NCBI GenBank assembly: GCA_951406725.2
Contig: OX597817.1
Span: 66,588,001-66,652,000 of the forward strand
Direction of reading: 5' to 3'
Length of the DNA stretch: 64,000 nucleotides
DNA from: Octopus vulgaris
Lineage: Eukaryota
Shown: piece by piece, positions 1-64,000 of the stretch
Layout of the letters: each line of letters opens with the position of its first letter
Numbering within the stretch: the stretch's first letter is position 1
The notes under the pieces: model-generated
The model's database searches: none
Seen by the model: the letters and a program-made list of their open reading frames with translations, nothing else
What the model was told of the DNA's origin: nothing
Program-made: the position numbers and the translations under genes

Positions 1-148
1 CCTAGAGACAAATAAATTCAGCCTAACCTAGCCTAGATACAAGTAAATTCAGCCTAGTCTAGAGACAAATTAATTCGACTTAAGTCGTTTTTTGACCTAA
101 GTTGTGTCTCCTGGAACCAATTAACAACTTAGGGTGAGGTATGCCTGT
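1..148. mobile_element. Right end of a DNA-transposon-like (Tigger/pogo-type) element with short CCTAG tandem repeats
   Basis: Repeated 'cctagagacaaataaattcagcctaacctag' units, ending in 'gaggtatgcctg' + TA. The left end lies outside the window. Confidence 0.35.
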
Positions 149-1831
149 ATATATATATGATACACATGCACATATATATGACATACATGTATGTGCGCGC
201 ACACACACACACACACACACAAATATATATAAGTTAGAGAAAAGTTGTAACATCACCTATGAGATTCATGTCACTCTTCTATAAACTGAATAACTGTGCT
301 AACCACTTCAACAGAGTGACTTCACAACTTTGACCATTCAGATTTGAAGACTAACCTAAGTAGCTAAGATTATATATACCAGTAACCTACTTGCAGAGAT
401 CTGAGGTCCATGTAGTATCAAAATATGGTATTACATATATTAGATATATATATATATATATATATATAACTAATATATAAATCAGAAAAATGTCAATATT
501 GCCTATGGGATATGAATGCCCTTTCTACTAAAATTAGAGTACACATCACACACACGCATGCATGCACGCACACATACACACGCAGCACATCTGATACGGT
601 TACATTAGCATATTAGATGTTTCTATTGCTTGATGTTTGTGTACATTATGTTATATAATTTTATTATCTTTTTTATTAGGACATTGGTAAAGAATCTTTT
701 TATAACCATAGTGGAAATGTTGCCAACTTTATCAGTTTTTAGTAAAGTTTCTAAAAATTCTAAAACATAGGTTTTGTCTTTTGATGTATTCTATTGGTTG
801 ATTGTGTATAATTGTCTAGTGATGTTGTATGTATGCCAAGAAACATACTAAGAAATCTACTGCTGGCTTACATGACTGTTGTTACCTTTCATTGCTCACA
901 GGCAATCTGTATACTTACAAGAACAGAGGGGCTTTGAGTTCTCTATTCTGACCTATACATGCAAATTTCTATGTGGCTAATATTGAGAATAAGGCAATTT
1001 TAGAATGTAACCATACTATCTAAAGTCTGTAAAGCTGCTGCTTGTGTGTGTGTGTGTGTTATTATTTTAAAGCAAGTTTAAGAATAACAATGGAACATTT
1101 ACCAATAGGAGGAGAGTTGATACTGAAAGTAGAGTTGAAAGGAAGCTGCTGCATAGTCCCTTAATCTAGGAACATCATTGAATATTGTAACCTTGAGTAC
1201 ATTATACTGCATGGGGTAGGAAATAAAAAGACAAGGTGACCACTGTGATGATTACCTTAAATTACTGATTTGTATCTTAAAATTGTTCTTCATTATTTGT
1301 CATGTTAATGTTGTGCCATTTATTAAATTTGAGCTATGCATTCTTAATGTTATCCAATGAATATCAAACTCCCAATTAAATCTTGTGCTTATGCACAGAG
1401 ATCCAGGGGGAGAAGGGACTGACATGCAGCTAATGAAGGAAGGTGTTACCTGTAAACTATATGACATAAATCCTCTTAATTTGAAACCTATGTAATTTAC
1501 CTTAATAACTCTCTTTAAAGTTTTTCTGAAAGTCTTATATAACAATTGGTGATGAGGATGATCACTGGACAATGTTTGAACCTTAACTTGGAAGAAGCCA
1601 GTGCCTGGCTAATACAATGCAAAACTCTTGTGTGAAGTGTTGATGATATCAAAAAGAAGCTATTTCTTTTAACGTATGGGGTTAAAGCTATAATGAAGCT
1701 GAACAGCCATAGCTGGAATGTTTTTGATCTTAAGTCTAGTGGAAAAAGGCAGACCCTGGTTGAAACAACAACAACCACGACCAGTTTAATGAAACTACTC
1801 CACCATATATTCAATGTAATATTTATTTACA

Positions 1832-3866
1832 TACAGAGGTATCAAGCTGTTGGACCAGGTGATGAAGGTTACGGAGAGGGTCATAGCCCAACTAATTAGA
1901 GAGAGAGTTAGTTTAGATGAGATGCAGTTTGGGTTTGTGCCAGGGAAAAGTACTACTGATGCTATATTCCTGGTAAGGCAGCTGCAGGAGAAATACCTAG
2001 CCAAAGATAAGCCCCTGTACCTGGCTTTTGTTGACATGGAGAAAGCCTTCGACAGGGTCCCCCGATCCCTTATCTGGTGGGCAATGAGGAAACTAGGGAT
2101 AGATGAATGGTTAGTGAGAGCTGTGCGGGCCATGTATAGGGACGCCGCTAGTAGGGTGAGGGTTGGAAATGTGTACAGTGAAGAATTCCGGGTAGAGGTA
2201 GGAGTCCACCAAGGCTCAGTACTCAGCCCCCTCCTATTTATCATAGTCCTCCAGGCAATAACGGAGGAATTCAAGACAGGATGCCCTTGGGAGCTCCTCT
2301 ATGCTGATGACCTTGCTCTAATTGCTGAGTCGCTATCAGAACTGGAGGAGAAGTTTCAGGTGTGGAAACAAGGATTAGAATCGAAGGGCCTCAGAGTCAA
2401 TCTAGCTAAAACCAAAGTCATAATCAGTAAGAAGGTAGACAAATCACAAACACCTTCAGGTAGATGGCCCTGCTCGATCTGTAGAAAAGGTGTAGGTAGA
2501 AACTCTATAAGATGCACCGAGTGTAAGCTATGGACACATAAGAGATGCAGCAATGTCAAAGGAAGGCTAACTAGGAAGATGGTTTTTGTATGTGGCAGAT
2601 GCTCAGGAACAATAAACACTGAAAATGCTCTGAGACCAACTTCCGTCACTTTCCAGGGAGAAAAACTAGAAATAGTTGATAGTTTCCGTTACCTAGGTGA
2701 CCAAGTCAGCAGCGGGGGCGGGTGTGCTGAAAGTGTAACTGCTAGAGTAAGAATAGCTTGGGCAAAGTTCAGAGAGCTCTTACCTCTGCTGGTGACAAAA
2801 GGCCTCTCGCACAGAGTGAAAGGCAGACTGTATGATGCGTGTGTACGAACAGCCATGCTACATGGCAGTGAAACATGGGCCGTGACTGCTGAGGATATGC
2901 GTAAGCTCGCTAGAAATGAAGCCAGTATGCTCCGATGGATGTGTAATGCCGGTACTCACACTCGGCAGAGTGTAAGTACCTTGAGAGAAAAGCTGGACCT
3001 AAGAAGCATCAGTTGTGGTGTGCAAGAGAGACGTTTGCGCTGGTATGGTCATGTGGCGAGAATGGATGAAGATAGTTGTGTGAAAAAGTGCCACACCCTA
3101 GCGGTTGAGGGAACCTGTGGAAGAGGCAGACCCAGGAAAACCTGGGACGAGGTGGTGAAGCACGACCTTCGAACTTTAGGTCTCACTGAGGAAATGACTA
3201 GAGACCGAGACCTCTGGAAGTGTGCTGTGCGCGAGAAGACCCGGCAGGACAAGTGAGTCCATAACCCGTGGCCTTCTACACGGGATGGAGCCAGCCTACG
3301 TATGCATACCTTCCCTTCTTGGGACACAAAACTCTACTTGTGAAGACGTGTTGAGGCAAGTGAGGATCAAAATCGAAATCGATCAATGGAAATTGCGGAT
3401 GTGCTACCAGTGCCGGTGGCATGTCAAAACTCTGCTTGTGAAGACCCGTTGAGGCAAGTGAGGATCAGAATCGAAATCGATCAATGGAAATCGATCAATG
3501 GAAATTGCAGATGTGTTACCAGTGCCGGTGGCATGTAAGAGAACTTTCCGTTTCGCGACCGTTGCCAGCACCGCCCCGTTTCGTGTCCGTTGCCAGCCTC
3601 GCCTGGCCCTCGTGCCGGTGGCACATAAAAAGCACCATCCGTTCGTGGCCGTTTGCCAGCTGTCTGGCACCAGTGCGGGTGGCACGTAAAAAGCACCCAC
3701 TACACTCACGGAGTGGTTGGCGTTAGGAAGGGCATCCAGCCGTAGAAACACTGCCAGATTTGACTGGGCCTGATGAAGCCTTCTGGCTTCACAGACCCCA
3801 GTAGAACCGTCCAACCCATGCTAGCATGGAAAACGGACGCTAAACGATGATGATGATGATGATGAA
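1832..3866 (+). mobile_element. RTE-clade non-LTR retrotransposon, 5'-truncated, recent
   Basis: Starts abruptly at the YRGIKLL motif, has an uninterrupted RT ORF, a 3' UTR with internal duplications, and ends in a (GAT)n tail at 3846-3865. Confidence 0.93.
1850..3256 (+). CDS. RTE LINE reverse transcriptase (C-terminal part, endonuclease lost) with inserted PHD-type zinc finger
   Basis: Motifs QFGF, FVDMEKAFDRV, GVHQGSVLSPLLF, YADD, FRYLG, RLRWYGHV and RGRPRKTW. No stops over 468 aa. Confidence 0.92.
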   Translation: MDQVMKVTERVIAQLIRERVSLDEMQFGFVPGKSTTDAIFLVRQLQEKYLAKDKPLYLAFVDMEKAFDRVPRSLIWWAMRKLGIDEWLVRAVRAMYRDAASRVRVGNVYSEEFRVEVGVHQGSVLSPLLFIIVLQAITEEFKTGCPWELLYADDLALIAESLSELEEKFQVWKQGLESKGLRVNLAKTKVIISKKVDKSQTPSGRWPCSICRKGVGRNSIRCTECKLWTHKRCSNVKGRLTRKMVFVCGRCSGTINTENALRPTSVTFQGEKLEIVDSFRYLGDQVSSGGGCAESVTARVRIAWAKFRELLPLLVTKGLSHRVKGRLYDACVRTAMLHGSETWAVTAEDMRKLARNEASMLRWMCNAGTHTRQSVSTLREKLDLRSISCGVQERRLRWYGHVARMDEDSCVKKCHTLAVEGTCGRGRPRKTWDEVVKHDLRTLGLTEEMTRDRDLWKCAVREKTRQDK

Positions 3867-3999
3867 TTAAATCAAGTGGAGATCTAACAGACAAAATTTT
3901 AGTCTCTGATGTTGAATATTTTGAGTCAGCAGTATCATTTACAGTTAAGTTAGTATTAACATATTCAGTGACTGCGTATCAATAATGCAATTAGAAATA

Positions 4000-4740
4000 T
4001 TGAGTCATCCCATAAATAATACAGATTTTTTATACTTCTTTTATTTTTCAAAATTATGAGAAACAAAGTTCTTTTTTAATCTAAAATATAATCTCCTTCA
4101 TTTTCTACAATGCTCTTCCATCTATCTGGTAGACTTGCAAGGCCCCTCTTCCAAAATTCATCTTCACTGTATGTCACTGAGCATTATCCTGATGAAAGAA
4201 CACCTTTTGTCTAGAAACCAAAGATGGTCGTTTTTCTTCTAGCACTGACTTGAATGACAGGTTGAATGACCAAATCCAAGCTTCTCTACTAGTTCCTCAA
4301 CAGTTACAATGGGATTTTGTTCCACCAGGGTTTGTAGGATGTCCTTGTTGAGCTCTACAGATCTTCCAAGATGAGGTTTGTCTTCTAGGCTGTAGTTTCC
4401 AGCTTGGAACATCTGGAACCAACGTTGACACTGGCTTATGCTTAATGTCCAATCCCTATATACTACATTAATATTCCTCGCACTTTCCATTGCATTGTTG
4501 CCTTTATTGAACTCATATTGCAAAATATGTTGAATATGCTCTTTGCCACTCCCATTGCAGCTTTGAAAAAATAACTGTTAAAATCGAACTGCAGTCCTCA
4601 AAACTTGCACTAAGAATAAGTCATGGTAAAATTACTACCTGCTTTTATAGCAAGTTGATGCAGGTAGTTTACTCCATCCCTCTCCGACTTTTAGTTCATG
4701 CAATTGAAAAAAAAAATGCATTATTTATGTGATGATTCAA
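4000..4740 (-). mobile_element. Internally deleted mariner transposon
   Basis: 21-bp TIRs (ttgagtcatcccataaataat / attatttatgtgatgattcaa, 2 mismatches), each flanked by TA. The mariner N-terminal HTH (ORF 4239-4523) sits close to the C-terminal 'FWKRGLASLPDRWKSIVENEGDY'; the catalytic core is missing. Confidence 0.9.
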
Positions 4741-4997
4741 TATTTACAATGGTGATGAAAAGTCAGTATTAACTCAGTGACTATTATTTTAATGGTTTTG
4801 GTAAGTATAGTAGACAATAATAGACAGACAGGTTTTAGTCTTATTAGACCTTTTCAGTCTTCACATAGATTTCACACTATTTGCCAAAAGAGTGCTGAGA
4901 GAATTGCTAAGTAGATGTAAAAGAAATGTTTCAATTATAGACATGAAAAATTAGCATATCTAATAAGAACTATTACTAAGAGAAAAATAAATTAATT

Positions 4998-5400
4998 AGG
5001 CGCAGGAGTGGCTGTGTGGTAAGTAGCTTGCTAACCAACCTCATGGTTCTGGGTTCAGTCCCACTGCGTGGCACCTTGGGCAAGTGTCTTCTGCTATAGC
5101 CCCGGGCCGACCAATGCCTTGTGAGTGGATTTGGTAGACGGAAACTGAAAGAAGCCTGTCGTATATATGTATATATATATATGTGTGTGCGTGTATGTTT
5201 GTGTGTCTGTGTTTGTCCCCCTAGCATTGCTTGACAACCGATGCTGGTGTGTTTACATCCCCGTTACTTAGCGGTTCGGCAAAAGAGACTGATAGAATAA
5301 GTACTGGGCTTACAAAAGAATAAGTCCCGGGATCGAGTTGCTCGATTAAAAGCGGTGCTCCAGCATGGCCGCAGTCAAATGACTGAAACAAGTAAAAGAG
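4998..5400 (+). mobile_element. tRNA-derived SINE, family A (CORE-like 'ccttgggcaagt', central microsatellite)
   Basis: A-box/B-box-like head (gtggctgtgtggtaag...ggttcagtcc), tail gactgaaacaagtaaaagag, and several near-identical copies in the window. Confidence 0.88.
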
Positions 5401-6214
5401 TCAGATATGCTATCTACATGAAAACAATAGTCTTGTCATTGCTAATGTAGTGAACATCAAGTATGTGAACACAAGCTATTGTTTCTCATGCACATGGTGT
5501 TACTGAGTAACTAAGTACAGTAATGTATTTTTTAGATGTTTTTAAAAACGTTCTTTACATCCATAATTGGCAATATAATGTTTGCCAGAAAACGTTTTAT
5601 CAACCTTCTAGTTATGCTTCCCCACACTGATATATTTGAGTACAGACATGTAGATGTGCATTTGTGTATGTGTGTGTGTGTTTGTGTGTATCCATATATA
5701 CATGTTTGTATGCGTGATTGTACCAGTGTATGTCTGTGACTGATATATTTGCATCTATGTAGCTGTATGTGTGATTGTCAGTCGGTCTGTGTTTGTGTAT
5801 GTATGTCTATTGTTGTGCATGTGTTTTAGTATTTTGTCTCTCTCTCCCTATTGTTCTCTCTTTTTAAACTGAGACTTTGAAAATACCTAGCCAATATCAT
5901 TCTATTCTAACAGCCACATAAAGAAGACACCTGGTTTCCTGGCTTTAGTTGGTCAATTGTAATCTGTCCAACCTGTGGGGTACATATGGGATGGTGAGTT
6001 CAACATTTCTCTTCATTTCTTATGGATATTTAATGATTATCAGAAGTCTTCACTGACAGTTAAAGCATTAAGGATGCAATGAATTTTACCATGAGCAGAT
6101 CTTTCTGCCACATACCCTTAGTTATGATTATTAAAGCAAAATATTCATTGATAATGAATTTTTTAGTTCTCAACTATTTATAAGTTAATAACAGCAATGA
6201 ACTAATAAGTCTTC

Positions 6215-6420
6215 TTTCTGGTTGCTCAACATGCAAGAAACAACACTCAACTCTTCCTCAAATTACACCCTACAGTTTTGAAAATGAAAGGAGACACTGT
6301 AACATGGAATTCTAGATATACAAAAAAAACGGGATTGTCATAGCTGAAACACTTTTGATTATAAGCCTGCTCAATCAAGGCTAAAAATATGGGGCTAAGA
6401 ATAATCAACAACAACAGCAA
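6215..6420 (+). mobile_element. Old ~200-bp dispersed repeat ending in (AAC)n
   Basis: Diverged copies of the same motif order (gaaatagcaaccaaatctccctcaa...gtcacagctggaatg...tttgatcatagg) near 1600-1775, 9180-9350(-), 10290-10445, 12360-12540, 14205-14385, 33950-34150(-), 42630-42800 and 52600-52765(-). Confidence 0.6.
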
Positions 6421-8644
6421 TAAGAGTTTAAAAAATTCTTTCTTACCTCTTTATACGTCATTCATTCTTTCTGCCTTCACTCATTTATTTTACAGGTGAA
6501 AAGATTTAATCACAGCACTATATAAAAACATATATATATTCCACCATCTCCATAAGAATTTCCATTCCACAGTATGCCACAAACATTCCCCTGTTCTTCT
6601 CATTCTCTATCTTTGCCTTTTTTATTACCAGGTAAATAAAGTAAGTGCATGTTTAGTATCTTATCCAAGTCACAGCTTAGGATCAAAAGTTGGGATGCAA
6701 GTAGAGGAAAGACTACCACATTATTTACTCTGCTATTGTTAATTGCTTCCACTAACGAGTTACATCTTCTGTTCTTCTAATGTTGCTTTCCCTCTACTGC
6801 TACAATGTTCATACTTGTCATACAAATCTCTCTTTGGTCAGACTATTTCATATTTTAGATTATACTCTGTCCAGTCCTTTTACCTGAGGCTTGCCTGTTT
6901 CTAAACCTTTATCATCACTCAGATATATTACAACTACAGATGTACTGTTTTCTATTTGTTTCTTTTACTATCACAGCTTCTGCATCCCTTAACTAGAAAT
7001 CTGCATATCTCCACTCAAATGCACTTCTCTCTTCTTTTCTCATCACCTTACTCAGTATCTTCCCTGCTTATATTTTGCCAATTCTTCCTAAAAATTACCA
7101 TTCTCTGAAATTTTCTTTGTACTGATTCATTTTTCTAAAGTTATAACTCTATAGAAGTTTATAAATAGCATTAATATCATTAGTTTAAGAGGAGGGCCAA
7201 CAAAGACCATAGGTACTCTCCACTATCACTGATTAATGACAGTATAACATTCTCACAAAACGTTATTCCACAACAGATAAAACTAGTCATTAATCACAGT
7301 AACCTTATCTAATTCCTTTTTCACAAGCTAGCGTTGCTTTACCGGCACATGTGACAGTGGCACATGAAAAACAAACAACCTTTAAATAGATTTATTAAAA
7401 ATGATTTGAACTACAACTGGCAAAGTCATTCAGTTGTTAGCCTTCCAGACAAAGGTTTAGCAATGTATTTCTTGTCACCAGCACTGTAGTCCTGTCAAGA
7501 GTAATTAATTCTCTGTTATTCAATCCATGTTGCAGTATATAAGTGCCATTGGGATATGCAACTCACTACTATCAGACAAGATAAAGTTTTCTTACAGGAA
7601 CTTTTGTATGATCATCAATCTGCAAGAAATAATAGTTAAATCTTTCTCGCATCACCACTTACCAACTTCAAAAGGAGGAGATAAAAGATAAGATAATTCT
7701 AGATACTGTTCCCGAGAAAAAAATGAGATGGTAACAGTTGGAATACCTTCCTTCATAGTTCTGATTATAAAGAGCTAACAAGAAGCCAAATAACTGGTTT
7801 CTTAGCCCCCAATGCTCTTTCATGAGCAAAATCACCAATAGATTAGTGCTACTATCCATGGGATGAGATTTTTAAATGGCTAAGATTGTGTTCAAAATAT
7901 CTTACCCACTACACAGGAATATGTAGTGCTGCTCAAATTTACTGTTGAATGAAATCAACAGTACTGCCCAGCTCTTCCTCATAGCCATTCCTATTTAATC
8001 AGTACTACAAATATTCCACACCATAATTATGTGTCTATCGTGAATCATTAGAAATGAATGGAATCCATTTAAATTAGAACCAATAAAACAAATGATTGAG
8101 ATTAGTGAATGGATCTCAAAACCTCCCCCCTTCCCCATTAAAAGTGACAAACTGGTAGAATTGTTAGGGCATTGCATAGAAAGCCTTGTGGTATTTATTA
8201 CGGCTATCACCATTGACTGTTGAAAGCACAAGTTCCACTGAGCAAGACATATCACAGAGCTTACAGACTTCATGTTGACCTAAGAAGTGTGGTATCTAAT
8301 AGATTGAAACTACATTGTTCTAGTGTGAAAAATCTGGAGTTTTGCAGAAAAAAAAATGTATTCATGTTAAATTTTATAATTTTCTTCTTTACTATATAAG
8401 ATTCATCTAGCTTACTGAATCTTCTTTTGATCATTTCAAAGTCTTAGTGTTTTCTTCTTGAATGTAAAAGAAATGTTGCCTGAAACACAAGAAATTGGAA
8501 AGAAACTTCTTTCCTATAGTTAATCAGAGAATGATTGGTAGGATTTGTAGTATCTTTGATATTTTTTTGGCTCTCTCAGAATGGTTATATTAATGCAGTT
8601 CATAACCATATCAATGCCTTCACAACAGAGTGAAGTCATTAGAA

Positions 8645-9010
8645 ATTGTTTAATTAATCAAGCAAGCAACTAATTAACTTATTAACTAATTGATTAAGCA
8701 ATTAACTAATTGATTAATAAACTAATTGATTAATAAACTAATTGATTAAGCAATTAAGCAACTTATTGATTAACTGATTAATTAAGCAAGCAACTTATTA
8801 ATTTACAACTTAATTAAGCAAGCAAGATACTAATGAATTAAGCAAGGAAATTATTCATTAACTAATTAGTTAAGTAAGCAAACAACTAATTAATTAACTA
8901 TGTAAGCAAGCAACTAATTAATCTAGCAAGCAACTAAATCATTGTTTTATTAATTAGTTAAGTAATTAGTTGCTTGCTTCTTTACTTAATTAGTTAATTA
9001 TTTAGTTGCT
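8645..9010. repeat. AT-rich degenerate minisatellite with partial inversion
   Basis: Units like 'taattaagcaagcaac' are followed by their reverse complement 'taattagttgcttgctt' after about 8945. Confidence 0.7.
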
Positions 9011-9390
9011 TTCTGTTTCCCTCTTTTCTTCTCTCTCACTTTTCGCCTTACTCTCTTTTTCTTTCTCCCTCTAGCTCTTTGCTTTTTCCTTCAACTAATC
9101 ATGTGAAAGAGTTACAGACGGGCTAAGTAACAGAGGAACAAGCAGAATTATTATTAGATTCACTTGATTGTTGTTTGGCCCCAAGTCAACACAGATATAT
9201 AACTTAAAACAAATAGTTCTGCTTGATCTGGCTCTAGTACTATATTCTCTAACATATCCTTTACTTATTTAAGATTGTTGGGTGTGATTTAAGGGAGAGT
9301 TGGCTGCAATTTCTAGCATGTCAAGCCACTATGTAAAGGCTTCTCTTGTTAACTCATTTACTCACTTGATATTGTCTCTTGTGTTTTCAG

Positions 9391-9479
9391 GTTTTTTGAA
9401 TCATTTGATTCAGATTATCACACAGGAGAGAAAAAGTCATTCTATGGATTAATCCTTAGTCATTTAGTACATCAGGAAT
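9391..9479 (+). CDS. Probable penultimate coding exon of an unidentified host gene (FFESFDSDYHTGEKKSFYGLILSHLVHQE)
   Basis: Acceptor 'tctcttgtgttttcag', consensus donor 'gtgagt' at 9480, and only one frame is open across the exon. Confidence 0.55.
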
Positions 9480-9519
9480 GTGAGTAAAGCTTTCAATATT
9501 TCATCTATTAAATATTGTG

Positions 9520-9728
9520 AGATGGTAGAATTGTTAGCATGCCTGCCAAAATGCTTAGTAGCGTTTCATCTGTCGTTATGTTTTGAGTTCAATTCCACCA
9601 AGGTCGACTTTGCCTTTCATCCTTTTAGGGTCGATAAAATAAGTACCAGTTGAGCACTGGGGTTGAAGCAATTGACATACTTCAACCTCCGAACTTGCTG
9701 GCTTTGTGCCAAAATTTGAAACCAATAT
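9520..9728 (+). mobile_element. SINE family B, diverged copy
   Basis: gagttcaa..aggtcgactttgcctttcatcctt..taagtaccagt core shared with the young copies. Confidence 0.75.
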
Positions 9729-11284
9729 TTCATCTATTAAATATTAAAGTTAATCAAATAAACCAACTCTTATCACCATTATTAGTAGTTTTTCACCAAG
9801 TGTATCTTTCCAAGATATGTAACTAATACTCTTTATTTTATATTTTCATATATCACTTTGTTTTAAATTTTCTACATCATTTACAAATATATAAAATATA
9901 TTATTTCTAAAAATGCATTTTGAATTTTCATTAATTATAAATCTCTGCAATTAGGGTAACAAATTAGATGCCATTAGAGTGTCACAATAACTCACAATAT
10001 TTGTTTCAGCTATCTGTTCTCTCACTCCACAAAAAAAAAAAAAAAATCAACTTTCAGGGTTATTAATTAAAGTACCAGTCCAGTATTGGGGTTGATACTT
10101 CTCTATTTCTTTCTCTCTGTAGGAAATCAGCTGTCTTAGAGGGATAAGTTCTGTCAGGTTTAACATCCAAGATGCATCATGTCATGCTTGTATCTCTACA
10201 ACACAAAGAAAGAAATATTTTGTACATCCAGTGTTAATACCCATGGTTTATCCATGGTTTTACAATGAAGAAAACCAAGCTTATGAGGGTCTCTGCATGG
10301 TTATTTGACATGCAGCTACATCACCTTCAAAACACACCTCACCATCTTAAGGAAGGAAATGGAATATTAAATATGTAGTCTTGCATATTCCTAAAAGGAT
10401 GGGTTGATCACAGCTGGAATGCCTTTGATTATAGGTTTGCTTAATTAATGATTTCTGTGGCTGGATCTTCTACCTAATGTCAACCACTTTACAAAGTATA
10501 CAGAGTGCTTTGTTTTTTTTATGGCACCAGCACTATTAAGGCCACCAAGTAACTTGCAAGACAAAACCCCTCAACTGAGTGGGAGTGTCATTTTGAGGAA
10601 GGTGGTTTTATGCAAGATGTTGAGAGGTTAAATAGGGATAAGGAGGTAAGAAGAGGTGTCTTGCAATAGAGGAGATATATGGCTACTCCAGCTAGAAAGA
10701 GAGAAAAGATGGTGGTGATGAGGTGTCAAAGCATACCTTCAAGGTACAAGAAAATGAATATAAGAGTGAATAGAAGCAGACTATAAGAAAAGGGTGGGAC
10801 GTTTCCAAGAATATGAAAGGAGAATGACAGATGGTTAGAGATGGAGATAAATGCAAACACAGGTGGTCATTAGTCAATCATATTTGGGAGGAAAATAGGA
10901 GGTGATAAGTGGCAATAGAAATAAAGGGTGGGGGTGGAGTGCAACAGTATAATAAAACAATAGATAAATGAGAAATAGTTGGATGATGTAGAGTGTGGTG
11001 AATGAAAGTTACAATTACAGAGACTACACATGGGTGGAAACAGTGATTGATAAACAGGGATGAAGGGATTGATGGCAAATATAAGAGGATGTCCAGGGGA
11101 AAAATAAAGTGGTAAGGGATGATGTTGAGAATGCAGGATGGGTGACAAAAGGTTCCAAGGAGAAGGATAACTGATAGAGTGAAAGAAGATGAAATAGTGC
11201 AGTTTCACTTTCATATAGTTACAATAGCTGAGAGAATAGTGTCATAGTCAGAAGAGTGTTTGTTGAGATAAGTAGGTTTTCTTA

Positions 11285-11520
11285 TCATTTAATGTCTGTT
11301 TTTCATACTGGCATGAGTTAGATGGTTTGACCTGAGCTGCTAGGCTGGATAGCTGCACTAGGGTCCAGCCATCTATTCTGGCTTGGTTTCTACTGCTGGA
11401 TGCCCTTCCTAATGCCAACTACCCTACTTTGTGTATTGCTTGTCTTTTATGTGTCATTAGCATGGATACCCCTTTACATTTCACAGGAAAGGGTGCTTTT
11501 TACATGTCATCAGTGAGCAC
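11285..11520 (-). mobile_element. Old RTE 3'-UTR fragment
   Basis: Reverse-complement similarity to 3680-3860 (ggatgcccttcctaatgccaac). Confidence 0.65.
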
Positions 11521-11940
11521 AGCAAATTGCAAATCACCTCAGCAAATTGTCATCTCCTCCACATGACTCAATATCTTGAAGTATGTCTTCACTACTTCAT
11601 CCTACATCTTCCCTGGATCTTCCTCCTTCACAAGTTCCATCGATATTTAGTGATCAGTATTTCTTTGTTCAGCTGTCCTCACTCACACACATACTACCAT
11701 ACCAGTGCTGTCTTCTCTCTTCTATTCTACATCTGATGTCTCTTATGTACAATTTTATCTCACTACATTTGCACTTTGTGGTGCATAAATGATGACATTA
11801 CATATCTGTATAGAAGTTCCACTTCAAATAAAATGCTTTCACTCTTAATTTCCCTTGGTAAATCTATCTACTGAGAGAATGAAATGTAACAGGTCTGATC
11901 TGACATAAATACTATTAATTATTTTCTGTTTTTATTGCAG

Positions 11941-11984
11941 ATGCTGACAGTTTGATTATTGCTCCAAAAAGCTATGTCAGTTGA
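11941..11984 (+). CDS. Probable terminal coding exon (Y)ADSLIIAPKSYVS*
   Basis: Strong acceptor 'ttttctgtttttattgcag', phase compatible with the 9391-9479 exon, TGA at 11982-11984, AATAAA 41 bp downstream. Confidence 0.5.
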
Positions 11985-12024
11985 TTTGTTTTAAAAAAAA
12001 ATTTACATCAGTTTCCATTGTCTC

Positions 12025-12030
12025 AATAAA
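12025..12030 (+). promoter_or_regulatory. Putative polyadenylation signal
   Basis: AATAAA just after the predicted stop, followed by T-rich sequence. Confidence 0.35.
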
Positions 12031-12873
12031 ATTATTGCAATTTTATTTTTAAATTGTCTTTTGGAGAAGTTCTATTTTCATTTATATAATTTTTGCATTT
12101 GGTTTGCATGATTCTTGATGTGAACTTATGTGTTGAAATAGATTTTGTTGTATCTTTGGAAGGTCACAATTATTACTTTTGAATTTTCTTCAGAAATTTC
12201 ACAATTACATGATAAACCAGTATATATTTTGAGATGGGTGTATATATAGTGAAAATTCTAAGAGAGCTTTGTTGCAGGAGAGAAACACTTAATGACAGGT
12301 AATTGATTGTCAGAATTGTTTGAGCATTGAAGAAAATGTTTCACAGTGTTCAAATTCTGCTGTATAGCAACCAAATCTCTCTCAACTCATAGTCTGTTAT
12401 CTTTAAAAAGGGTGTTATTCATTGAAAAATGTAGTCTTATGTATAAGTGTATTTGAAGAGATAAAATGGTTATCAGTAGAATACTTATAGTCTGCTCAAT
12501 AAGAGCTAGTTTGAAGCTAAGCTACAACAGCAAAAACAGCCATGTGACTCAGCTATATCACAGTTGGTGAGTCATTCCAGTGGAATGGAAATTGTTGCAA
12601 TTTCCTGATCTTTGTGCTCTAACTTCCTTTATAACATTCTAACTCTGAAATTTGTCAAAATGAAGCTAAATATATTTATGCATATTACATCAAATTAAAT
12701 TATTATATTCATTGCATAAAGAGGAATTTGGAATAACTTAGAATTTTCTATTGTCAATTGTTTTATGTTTTAACATTTGTGACTGGCTGAAAGGATATCC
12801 GGGAACATTTTTAATATGTAACAGTGTCCTCTAAGACAACCACTCTAATTTTGTCATGATAAAAAAAAAAAAC

Positions 12874-13250
12874 TGTGCCAGTGGTATGTAAAAAGCACCA
12901 TTTGAGTATGATTGTTGCCAGTGTCGCCTGACTGGCTCCTGTGCTGGTGGCACATAAAAAACACCATTCGAGTGTGGTTGTTGCTAATGCCATTGGACTA
13001 GCTCCTGTGCAGGTGGCACGTAAAAAGCACCATTTGAGCATGGTTGATGCCAGTACCACCTGATTGGTCCTCATGCTGGTGACACATAAAAGCACCTACT
13101 ACACTCTCAGAGTGGTTGGCGTTAGGAAGAGCATTCAGCTGTAGAAACTTTGCCAGATCAGATTTGAGCCTGGTGCAGCCTTCAGTCAAACCATCAAACC
13201 CATACCAGCATGGAAAGCAGATATTAGATGCCGCCGCTGCTGCTGCTGCT
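12874..13250 (+). mobile_element. Old RTE 3'-UTR fragment with four tandem ~60-bp subrepeats
   Basis: 'gtggcac(a/g)taaaaagcacca' x4, then homology to 3690-3845 and a (GCT)n tail. Confidence 0.75.
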
Positions 13251-13534
13251 GAAAAAGCAAACAACATTCTTGGTGTTGAGGATGGTGTGTCCTCACATCT
13301 TTAGTATCTTGTGTGTGTGTGTGTATGTGTGTGTGTGTTGGGTATTGTAAAAAGTTGAAAATTACTGGTCTGTAGCTTAGCTAAATTATTTAGATGTATT
13401 TTTTATTCATGTTTTCTGCAGATTGGTATTGGATATTCTCTCATAATTCATGATAACTTAAACTTATGTATTTGTTCTGCTGGAGTGGCAAAAGTTATCC
13501 ACATAAGGTACCAATATTATTACAAAAGGATAAG

Positions 13535-14110
13535 GGTGAAGGATTGACAGAATTAGTAAAACATCAGATAAAATATTTCTTCTGGTTCTTTACATTCTAA
13601 GTTCAAATTCTATTGAGGTCAACTTTACCTTTCATCCTTTTGGGTCAATAAATTAAAGTACCAGAAAGTACTGGAGTCGATGGAATCTATTAACACCCTC
13701 CTCCAAAATTTTAAATCTTGTACCTGTGTTAGAAACAACTTTTGCTATAGGCATTTGGTATTACCAAGTATCAGGGAAGAAGATTGGTAGTATCAATAGG
13801 ATGGTGAGCAAAATGCTCTGTAGCATTTAGTTGCATACCTATACAGTGAGTTCAAATCTCGCTGAGGTCAACTTTTCCTTTTATCCTCCTGGAATCAATA
13901 AAATAAGTATCAGTTATAGAGGGGTATTGATAAAATTACCTGTTTTTCAATCCCAAATTTCTGTCCCATGCCTATATAAGAAATTAATATTACCAAATCT
14001 CAGAGCAGTGAATTGGCAGAAAGAGAGCTCTACAATATTTCTATTTCATTCCTCTAAGTTTTGAGTTCAAAACTCTCTGGAGTGTGTTCTCTTTTTCCTT
14101 TCAATAAAAC
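13535..14110 (+). mobile_element. Three consecutive decayed SINE family B copies
   Basis: Repeated gttcaaa..gaggtcaacttt..ttcatcc cores at about 13600, 13850 and 14065. Confidence 0.6.
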
Positions 14111-15185
14111 AAGTATGAGGTGTATACAAGAGTCATTTCAATCTTCTGTACATGTTCTATTAATGTTAGAAATCAATATATATCTTAAGCCAAATGATGG
14201 AGTTCTATGTGGTTACTTGGTCTGCTAGAAATAGTAACTAAATCTTCCTCAAAATGCGTCATAAAATTCTTTAAATGGAATGGCACATCAAACGATGTAG
14301 ACTTAAATACACTATACCTGAGAAAAAGGTTGTGATGATCATGACTGGAAAATATTTTATCAAAATTCTGTTAGTTCAGGGATTACTGAGATTTATTACT
14401 CAGAGATGCCATACATATGGAAAAAAATAGTGAGCATCGAAAATCTAATTAGAAATAATTATGCAGTGAAGAAAAGATAAAATTAACTTAATGACTAATA
14501 TCTTAATCATTATGATAAGTACAGGAGATAACCCTGGATAGGTTTTGGTCTGATAAGGCCAGAATATATCCATACAAGAACTCAACAAAACAGAAACTTT
14601 GCTGTACTTTATTAAATCTATATATTAATACCACTGTATGTCCCTACCTACTTACCTACCTGCCTGCCTGCCTTTTGTGTCATGCTAAGAAAAGTAACTC
14701 AGAATTAAAATAATAATTGTTAGTTACAGTAGTAGTGGAAGAAGCGAAGGCGGTGTTAATCATGATGAATAGAAAAATATCTATAACTATCTGTCTTTTT
14801 CTCTCTACTCCACTGTGTGTGTGTGTGTGTGCATGCATGTATGTGAACGCACACACATACACACACACACACATATATATATATATAGAGAGAGAGAAGG
14901 GAAAATAAAAATAGATAACAAATGATGTTGATTTTTGTTGCCTGTTGTTGATAGTCATGATAGAAAAGGTGGAAGCAACACACATAGCTCAGTGACAATT
15001 ATTTGTACTAAGGCTCATGTATTATATCAAATGACTTTTTCTTTTTTTTCTTTTGGCTGTCAACTCATTACTACTTATAATAATCACCATCACCTCCATT
15101 AATTAACATCCTAGTTAGCACCTAGCAACATCATCACCACAACTATAACAGTTCTTAATGTATGTATGTTTGCATATGTATATGC

Positions 15186-16172
<987 letters not shown>

Positions 16173-16596
16173 TATTGCTTGTAATTCCCTGTTGTCTGCA
16201 TCGTCACAGTAACAATGGACAACTACAGCAAAACCTGTGGAATTCCCATAGGTTTCACTAATCACTAAATAAATGCACAAGATTGGACACAAGTTTCCAT
16301 GGAGTCTATACTTCATTGAAGTGGTTTAATAATAAAAAAATAAACTTGCATCATCTAGTCGTATCTGTATGTATCTAAATTATTAAAGTTATATTAGTTT
16401 TTGAGCTAATGTCTTTTTATGGACATATAATTATTTCCTTTTAGATTTTTAATGATAACTACATTAAATATATTAGCATAACTACATATACAAAGACTGG
16501 TGTGTCCCACTAACTTCGTTTCTCCATAATTTTCTTTAAAATTACGGAGATGTACTTGCATAGCAAATGACCTGATCTGAGATCGTGTGCTGGAAT

Positions 16597-16804
16597 GAAA
16601 ACAATTGCAGCGTGGAAGGTGTTTATAAGCCATTTAAGAAACACACAAAAACCGTTAGATTCACTTCAACATTTAAATTTAATTTGTCAAAATATTTTCG
16701 TCGCTTTGAGACCGCGACCTATTCTCTAACAAAATTCCGTGCAGCACGGTTTTTGTGTGTTTCTTAAATGGCTTATAAACACCTTCCACGCTGCAATTGT
16801 TTTC
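16597..16804. mobile_element. Fold-back element with perfect 59-bp inverted arms (Penelope-type terminal repeat candidate)
   Basis: 16597-16655 is the exact reverse complement of 16746-16804. The spacer holds a hammerhead-like motif. Confidence 0.75.
16683..16733 (-). ncRNA. Minimal type-I hammerhead-like motif, variant or decayed core
   Basis: UUUGUUA-GAGAAUA-g-GUCGC..GCGAC-GAAA-AUAU-UU-UGACAAA: 7-bp helix I, 5-bp helix II, palindromic helix III. Confidence 0.5.
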
Positions 16805-18425
16805 TTTAAAATGCATATGTTTTAATGAAATTTTCCAAAGGTATTTCAGATGGTGTAGACTACGATCGTGTGGTTAAAAAAATGGGGAAAATGGTTTTTG
16901 AGTGACATTTTTACTTCCACAAGACTTTATTAAATGCATATTTCTTAAAAGAAATTCAAGAGGTACGTTTGCAGTGATGCATATTACGATTAATCTTTTT
17001 TTTCAAATTTTAAAGCGATACTCGTAATGTATACCGCAATAATCGTTATGTACATTTCTCTAGTAAAGTTCATTAAAAAACATGCCCTTTAAAGAATATC
17101 ATGGAGAAACAAAATCAGTGGGCCACACTTCTGTAGAGATGCCAACATATGAACTTATATACATATACTGTTAATAGTAACGTAATTGTTCCCCTTGGAT
17201 CGCTATACGAAGTTTTAGTTTTCATTTAGTAGTTAATGCTCATACTCTGGCAACGTACACACACTTTTTACTGTCCATTTGTGTCTTTCTGTGTTTTTTT
17301 CTATGTACTCTTCATACACTTTTTGGCTTTCATTCATGTCTTTTTCTATATTCTCTTCCCTCTTTTACCCCTCTCCAACAAAATATACACACGCATTTAC
17401 ACACACACACAAACACACGCACACACACACACACGCACGCACACACATACACACAATGTGATAACCTTTGCTGTGTAAAATATATATATATAAAATATGT
17501 GTAAAATATGTTGATGCCAAATTCAGATAATTAGACACGATTATCTCCCTTCAATTAGAAAATTTCCATATGTCAAATAGGTACAGTTTACATGGATATT
17601 CTTTTTAGCTTAAACTCATAAACACACACATATATCCCTTTTTCTGTTTCTTTAATACACACTTCCTCTTTCTCAAACTTTCCCATTACATAAATTCATA
17701 TGCACATTTACGCTGTCTTTCGATTACAGTTCACCCATCTCTCACAGTGATATATTTTCTTAATATTAACACACACTACACACACATGTACATACATAGA
17801 AATAGCTTCATGAAATCATTCTCTACTATTAAAGAAAAGAGAGATAGTGAGACATTGGTCGAGGTAGTTCCTGACATACAAAGACAGGATGGTTACGTTT
17901 TGAATGCTTTGATCATCGGTATAATCGATAAGAGCTGACCTAGTTGGTATCTGTATGCGTAATCAATATTTTGAAAGAGTATTGGATAAATTTATTAAGT
18001 TTCTGTTTGCGAATGTTTGTTTTAGAATAAAAACAGAATTCTACGGGTTTGGTGACATAAACTATTATAATTGATACCTCATCGCGCTAAGTAAACTCTA
18101 CGCCTACGTATCTAATGTTTCCTTTATAGCTATTTTTAATAGATAGCAAGGCTTGGTTTGTGAGAAATTTTGTTGAAACGATCGCGTAGTTTTCCTTGTT
18201 GGCTCTAAGTGTTTCCTGTAAGTTTATCTGGATGGGAATAAGTTCGCAGATACCCATTACTAAAAAACTTCTGAAGTTTATCCATGATAAATAATGTTCT
18301 ATAATATATTTTATATCTAAATAGTTCTATTTGCCGACATAGCTGCTAGTGATTGCATACCAACTGACGTTTTAGGCAAGTTCGGACATAGAGTTATCTA
18401 CCTTGTGTTTATTAACTGTCCAAAG

Positions 18426-18749
18426 CAGAGCTACTCAACCATTTTTTAAAAATCTATGGACCCCTTTCATTACTATTCTATTCTGGTGGACTCCCATAGC
18501 CTTCGATGTTTAATAACTAGTTTTATAGAAACTTCTTTCAAAATTCCTATTTTGCTTTACACACATTAACTTGTGTCGGTCGAACATTAGAGAAAGAAAC
18601 CGAGCTGATTCTTGCAATACATACCAATACATACATCTAAAGTAATTTTTTTTTCAATGGGTCTTAAAATACTATTGTGGATCTCCAATATACTATTTTG
18701 TTGTGTGGACCTCCCCAAAACTTATATGGACCCCGGTTGAGAACCACTG
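18426..18749. mobile_element. hAT (Charlie-like) MITE
   Basis: TIRs cagagctactcaacc / ggttgagaaccactg. Degenerate 8-bp TSD gtccaaag / gtctgaag. Confidence 0.7.
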
Positions 18750-19039
18750 GTCTGAAGAGCCACCGCGTTATTGTGACACAATATTTTCGATTATAGAGGT
18801 GTGGGGCATAAACGTGGTAGAGGTATAAATATGACAATTGCTAATTTCCCTTTATCCCGAAATTTTAAAATTCCTATGTGCAAACAATATTAATATCCAA
18901 TGGATTTACCATTGTTGATCAGTTTTGAAAAGATAACAGTTTAATAATCATCTCAGCTTAATACGTTTTTTAGTTTGTTTTTTTTTTCACTTGTTGAGTT
19001 TGGAGGGAGGAACATTGTCTATGACTTTTGCAGGCCCGT

Positions 19040-19300
19040 TGAGTCAGGTGAGCTTCATACCGTTGATGTTCTGTTTAAACTGTTGTTGAAGGTCAGTATT
19101 TGCTGGAAACACATAAGTAGGGAAAGACTCTAGTGAGCCAATGTTCTGGGGAGATAGTAGTGCTACGTAAGTGTTAGAGTAGTGTTGATTATCACTCACG
19201 TTGGGATTACTTTCTGACGCCGATTCAATTCCAAGAAGACAAATTGGGAAAAGTTTAAACAGTTCTGGAGCAATACCACCCACAGATGAACATAAGGCGG
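19040..19300 (-). mobile_element. Decayed CR1/L2-like LINE 3' coding fragment
   Basis: 'APELFKLFP...VFPANTDLQQQFKQNIN' resembles CR1-type C-termini. Confidence 0.4.
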
Positions 19301-19755
19301 AAAACTAACAAAAATTTGCTCTGTGGGTTTGCCAAGAAGGGAAACGCAATATATCCGGGGGCTAAATATCCAAAACGAATCCTGGACTCTTAAACTGTGA
19401 ATGACATGAAAAAATGCATATGAAATTGATTTTTTTCCCCAGATAATATTATTAATGCTGGTAAATCTTTCAGTTCAGCTGTAACAAGCTTGGAAAACTC
19501 TAATAGAAACCTTAGTATGAGCAGAAACAGAAATCCTGACGCCTGTTCAAAAGCAAGGATGATGCTACAGATGAAACACCGGGGGAAACATTACTGCAAA
19601 CCAGATTGTCACAATAATGAGTGAAGAACCGAATAACAAAAAAGTCTAAGTCGAATTGTCTTTTTAGATGTTTTACATAAAACACAAAATAGGTATCAAA
19701 AATATAAAAAAAAGTAAGAGAGAAGCAACAAGTTTTCGCAATATCTTCACGAAGA

Positions 19756-20149
19756 AAGGCAGCGAGCTGGCAGAAACGTTAGCACGCCGGGCGAAATGCT
19801 TAGAGGTATTTCGTCTGCGTTACGTTGTGAGTTCAAATTCCGCCGAGGTCCTTTACCTTTCATCCTTTCGGGATCGATAAATTAAGTACCAGTTACGCAC
19901 TGGGGTCGATGTAATCGACTTAATACCTATGTCTGTCCTTGTTTGTCCCCTCTGTGTTTAGCCCCTTGTGGGTAATAAAGAAATAGGTATTTCGTCTGTC
20001 TTTACGTTCTGAGTTCAAATTCTGCCGAGGTCGACTTTGCACTTCATCCTCTCGGGATCGATAAATTAAGTACCAGTTGCATACTGGGGTCGATCTAATC
20101 AACTCTCACCCCACTAAAAAAAGTCGGGCTTGTGTCTAGAGTAGAAAAG
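19756..20149 (+). mobile_element. SINE family B with internal tandem duplication
   Basis: TSD aatatcttcacg(g)aaga at 19740-19755 and 20150-20166. The body segment occurs twice. Confidence 0.9.
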
Positions 20150-20635
20150 AATATCTTCACGGAAGAGCTAAAAGATTTTGAACCTAAAGGGCGAATATGG
20201 CTTCTCAAACATTTTAATAAGTATCTCTTAACTAACAAAATGCAAAGTAGAGAAAAATCCATCACAAGTAATGCAATTCCGATCGATTTCACTTCTGTGG
20301 TCAGAAGTTTTTTGAGTGTTCTGTTCTTAACAGAATCGAAACAGCTACTGAATTATACTTTATTAAAGAACATTGAAAAGTTAACCGTGAATCAACGGCT
20401 TAATCTTATTCAATATACACAGAAATATAGATTTTTGTTGAGCCTGCTGCAGCTTACAATATGGTTAATTACTGCTTATTAAGGAAGTCATACAATTCAA
20501 CAATGACTTGGAATTCAGTCAGCTTGTTGGTATTGTAATAGAAAAAACACTTTTTGGTGATACTTAAGAACAACACAAAAATAACTAAACAGTTTGCCTC
20601 AATATAGTATACTGGCTCCGTTATCGTTCAAAATA

Positions 20636-22122
20636 CACTAAACCGCAAAAGAAACGCGATTTTTTCAAATGTCATTTTTATATGGTAAATTCTGAAACTT
20701 TATTTCGGGTATGTAAGTGAAACCCAAACTGCAGATAACCTTTCAACTTTCCCTGAAACGAAACGCCAAAAGGCAACTGTGTTGAATGTCATGTGTAGTA
20801 GTCGCAAACAGTTGTCATGAAAACCGAAATGCCCATACATTTCGTGGAGGTTATGGGTATAAAAGTCAACTTGAACCACGTTCCTGGCATTCGAAAATTG
20901 GACACATCAAGAATTACTCGATTATCAGCAACGTTGAGAGAACAAGCTATCGGCTGATTGCAAGCAATGCAGCGTGCCCTGGTTGTTGTGAAAGTTTACA
21001 ATGTCCATGTCAGCACCATCTATCGCCTGGAACAGCGATACAAAAACACCAACAGCACTGCAGGTCGTGCCCGCAGAGGGCGCCCCCCGGTGACCACGCC
21101 CAGGCAGGACCGCTTCATTCACCTGCAACACTTCCGTGATTGTTTCAGATCAGTCAGCATGACAGCTCGCGAGACCACTGACACTGGACAGCGATCCATC
21201 AGAGACGACATGGTATGACGTCGACTGGTCGCCAACAACCTTCGTTGCCGTCATCCTGCTCGAGGACCTGTCTTCATCGCTCGCCACTGTCAAATACGGC
21301 TACAGTGGGCTACACAGCACTGACATTGGTGGTATCAACAATGGAGGTCGATAGTCTTTTCTGACGAGATCCAGTACTGCGCTTCCACCTCGGATGGCAG
21401 AGTGAGGGTGCGGTGTAGGAGGGGTGAATGCTACAGAAACGTATGTGTCATGGAGAGAGACGCGTGGATGGCCAAAGTATCATGGTTTGGGGTGTTATAG
21501 GCCGGAATTAGAGAATTGGGCCCCCGTGTGTTCCAAAATGTTGGTGCAGGCGAATGGCATCACAGCGCAGCTCTACGTTAATCAGATCCTAAGACCTCAT
21601 ATCATGCCCTTCCATCGTGCGTCACTATAGCCACGTGTTCCTGCAGGACAATGCTCCCTCCCACACGGCCAGGGTCACCATGGACTTCCTGTGTCAGCAC
21701 AACATCAGAACCATGCCGTGGCCGGCTCTCAGCCCGGATTTGAACCCAATTGAACATCTGTAGGATGAAATCCAGAGACAGCTGAAACAGGTGGTCCCAA
21801 GGCCAACAACTCGTGTGGAACTGGCGGCAGCTTTCCTCATGATGTGGGCACAGGTGCCAATGGCTTTTGCGAACAGCCTCATGCACTCCATGTACCGACG
21901 ATGTATGACCGTTTTGAACACCCAGGGTGGGCAAACATGGTATTGAACATGTCATGCCCAATAATCTCGATGTTCTGGATCTGCCCACTACCGGAATACA
22001 TGACAACGACTCATAGACTGTGATCAAAGTGCATCCAAGAAATTGACTTTATCGGATTTATCAAAATTTATCTCTGACATAATGTAATTAAAACATATTT
22101 CACAGTCACACGCGGTTCAGTG
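20636..22122 (+). mobile_element. Tc1 (DD34E-type) transposon, inactivated
   Basis: TA-cactaaaccgc left end and gcggttcagtg right tip. Frameshifted transposase motifs GRPPVTTPRQDR, WRSIVFSDE, QDNA..H and WPALSPDLNPIEHL. Confidence 0.9.
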
Positions 22123-22185
22123 TGTATGCAAACGCTCGACTGAAAAATCATAAATATCAAACGTTTTATCTACATTTATGAATTA

Positions 22186-22579
22186 CTAGCAGTATCGCCC
22201 GGGTTGCTCGGGTTTGTAAGGGAAATAACTATATAAGCATTTCTAGAGATGTAAAGTATAATAGCCATCTCAATATGGTTAACCACAAAGGGAGGGTGTT
22301 ACTGTAGCTTTTTACGTTCTGAGATTTAATAATAAATTTTTGGAGAGTTACTTCCCTAATATATGCCAAAAATGCATTAAAAATGGGGAAAATTGATGGT
22401 AAATTTTTTAAAAATCGTAGACTCATCGTAGACGCGCACTAATACCCAGAAGAGCTCGATATGAATCACGACTATAAGATACCCGGTTTTGGTTAAAATG
22501 CACCGCAAAATGTGGGAGTAGTTAGGAATCTAAATCGTAGGAGACAGACATCACACAACCTCACTTTTATATATAAAGA
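22186..22579 (-). mobile_element. Non-autonomous Helitron-like element
   Basis: Minus strand: A|TC tttatatataaaa start, subterminal hairpin cccgagcaacccggg, CTAG|T end, no TSD. Confidence 0.8.
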
Positions 22580-23418
22580 TATATTGCGTACCAAAGAGGA
22601 TATTCAACGGTACTGACATAACTCTGAGTGTTGCTTTAAATAAATTAAATTCTTACTATAAAGACAATAGTTTCATTACTAGTTCCGTGAAAATACACGT
22701 TTTTGTATTCCACCCAAGAAACAATGGAACACATGGGGAATTGAATAAGTTAGAAAGGTAGAATGCTACTTAGTATCCCAAATATCTCTGGATGTTACTA
22801 AACCGTAATCTTATTTTTAGAAAATAGTTAAACAATCAAGTTTATGGTCAACTGGTTTATCTTATCTCTGTATTTTCTACCGCATCTACAGTGGTCTTTA
22901 CTCCTTGGAGTTAACTAGCCTTGAGCCATCTCCGAGCAGGAATTTGTCTGCTTCCCTCTCATCAGCCGTATTCTAGCTATTCCCCACCCCAGGCCATTCA
23001 GTAACCATCAAACTCAGTCCTTCATTCCCTAACTGTCGGCTTTGTGGTATTCATTCCCAACCAGTTTCCTGCAACTGACGATTCTCAGATGTTCAGTAAG
23101 AGCGTTAACAATGTGCGATTTCGTCTTCCTTGGCAGGACGCGAAAGCTATGAGCAGTCACCTCCCCTGACCAAGTCCCTACAAATAAGTATGCGGTGTGT
23201 GTGTGTAAGAAGTAAAAGGGATTAATAAATTCAAGCAGATATCTATAAAGCACTCTGTGCTAAACAAATTTAGTTAACTATATCAAACAATAAGATACCA
23301 ATAAGTTTGTAACAGTTAGGTTTTAATTAGTGTAGTTACTAATTGTAACGGGTAAGGTTGATTAGGTACACAATACTATGAAATGTCGAAGTCAGTAGTT
23401 GTAACGATAAATATTAGT

Positions 23419-24085
23419 TGTTACTATTGCATACTGTAGGATGTGAAAGATGAACAATGCATGAAGTTTTAAGAAAGTATTTATTTACCGTTACGTTGCA
23501 ATACCTTGCCTCAACGGGCAGGTTATGATAAATCCAAAAGCATGCGCAAGAAAGTTTGTGTTTGCGTTCTCTTCCTTGTTTAGTAGTAATTACAGAGAGA
23601 GATAGAATGATGTTGTAAGGGAACAGAATTAGAGCTAGTGAGAGTTGTAGAGTGTGGGACGTTGTCTCACAGTTGCTGACAGTAAACTTCATTTCTTCCT
23701 CTGACCAAAGGTTCTAGTTGGTCAGCCAGACTTCGTTGTCACTGTAGTGACTAACTGGTTGAGTCGTCACCGACTGTGACTAACTGATTTTTGCTTGGGG
23801 TGTGCTTGCTTTTATAACTATCCAGGAGGATAGATATATCATTGAGAACGATAGATTTAGTTGGTGATCTTGTTATCTCTATTCTAGCTTTTGGTGAAGT
23901 AGAAGAGGTTAGAAAGGGTCAAGTGGTGAAGACGTTATTTCGACCAAGCTGGAGGCATCTGGAAAATGTAAAACTGCTGTCAGAGAAAAACCATTGTTCC
24001 GCCGTGGGAAAAGTTCTGTTGCAGTGTTAATTTAAATTTGGCTATGGTGGATCGAATCCACTTCATGCATGCATGATCCACTACA
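23419..24085 (-). mobile_element. Possible solo LTR
   Basis: TG...CA ends, with minus-strand TATAAAA (about 23810) and AATAAA (about 23483) in LTR order. No clean TSD. Confidence 0.25.
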
Positions 24086-24518
24086 AGTTCAAGTAGAATT
24101 AACATCCAAGGTAATTCGTCATGTATAATAAGTAAATACAAATATCGCTTCGAAGAATTTCAAGAAATTCGGAGAATAAGATAAGAACATGAATGGGGAA
24201 AATTACGTCTCCAGTTGATGATTACACCGTACATTATCAAACATCATTTCTATTGTGCCGGCATACTTAGATACAGAAAAATGGTATAAAATTAATTCAT
24301 CCAAAAATATATGCTAACACAATGCTATCAAAGCAATCCAAAATGGGAAAAAAATCGAAGTGAACTAAGAAAATATCTTCAACAGATGAACGCATACAAA
24401 AAGAACGTTAAGAAGAAATATAATATTCTAAGAAAAACCAGTTTTGTATTTAACTTTTGATGATGTCAGTAGATAGCGAAAGAAAAAATAAAGAGAATTT
24501 CTACGCCGCGACAATTAG

Positions 24519-24519
<1 letters not shown>

Positions 24520-24611
<92 letters not shown>
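24520..24611. repeat. (ATCT)n microsatellite
   Basis: Direct reading. Confidence 0.95.
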
Positions 24612-24764
24612 AAATATGCTTAAAAAATTTAAGAAAAATCAGGCATATTACATTATAGGAAGTGCAATTAAAATTAATGAGTTATTTTTTAATAAATATT
24701 TAAGTGCTTATCTAATATTAATGAGAACATTTCAATATAAACTTTCTACTGTTTAATAATTTTA

Positions 24765-25600
24765 ATTTAGACGTAATTATATAATACATTTCTGTAAGGG
24801 AAAGATCAAATCTAAAATTACCTGTATTATACCTTTGCGTAACTAATAATGGGCTACTTATATTATAATTAATGTTCTTGACTTTTAATTCCCAAATGCT
24901 AAGATTCGAAGAATTTTCTTCTAAGCTTAAATGAAGAAGAAAGGTTATGTAATCTAGATTTCCAAATTGTAGAAGAACCTATATAATAATATGTGCAATA
25001 TCCTGTAATGACCTTACATCGATACATTATATTCTTCCTTAATCACAGATTTTCTGAAGGACAGATAATTCTGTTTTTAAAATTACAAAGGCATTTATTT
25101 GTTTGTATGTGGTACTTACGGTTAAAAGAATAAGTACTAATTCTGCTCTTGGAAGTAGGTGTTAAAGAAGGATTATTAGCAGTATTATAATCAATATTAT
25201 TACTAGGTGTTATCTTAAAGGTATTATCAATTTCACAGTCGAAAAATTATTTTTACCTAAAGTATCAAAATCTAGTCCAGGAAAATAATCATTGGAGTTA
25301 ATTTCACAATTTACATCATTGCTTCTACTTATATTTACTAATTTGGGGTTGAGATACTGTTTAATTTTACTTTTGTTATGTGTTACTATTTCAGCCAAAT
25401 TTTTGGTGGCTGAATATGAAAATTTTACTCTATGGTGATTAAACAATTTCCCGTACTTACTTAACGGAGGGAAATATTTATCTATTACAGCAAAGAATTT
25501 CTGTGGAATATCATTAGATATGTAAGATGCAATGGTGCATTATATCAGAGAATATTCTTTGATTTAACTCTTCTATTATTTATATATACGTTTTTCTTAA
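24765..25600 (-). mobile_element. Penelope-like element remnant (RT thumb/linker + GIY-YIG endonuclease)
   Basis: Decayed translation: IDKYFPP..KLFNHHRVKFSYSATKNL..HNK, CLCN..ICP, NIMYRCKVIT..YYIGSS, IWELK, LSLTE. Confidence 0.8.
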
Positions 25601-25765
25601 TATTATCAACACAAAGAAAATATAAAGACATTTGTTTATATTTGTTCAGGATATCCAATTACATGCACAAACACTAAAGTATTTACTATTACAGTTGTTA
25701 TACTTTTTGTAATTCTTTACGTAGCATAGTACTTTGTCATCCCAAAACATGTTGCTAAGTGCATC

Positions 25766-27146
<1,381 letters not shown>

Positions 27147-27718
27147 CGCCAATTAATAATAATTAATTGACCAAGTAGTCAGCAGAGCGCTACTTAGGCA
27201 AATCGGATTTCCCAGTTTAACAAAGTGTTTAGTGGGAGCTATCTATGTAAAGTTTCTCCATTGACAGTAGATAGGCGGGGACACAGCTCTGATGAGCTTT
27301 CACAAATTAAATTAAACAAGTGGAAAACACACTGCTAAATGCATCAGTAACTAATATATACAGTGGAAGCCGCTTATTATAATCGCAGTAATTTTAATAT
27401 AAGATATTGCTAATGCAAATAGGTCGTAGTCATATCGGAAAATTTTTATATCGAATGTTTTATGTCAATTTGTGGGCTATTGATATCGAGGATTTGTTCC
27501 AAACTGATCACATAAAGCAGCTTCCACTGTATAAACATACAGATACACGCATGCGTGCGCGCACACGCACACGCGCGCGCACACGCACACGCGCGCGCAC
27601 ACGCACACACGCACTTACAAACAATATGTGCTTATTTATACTTTCATACACACATACACACATATGTGTATTCATGTACATTTGTGTGTGTGTGCGTGTG
27701 TAGTGTGTAGTGAGTAGT

Positions 27719-27759
<41 letters not shown>

Positions 27760-28379
27760 TATATATATTACATACTCTCACACATAAGCAAACATAGTAC
27801 ACGCACGCACACCCACACCCACACACACACACTTAAGAACTACTCCCTTGAAGAAATTCAGTATTAGTTTAACGTTTCCCACGCTTAGGCGAGGGAAATT
27901 CAGTTCTCTAGACGAGGGGTTTTAGTGGCAGTAACATGCATACACACATACATACATACATACATACATACACACATACATACATACGTACATACATACA
28001 TACATACATACATACATACATGTGTATCAGTGAAATCTAATATACCAAGAAATCTTACCCTCCATATGGCTGTCTACACATGTATATGTATGTGTGTGTG
28101 TGACACTGTGATATATATATATATATATGTGTGTGTGTATGTGATATATGTATGTATAAATAAATATATATATATACATACCTACAAATATACATATGTA
28201 TATATTCATTTATAAACATACACACACGTATGTATGTTTTTGTTTGTGTGTGCATACACGTCAGAGAGAGAGAGAGAGGGTGGGGAGGAAAAAAGATAGA
28301 CAAAATGTGGGTGTGCTGGAGAAGAAAATAAGAGAATGAGACGGAGAAAGAGAAGCCGACTGAAAAAAAGAGATGTGCG

Positions 28380-28380
<1 letters not shown>

Positions 28381-28477
<97 letters not shown>

Positions 28478-28510
28478 CGTATGTGTGTGTGCGTGCGCGC
28501 GTGTGTGTGT
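28381..28510. repeat. (GT)n microsatellite
   Basis: Direct reading. Confidence 0.95.
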
Positions 28511-28742
28511 TTGTATCTGTGTATGTGTGTGTGAATTTTATAACTGATAAATACGAGATTGACAAATTTCTCACAATACTCGCGCTACAGTTAAATATGA
28601 ATGTAGTTACTTTAGTTTCCGTGTATTCTACTTCCTTGGCGGAATATTTTATTGATCAATAAAGATAAACTTTGAGAGTTCACGGCCTTTTCTTTTCATC
28701 TGCTTCCTGTATTAACTTTGCTCGATTATACAGGGCCTTGCG

Positions 28743-28920
28743 TGTATGTATGTATGTATGTATGTATGTATGTATGTATGTATGTATGTATGTATGTATG
28801 TATGTATGTATGTATGTATGTATGTATGTATGTATTTATGTATGTATGTATTTATGTATGTATGTATGTATGTATGTATGTATGTATGTATGTATGTATG
28901 TATGCATGCATGTATGTATG
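28743..28920. repeat. (TATG)n microsatellite
   Basis: Direct reading. Confidence 0.95.
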
Positions 28921-28989
28921 TGTGAGTGTGTACATGTATTTATGTATGTTATAATGGATGGATGTTTATACATATATGTCTTCTATTTT

Positions 28990-29507
28990 TTAATTAGTAT
29001 AAATCTTCCATCGAGTAGGGAGCCGGCTTCCAACAAAGATACAAGGCTCCATCTTTGGGTTGTAGTCAACACAAATTCACATTTGCAACTTGAGAAAAGT
29101 CTTGCATATTTTTACTGTTCCACTCACAGATTGCACTTGTAATGTACGAGTCAGCCGGTCGATTTCTCTTTCTCAAGATCCCAGTTTATCCAGATTCTCC
29201 TTTAAGTATTTACTAACAAAACATAATGCTCCAATTATTATTGAATATGAATTCATAGCCTGGATATTGAAGCTGGAGATTTCGAAGCAGTTGTCCATAG
29301 GTATCCATTTTTTCTTTGATTTTCAAGGAGATACTTATATCTGCAGGGCAGCTGACCTCTATGATGGTACATACCTTCTTTGCCTTTCTGTCCCAAACAA
29401 CAATATCTGGTCTATTATGTTTACATCTGACAGAAGTTTTGATGGGAATACTCCATCAGTATTCATTGGGTTGGTGTTTATGAATGTATTCCATAACAGA
29501 GGGATTG
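28990..29507 (-). mobile_element. 3' end of an RLE-type (restriction-like endonuclease) non-LTR retrotransposon
   Basis: Translation IPIKTSVRCKHNRPDIVVWD..CTIIEVSCPAD..KMDTYGQLLRNLQLQYPGY..IIGAL..SGTVKICKTFLK. Cut at 29508 by a TIR element. Confidence 0.8.
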
Positions 29508-29760
29508 GATCTTTACCTTTTGACCTACAGATTTAAAAAATAATCTTTTGTAACTAAACACTTTCAAACTTCGGACACTGGTAGAATGTGTCATATCAAA
29601 CATCTTTTACTCCTAGCATTTTTGAGAAAAACTTATATTTACGAAGTTATTTCACGTTAAAGTTCTCGTATTTCGGACAATTTCAACCAATCAATGACGT
29701 GTATTCAGCTGAATATAATTACTGCTGTTTTTTTTTGTCAATAACAACAATCAGGGGATT
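29508..29760. mobile_element. Solo arm of the GGATCTTT-ended fold-back family
   Basis: ggatctttaccttttga..taactaaacactttcaaacttcggacactggtagaatgtgtc matches the termini at 32376 and 32942. Confidence 0.7.
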
Positions 29761-30082
29761 TTCTCAGTTTATTTCTGGACAGCCCTTTTTGCGGATGTCA
29801 TTGTAAATTGTTTTAGCAACAACATCGTGTTTAGCAACAACATCAGGAAGAGAGATCGCCTTGAGGAGCTAACTGCCAACTCGTACTATGTTACTCACTT
29901 CATTTTTCAGTACTGCATTTATATATTTATTTTTGGTGCTGTTATTTAGCAAGTGCTGTCTGAGTGATACCATACGGCATTCGATGGCCGTCTGCACTGA
30001 TCTCAGGCCTCTACCACCTTCATGTATGTATGTATGTATGTATGTATGTATGTATGTATGTATGTATGTATGTATGTATTAA

Positions 30083-30720
30083 ATAAGTTTCGCTGAAGTT
30101 GGCCCAGGCCATGTCTAATCTAATAGCATCACCTGGAAGAGATATATAGTCAGCTTTTGGGCACCATAACCCATTCGAGCAGAGAGTTATTGTTTCCAGT
30201 GACATATCCCGGTGCGGGTGGTTTGTCTGGTATTTGTTGGAGGTTATCATCTAGGGACCGTTTGAATGCCGTGAGATTACTTTCCTCCTTTGTGTGGGCT
30301 GGTACGATGATGAAGAGAGCAGGACCAGTTGAGGTGAAATAGTTCTGTTGTAGTGTTGTGATACGATATGAACATGACTTCTGTAGCGGACGGATGGCAC
30401 GAAGACCAAGCTTCGAATGGATTTTAAAGATGATATCTATATCATTTGGGCAATGTTGATGGACTATTTTCCACATCATACAGATGATATGGCGCTCACG
30501 GCGGCGTTGGAAGGAGTAAAGCCTGAGCTTTTTGAGTCGAGCCCAATAGTCAAGGCTTGTCATGCCATTTTTTTTTTTGTGATTGATTTCATTGGAGCTT
30601 CAATTTTCATAATATCCTGTATCGTAAAGCGTGGGGGAACCACAGCGAACAGCAGTATTCAAGGTGAAGGCGAGCAAAAGTTAGAGAAAAGTAGAATAAA
30701 AAGTTTTGACGGTTTTATAG
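30083..30720 (-). mobile_element. CR1-like LINE 3' end followed by (TACA)n
   Basis: [32 protein letters not shown] (ORF 30150-30563). Confidence 0.8.
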
Positions 30721-30776
30721 ATATTTCAAAATTATGTAGCTATGATGCTAGGTGTTTCCATTATTTTGTCCAACCC

Positions 30777-30831
<55 letters not shown>

Positions 30832-30859
30832 TGTATATATATATATGCATGTATATATG

Positions 30860-30933
<74 letters not shown>

Positions 30934-30936
<3 letters not shown>

Positions 30937-31485
30937 TATATAAAATTCGTTCTGTCTGTCTGTCTGTCTGTCATCTCGGATCTCGGGCATCTTCCATCCG
31001 ATTGCGCTCAAATTTGATATGTAGATACCGACGGTATCAGGGCGTGTATAAGTCTTGAAAAAATTACAAAAATCGATTCCAGGTGAGAATGCGATCGATA
31101 AAGCCGTTTTTGTCCTGCTTTTCTTCCGTCAACCTGTACATAACTGCATCTTCCATTTTTGTTGTTTTTGTACTGCTTAAAGGCACGTTTCTTTCCTGCC
31201 AAGCTTACTGTTTGAACCATGTTTGTGTTCTCCCAGTCAACAGCCTTATCATTACTGGTACTTTAAACTCTTCGATTGCATATTTGTGTGAATAAAATCG
31301 TTTTTCTTTGGAATAGAAAAAAAGTCTATCTTTATTTCTTCTTTTGATGGTGTCTCAAATTTAGGTTAAATCAGTGTTTCTCAAAGTGGAGGCCTATGGG
31401 ACGGCCGGACAAGTTGTTTTGAGAAAATTTGGTTTAAATGTTTGACAACTCAGCACCGTCCATGGGACGGGGAGCGTTTTGCGCG
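30934..31485 (+). mobile_element. Non-autonomous Helitron-like element in (TA)n
   Basis: A|TC ttatataaaa start, (TCTG)n near the 5' end, subterminal hairpin ccgtccatgggacgg. The 3' end is GCGCGT rather than CTAG. Confidence 0.6.
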
Positions 31486-31642
31486 TATATATATATATTG
31501 TTAGGTTATATTCTGTTAAAAACGTAGTTGAGTACAGTATAAAGCTCGCCCACCTTCAGATTTCACCCAGTGCCATATAACAGTAGTATTATACCTACTG
31601 CCAGATTTGCGTTGGGGCTACTGTAGTGTGTGAATGGATAAT

Positions 31643-31981
31643 TGAACAAGTTGGTGTCAATAAGAAGGAGTACAAAGGAACATTTATTTGTAATCACTAC
31701 AATCGTTTCCACGCAACGCAGTTCTCTATGTTCGTAGGTATTTGGTTATGTAACCGTTTCCCTTGATTGTGAGATTTTGCTCTTTCATCAGGTGATGTAT
31801 AAATATTGTTTCTGTGTTCTGTAAACTCAAATTTTCGGCTTCGACCGCATTCTTTCTGACTGTCGTGGTTTTGCACAAGATCTCACAACTACGTTGCGTG
31901 GAGAACTACATTGCGTTGAAGCAGTTGTGATTAGAAATAAATATTCTTCTGTACTCCTTCTTGTTGACTCCAACTTATTCA
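31643..31981. mobile_element. Old fold-back element (Penelope-type terminal repeat candidate)
   Basis: Imperfect ~85-bp inverted arms (aagttggtgtcaataagaaggagtaca / tgtactccttcttgttgactccaactt). Confidence 0.65.
31693..31796 (-). ncRNA. Type-I hammerhead-like motif with long, decayed helix II
   Basis: AUCAC-CUGAUGA-...-GAAA-C-GAUU-G-UA-GUGAU. Perfect 5-bp helix I and GUA triplet. Confidence 0.55.
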
Positions 31982-32375
31982 CATACACATACACACATAA
32001 AGATAAACTCTTGATTTATTAGAACTATTTTCGCTTGGAGAGAAGGTAAGCAAATGCCAACAGACAATTGCACCAAACTCCGAATGAGAAGGGGAGATAA
32101 TTTCAAGAATCCGTAATTCTCCGGAATTTACATACTATTATGGAAATGATCGTCGTCGTTGTTGTTGTTAAATGCCAACATTTGAAACCATTATTACTAT
32201 TATTAAGGCAATGAGCTAGCTGAATCTTTATCACCCCGGGCAAAATGTTTAGCGATATTTCTTCCAGCTTTACGTTCTGAGTTCAATTTCTTCCGAGGTT
32301 GACTTTACCCTTCATCCTTTTGAGATCGATAAAAACAAATACCATCTCAGCGCTGGAGTCAATGTTAGCCCTTCC

Positions 32376-34710
32376 GGATCTTTTCCTTTTGAACGGCAGA
32401 TGTCAACACAATTTCTAGTTAACTAAACACTTTTAAACTTCGTATACTGGTAGAATATGTTTATAAAACATCATTTTCTCTTGGTTTTATTGAAAAATTC
32501 TAGTTTGTAAGATATTTCGTCTGAAAATCCGAGCATTTCGGCAATTTTAACCAATCGATTACCTCCATTCAACTAAAATCATTTGCTGCGTCTAAAACTA
32601 AGACAACATCCTGTAACTAACCCTAAACCTCTCCCCTAACCCTAACCCTAACCCTAATTTTTTTTCTTAATTGTTAAATTAATTTAATTCCATTGCTTTA
32701 GTTTTTTTTTACACGTGTAACAATTAAATTAATTTAACAATTAAGAAAAAAAAATTAGGGTTAGGGTTAGGGTTAGGGGTGAGGTTTAGGGTTAGTTACA
32801 GGATGTTGTCTCAGTTTTAGACGCGACGCAGCAAATGATTTTAGCTCAAAAGAGAGCATAGGATTGGTTAAAATTCGAAAAATTAAACTACGTTAAAGAA
32901 ATAAATTACAATTTTCTCAAGAAAGCCAAGAGAAAAAAATGGGATCTTTTCCTTTTGAAAGCCAGATTTTCCTAGTTAACTAAACAATTTGGAACTTCGT
33001 ATACTGGCAGAATGTGTCAAAAGAAAACATAATTGTAAACCAAAATGAAAACGGAATTGTAATTTCTAAGTTAAACGTTGTTTAAAAATTCGAATTTTAA
33101 CCAATGATATTCTTTCTTTCGGCCTCATATTATTTACTGCTTCTCAAAATATTGTTACTGTGACGTAAACAGCTATTTTGTGACGTAGTTAACGTATCTA
33201 AAATATAAACATTACCGTCCCATATAACAAAGTCCTAAACAGACAGAATAATAATAAAAATACGGCGGGCTTTCGAAATAGCTGTCGAGAATAAAATGAA
33301 ATTTCGATGGTAAATTTTTGGAGGGATTTCGGTAATTTTCGTCACTCTAAAATACATGTAATTCGCATTAAATCTTATTTTTCTGAAAAATCCACGTTTT
33401 AAAACATTTTAACTGCCCACCCCCTTCCTTAACAATATTTCTTTCCCCAGTAAGTACAAGGCCTGAAGCTGATGGGAAGAACTAGTCGATTGTATTCAAC
33501 TGGTACTTATTCTATAAGCGCCGCCCGAAAGAAGGAAAGCTCAGCAATATTCGAACACGGAACGTTAAGATTCGTAAGAAATGACGCTTGGCATTTTATC
33601 CGATGCACTACCGATTCTGCCAGCTTTACATTATATTTTTCGTCGAAGTTTAACTATGTCACCATGATGATATATTTTTACGCGTGGACAAATAATAGAG
33701 AGATAATGTGGATCAGATGATATTACATGCTGACAAGGGCTTGGTAAAGGACTGTTAGAATGTTTAGGGATACGGTCCTATACGTTCGGGTTTCAACCTT
33801 CACCGGAATTCAAAACAAGCCGTCTGTTCTTCCACGGTCGAGAAAATACATCGATCAAGTATTGGAGATCGATATAAATGATTATACCTTCCACTCACCC
33901 CAAAATATATGCTTTGTGTCTATAATCAATATTACAAATATATTGTTATTGCTATTTAACTCAGGTCATCCTGATAAACCCGGTTGAGGATCAAAGGGTT
34001 CCAACTATGACCAACCCGTATTTTTGCGCCCCCCCCTTTTTTTTCAGATATAGCATCTATGATTATATTAGCCAATGTACCCTTCCTTTAACCCAGTAGT
34101 ATATGGTTTTAAGGGGATTTGGGTGTTATTCCTAGCACATGGACGAGCGAAAACGCAGAGGGGCCCTGATTATGTGCGAGTATGCGTATGGATGGGTACA
34201 TGTGTGTATGTGGGTGCATACAAGCCAAATAACCGGTTCAAGGCGTGTGTCAAACTGAAGAATCAAAGCGTGTGCACAAGTTTATAGTAAATATATACAT
34301 TGTATAGAGAAAACACCCAAAGCCTATACAAAAACACTGAATATGTGTTTATTATTCATCCAAAGTAAACAGTATGTGTGTGCTGTTTACGTCACAGTAA
34401 CAATATGTTTAGACGGAGCAAATAATTTCAACTGAATACAGAGAATACGATTGGTTAAAATTCGCAGATTTAAACTACGTATAAACTTATAAAATACATT
34501 TTTGTCAAAAAAACTAGTTGAAATCATTGTTTTCTTTTGACACATTCTACCAGTATACGAAGTTTCAAATTATTTAGTTAACTAGAAAAATCTGGCTTTC
34601 AAAAAGAAAAGATCCAAAAAATGTTTTATTTTGACACATTCTACCAGTATACGAAGTTTTAAATTGTTTAGTTAACTAGAAATTGTCTGCCGTTCAAAAG
34701 GAAAAGATCC
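32376..34710. mobile_element. Fold-back DNA transposon (outer, about 650 bp without the insert) carrying inverted telomeric repeats
   Basis: Ends ggatcttttccttttgaacggcaga / tctgccgttcaaaaggaaaagatcc. 8-bp TSD GCCCTTCC at 32368-32375 and 34711-34718. (CCCTAA)4 at 32634-32657 and (TTAGGG)4 at 32755-32778. Confidence 0.9.
32942..34615. mobile_element. Related long-TIR element (inner), inserted into the right arm of the outer one
   Basis: ~230-bp TIRs starting ggatcttttc. 8-bp TSD AAAAAATG at 32934-32941 and 34616-34623. About 1.2 kb of non-coding interior. Confidence 0.88.
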
Positions 34711-36217
34711 GCCCTTCCCACCAAATTTCAGACCATGTGCTTATATTAGAGAGGATTATCTGCATTAATTTTGTCATATTTTCTTTCATGTTCATTTTAA
34801 GAATATTAATGTGAAATTAATATAGAGCTGTTAAATGTTACGTAATAAATTATATTTTCCTTTGTGAGTGGGTATGGAGGCATCGGGATGATGAATTGGA
34901 GAAGGGAGCAGAGACTACAGAAAAAAGAAAATGATTAAGAAACCCTGTTCTGTATGGTCGCTCGACCTGCTAGAAACAGAAAGTAAATTTCTCTCAGATC
35001 TTACTAAATAGGAAGAATACACTGAATGATGTCGCAACTCTATGCCACACAAGTAAAAATGAAAAGAAAAAGACGAAATTCTGGTTTCTAGAATGTTTTT
35101 AATAATAGACTTGAGGCTAAACACCACCAACAACTTCAGCAACAGTTGCACAGTTATTTCATTAAAGAAAAAAACTGTGTTTAAACTGGTGAACTAAACT
35201 GTCTCACGGTGTTTAATTTCACTCAATCTTCGCTTGTCATATTTTAACCTCCTGAGACAACCATCATTTTGTCGTTTTCACAAGGATACTTAGACATTGC
35301 AAAACTGTTGAATTAACCAAAGTGAAAACACAGAATGAATAGTAAAAGATAGAGTTGAATATGAGATTATTAAAGTCTAAGTTAAAATGGCTTGCAGAAT
35401 TCTGTAACGTCTTTCTAAAATTTCAGTTTAAATCCCGTCGGGGTAGGGGTGACTTTGCCTTTTTAATCTCTCCGAAGTCATTAAAAAAATAATTACCATT
35501 CAGGCAATGGGGTCGGTTTAATTTGTTGTGCTCTCTTTTTTCAAATTAAATGGCTTTAATCCCTATATCAGAAATCATCTATAACAAAAATCATATCGAG
35601 CAGAAGTAATAGATGTCTGCATGACATCTGTAATGTATTAGAGTTCAAATCACGCCGAGCTCAGTTTTGCCTTTCCTATATATGGGGCGGAGGCGGGGGT
35701 CGATAAAAATAATTACTAGTCAAGTATTAGGATTGATTTAATTGACTAATCCTTCTCAACATCCTACACAAAATCGTGATCTTGTGTAGACATCTTTATT
35801 ACCTATTTCTTTATTACCCACAAGGGGCTAAACACAGAGGGGACAAACAAGGACAGACATAGGTATTAAGTCGATTACATCGACCCCAGTGAGGAACTGG
35901 TACTTAATTTATCAACCCCTATTACCGTCAGGAGAGTATTTCCGGAGAGAATATTCTGCTGTCAACAGCCACTCAAGACAGGGCCTCTAAAGAGTTGGGT
36001 TCAATCAGTATATTGGTCTGGAGCCCGCAGAGCTAAAAAAAGGGTCCTTTGAATTCTAAGATGGTACATCCTTCCAGGACTCGAAAGCGTCATATTTCGC
36101 CCCTTTTATATCATTCAATCAATATCCTGCGACCATGCTGGAGCACCGCCTTGTACGGTTCGTCGAACAAATCGACCCCAATTCTTATTCTAAGTCTGGT
36201 ACCTATTGTACTGTTCT

Positions 36218-36269
<52 letters not shown>

Positions 36270-36424
36270 TGTGTGTGTGTTTGTGTGTGTGTGTATGTGT
36301 GTGTGTGTGTATAGTTTGTATAACTGTGTATAGATAAATTAAATAAATATGTTAGTTAATCAAATTCCAGCATACTCTGATTTTCACATTTTATTTTTAT
36401 GTTTTTACCATCTTATATTACGCA

Positions 36425-37380
36425 TATCTTGGTCTCGATGAGCCAAGCTCAATAAGTCAACAAGGTGGCATTATATTTTGTACTAGTCTTGAAGTAGCAA
36501 GCGGTGCTATTGTATTACAGATTGTATACCTCCTACATTCGGTGACTAAAGCATCATTTAAATTAAGAAATTCAAACTTTGCTGTGCCGTAATTTGCTTC
36601 ACCAAAGTTCCCATATAAACCAGAAAGGGAAGTTGTCATAATCACTCTTCTATACTTCTGTTTAATTGTGCGTAGACATACAGCATGTGTTACCAAATGA
36701 GACCCTCTAAGATATACTCTTTGAATAGTACCCCAGTTATCACCTGTGGCTGTGACGGTCCCATAGAATTCCCGCATTATTTGTCAATATATCAATTTTG
36801 CCAAAAGCAATTAGAGAAGTTTCAACCAGCTTTTCTTTCTTCGACAGAATGGTAACCAGCAGCAAAAGGCGGCGAGCCGGCAGAAACGTTAGCATGCCGG
36901 GCGAAATGCGTAGCTGTATTTCGTCTGCCGTTACGTTCTAAGTTCAAATTCCACCGAGGTCGACTTTGCCTTTCATCCTTTCGGGGTCGATTAAATAAGT
37001 ACCAGTTACGCACTGGGGTCGATATAATCGACTTAATCCGTTTGTCTGTCATTGTTTGTCCTCTCTGTGTTAGCCCCTTGTGGGTAGTAAAGAAATAGGT
37101 ATTTCGTCTGCCGTTGCGTTTTGAGTTCAAATTCCGCCGAGGTCGACTTTGCCTTTCATCCTTTCGGGGTCGATAAATTAAGTACCAGATACGCACTGGG
37201 GTCGATGTAATCGACTTAATCCCTTTGTCTGTCTTTGTTTGTCCCCTCTAGGTTTAGCCCCTTATGGGCAATGAAGAAATAAGAAATAACAATGGTAACC
37301 AGCAACTGCTTTTCCTCCTTTTTCTTGAATTTTTCTCAGACAGCTTCATCAGCTGGTCACAAACTTTTACCAATGCTTTC
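36425..37380 (-). pseudogene. HSD17B4: Processed pseudogene fragment of peroxisomal multifunctional enzyme 2 (SDR domain)
   Basis: Colinear with the HSD17B4 N-terminus: GGKAVAGYHSVEE..KLVETSLIAFGKIDILTNNAGILWDR..W..IQRVYLRGS..KQKYRRVIMTTSLSGLYGNFGEANYGTAK..CNTIAPLATSR. Frameshifts and stops, no introns, SINE insertion. Confidence 0.88.
36864..37290 (+). mobile_element. SINE family B with internal tandem duplication, inserted into the HSD17B4 pseudogene
   Basis: TSD aatggtaaccagca(g/a)c at 36848-36863 and 37291-37306. Confidence 0.92.
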
Positions 37381-39689
37381 TATATTTTCATGCATTGGTG
37401 GCATATATTCGGTGTTCTGCTGTTATGTCGAACTCCGTTTTTAATTACTTAAAAATTTATAGTATTTTATTACATTGGTGTGGAACCACAAAGTTGTGTT
37501 GGCGATCTAACGTTACAAGAGATTACTGATCCACTATATGCTTGGCACTTACTTTATCGACCTCCTGGGGATGAACAGTTTATAGTTGACCTCCGAGAGG
37601 ATTTAAACTCAAAACGTAGAAGGAAGATATTTAGTCTGAAGTTCTACCGATTCTGCTTACTAAGCGTTTCCAATAAGTAAATAAATTTCTCTATATAGGA
37701 GGCGAACTTATATGTCACTTATTATTTTTTTTTTTTTTTTGTTAGGGGCACATTTTAGTAAGATCAGTTAAATGATGAGATGTAGTACAGAACGAAAGAG
37801 AAAGGAAAACAAAATTAAAAGATGTTGACCGACAGGACATCTGACCCATCCCCACCTCCATCCAATTTATCAAATTTCCAGTTATCTGAATTTCACCTTG
37901 TGTTCCAGTCACTTGTCCTATAGTTATTGTATGCAAAGAAGCAATCTTTCGTTATTTAAAAAAATCATTTAAATCGAGCACATATGGGAGAAGGTATCCA
38001 GTTGTGTGTATACACATACACACTACCATTGCTGTTTTTGTCTGAGTATATGTTAAATATTTTGATACCAAAAATTTCGTTTGCCTTATTTATTTCATAC
38101 TCAAATAAATAAACACCGTCATTTTTGACAGGTACTACACTAATATTGAAATACACAAAGAACAGTATTTACTTTCCTTGCATAACATTCCCAATTCAAA
38201 TACTTCTGGAAGATAAGATACGTACCAGTTATATGCTGTTAGAGATCCAGTTCCCTAAATCGCTTGCTCAGTACCCCAAATGGTAGAAAAATCACTATTT
38301 GAATAAAACAAAATATCGTTGTTATCCCTGTGAGCATAATTTTAATTCCCTACAGCGACAGACAGATCTGGGAGTAATGTGCAATATTTCGCAACGGTTT
38401 TTTCAATTTCTTTTGCTCTTTGGACATACATTATGGACGAATTTGACCACACGTTCATTACACTTCATGTTTGAATTGGGGTTTAAAACTTTTGCGTCAC
38501 GTTTCTGCGTCTATCAATTCCCTCCTTACCTCTCATTGGACTAAAATAAGAAAGAATTTCTCTTTATTTTATCTCTAGTTACTAATACTTGTGGTCAATG
38601 ATTTTGGACATGAATCGGTAAATTAGAAAAGCGTGGGGATGAGTTGGTAGAAATTTACCACGATGGTAGGTACACGATTCTGACCTTGATTCGTATTTGG
38701 CGGCCAAAATTTTAATATAAAAATAAACAAATGAATAAATAAATGAAATAACCCTGAAAAATTACGGTTGATAGACAAATATCCGCTTCATTCAATTATT
38801 TAACAGCTAAAAGTGTATCGAGAACATGGAATTACATTTCTGAATCAGCTCCTAAAAACCAAAACAAGTCATTCATAGCCAGGTCGAATTCCTTGATAAT
38901 TACAGTATCATCAAACATCAAAACTGTTTCAGCGAGTACTGAAAGCAGTTTTCACTGACTTGTAACTGTTACAAGTACATGCACAAACTACATACCTACC
39001 TTTATTATTAATGTACGACATCGATTTTCCGGAACCTTTAATGCCAAAGCCATTCCAGATGACTGATTCTTCCGAACCGAGGACGGTCACACTCTAATTT
39101 AAACAAATATTAAATTTATCTAAATAGATGAAATACAGGTATCTGTACAGTAGTATAGATGATACAAGGTACCAGCCAAGTGATCAGGTGGCCATGGTAA
39201 TTTGAAGCACCCACTCGTAAATTAGTGCGGATTATAAGCGGTTCCGGGCCATCAAGCTTTCGGAAAGACGGTGTTGTAACAATTTAAGCTTTTTGTTCGC
39301 CGTAATTCGTTGTTGCAACTGTTTTTTTATACTTTAATTTTTATTACCTTTTGTTTATAAAATGACACGGTTGTTTGAAAAAGCACTTTTAATAATGTAT
39401 TATTTCTTTTATTTTCTGTAGACAGACTCTTCTCTCTTCGGCCAAGCTATTACTGACTTCTTAAATTTCTATTTGAAAAGGAAGCAGGGGTTGAGAGGGA
39501 GGTGTTTCCCCCCACCTGTAAATTTGTTGAAAGATAGGCGAATATGGTGAGGATGGCCCGATTGAGCGGACTTATTCTATACTGGCACCTGTAGGAAGAA
39601 GAGAACGGACAGGAAAGGGGCGCCAAAATAAGAAAGAACTATCGTTATTGTTGTAATTGTTATGTTAATGTATGCTAATTTAGTTAGCA

Positions 39690-41370
39690 GATATTTCATC
39701 GTGATGTTTGGTGTCAACAATTTTCCTCAAATCTCAAGAAACTTCCTTAGGATTCTTGCAAAATATAGGCTGGTACTTTTCTGCTGGTCGACAATGCGAG
39801 TTCCAATTCCAGTCTTTCAGTCTTTTAGTTAGTATTTTGGGTGTTGTGCCTAGTGCATCAATTATCATAGGAATAATTGTTGTATTGGTCTTTCAGTCTC
39901 CTCAGCTCTCTGGCTAGATCCTGATATTTCTAAATTTTTTTTCAGTTTCTTTGGTATCGACTCTGCTATCATAAAGGATTTTAAAAACCTTGATCTTACA
40001 CTATTTGCTTATTGTGACCTCTATAATCATATCTAGTTTTCTTGCTTCAATAGTATTGTCAGTCTTTATAGGAAAATCTTACAAGATCCCGTAATTCTCA
40101 TTTTCTATCTCTACTTTGTGTTCGTACTACTTTTTTACCGTTTTGAAACCACACACTCGGCTTACATCCCAATGCACTCTTTTACCTACTCACAGTCGTG
40201 TTTATGCTTCTACTCCTTTTGTACAAGTACACTACACTCACTCAAAAGGTGATTCATACTCTCGTCTCCTTTCCTGCAGATTCTACATTTGCTGTCTGAC
40301 TGAGTTTTGTCGAACATTATCAGATTTATTCTTAGGGTTTGTTTTTGAGTGTCTACAGCTAGCGTTTACTGTCTCTCGTTTCAAGTTCTCATCCGTCAAC
40401 CAAAGATTGCGTTCTTTACTTCCAATATTCTCGGTTTGTTGCATGAATTCTTTTTTTACTCTGCACAACATAATTTTTCAGACCCAATATCACAGTATTA
40501 ACAGTGTCTTTTGCGTTAAAGTAATTCTCGACCATCTTCCTTTCTTGGTCGGTAGAGTAGGTCAATATTTCTTTTAGAGTGGGGTGCGTTTGTGCATTGT
40601 GAACAACTTTCTAGTTCTTCTATCCCACTTCTGTAATTCGACCTTTGTTCATTTCAGAACAGAGTATCTCAATACGGGCATAAGCCCATGTATTTATGGC
40701 TTTAATGATGTTCCCTCTATTTAATCTTGTTTCGAGCACCTTCCTAATTCTCTTCTTGTACTCCTTTCTCTTTTTACTTGTTTCAGTCATTTGACCGCGG
40801 CCATGCTGGAGCACCGCCTTTAGTCGAGCAAATCGACCTTAGGACTTATTCTTTGGAAGCCAAGTACTTATTCTATCGGTCTCTTTTGCCGAACCGCTAA
40901 GTTACGGGGACGTAAACACACCACCATCGGTTGTCAAGCGATGTTGGAGGGACAAACACAGACACACATACATATATATATATACGACGAGCTTCCTTCA
41001 GTTTCCGTCTGCCAAATCCACTCACAAGGCTTTGGCTATAGTAGAAGACACTTGCCCAAGGCTATAGTAGAAGACACTTGCCCAAGGTGCCACGCAGTGG
41101 GACTGAACCCGGAACCATGTGGTTAGTAAGCAAGCTACTTACCACACAACCACTCCTGCGCCTATGCAGTCACTTTCTCTCTCATTTCTCCTACCATTAT
41201 CCTATCATCTTGCAATACTCCTAGATATTTGTACCCTCGCGATTTAATGACGTTGTCTTGTGGCAATTATATGCATTCAGAGTTTTACCATCCGGCCTTT
41301 CTATATAATTAGTACTGCGCACTTGTTTACCCCTAACTGCATTCCAGTATTTCTACTGCATACTTTCATT
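39690..41370 (-). mobile_element. Decayed R4/Dong-like non-LTR retrotransposon 3' part, interrupted by a SINE
   Basis: KVLETRLNRGNIIKAINTWA, DFPIKTDNTIEARKLDMII, TIPMIIDALGTTPK. Confidence 0.7.
40768..41163 (-). mobile_element. SINE family A
   Basis: Reverse complement of 4998-5400, with a 27-bp internal duplication (ggctatagtagaagacacttgcccaa). Confidence 0.88.
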
Positions 41371-42215
41371 GTTTAGGGTACTTCACAGGTATATACTAAA
41401 CTTTAGTATGCACCTTCTGTGCACTTGTTCCGTTTTCACTCCCGGGTTGTCAAGGTCTCAGTGGCAGGGGTATATTTAGTCATAAGCCAAGAGTTGACAA
41501 TCTACGGAAATGAAGTTTTTAGTCACAATTTATCGTTAATCACTGTTCGACAGCAAAGATAATGCAATCGGATCACTGTTACGCATGTGATTAAAGAATG
41601 ATTGCTTTTTGAAACCAGTTTTTACTGTACTTCCTACCTTTTTAACATTTAGATTACTCTGTCAAATATAAAGCTTATTTATTCATTGTTTTCAATAGCG
41701 TCGAGATTTTGTTTGCAAATACATTTTTGATTTGCTTTCAAATAGCTTCCAGAATTTGACGATGTGATTGTTTATTTTTAGAATAGCATTGCAGGTTAGG
41801 TGTGAGAGGCCGGATCTGACCGGTTTGAACATAAAACAGGTAGAATATTTGGGCCAGATAGAGCTGGTTCAAATGCTAAAGGGTTAAAAATACAGCTTTA
41901 TATATATGTGTCACATCATATATACAATATACAGTGTACCCTGTAAGATTTTGAGCATAGAATTAAAAATCTTCAATTTGTTTCGTTATTTCTGAGGACG
42001 TGAATTCTGCCTCCATTCTCAAATTGATCTTGGGTTATTTGCGATTTATTGTCATCAGATCATTAATTTAAGAAAAACACAAGAATCACAGGAAACAAAA
42101 TAGCTTCAAATATAACGAGAAATCTCATGGCACATGAACTTATTCCGTCTTGGGAGCTTTGTTGATATGGATAGAAGATGAGAGCCATCTGACCGCTATA
42201 AGCATAGAAAGTTTT

Positions 42216-42454
42216 AGGGCGGCGAGCTGGCAGAAACGTTAGCACGCCGGGCGAAATGCGTAGCCGTATTTCGTCTGCCGTTACGTTCTGGGTTCAAATT
42301 CCACCGAGATCGACTTTGCCTTTCATCCTTTCGGAGTCGATAAATTAAGTACCAGTTTCGCACTGGGGTCGATGTAATCGACTTAATCCTTTTGTCTGTC
42401 CTTGTTTGTCCCCTCTATGTTTAGCCCCTTGTGGGCAATAAAGAAATATATAAC
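42216..42454 (+). mobile_element. SINE family B, young monomer
   Basis: TSD catagaaagtttt at 42203-42215 and 42455-42467. Confidence 0.92.
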
Positions 42455-43120
42455 CATAGAAAGTTTTTTTTCTTCTTTTTTTCAGATAAGAGATCAGAGT
42501 GACATTCAAATGTGTTTGTCCTCATTTGCTATGTACCTTTTAAATTGTGAAAAGAAAATACATGGAGTAAGAGAGTGATCGATGAAATTAAACCCCCAAC
42601 TTGATTGATTTTTTATCAGCCTTATTTGTTCGACTTAATAGAAACAGCAACCAAATGTCCCTCAGATCAGAACTACAGCTTTAAAAACAGGAGGAAGCAT
42701 TGAACAACGTAGCTCTTCATAGACAAAACGAAAAGGAAAAAAAAATGAAATGAACGCAGCAAGAATGCTTTTGATCATAGGTCTACTCGATCAGGTTTAG
42801 CTCCCAGTCACACGATAGCAAAAAAGATAGGAGACGAATTCAGTAGGATTTGAATTGTGAATGCAGAAGTCTATAACTAAATACTGCAAGTCTGGAACTC
42901 TACCAACTCGGTTCATTTAACAAGCCGATGACTGGAGTTCCAATTTTGACAACCTGTTTTTCTTTTTGCTTTGATTTCTTTCTTTTTTTTTTTCAAACAG
43001 TTTAGCTACGACATTATCCAAAGCGAAACATTATTATTTTTTAAGACGATACCATGATGTGATGTGAGGGGAATTTGGCTACTCTTTCGTGCAGATCGTG
43101 CGACTATGGAGATGCTACGT

Positions 43121-43931
43121 CATACCTACACAATTGTGTCCTCCACTACCCACTTGATTTCCTCATACCTTTCAGAAAAATGGATATTTCTTGATTAAAT
43201 TTTCAGCAAATACTTTTCAGATGGTGTAGGCTACATTTCTTTTGGAATTTAATGTAGAAATAAAGAAAAATGGTAAGCGCGTACAATATATACCTCTACA
43301 AAATGGAGCTTGAAATTTTGCAGAAAACATGACGGAGTGGCTGTGTGGTAAGTAGCTTGCTTACCAATCACATGGTTCCAGGTTCATTCCCACTGCGTGG
43401 TACCTTGGGCAAGTGTCTTCTACTATAACCTCGGGCCGACCAAAGCCTTATAAGTGGATTTGGTAGACGGAAACTGAAAGAAGCCCGTCGTATATATGTA
43501 TACATATATATATGTATGTGTGTGTATATGTTTGTTTCTGCGTTTGTCCCCTAACATCGCTTGACAACCGATGGTGGTGCGTTTACGTCCCCGTAACGTA
43601 GCGGTTCGGCAAAAGAGACAGATAAAATAAGTACTAAGATTTAAAAAAAATAAGTACTGGGGTCGATTTGCTCGCCAAAAAAAAAGGCGATACTCCATCA
43701 TGGCCACAGTCAAATGACTGAAACAAGTAAAAGAGTAAAAAAGAGTAAATGAGTATATCAGTAGCGCGCCCCCGCTATTTCTTCTTTTTTTTTTTTAGCA
43801 TTAAATTTCAATATAATCGTAATCTACATCATCTGAAAGATAATTTTAGAAAATTTCATTAAAAAATATTCATTTTCCTAAAAGATATGCAGAAACAATT
43901 TCGGCAGAAGGGGCACACTTGTGCAGGTATG
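43121..43931. mobile_element. Old long-TIR MITE with a SINE in its middle
   Basis: catacctacacaattgtgtcc / gggcacacttgtgcaggtatg and tttcagatggtgtag / ctacatcatctgaaa inverted pairs. Confidence 0.65.
43333..43750 (+). mobile_element. SINE family A
   Basis: Homologous to 4998-5400. Confidence 0.88.
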
Positions 43932-44726
43932 CCTGATACTCCTTGCGTTAGACAAGGTAGCAATGCCCGTGATACTTAGAAGCAGCAACATAATACAAAA
44001 TAAACAAAATATTTACAAATAAATTGAAGTACAGAAAAAGTACATTTATCTTGAAAAGATATATTTGTTGTATGTTACAAAATATATATTCTTCTCTCGC
44101 TCAATCATCTCTCATTCTTCCTCTGTCTCGTCTCTGTCTCTCCTGCACATGTACCCCTACATACACATGTAATGTTTACCATTCATACATCTGTCTCTCT
44201 CTTTCTCTCTCTCTCTCTCTCCCCTTCTCTTTCATCTCTCCAACCCGGATTGAACATAATAACAATTCAAAGAAATTAAAAGATTATAGGGTACAACGAG
44301 TTGCAATCCTACAAAAGTCACAAAAGTCTTATATCATAAATACACTTATATGTACAGAGAAATATATGGTATTATTTACAAATACACATTAGTTATGCAA
44401 AAGTCGCAGGGACACTCATACGTGTAGACACACGCAACATTCAACATACACAAACATTACCATAGAAGTTGACACTTATATCCTAAATATTATATGAATT
44501 AAATCTATGTAATGATGTGTGTATGTGTGTGTGTGTGCGTGCGCGCACGCACATTATTTTACAAACAAATATATATGATGTATGGAATAAGAATTATCTT
44601 TTTAAGTTTTGTTTATGGATTTGGTTTGCAAGAATCTTGATGTGAAATCATATGTTGAAACAAATATTGCTGTATCTCGTGAGAATCACTCTGCCAATAA
44701 CAAAACACGCACATATTCAACTTTAC

Positions 44727-44877
44727 TTTTTATTATTAGTGAATTGGTTAAATATTAAACTAATCAATCGTTTGTTTAACATGGGACAAACAAACAACCG
44801 ATTGATTGTTTAACCAACACGTTAAACACGATCGATTAGTTAGTTTGATATTTAACCAATTCACTAATAATAAAAAC
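44727..44877. repeat. ~150-bp palindrome
   Basis: ttttattattagtgaattggttaaatattaaactaa / ttagtttgatatttaaccaattcactaataataaaa. Confidence 0.85.
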
Positions 44878-45247
44878 TGGAATTGAACCTGTGAGTGTTA
44901 TGATTTTCCCCAGACAACAAAATATTTTTTAAAGGTTTCATGAAAGAAAAGTGGAGCAAAATCAGTGACCCCTTTTAAGTGTCTCCGAGACTAATGGAGT
45001 GGGGGTTGACTAGAGGAGAAAACCACGACTCGTGGGTTAATGAAGAGGGAAGATCGGATCAGAGATATCGAGTTATACATAAATGTGAACCTGGCCCAAA
45101 TACAACAGAATGGATTCTGCTAAAGGCACACAAGGTGTTCGTGTTACAGGGGCAATAGATCAGGTCTACAACCCAGTATAAGCGCGCTCGGACGTGGATG
45201 TGTGAATGAACAGAATTAACAATGATATACATAATATAACTGCAGTA

Positions 45248-45450
<203 letters not shown>

Positions 45451-45515
45451 TTGGTGTCAACAAACAGGATTTTAAAAAAATTATTCAAACATACAATAAA
45501 CACAAGTATTAACCT

Positions 45516-46733
45516 TCAAACCAAACTGACTTTCTGGTACCAGTTCCTTCCTTGGTTTTCCCATAGCCAGTAACCCATGGTAAAAAACAGCCCTCTGAAA
45601 GAGGTGAGGAATGTAATTGTGTAGATTAAAGCTAATAAGTGCATCTTGTTGATGCTGTTGTGTGCTAGATTAGCCAGTACTAAAGATGTACATAAGGACA
45701 TAGTTAAGAAGAAAATATAGGCGAGACACGCTAGTGTACTACGCTTGATCATATGTACTTCACTGACGTCTCTCATGTGTCCAGTCTCGTTTAGAGACCA
45801 GATTGTGTAAGCTAGAAATACCAGTGAAAATATTAAGGCCCACACACGAGGTAGTTCCAAAATCCAGGCGCTTTGTTGGAAACGGTAACCATACCAACAG
45901 GGAGCTTCGTTGGTCGCTGTTTGTACTGCTAACCACTCAGCCAAGGTAATAATCGGTACACCCCATCCTAGAACTGCGTAGAGAACTTGCACTTTTAAAG
46001 GATCGTATTGTTTCACTTCCAGGTAACTCAGGTGTCCATGAAGGGCTGTCCAAATATAGGTAGTAATCTCCGCAAATTCCAAAATTACAACGAATACTTC
46101 ACAAAGATGTGGAATATCGAACACAGTAACAACGAGGCCGTCTTCAAGCCATACCATTAAAAGAATAATCTGAAATGATAGTTTCACAGATGCTTCGAGA
46201 ACCAGTGTTGCGAATAAGTTTCTATAGACGTCCATTCGCGGTCCGCTATATTTTTTATAACGCACATAAGCAAGGGTAAAGAAAATGGCTAGCAATGACA
46301 TGGACAGTCCACATATTCCCAGGATACTGGAATCGGTTAAATCCTCAGCTGATGCTTTTCGTATATTTTCTGAATCAAACTGGAAAATTAGTTCAGCTTC
46401 GGAACTGTAACACTGTGTGTAGTTTGTCCAAGCAGACGAATCGTCATCCCACTTCGAACTCCATTCTCCATTTAAGTCACAGCTACGATAAGCAAATTTG
46501 GTTGTATCAGAGCCTTCCAATGAAGGACAAGGTTGGCTTGCTGTAGTGCCGGCAGGAGTTCTTGGCCAGCAAAGGAAACTATCTGTCGTAACATTGCAGT
46601 AGATAGCTTCGCTGTCGGATTCAAGTTCAAGTTCATGATCGAATTTCGAAATACATTCTTCCAGGTATTTTGGTCTCGACGATAAAACAATTGTTCGATT
46701 GGAATCGGTGTTTGTGTCAACTGCTGTTGACAT
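45516..46733 (-). CDS. Divergent class B1 (secretin/calcitonin/CRF/PDF-receptor family) GPCR in a single uninterrupted ORF, 405 aa
   Basis: Hormone-binding domain C..CNVTTDSFLCWPRTPAG..QPCP..RSCDLNGEW..WTNYTQC. Seven hydrophobic segments with GWGVP (TM4), CW (ECL2) and SFRGLF (TM7). In-frame TAA three codons upstream of the ATG. Confidence 0.9.
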   Translation of the reverse strand: MSTAVDTNTDSNRTIVLSSRPKYLEECISKFDHELELESDSEAIYCNVTTDSFLCWPRTPAGTTASQPCPSLEGSDTTKFAYRSCDLNGEWSSKWDDDSSAWTNYTQCYSSEAELIFQFDSENIRKASAEDLTDSSILGICGLSMSLLAIFFTLAYVRYKKYSGPRMDVYRNLFATLVLEASVKLSFQIILLMVWLEDGLVVTVFDIPHLCEVFVVILEFAEITTYIWTALHGHLSYLEVKQYDPLKVQVLYAVLGWGVPIITLAEWLAVQTATNEAPCWYGYRFQQSAWILELPRVWALIFSLVFLAYTIWSLNETGHMRDVSEVHMIKRSTLACLAYIFFLTMSLCTSLVLANLAHNSINKMHLLALIYTITFLTSFRGLFFTMGYWLWENQGRNWYQKVSLV

Positions 46734-48010
46734 TACCGTTTAGGAGAGGTAAATAAACTCGTGCACTCATATATACATATATACTTATACACGCACATAC
46801 ACGCGTTTAGAAAGGACTGAAGTATCTTTTTCTGTGTTTTCTTTTTTTTTAAATGAAAATAGTTGAAGTTCGCCGAAATTTCGAAGGTTACACTTAACTT
46901 ACTGCTAACAGCTTTGCTAAATATGATTGTTTCAGCTGATTTCGCAGTAACTAGCGAGGAGGTTTGATACTAAAAATTCAAATGTAATTCAAAGAATCAT
47001 ACAAGTTGACTTCTCATATTTCATTTGTTTATTGTCTTTTTATCATAAACTCTATTCTGTATCTGCCCCTTTCCTTCTCTTTCTCTCATTCTCACTCATT
47101 CATTCATTCTCTCACTCACCCACCCACTCACTCACTCACTCACTCACTCACTCACTACTCCCTTGTTTCTTCCTTTCTCTCTCTCTCTCTTTCTCTGTAT
47201 CACTCTACCAGTCATCCTGTCTTTATTTCTCTTCCGTCATTCCTGCTTTCCTTTCTTTTTCTTTACCATCCTTTTTCAATGTGGTTTTAGCAGTCATGGG
47301 AGGAGCTTTCTTGTGCCTTATACAAACAGGGCTTAATACATACACGACTGAGGGGAAAACCGCTTTGTCACACACACACAAGCACAAACATACAGTCACA
47401 CTAACACACAACACACATACAACCACACAGCACACACGTACACACATGCATACACACACATATATACATACGCAATTACACTAGCACACATATACACACA
47501 ATCACACAACACATATACACATATACGTTAACCCACATAAACACGCGTAGTTACACATACACACATATATGCACACATATACACTTTCTACTAGATATCT
47601 ATTAAGTTCAGCTTGACAGTTTGTGCTTGTTTCTTCTCAAGGGAGTCGGGTCCATTTCTCTAGTCTTAAACCCACCCATCTATCTGTAGCTGTTCTCATT
47701 TTGCAATCTAATTTTTTTTTTCTGATGGTAAACCGATAAAGATAATTTTTTAAAGAATATAAGAAACAATATTGATGCATAAGAACACAACACACAACGA
47801 GACGACAAGGAAACCTCTATTCGAGAGATGAGAACTAGGCCTGCGAGCAAAATCTTACCCGAGTTCAAATTTGAAACACCCCTCCGATGCAGTCTTTAAG
47901 AAGATATATAAGAAAAAAATGTCTTTTTTTAAACCTTAAGATCAAAATAAAAATTTAATACATGTTACTAACTTTTGAATTTGTAATATAAAAGATTCAT
48001 TACTATACCC

Positions 48011-48440
48011 ACAGGAGTGGCTGTGTGGTAAGTAGCTTGCTTACGAACTACATGGTTCCGGCTTCAGTCCCACTGCGTGGCACCTTGGGCAAGTGTCTTC
48101 TACTATAGCCTCAGGCCGACCAAAGCCTTCTGAGTGGATTTGGTAGACGGAAACTGAAAGAAGCCCGTCGTATATATGTATATATATATGTGCATGTATG
48201 TATGTATGTATGTATGTATGTATGTATGTATGTATGTATGTATGTATGTATGTATGTATGTATGTATGTATGTATGTATATGTTCGTGTGTCTGTGTTTG
48301 TCCCCCCAACATCGTTTGACAACCGATAGAATAAGTACTACGCTTCCAAAGAATAAGTCCTGGGGTCGATTTGCTCGACTAAAGGCGGTGCTCCAGCATG
48401 GCCTCAGTCAAACGACTGAAACAAATAAAAGTAAAAGAAA
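48011..48440 (+). mobile_element. SINE family A with (TATG)n centre
   Basis: Homologous to 4998-5400. Confidence 0.88.
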
Positions 48441-48763
48441 AAATACCCGCCGGTAAAGGTGGGCGAATGTAGCGATAATTGCCCGAGTAAATGGACCTAT
48501 TCTAAGCATGCGCCTGTAGGCTGAAAAGTACGGAAGATAGAGGAGCACTTGCCATGGTACTCCTGGTGAGCAGGGTGATTCGGAATCCTCGAATTTCCTT
48601 GGTCGCTCCTGGGTGGGGGGTTCCCATTATTAAAGAATTTTGTTGTTATAATTCTCGAAAACTGATCTTTTTTTTCTTTTTCTACTGTTTAAACTTATTT
48701 ATGTAAATTCCAACTGTCCATTATATTGTCCTGAATCTTTTTTATCCTAGCAGCCAATAAAGA

Positions 48764-48779
48764 AATAATAATAATAATG

Positions 48780-48850
<71 letters not shown>
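48764..48850. repeat. (TAA)n microsatellite
   Basis: Direct reading. Preceded by AATAAA, possibly a retroelement tail. Confidence 0.9.
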
Positions 48851-49124
48851 CATTTATCATTATTATTAAGCAAGGCGGCGAGCTGGCAGAATCGTTAGCA
48901 CGCCGGGAGAAATGCTTCGCGATGTAACGGCTGATGTTAATTAGTGTACAGTTGAAGTTTGTTCGGAAACAATAGAGGTTGATTGGTACGGTTGAAATTA
49001 ATTTTTGTATAACAATAATATGGTATGTCGGAATCGTAATCAGTTTAAAGGACTGGTTCATCGTTGATTGCCATTATGTAAAGATGAAAGAACAGTGATT
49101 GAAGTTGTGAAGAAAACATTTATT

Positions 49125-51460
49125 TTACACAAGCCTGATAGCGGTTCTGTGGCATTTTTTACATACCATGCTATGTTGTTTTCTTCTGATCTAATGCTGT
49201 GTTCGCATCCAATAAGTCCTCTTTCCCCTTTTTTTCTTGGTGCATACAGTCTGCCTGTGTCACTTTTTGGGTGGAGTGTCCCATATCTCGTTAGCAACGT
49301 CCTTGTCTTTCTATCTAAGCTGTATAGTTCATCTACTGTCCATGCGATTACCCCTGCTCTATATCTAAGGAGTGAAACCGCCCAGGTGTTGATAGTTTCA
49401 GTCTTATTCCGTCCGTTTAATTTCGACTTAAGGAACAGTCTCAGTCTGCGCAAGTACCCAACCTTAAATTCCCCTTGGAAGATGCCCCTCCTAATTTCTA
49501 CTGTCCCTAAACTTCTTCCGTATACTTTCAGGTCCGTCCTCCAATTCACCATACTTTTTCCAAGTAATCGCTCAACAGTCGATGCAATACCAAATAGGTT
49601 CATACATTCCATAATCCAAGAATGTGGGATTATATCGTACGCCTTACGATAGTCGATCCATGATATGGCTAAGTTACTTTTCCTCCTCTTGCAGTCTCTA
49701 AGTACAGTTTTGTCTATCAGGAGTTGATCTTTGGTACTTCTGCACTTACGCTTGCAACCCTTCTGCTCATGTGGCAAGACTCCATTTTTTTTCCAGATTT
49801 TCGTACATTGACTCTGCGAGTATTCCAGTCAATAACTTCCACATAAGTGGCAAACAGGATATCGGCCTGTAATTGTCTACCGTAATGCTTTTTTCTATGT
49901 TTTTCAAGCATAGCACTGTCCCACCCAATGTCAACCACTCTGGTGTTACTTGGTCGGCAATTAACAAGGTGTTGAGTTGCGCAGCTATTCGTGCATGACA
50001 TTCACCAAGTCTTTTCATCCAGTAGCCTTGAACTCCATCTTCACTTCCTGAACTGAAATGACTACTTCTGCCTGTTTTGGACAGACTACTGTTTGTTTCA
50101 GTTCTTGCAACCATTCAACATCCTGCTTGTTTTCCTTGTCTTTGCTCCAGATGTCACTCCAAAATCTTTGACTTTCATTGTTATCTGGTATCAACTTTTC
50201 ATCTGTACACTCTCCATTTATTTCTTTATAGAATTCCTTCTTATCTACTCTGAATAACCTATTCTGGTGGTAACCCTTCATTCTTTGGTCGTATCTTATC
50301 ATATTTGCTTTCTTTGCAACGAGGCGCTATTTCAGTTCCTCCATCACCACTTTCAGGCCCTTTCTTTCAATATTATACATCCTTTTCAGCGCCCTGTATT
50401 TTTGTTCGTTTTTAAGCTCCCCTTTCTCTTTTCAGTGTAACACTGAAATTTCCTTCGAGAGCATGTCTAACCCTGCCTGTATTCTTCTTTTCCACCATGG
50501 ATCTTTTCTTTTGTCACTCCCATTATGTTTCTTTTCCTTGACATCAACACCCACGTTTTTTGCTACAACAATACTTGCTGCCTTGATTAAATTATTCGTT
50601 TCTGTGATGTTGTTTGTTCTGATGTATTTCAGAATTTCATTGACATTTTTCGTTTCTTGGTTCAATTTCCATCGATCAACCTTTTAAAGGTTGCAAATAA
50701 TGTCGCTATCGTTCTCCTGTAGACTTGCCTTTATTCTGTCGTAGATTGCCTTTTGTTCGTCTGTCATGTCGCCAGTTTCATTGTCTTCTTTTAGATCATC
50801 TATATGTCTCTCATCAAGTAAACTACCACCGCTTCTTTCCTGTGCTATGAGATTATTCTTGTTAGTAAGAACTGTATTTTCATCGTTATCTCTGCTGCTA
50901 TTGTCCAAGACCCGTCTTTTGATAGCTTCGAGCTCTACTTCTGTGAACCAACAATTTTTTCTTATTGCTCTAGCTTGATCACATAGTCTCTGTTCCGTGA
51001 GTTGAAACAATCCCTTTTCTCTCCAATGATCATACATACGTTGTCGGTAACCCCTAATTTGAGCACCATTTTCATCTACCGGACTGCTCAGGTAGTAACT
51101 CTCCATGACCACAGCATTAATCTGCTTGCTCCATCTACCGTTTGTAGTGGTCCCTTTCTGGATATCGACAGGCTGGAGCCGGACCAGAATCTCTGAGCCT
51201 GCCGGGTGGAACACTGTCACCATCATCGGCTTCAGTTTCTATATTTTCAACTTTTATCTTGTGCTTGAGATAATCATAAATATGTGGTTGTTGAAGGAAA
51301 TAGTTGAGTAGCAGCTTGGTGAATAGATAATAATATACAGGTCTATAAATAGATTCGGCAGATGGTGGTGAGGTCAGCCATAGAAACAAAAGAATCTTCG
51401 CACCCTTTGGGTCAGTAGAGGTCAAATGTATTTACCGCTACCAGTGCCCACTGAGAGCGC
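49125..51460 (-). mobile_element. R4/Dong-like non-LTR retrotransposon, frameshifted, internally deleted and 3'-truncated
   Basis: N-terminal RWSK..VMESYY..RGYRQRMY..LTEQRLCDQAR. RT motifs [33 protein letters not shown]. After IFQG the ORF jumps to [14 protein letters not shown], so the YMDD region is deleted. Confidence 0.88.
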
Positions 51461-52016
51461 TGCCTGAAAAGAAGCAATTCAACTTGTTATATTTCTAATT
51501 ACTGGTAGAAAAAACAATAATATATATATATATATATATATACATACATAAATATACATACATACATACATGCATACATACACACCCCCCACACACACAA
51601 ATACATATATACTGATACTCACGTCGTTGAATTTTTGAATTTCTGAATTCATTTGTGTTGTTGCAATAAAAGATGTATTTACGTTTTTGGGTAATATATT
51701 AAAGCTTTTAAGTTTTCTTGAGATGTTCGTTTGTCTGTCCAGTTGGAGAATACAGTAGGACTTTTGCAATGAAAAGGATGTTTACATTTTCGAATACACA
51801 AGGAGAGTCAAAAAGAAAAGAAAACGTGTTGTAGATAGTTTTATTTTAAGATTGACTAAATATGTTTTTTTGTATGACTGCACAGAGAGAAATGGCAGTG
51901 TTCTTTTTTGTTGTTGATAGACTTATTTCCGGGCATAGTTTTTTGAGGTGCTTTTAAACTTATGACTTGTTCACTCTGTGTTAGTCCGAGAAGTAATAAT
52001 AATAATAATAATAACG

Positions 52017-52069
<53 letters not shown>

Positions 52070-52085
52070 CATCATCATCATCATC

Positions 52086-52280
52086 AAGGCGGTGAACTGG
52101 CCGAATCATAGCACGCCGAGCAAAATGCTTAGCGGTGTTTTGTCTGACTTTACGTACTGAGTTCAAATTCTGCCGAAGTTCTTTTGAGGTCTATAAAATG
52201 AGTACCAGCTGAGCACTGAGGTCGATGTAATCGTCATACTCCTCCCCTAAAGTTGCTGGCCTTGAGTCAAAATTTCAAAC
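52086..52280 (+). mobile_element. SINE family B preceded by (TTA)n/(TCA)n
   Basis: aaggcggtgaactggccgaatc..gagttcaaattctgccga.. Confidence 0.75.
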
Positions 52281-52289
52281 TATTTATCA

Positions 52290-52590
52290 TTATGTTTTGG
52301 CTTTGCTTTAATTAAAACGATTTGCGCCCAAGTCTCGATCAAAGACATCAAAGAACAACAAGGTTTTGCATCTAAAAATGCTAACAGGTGAGGTGCCATG
52401 CTGTGGGAGAAAAAAAAAGAGCAGAATGAGTAAGATTGCATCTGCATGGATATGAATTTACCTAGAATATGTGAGTCACTCGTAAGTATGATCTTTTGCA
52501 ATTCACCTATTTTGAGGATGCCAAGGATTTGGTCTATATATATTTGCTTGCTCTTGATAACATTCCAAGTGCCCCAAATATGATGCTTTT
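52290..52590 (-). mobile_element. R4/Dong-like LINE extreme 3' fragment
   Basis: ELQKIILTSDSHILGKF resembles the LQK..L.GT.HILRK C-terminus. Confidence 0.5.
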
Positions 52591-54441
52591 GTCTAGCTCC
52601 ATTCAGCTCTGATCGACCAACCATACTGCCAGAAGCTTTCCCTTTTGTCTCTCTTTTGAAAGACACTGTATCGTTAATTCTTTAAGACAGTCGAAAGTGA
52701 TTTGAGGGTGATTTGGCTACTGTGTCCTACAGATTGAGCGACTTTGTAGAGGTCTTTCTCGTTGGCCGGATCCGCGCCTTGGCTGAATATGATGGTAGTC
52801 TTATGATACGATGAACACACTATTTAGGCATAGCAGCCGATATAGAAATGAAGGTTTTAATATCCATGCTTTCTTAAAGGTATTAAAAAGAAGAAGAGCA
52901 AGGCGAGATAAAATGACCCCAATTTTCTGACATAAAGAATTTACGTTTACATTGCTATGACTTGTGCCCTTCAATAAAAATTCATTAAACAGACACAAGG
53001 GTAGGGATACTAATAATGAGGAGAAAGAAAGAAAGAAAGAAAGAAAGAAACTAGATTATGTTACATTTATGCCTTTCTCAGGGGCTAAAAAACACAAGCA
53101 ACCATCTGGCTCTTGGGTGCCTTTTTGCAGAGGTCACAATCTTGCAAAGATTAGAGTGTAGTCTCAGGTTCTTCTTATCAGTCGCGAAGGTGTTGAAAAT
53201 GCTCTTCTTTCTCTGACTATAAAAAATAAAGAATAAAACGAAATTCCTTGGTTCGTGGTTTCGACTCTGCAAAAATTACTTTCATTTTACATTGCTCATG
53301 TCATTCTTTGATAATAAGAATTTCTTTCCTAGCCATAACACTCATAAATTGTTGGATAATATAAACTAAATATGAATTCTATATGTTTTATATAGAAGCA
53401 AAAGCAAAAAATCAACATAATCATGACAATGAATGATATAGTAGACCACCATTGAGACAAAAGCTCGAGTTTATAGGGGTTCCTTTATAATACTAGGGAC
53501 GAATTGCAAGTACATAAGACCTGTGAAGATGCATCAAAGCTGAAAAAATAATAATGGATCTTTAATTTTACAAATTCATAACAATGTAGCATATTAAATT
53601 ATTGTTTTAATCAAAAAGCGTTTTTCCATTTGGTATTTTAGAGATTGTCACAATGGGTAATTCCAAATTTGAATGCTACCGAAATTTCAACTTTGGACAC
53701 GCGATTTTCTGCCTCTGACAAGAGACTCCTTCTGTGGCCAATGGTTAATGTATTAGCGTCTGGGATGATAAAATAAGTACTAGTAATGCTCTGGAAGAGT
53801 CGATGTAACCGATTATATCAGTAATGGTGAAGATACGACATGAGATACACCGAAAAGATATCTCCCTGCAATATCATGTTATAAAACGCATGCTAAACTT
53901 CACAAAGAATTTTAAAAGTTTAATACATTTATCTAAAATAAATTGTATTTTCTGTTTTAAATAAACGATTCAGGGTTTCATATTGCAAACCATATATCCA
54001 TAGTCGTTTATTAGTTAACACATTAGTAAGTGATTCCTCATTAGGCTAAAACTAAAATACACCAAAATACATGTACACATGTGACACTCCAATAACAAGA
54101 TTATTTTTTAAAATTTCGACACCCCGAGATACCGATTCCTCAGGTTTTAAACTATGGATCTGTGAAAATATATATATAAATAAATAAAATCAAAATATTG
54201 GAGCCTGGGAAAGGGAGCTTCTCAGTCATATGATTCCGGGTTCAGTCCTATCGCATAGCACCTAGGGTAAATGTTGTCTTCTACATCCCCTGAGCAATGG
54301 AAGTACTAAATAGAAGTTGAGTATATACTGGGATGGATTTGTTCGACTAAAAAAGTAAAAAAAAAAACGCTTCAAATTTGTGCTCCAGCATGACCGCAAT
54401 CCGATGACTGAAACAAGTAAAGAATAAAAGATAAAAGATAA

Positions 54442-54475
<34 letters not shown>

Positions 54476-55354
54476 GCACACACACACACGCACGCACACG
54501 CACGCGCACACACACACACTCACGCACACACACACAATGTCTGAACAAGGTGGGATGGTCACAGCTGGAATGTTTTTAATGCTGGGTTTGCCTGTACAGG
54601 GCCAACCAAGGTCTAAACATAGCATCTATGTTACCATTCTCTTCTCTAAACAACAACAAAGATGATGTCGTCAACCACCACCACCGCCACTACAAGCAAC
54701 TCGAAAGATGTTTAGTTAATATATAGGTCTAAGCAGTATCTCATTCTTTGAACCGTGAGAGCTAGCGAGACGACACTCCCCACAATCGCCCTCCCCTCAA
54801 ACACACGCATCCAAGCGCGCGCGCGCACACACACTAGTTAGATGAGACACTGGGGCAGAATAGAACAGACAGAATGGGGACAACTGTAAGATTCTGAGAC
54901 CCAGATGATGGGTTGTTAAATAAATATGCATTACGATGTGTGAGCTGTCAGAAATATATATGTTTCTCACTAGTATGCCTGCATGCATGTATGTATGTAT
55001 ATATGTACGTATATGTGTATGCATTCATGTATGTATGTACATGTGAGTGTGAATATGTGTATGAATGTATGTATGTATGTATGTATGTATGTATGTATGT
55101 ATGTATGTATGTTTGCCCATATGCGTGAACGAATGTTGCCTTTTTTTCTTTTAATTAATGAATTCTTCTCATAAGGTAGGAGGTAGTTTCTTTACTAACA
55201 AACTGATACTATTCGTTGGAATTTGGGCAACAAAAAAAAAACGTTAAATAGCATAATGTGGAGCTGTAAAGAAGTCTTGCATGTTTTTATTGTTAACATA
55301 CATGTTGTATTTGCAATGATTGTATGTATGTATGTATGTATGTATGTATGTATG

Positions 55355-55388
<34 letters not shown>

Positions 55389-55419
55389 TGTATGCATGTA
55401 TGTGCCCCTTCACTTATTT

Positions 55420-55680
55420 TTCGTTAGCATTCTCCCCAGAAACGAGAGAATTGATTTCTAATCCATTGGAATTTGAATAACAACAACTATAACTTTAAGA
55501 AAGTCATGCATATTTTTATTCTTCCGCTCACAGATAATATCTGTAAAGTTCGTGTTAGCCGGTCTCTATCTTTACTTGAAAATCCTAACTTTTCCAAATT
55601 GTCGCTTAGGCATTACTTAAAATAAACAAGAGCACGAATAATTATTGATATAAATCTAAATTTATAGCCAGCTGTCTTTG
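55420..55680 (-). mobile_element. Second RLE-type LINE 3' fragment, same family as 28990-29507
   Basis: RLTRTLQILSVSGRIKICMTFLK vs RLTRTLQVQSVSGTVKICKTFLK. Confidence 0.7.
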
Positions 55681-56094
55681 AATATTTTATTTCGTTGAGA
55701 CATGCAATCAGAGTACATAGAATCAAAAGGAGAACCGAAAGACTTTCTATTCAACACTCTTATGACTTTACTAATTCGCCATCTTTAACAAGGAAACAAA
55801 GAGCAACACTGATAAGTTGCCACCCTGCAATATGCCTTTTTGATAATGTATGATTTCCTTGTTCTCAATTCTGAGAAGTAAAATTATGTACCATATTTTG
55901 GTTGGCGTCGAATAGCAACTACTAGTGGTTATGAGACTTTAATAATCCTCCCACGTAGTACCGGTTGCGGCATAAACATACATACATGCAAAACGCACCA
56001 TTAATTAATAATAATAGTAGTTTCAAATTTTGTCACCAAGCCAGCAATTGTGAGAGAGGCTGCAAGTCGATCAAATTGACTCCAGTGCGTTTAG

Positions 56095-56125
<31 letters not shown>

Positions 56126-56345
56126 CTGTGTGTTTGTGTAAATATACAGAGGGTCCTACGTTGAAGGAGATTAAGATTTTGTTCTTCCTTGAAATTAAAT
56201 GTCTCTCCTGAAAAAGTCTGAAAACTTCCGGAATGCACCTTACAGACAGACACACACACGTATAAGTAAACACTTTGATTCGGCCCCATGCAACTTAAAG
56301 TTTCGTAAGTTCGTCACAGGATCCGAGCTCGTCAGGCTCAAGAGA

Positions 56346-56381
56346 CAAAGCCTGACGAGCCTATGAAACTGAGTTGCTTTG
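56346..56381 (+). ncRNA. Minimal type-I hammerhead ribozyme motif
   Basis: CAAAGC-CUGACGA-G-CCUA-U-GAAA-C-UGA-G-UU-GCUUUG: perfect 6-bp helix I and canonical core. An inverted partner copy lies at about 56275-56340. Confidence 0.7.
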
Positions 56382-56450
56382 GACCGAATCAAACTATTTT
56401 TAAACAGTAATACCTACCTACCTACATACATACATACATACATACATACA

Positions 56451-56482
<32 letters not shown>

Positions 56483-56487
56483 CATAT

Positions 56488-56564
<77 letters not shown>

Positions 56565-57398
56565 CAGGGTGTCCCAAAAAATGTATGCACACTTTAAACA
56601 ATTGTAAAGTAGTTGTTTATTAAAAGACACTTCATTTTCAAAATTTAATAGAATCTACAGACATTATTTTATTGTTTTGTCAATGCCTGTTTTCAAACTG
56701 ATGTCCGGTCTGGTCCAGGCACTGCTGACAACGCAAAGGAATCACAAATATCACAAAAGAATTTGTTTGGTATTTGCGTGCACTCTCGTCCAATGGCTGC
56801 TCTCAAATCAGCGACTTGTAGGTTTCATAGCGTAGAATTTGTCTTTAAGGTATCCCCATAAAAAAAGTCTAGTGGTGTGAGGTCTGATGAGTACCACTCG
56901 CAATGCTGCACTCTTTCGTCTGGATCATCATCATTAATAGCATGGACTAATCTTGGAATGTAACTTTTCCATTGACAATGCTTCAAAATGCATTGGACAG
57001 ATGGTTTTGGAATACCTACCTCATGACTCGCTTTGCCGCACAGATTTTCTTGACTTTGGTGATTTATTTCCAGTACTCCTTGCTTTGTTGGGGTTGTTGA
57101 TGTCCGGGGTCTTCTGGAATGCTTATCGTGGACATTCTGAGCAGTTCCATCAGCTTCAAACTTATCTCTAATTCAAGTGATGGGGAGTTGCATTGGTGGA
57201 TCTGTTTGAAACTCCCTCCCCAACTGTTTTTGCACTCCAACTGCATTTTCACACTTCCAGTATCATTTTAGAATGAATTTTCTTTGTTCAAAGCTTAATC
57301 TGACTGCCATAATTAAATCCTATAGGTTTCATCTGGAAAGAAAAAATATCAATTGAGTTATCAGCTGCTAAAGTGTATATACATTTTTTTGGGACACC

Positions 57399-57401
<3 letters not shown>
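56565..57401 (-). mobile_element. Internally deleted Tc1/mariner-superfamily transposon
   Basis: TIRs cagggtgtcccaaaaaatgtat / atacatttttttgggacaccctg flanked by TA. Remnants [16 protein letters not shown] and an N-terminal HTH. Confidence 0.88.
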
Positions 57402-57464
<63 letters not shown>

Positions 57465-57559
57465 ATTTATATTCTGGACTCACCCGTCGTTAAACGACGT
57501 ATGCGGGTTTGGCAATTTCTTGCCGAACAACTACACAGATGATTTGATTATAGTGATCA

Positions 57560-57734
57560 AATCGACATTACCTGTACAGGCGCACCATGAGCTACATGTG
57601 GGATGCCGAAATGATCGTAGAGCAACGTGAAATGAAGTGCTTTGCTCAAGAACACAACACAACGCCTGGTCTGGGAATCGAACCAACGATCTCGTAATTG
57701 TGAATGCAGCACCCTAACCATTAAGCCATGCGCC

Positions 57735-57737
<3 letters not shown>
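57560..57737 (-). mobile_element. tRNA-derived SINE, third family
   Basis: ggcgcatggcttaatggttagg..ggttcgattccc..gttcttgagcaaagcactt. Confidence 0.75.
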
Positions 57738-57781
<44 letters not shown>

Positions 57782-57798
57782 TTACATGAAGTTAAATG

Positions 57799-58655
57799 CA
57801 TGTCCGGTTACTGAGTGACCAATGGTTTCGCATCTATAATGCGCTTAGCTTTATACCTGTACATGACTCGTCAGACTCCAGTGAGTGCGGGCATACAGTT
57901 TCTCTTCAAACTGGAAGTAGAAAACCGTTACGGTCAGTTAATTTGTAAACAAGAGAATAATATACATTGTCTGACCCGTAAACAGAACTGGTTGTCGCTC
58001 TTAGACCGGTCCGGTCAGCAAATCTTATGGACCTAAAAGGCAAACGAGAAATTTCCGCGCTATGGTTGGTTCCGTCGGCAAATACTTTTTACTGCCCTAA
58101 TCGACGAACGGGGCTGGTAACGTTTGAAGCGGGGGCATGGGCTACAGGTCCCGTATCTTGAGTTTAAGAGAGATCCCAGATCCAGTGAGTCTTTGAGGAT
58201 ACTTGCCTGCTCTGCTATGCAAAACTTGCATTATCCTCTCGCTTATATCGGACTACGACTGCTCTATATAAACGGGAGCGGACAATGCAAGCTTTGGACT
58301 CGGACTCTCTCTTAAACTCAAGACATGGGTTATGTAGCCCCTGCTCCCGTTTCAAACGCTATCTACTGCAGGCATGGATTCCCCGTTCGTCGATTAGGAC
58401 TGTAAAATGCACTTAACGACCGGAACCAACCACAAGGCAGAGATTCCTTGTTTGCTCTTTAGGTCCATAAGATTTGCTGAGGGAGATAACCAGTCCTGTT
58501 AAAGGCTAAGACAGTTTATATTATTCTTTTGTTTACAAATTAACTGACCGTAACCGTTTTCCATCTTCAATGCGGCCATCGGAGTCTAACAATTCGTGTG
58601 TAAAGCTAAGCGTTTTATGGATGCGAAACCATTGGTCACTCAATGACCGGACATG
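57799..58655. mobile_element. ~860-bp fold-back/MITE with ~370-bp imperfect arms
   Basis: catgtccggttactgagtgaccaatggtttcgcatc / gatgcgaaaccattggtcactcaatgaccggacatg, with inner arm ends tcttgagtttaagagag / ctctcttaaactcaaga. Confidence 0.85.
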
Positions 58656-58774
58656 TAGTAGTAAAGTATTTAGATGAAGTTAAATTAACTTCATCTAAAT
58701 ACATTACTGATGTAACCTTTTAGAATGTGCTTTTTTCTGGGATATATGACCCACCAACGATATGTATGTATGTA

Positions 58775-58810
<36 letters not shown>

Positions 58811-58952
58811 TTTTAAAGGGTTGACTGTGGATTCGTCCATTAATTGGAAGTAGTTTCCAAAAGATTTCTAACGTTGATTCTTCATACTTACTTTGAATTT
58901 ATTAATGTATATTGGCGTAGATATGAAAGGTTACAAAAGTGTATTAAGTTTA

Positions 58953-59281
58953 TGATTTAAGATATAGAACAAAGTTCGACAAATTCAATCATATTTTTCG
59001 TAAATGCAGGAGATTAGATGTTAATATGGAATAAAATATCTTTTATTCGTTTCGCTATGCGATCGTTTCGTACAGAAAGACAATAAATTCATTTTAAGAA
59101 CCTGAGTTATAAAAAAGTACTCATCAGTAGCACAATAAGAAAGAAATATTAAAAACTAATGTATGAAACGATCGTATAGCGAATTGAATAAAAAAAATTC
59201 TATTCCATATTAACATCTAATCTCCTCCATTTACGAAAAATATGATTGAATTAACCGAACTTTGTTCTATAACTTAAATCA
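58953..59281. mobile_element. Fold-back element with ~120-bp arms (Penelope-type terminal repeat candidate)
   Basis: tcaatcatatttttcgtaaatgcaggagattagatgttaatatggaata and its reverse complement. Contains a hammerhead motif. Confidence 0.75.
59053..59132 (-). ncRNA. Type-I hammerhead ribozyme motif (U16.1>C in this copy)
   Basis: UGCUA-CUGAUGA-GUAC...GUAC-GAAA-C-GAUC-G-CA-UAGCG. The opposite arm keeps GAAACGAUCGUAUAGCG. Confidence 0.68.
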
Positions 59282-59350
59282 AGTACTTACTATGTATGAA
59301 TTCTGTCTGTCTGCCTGCCTGCTTGTATATATATATATATATATATATAT

Positions 59351-59628
59351 ATAAGAACATCAGATGACAAACGAATAAACGATTATCTAATGAGCTTCAT
59401 TAGCTTACAGCTGTTTCTGCTATAATATGCTGTGAACTCAATGTTGAGTGTCATAGCTTCATCGGAACTTCGAATATGAAGTGCACTTCATATTCGAGGC
59501 TCCAATGAAGGTATAAGGTGCTACTCAGGCACTTAACTATGAGTCCAATACATCTTATTGCAGAAACAACTATAAGCTAATGAAGTTCATAGAATAATCT
59601 TTTTGCCTTTGTCATCTAATTTTCTTAT
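59351..59628. mobile_element. Near-complete palindrome centred on gtgcac (Penelope-type terminal repeat candidate)
   Basis: tcgaatatgaagtgcacttcatattcga core, with arms extending about 135 bp. Confidence 0.75.
59402..59469 (-). ncRNA. Hammerhead variant (CCGAUGA core)
   Basis: AGUU-CCGAUGA-A-GCUAUGA..UAUAGC-A-GAAA-C-AGCU-G-UA-AGCU. A decayed mirror copy lies at 59498-59578 (+). Confidence 0.55.
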
Positions 59629-59657
59629 TGCCGCTCTGTACTCGACTAACGCTTCGT

Positions 59658-59742
59658 TCTGAAACATATCTATATGGAGTTCTACATCAAGTTATCAGTC
59701 TGAAACATATCTATATGGAGTTCTACATCAAGTTATCAGTCT
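59658..59742. repeat. 41-bp perfect tandem duplication
   Basis: tctgaaacatatctatatggagttctacatcaagttatcag x2. Confidence 0.9.
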
Positions 59743-60334
59743 CAGAATGCCTAAGCGCCATATATATATATATATACACACACATACATACATACATACA
59801 TACATACATACATACATACATACATACATACATACATACATACATACATACATACATACATACATACATACATACATACACGTGTGTGTGTGTATGTATG
59901 TATGCATGCACTAGAATGATTTGTATGCATATATTCACATATTCATGTTTGCGAGAGATGATATAAAGGGGGATTAAAAAATAGTTATGGTAAGCACAGT
60001 TCAAAACTCATATCACATATGTCCACCCTGTACTGATGTATAGTTTCTATATATATTATACGCGAGTATCCTGTATCTATGACAGTAAGCAAATTTATGT
60101 GAGCTTGTGTAAGTGCGTAAGTATGTGTATCTTTGTCGGTTTGTGTGTGCGTGTATTTAAGATTCCATGTGCTCTCAGCCTGTTATCACGACAGGGAACC
60201 ACTTAGGTTGTACAAACAATCCAAGTGAGATATTTCAAAACAAATCTGGTGCAGCAAACGAGTTAAGTAAATGTATATGTTTGTGTGTCTGTGTGCGTGC
60301 ATGCTCTAATATAAATACACACACTCACACATTT

Positions 60335-60359
60335 ATGTGAATATATATGTATGTATATG

Positions 60360-60398
<39 letters not shown>

Positions 60399-60447
60399 GT
60401 ATGTATATATGTATGTATATGTATGTATGTATATATATATATGTATG

Positions 60448-60480
<33 letters not shown>

Positions 60481-60872
60481 GTATATATATGTATATATAT
60501 GTATGTATATATATGTATATATATGTATGTATGTATATATATATGTATGTGTATATATGTATGTATGTATGTGTGTGTATGTATGTATCTATGTATATGC
60601 ATGTATATGTATGTATGTGTGTGTGTATGTATGTATGTATGTATGTATGTATGTATGTATATGTATGTATATGTATGTATATGTATGTATGTATGTATGT
60701 ATGTATATGTATGTATATGCATGTATATGTATGTATGTATGTATGTATATGTATGTATATGTATGTATATGTATGTATTTATGTATGTATGTATGTGTGT
60801 GTATGTATGTATGTATGTATGTATGTATGTATGTATGTATGTATGTATGTATGTATGTATGTATGTATGTAT
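60335..60872. repeat. Long degenerate (TATG)/(TA) microsatellite
   Basis: Direct reading. Confidence 0.95.
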
Positions 60873-60873
60873 A

Positions 60874-61889
60874 TCTCTCTATATATAAAACAGAGAATGT
60901 GTGTGTCTGTCTGTCTGTGTGAATCCCTAAAACTTGAGAACTACACAACCAATTTCATTCAAATTTTACACACGCCTTACTTAGGGTCCATGTAGTTTCA
61001 TGGGCAAAAAAAAATGTTCAGCTTCTTGCCTAGAGCGAGCCCATAGCAATATCATATCTTCTCCACTATTTCAGTATTACGTGTAAAAAGTGAAACAAAA
61101 ACATTTCTCTATTTTATGTCAGATACTTTCACTTTAACAATAAAAATAATAATAACAATTAAATTATATGTAGTAAGTAATAATTAAAATCAAAATAAAG
61201 TATAATATAATCGTAACATAACAAAAGTAAAAATAGCAATTGGTATAAAATTGCATCAATGACTTGAACTTGAATAAGTGGTTTCACATGAATGGGAATA
61301 AATTAAAAATAAAATTAGCGTGCAGAAATGGAATAGTCCTGATGGATAATAAAAAATTAAATTAAAGAAAAGACTATTGTCTATAAAGTATACAATGTAG
61401 AGAAAAAAAGAAGATTTGAGCATATGGAGGAAAGCACCTTCGAAAAGATATCTAATCAGAGGCGGTAAATTCGCCACAATAGAAACAAGTTTCGAGTCAA
61501 CGGAGCGTGCAAGGGAGTACTCGACTCGAACTTGCAAAGTGGAAATATTTTATTTTTACCTTTATATCTAGGACGTAGAACGTCCCGGAAAAAAATTTTT
61601 AATGCCCCCCCCCTCCAGAAGTAGAGGTAGGCTGGATTGTAGTCACACTTCTATACAAGAGGGAGGACAAGATACAATTGATCGAAATGACAAGAGACGG
61701 GCTAACAATTCCAGTCTGTTATATATTTTGAGTATTGTTATCACTAGCGATATCAAGATATACCTTTGTATTTTGTATTTTATGTGTAGATGTATATATA
61801 TAAATGTACATGTAATATATACAGATATATACACACATATATACATGCACTAGCACTATGACCCGGCAACGACGGGTCTTTAATGCTAG
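60874..61889 (+). mobile_element. Non-autonomous Helitron-like element, about 1 kb
   Basis: A|TC tctctatatataaaa start, (GTCT)n, subterminal hairpin gacccg-gcaacga-cgggtc (61860-61878), CTAG|T end. Confidence 0.85.
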
Positions 61890-61929
61890 TATATATATAT
61901 ATATATATATATATATGAGGTGGGGAGGA

Positions 61930-62880
61930 AGGACTATTCGTAGCTAGTTGATGCAGAGCCTAGGGAGGCATCAGACACAATATGGGCGATGAAAGCGGGT
62001 AGAGTCGAACAAGTTGGGAGGCGGGTGCTTAAGTGGAGGGTAACACTAGACCAACTAACTTGTTTCATGCCACCTCCGGGAACTGTGGCCTTGGTAGTAG
62101 CGGTAAGTAGACAAAGAAAAAGCGTACGTTTGTGGGACAGTAGCTGGATCATTTACTCTTATGCCCCTTGAGTGACTTTTTTCTGGATGCGGTCTAAGAC
62201 GTCTCTGTAGCACCACCGTTTCAGATGAAGAAGTAGTACTCCAATCTGGGTCATGCGGGCCTGTGGAGTCTCTAGTGATTTTAGTAGAAAGTAGAAAATA
62301 AAATGTGTGTGGTAGAGGGAATATTTTCTGACTCGAAAGAAAGAAAAGGACCAGTTTCTGAGATGTAGTATCAATTGTATTAAGGACGTGCTTTCACCGT
62401 AAGAGAGGGTAGTGGGGCTTAGCAGGTCTAGCATTTAAAGAAATCGCAAAGACTCTAGCGCGTTGCTACCTTATGTTGGGTACGACGACGCTTTCTGATA
62501 CGAGTACCATTTTCTTTTCTTCTACAAAAGGTGTGAGGCCTTTAGTATTGCTAGTGATGGAATAAAGAAGGCTGTCTGCCCCAGTCAACGCTTTTTTGAG
62601 TGGAGGAAGAACTGTATAGGCTTAGGAAAAATAAACTTGAGGGCTGCCCTTGGCAGCACACACACTTGCTGCGCCACTGTGTGAGATATCTTGCTTTCTT
62701 ATGGATGGTGCTTAGATGGAGAGGTTTGGGAAGAATGAAGAATGTTATTTTCGCGAGAGTGATTCTATCACCATTGTTGTAGGGTCGCAATTTTATGATT
62801 ATTGTGTTGCTGCAGATCATCATCGTGTGGTCTAGCTCGCTGTGTGTATAATAAATGAAGCAATCCACGAACTTTTAATT
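61930..62880 (-). mobile_element. Heavily decayed CR1/L2-like LINE pieces
   Basis: Fragments such as VLDRIQKK and higher-GC coding-like sequence. Confidence 0.4.
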
Positions 62881-63204
62881 TTTACCATATTTCTTGCTGG
62901 ACATGATTTACTGCGTTGGCTGTTTACAAAAGAAAGATGTCGATAATATAACCGCCGGCTGGAAGGAGAGAACCGCACTGTGTCTTGTAGCTGCGATACA
63001 TCGTGTCTTAGTGTCAGAATTCGTTTCTTGCTCGAGGTGGTCTGTCCGAATGCTCAAGTTGGTCTGGTCTTAGCGATCTACTTTCTGCGAGTGCCCAAGA
63101 TGATTTGCGCGAATGCCTGACGCCATCTGGCTGAGTAATGCGCCAAAGAATTTCATAGGTTGAAATAGAGGAGCTATATCATGCCACAGCTTCACGTTGA
63201 TTAC

Positions 63205-63456
63205 TCTTTACTCTTTTACTCTTTTACACGTTTCAGACATTTAACTGTTGCCATACTGGAGCACCGTCTTTAGTCGAAGAAATCGACCCCAGGACTTATT
63301 CTTTTTAAGCCTAGTACTTATTCTATCGGTCTCTTTTGCCGAACCGCTTGGTTTCGGGGACCTAAACAGACCAACATCGGTTGTCAAGCGATGGTGGGGG
63401 GACAAACACACACACACGTAAATACATACATACATACATACATACATGCATACATG

Positions 63457-63547
<91 letters not shown>

Positions 63548-63897
63548 GGACAACAAAACATCCAGGTAAATGATACAAAAAGGGACAAGAAAAAACAAGT
63601 ATGTATATGTGCAGATTTGTAAGTTTTGTTTTACGTATGTCTTCTCATGCATACACTTCGGAGTTTTCTTTGCTCAGTCGAGTTCCAGATTATCTTTGCA
63701 ATTTCGGCAGGTTATACTCGAGATTGCTCAAATCTGGCCATCCCCAAGGAAAAATTAAGCTAAGAGCATTAGATTCCTTGGAAGAAAGCAGCAAATGTAT
63801 ACGAAAACAAGGACGAAAAAAAACGGAGAAATGCTACACAAATACAAATGCAGATAACAGGATATTAACAACAGGTGTCTTTCGACTAAGGACAAAT

Positions 63898-63984
<87 letters not shown>

Positions 63985-64000
63985 GTATCTATACACGACG
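63205..64000 (-). mobile_element. SINE family A split in its central microsatellite by an insertion (63548-63900); runs off the window
   Basis: 3' half at 63205-63420. The final 'cgacg' matches the start of the 5' half seen in other copies. Confidence 0.8.

Follow-up and report, generated by a model that had tools for sequence, protein, structure and literature searches.

An intronless octopus receptor gene likely belongs to an old mollusc family of PDF-receptor paralogs that lack the class B1 activation switch

Introduction

Why does an octopus carry a class B1 receptor gene that lies in one open reading frame (ORF) and lacks the residues by which receptors of its class are switched on? The gene is located in a stretch of 64,000 nucleotides of Octopus vulgaris DNA (contig OX597817.1, positions 66,588,001 to 66,652,000, forward strand), referred to here as the window. 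A preliminary description of this sequence regarded it as a retrogene under selection, with rewritten activation motifs and no signal peptide, that might be constitutively active, act as a decoy or scavenger, or have been re-purposed in this lineage. In the available part of PMC10166269, the PxxG motif is described as critical for class B1 activation, positions 2.60 and 7.49 are placed together in a central polar network, and GWGxP and the CW of extracellular loop 2 (ECL2) are structural. The analysis reported here assigns the gene to a group older and wider than that description held, a switch-less family of pigment-dispersing factor receptor (PDFR) paralogs in molluscs, and the octopus gene is likely a member of an old, overlooked receptor family and not a cephalopod oddity.

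Gene structure and expression

The receptor gene is a single ORF of 405 amino acids on the minus strand (window 46733-45516), running from the ATG at 46733 to the TGA at 45516 with no internal stop, and ORF and domain searches identify it as the single-exon coding sequence of an atypical, PDFR-derived class B1 receptor. As first described, ectodomain and seven-transmembrane (7TM) bundle share this one frame, preceded by an in-frame TAA three codons 5′ of the ATG (46740-46742, minus strand). Eight sequencing runs were compared with the locus, two of which gave informative contigs, the others yielding nothing or microsatellite matches only. Both informative runs were guessed to be RNA: one contig, from X13 (1486 nt), is colinear with 45450-46907 and thus with the whole coding sequence, and the other, from X6 (692 nt), spans 46237-46927, covering the coding sequence's 5′ half together with the upstream stop, and both cross the TAA without a joint. 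A probable unspliced 5′ leader (46734-46927, minus strand) is joined to the coding sequence, with the X6 contig ending at 46927 and X13 contigs extending to 46907 and 47064. Of the datasets containing this sequence, 14 were guessed to be RNA and none was recorded as such. The gene is likely expressed.

The N-terminus is polar, as had been noted, with no hydrophobic stretch and a best eight-residue Kyte-Doolittle (KD) value of 0.51. A hidden upstream coding exon carrying a signal peptide was considered and rejected, as the X6 and X13 contigs contain no joints and the canonical PDFR has no signal peptide either. Among 111 canonical PDFR-type proteins whose sequence begins with Met, a simple KD measure detects no eight-residue stretch with KD ≥ 2.0 in 91, and the canonical PDFR of O. 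bimaculoides has 12 residues before its first ectodomain Cys. The absence of a signal peptide is thus inherited, because the parental PDFR type has none, and loses the novelty first ascribed to it.

Residues 1-281 of the window protein are 100% identical to the O. vulgaris model CAI9721157.1, and a single difference (E73Q) separates it from O. sinensis XP_029635728.1. Proteins of this gene are named "PDF receptor" or "CGRP type 1 receptor" in databases, and automatic annotation gives the octopus copy and the true PDFR the same name. Two public gene models (P0008 and P0010) leave the ORF by splicing at cryptic donors that follow CW280 and QK401, which truncates or alters their C-termini; the annotations with alternative C-termini are a 287-aa model in O. 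vulgaris and a 411-aa model in O. bimaculoides. The X13 contig is unspliced through both points, making these alternative C-termini model artefacts or minor forms. The full-length protein closes its 11-residue tail with VSLV (45519-45530, minus strand), an ending found in all six cephalopod rows of the family alignment and in one of 20 other family members, and which matches a class I PDZ-ligand pattern. ATCT and ATGT microsatellites (window 45240-45445) begin about 70 bases beyond the stop codon, and the X13 contig stops at their edge.

In the octopus genome searched (G000), a protein search with the receptor's own sequence matched its locus only, besides one weak exon on contig C9, showing the gene to be single-copy. 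A scan for the hormone receptor domain (HRM), in which 60 candidates were scored, gave at least 22 matches at at least 19 loci. The receptor locus matched HRM model positions 3-65 in one frame and was the sole unbroken match among the 19 loci, the first exon match at the other 18 stopping at model positions 29-40. Intronless 7tm_2 ORFs without an HRM match also exist in this genome, mostly 630-730 aa long and clustered on C9; an intronless class B gene is therefore not unique there, and an intronless class B1 gene is. The canonical PDFR is intron-rich, with at least six exons at 83.31-83.43 Mb of C9 (G000:C9:83311196-83436098; six exon matches, L026-L029, L031 and L037, over about 120 kb), and is 93-100% identical to the PDFR of O. 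bimaculoides. An intronless coding sequence and, on a different contig, its intron-rich parent make up the layout expected of a retrogene, as had been suggested; at the age proposed for the copy, a poly(A) remnant and target-site duplications would probably have been erased.

More than 20 of the intronless 7tm_2 ORFs, some with stops, lie at about 28.19-28.89 Mb of C9, with outliers at 24.7 and 30.7 Mb. This cluster is likely the Methuselah-like class B expansion of octopus (group 4 of Ritschard 2019, PMC6408891, in its available part), whose members are class B 7tm_2 proteins too. The octopus receptor differs in being single-copy with a B1 ectodomain, whereas the C9 ORFs are multi-copy, mostly 630-730 aa, and have no HRM match. 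At dozens of further loci (on contigs C29, C30, C31, C8, C10 and others) one exon spans 7tm_2 positions 148-250, likely representing the octopus adhesion-GPCR expansion.

At 1820-3256 (plus strand) the window also contains a 478-aa LINE reverse transcriptase ORF (RVT_1, E 4.9e-31) into which a PHD/C1-like Cys-rich finger is inserted, and at 4239-4577 (minus strand) a Mariner/Mos1 transposase HTH fragment (E 5.2e-17). A fragmented non-LTR retrotransposon (49058-51238, minus strand; RVT_1, E 1.3e-5) lies 5′ of the receptor gene at a distance of about 2.3 kb. A short-chain dehydrogenase fragment (36457-36783, minus strand; adh_short, E 1.5e-6), which resembles a piece of a peroxisomal multifunctional enzyme, is possibly a decayed retrocopy.

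Domain architecture and activation motifs

The protein has the fold of a complete class B1 receptor. Pfam recovers an HRM ectodomain at residues 45-110 (46404-46601, minus strand; E 1.5e-16) with the structural Cys, Asp, Trp, Pro and Gly retained, and a 7tm_2 domain at residues 138-383 (45585-46322, minus strand; E 2.3e-19), and the sequence aligns with the glucagon receptor (GCGR) over its full length. The six Cys, D51, W56, P70, G89 and W91 of the ectodomain are present in all six cephalopod rows, and the bundle retains GWGxP, W3.46, the TM3-ECL2 disulfide, S1.50, G7.50 and the CW of ECL2. An AlphaFold2 (AF2) model built from a 115-row alignment reached pLDDT 87.7 and pTM 0.82 (pLDDT 37.8 with 10 close rows as input), and all 50 Foldseek matches listed for it were class B1 receptors. 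A homodimer prediction scored 0.00, which weighs neither for nor against a dimer.

Nearly all residues of the activation switch are different, as the preliminary description had correctly read. Y170 stands at H2.50 (46224-46226), H232 at E3.50 (46038-46040), S303, within IFSL, at N5.50 (45825-45827) and R380 at Q7.49 (45594-45596), all by alignment on the minus strand. TM6 (residues 331-347; 45693-45743, minus strand) has neither Pro nor the P6.47xxG6.50 hinge, and in the model it forms one unbroken helix over residues 323-356. The HETx set (H2.50, E3.50, T6.42, Y7.57) reads Y170, H232, C336 and Y388, position 6.42 being mostly Ala already in canonical PDFRs. R2.46 and Y7.57 are retained in cephalopod members. 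At position 2.60 the octopus protein has E180 (46194-46196, minus strand), where PDFR has Q and GCGR has K; this residue would be the acid half of a charge swap with 7.49. The PDFR-specific pocket is changed as well: canonical PDFRs have R1.40 (114/115), E1.43 (113/115), Q2.60 (114/115) and K or R3.40 (111/115), and the octopus receptor has S136, G139, E180 and E222.

Relationship to PDF receptors

A HMMER profile search over 1.84 billion representatives found bivalve and gastropod members that word-index searches missed, and the closest matches after the octopus copy's own group were PDF receptors. By profile score and trees, the nearest relative is the protostome PDF/cerebrin receptor (examples are Haliotis XP_071108807.1 and P0238, the "PDF receptor isoform X2" of O. 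bimaculoides). Both have HRM and 7tm_2 domains, a short N-terminus without signal peptide, E3.37, R5.43, CWY in ECL2 and FLxSFxG in TM7. Unlike PDFR, the octopus copy is intronless (at least six exons in PDFR), has a tail of 11 aa compared with about 110, and lacks H2.50, E3.50, N5.50, PxxG, Q7.49, R1.40 and E1.43; the two are about 25-28% identical.

Under LG+C20 the family sits inside the PDFR group (100/98). Placed singly, the cephalopod and both bivalve subgroups fall within the PDFR group, with the gastropod-type group at its edge. Approximately unbiased (AU) tests, which are subject to the model's own long-branch pull, rejected a union of the family with the Cluster-B-like group (p-AU 0.004), of the cephalopod copy with cephalopod PDFR (p-AU 0.0026), and of the cephalopod or the gastropod-type copy with gastropod PDFR (p 0.0003 and 0.0009). 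A position as sister to mollusc PDFR gave p-AU 0.17 in one row set and 0.013 in another, and the attachment inside the PDFR group is thus unstable. The ortholog of PDFR in octopus is the intron-rich gene on C9, and the window gene is a paralog within the PDFR group.

A wider mollusc family

From 149 further profile matches, 19 proteins were chosen for motif loss and P0057 was added by tree position, giving 20 proteins of 361-451 aa, or 26 rows with the six cephalopod rows. In a tree of 125 rows, made after removal of 31 of 156 rows with coverage under 85%, these 26 group as a single clade (SH-aLRT 100), and 18 of them form a clade with 100/100 support under LG+C20. Ten members were looked up and three clusters could be named (Mytilus, Potamilus and Lottia); the subclades are cephalopod, gastropod-type and two bivalve-type, where labels other than those of the named rows are inferred. 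Queries with the octopus and with the Mytilus protein both gave, as top Atlas cluster, one of 409 aa with 72 members, most commonly Mollusca. A 3-kb contig of marine-metagenome DNA carries the bivalve-type P0055 as one uninterrupted ORF preceded by a stop. Full-length calls also exist for P0013, P0032, P0045 and P0076, on ENA contigs between 19 kb and 4.3 Mb in length, which suggests that they are single-exon, if the caller ignores introns. Two other proteins with partial motif loss, P0050 and P0101, fall outside the clade, in an arthropod-type PDFR and a Cluster-B-like group, and may be separate degenerations or mis-predicted models.

Compared with 24 PDFR rows and 65 rows of other class B1 receptors, the family keeps H2.50 in 2/26 (24/24 and 65/65), E3.50 in 2/26 (23/24 and 65/65), N5.50 in 0/26 (24/24 and 59/65), P6.47 in 0/26 (24/24 and 62/65) and G6.50 in 2/26 (24/24 and 61/65). 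These counts describe the family and are no test of it, because 19 rows were selected for such loss; the independent fact is that the tree groups them. Arg or Lys at 7.49 occurs in 22/26 members, 0/24 PDFRs and 0/65 other receptors, and an acid at 2.60 combined with a base at 7.49 in 17/26 members (6/6 cephalopod, 10/14 bivalve-type, 1/6 gastropod-type) and 0/89 canonical rows. R/K7.49, E/D2.60 and H3.52 are common to cephalopod and bivalve members, with E/D2.60 in 1/6 and H3.52 in 0/6 gastropod-type proteins. Because replacement residues otherwise vary freely across the family, the motifs, which had been called rewritten, are better regarded as lost, these three positions excepted. Positions conserved in PDFR are kept at 84-93% in the ectodomain and 94-100% in TM4 and at 11-14% in TM6, and the median tail is 11-29 aa compared with 100-110 aa in canonical receptors.

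A single origin of the cephalopod, bivalve and gastropod copies is considered quite probable from the sequence comparisons, more firmly for cephalopods and bivalves than for gastropods. The competing account, in which the three are separate degenerate PDFR copies joined by long-branch attraction and the octopus gene is a cephalopod-only retrogene, concerns origin alone and could be combined with any of the functions considered below; it is unlikely, yet it explains part of the data. Simulations with separate origins still joined the three lineages in 17/20 trees, and in 20/20 with shared relaxation, at high support, and clade support values alone therefore prove little. The 17 shared derived residues (two in all three lineages) do not exceed the number in simulations, and cephalopod and PDFR rows score alike on the gastropod-type profile (162 and 161). 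However, the real stem measures 0.648, compared with at most 0.27 in 40 separate-origin simulations, and a stem of this length is not mimicked by long-branch attraction. The Mytilus-group profile scores cephalopod rows at 193 and PDFRs at 154, the residues at 7.49, 2.60 and 3.52 recur in cephalopods and bivalves, a pairing of the cephalopod copy with cephalopod PDFR is rejected, and there is one copy per lineage, intronless in two lineages. That rejection, with motif loss common to bivalve and gastropod proteins, also counts against the lineage-specific re-purposing first envisaged.

Selection and constraint

The X13 contig has 13 differences from the window, 10 of which were listed and three of these lie outside the ORF; the seven listed coding differences are six synonymous and one non-synonymous, at 269 and 946 sites, respectively (P=6.7e-4). 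Ten aligned cephalopod proteins have 232 of 407 columns invariant and an intact full-length ORF in every case, with no disablements. Identity to the octopus protein is 97-100% in Octopus-type rows (n=3), 83% in Argonauta and 66-69% in five rows presumed to be decapodiform from their tree position. The G-protein activation motifs have thus been lost under continued purifying selection, which upholds the earlier view of a real gene under selection. A decaying processed pseudogene would also be intronless with lost activation motifs, but the synonymous excess and the conservation of intact ORFs refute that reading, which retains almost no credibility.

Constraint is unevenly distributed along the protein. 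In inner TM5, TM6 and inner TM7, octopus and presumed decapodiform sequences agree at 24/50 and 25/50 positions in the atypical receptor and at 46/48 and 45/48 in canonical PDFR, and in the rest of the TM region at 117/139 in the atypical receptor and 112/139 and 108/139 in canonical PDFR, the segment set of this matched control having been fixed after an earlier look at segment conservation. The outer face has the opposite pattern, with the atypical pair more similar than the canonical pair in the stalk (21/24 vs 15/24), outer TM2 (16/16 vs 10/16), outer TM4 (12/13 vs 7-8/13), ECL2 (15/16 vs 8/16) and outer TM7 (14/15 vs 12/15). The activation segments are not neutral, as R2.46 and Y7.57 are kept and octopus and Argonauta agree there at 45/50 positions. 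The cephalopod stem is long, at 1.4 changes per site, and these alignments suggest that a new outer surface became fixed in cephalopods after it. A bivalve pair showed no such polarity (outer 37/95, inner 34/92), confining outer-face freezing to cephalopods, and one function may therefore not fit the whole family.

Possible functions

The gene is proposed, with about an even chance of being right, to encode an ancient retro-duplicated class B1 receptor uncoupled from G proteins. Acting as a decoy or binding protein, it would bind a peptide or partner outside the cell and leave Gs inactive, which would make the decoy or scavenger the best of the three options of the preliminary description. The mRNA of a PDFR would have been retroposed before the divergence of cephalopods, gastropods and bivalves. 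A straight TM6 would be unable to kink, leaving the Gs pocket closed, and a salt bridge between E2.60 and R7.49 may staple TM2 to TM7. Peptide would be captured by the ectodomain and outer bundle, and in cephalopods the VSLV tail might anchor the receptor to a PDZ protein. Because R1.40, E1.43 and K/R3.40 are changed in the octopus receptor, canonical binding of PDF/cerebrin as its ligand is improbable, but capture of PDF/cerebrin by the ectodomain alone is possible. A PF06324 scan for a PDF/cerebrin precursor in the octopus genome gave three chance matches and no precursor. Scavenging driven by arrestin is disfavoured by the cephalopod tail, which has a median of one Ser/Thr.

Other functions can be weighed against the same data. 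A receptor signalling for a new ligand through a non-canonical switch (Gq/Gi, arrestin or a PDZ scaffold), possibly sensory in cephalopods, would account for a charged pocket (E180, K184, E219, E222, R296, R380) and a VSLV end that are invariant in all six cephalopod rows, and for a stalk, outer TM2, ECL2 and outer TM7 that are 88-100% identical between octopod and presumed decapodiform sequences. It is nevertheless rather unlikely, since conservation is lowest in the transducer-contacting segments (24/50), N5.50, P6.47 and the helix-8 N/E positions are gone, and a single-copy gene shows no sensory-type expansion. Constitutive activity setting a basal cAMP tone was also among the first suggestions, and replacement of H2.50 and E3.50 gives it some basis: HETx mutations make PTH1R, GCGR, VPAC1R and CRF1R constitutively active (PMC10166269, available part), which counts against an uncoupled reading. 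But PxxG and N5.50 have been lost as well, replacement residues vary freely across the family and the G-protein face drifts, making this idea highly improbable.

Alternatively, the protein might associate in the membrane with PDFR or a different receptor as an accessory subunit, altering that receptor's trafficking or pharmacology in the manner of RAMPs or orphan dimer partners. Its outer TM4 is conserved at 12/13 positions in atypical cephalopod pairs compared with 7-8/13 in canonical ones, Glu 4.59 is invariant and the PDFR-specific pocket residues are gone; TM3-5 with ECL2 form the RAMP interface of CTR and CLR, and TM4 is cited as an oligomer face of the secretin receptor (PMC10166269, in the available part and in a reference title, respectively). 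Against this, the ectodomain core is kept at 84-93% in all lineages, beyond the need of a membrane-only partner, and TM4 freezing is confined to cephalopods, leaving the accessory role a distinctly unlikely one. Returning to the uncoupled binding receptor, the fullest version holds that one-time retroposition of PDFR gave molluscs a G-protein-uncoupled class B1 family with a bundle locked by a swapped salt bridge between E2.60 and R7.49, before the three lineages diverged, and that cephalopods re-tooled the outer face and gained a PDZ tail for a new peptide or partner; it is offered tentatively, as somewhat more doubtful than an even bet.

Known systems and significance

Class A has well-known examples of 7TM receptors that do not signal, and to our knowledge no conserved full-length non-signalling family has been described in class B1. 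The functional model proposed is that of the class A receptors ACKR1-4 and CCRL2, which have a full 7TM bundle and no G-protein signalling and act in capture, scavenging and presentation (PMC10157204 and PMC5635198, in their available parts). The octopus receptor differs from these in belonging to class B, with no family-level homology, and binding or scavenging by it is only proposed here; its Ser/Thr-poor tail would fit a CCRL2-like presenter better than an arrestin scavenger.

The rows outside PDFR in the present trees carry group labels (Cluster-A-like, Cluster-B-like) that we assign from tree position and known motifs. PDFR-related or PDF-like (unc4) receptors and those of Clusters A and B are likewise invertebrate class B1 orphans in molluscs (PMC7200681 and PMC8557429, in the parts available), but unlike the octopus family, the non-PDFR rows analysed here keep both H2.50 and E3.50 in 65/65 cases and form separate clades. 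In the available part of the Cardoso 2020 survey of mollusc family B receptors, made with an e-30 cut-off, Lottia 173381 is absent from the eight Lottia genes (PMC7200681), and that of Thiel 2021 names only PDF/cerebrin and PDF-like groups (PMC8557429). An O. vulgaris "CGRPR", which may be the window gene, is given as 25.3% identical to C. elegans pdfr-1 in the accessible text of PMC12919962, and the accessible text of PMC11682238 has nothing relevant to the octopus PDFR-paralog group. The supplementary trees of PMC8557429 and the Dryad trees of PMC6408891 may hold family sequences unremarked. No description of switch-less mollusc PDFR paralogs was found in the literature searched, which lay largely outside subscription journals.

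Databases name these proteins "PDF receptor" or "CGRP receptor", so that expression studies in molluscs can mistake them for the true PDFR. As a natural class B1 bundle without the switch, the family would allow structural biology to probe PxxG, HETx and the 2.60-7.49 polar network. If the proposed function is true, these proteins would be to class B what the atypical chemokine receptors are to class A, and the neuroendocrine signalling of molluscs would gain a further level of peptide control, by capture, presentation or regulation of partners.
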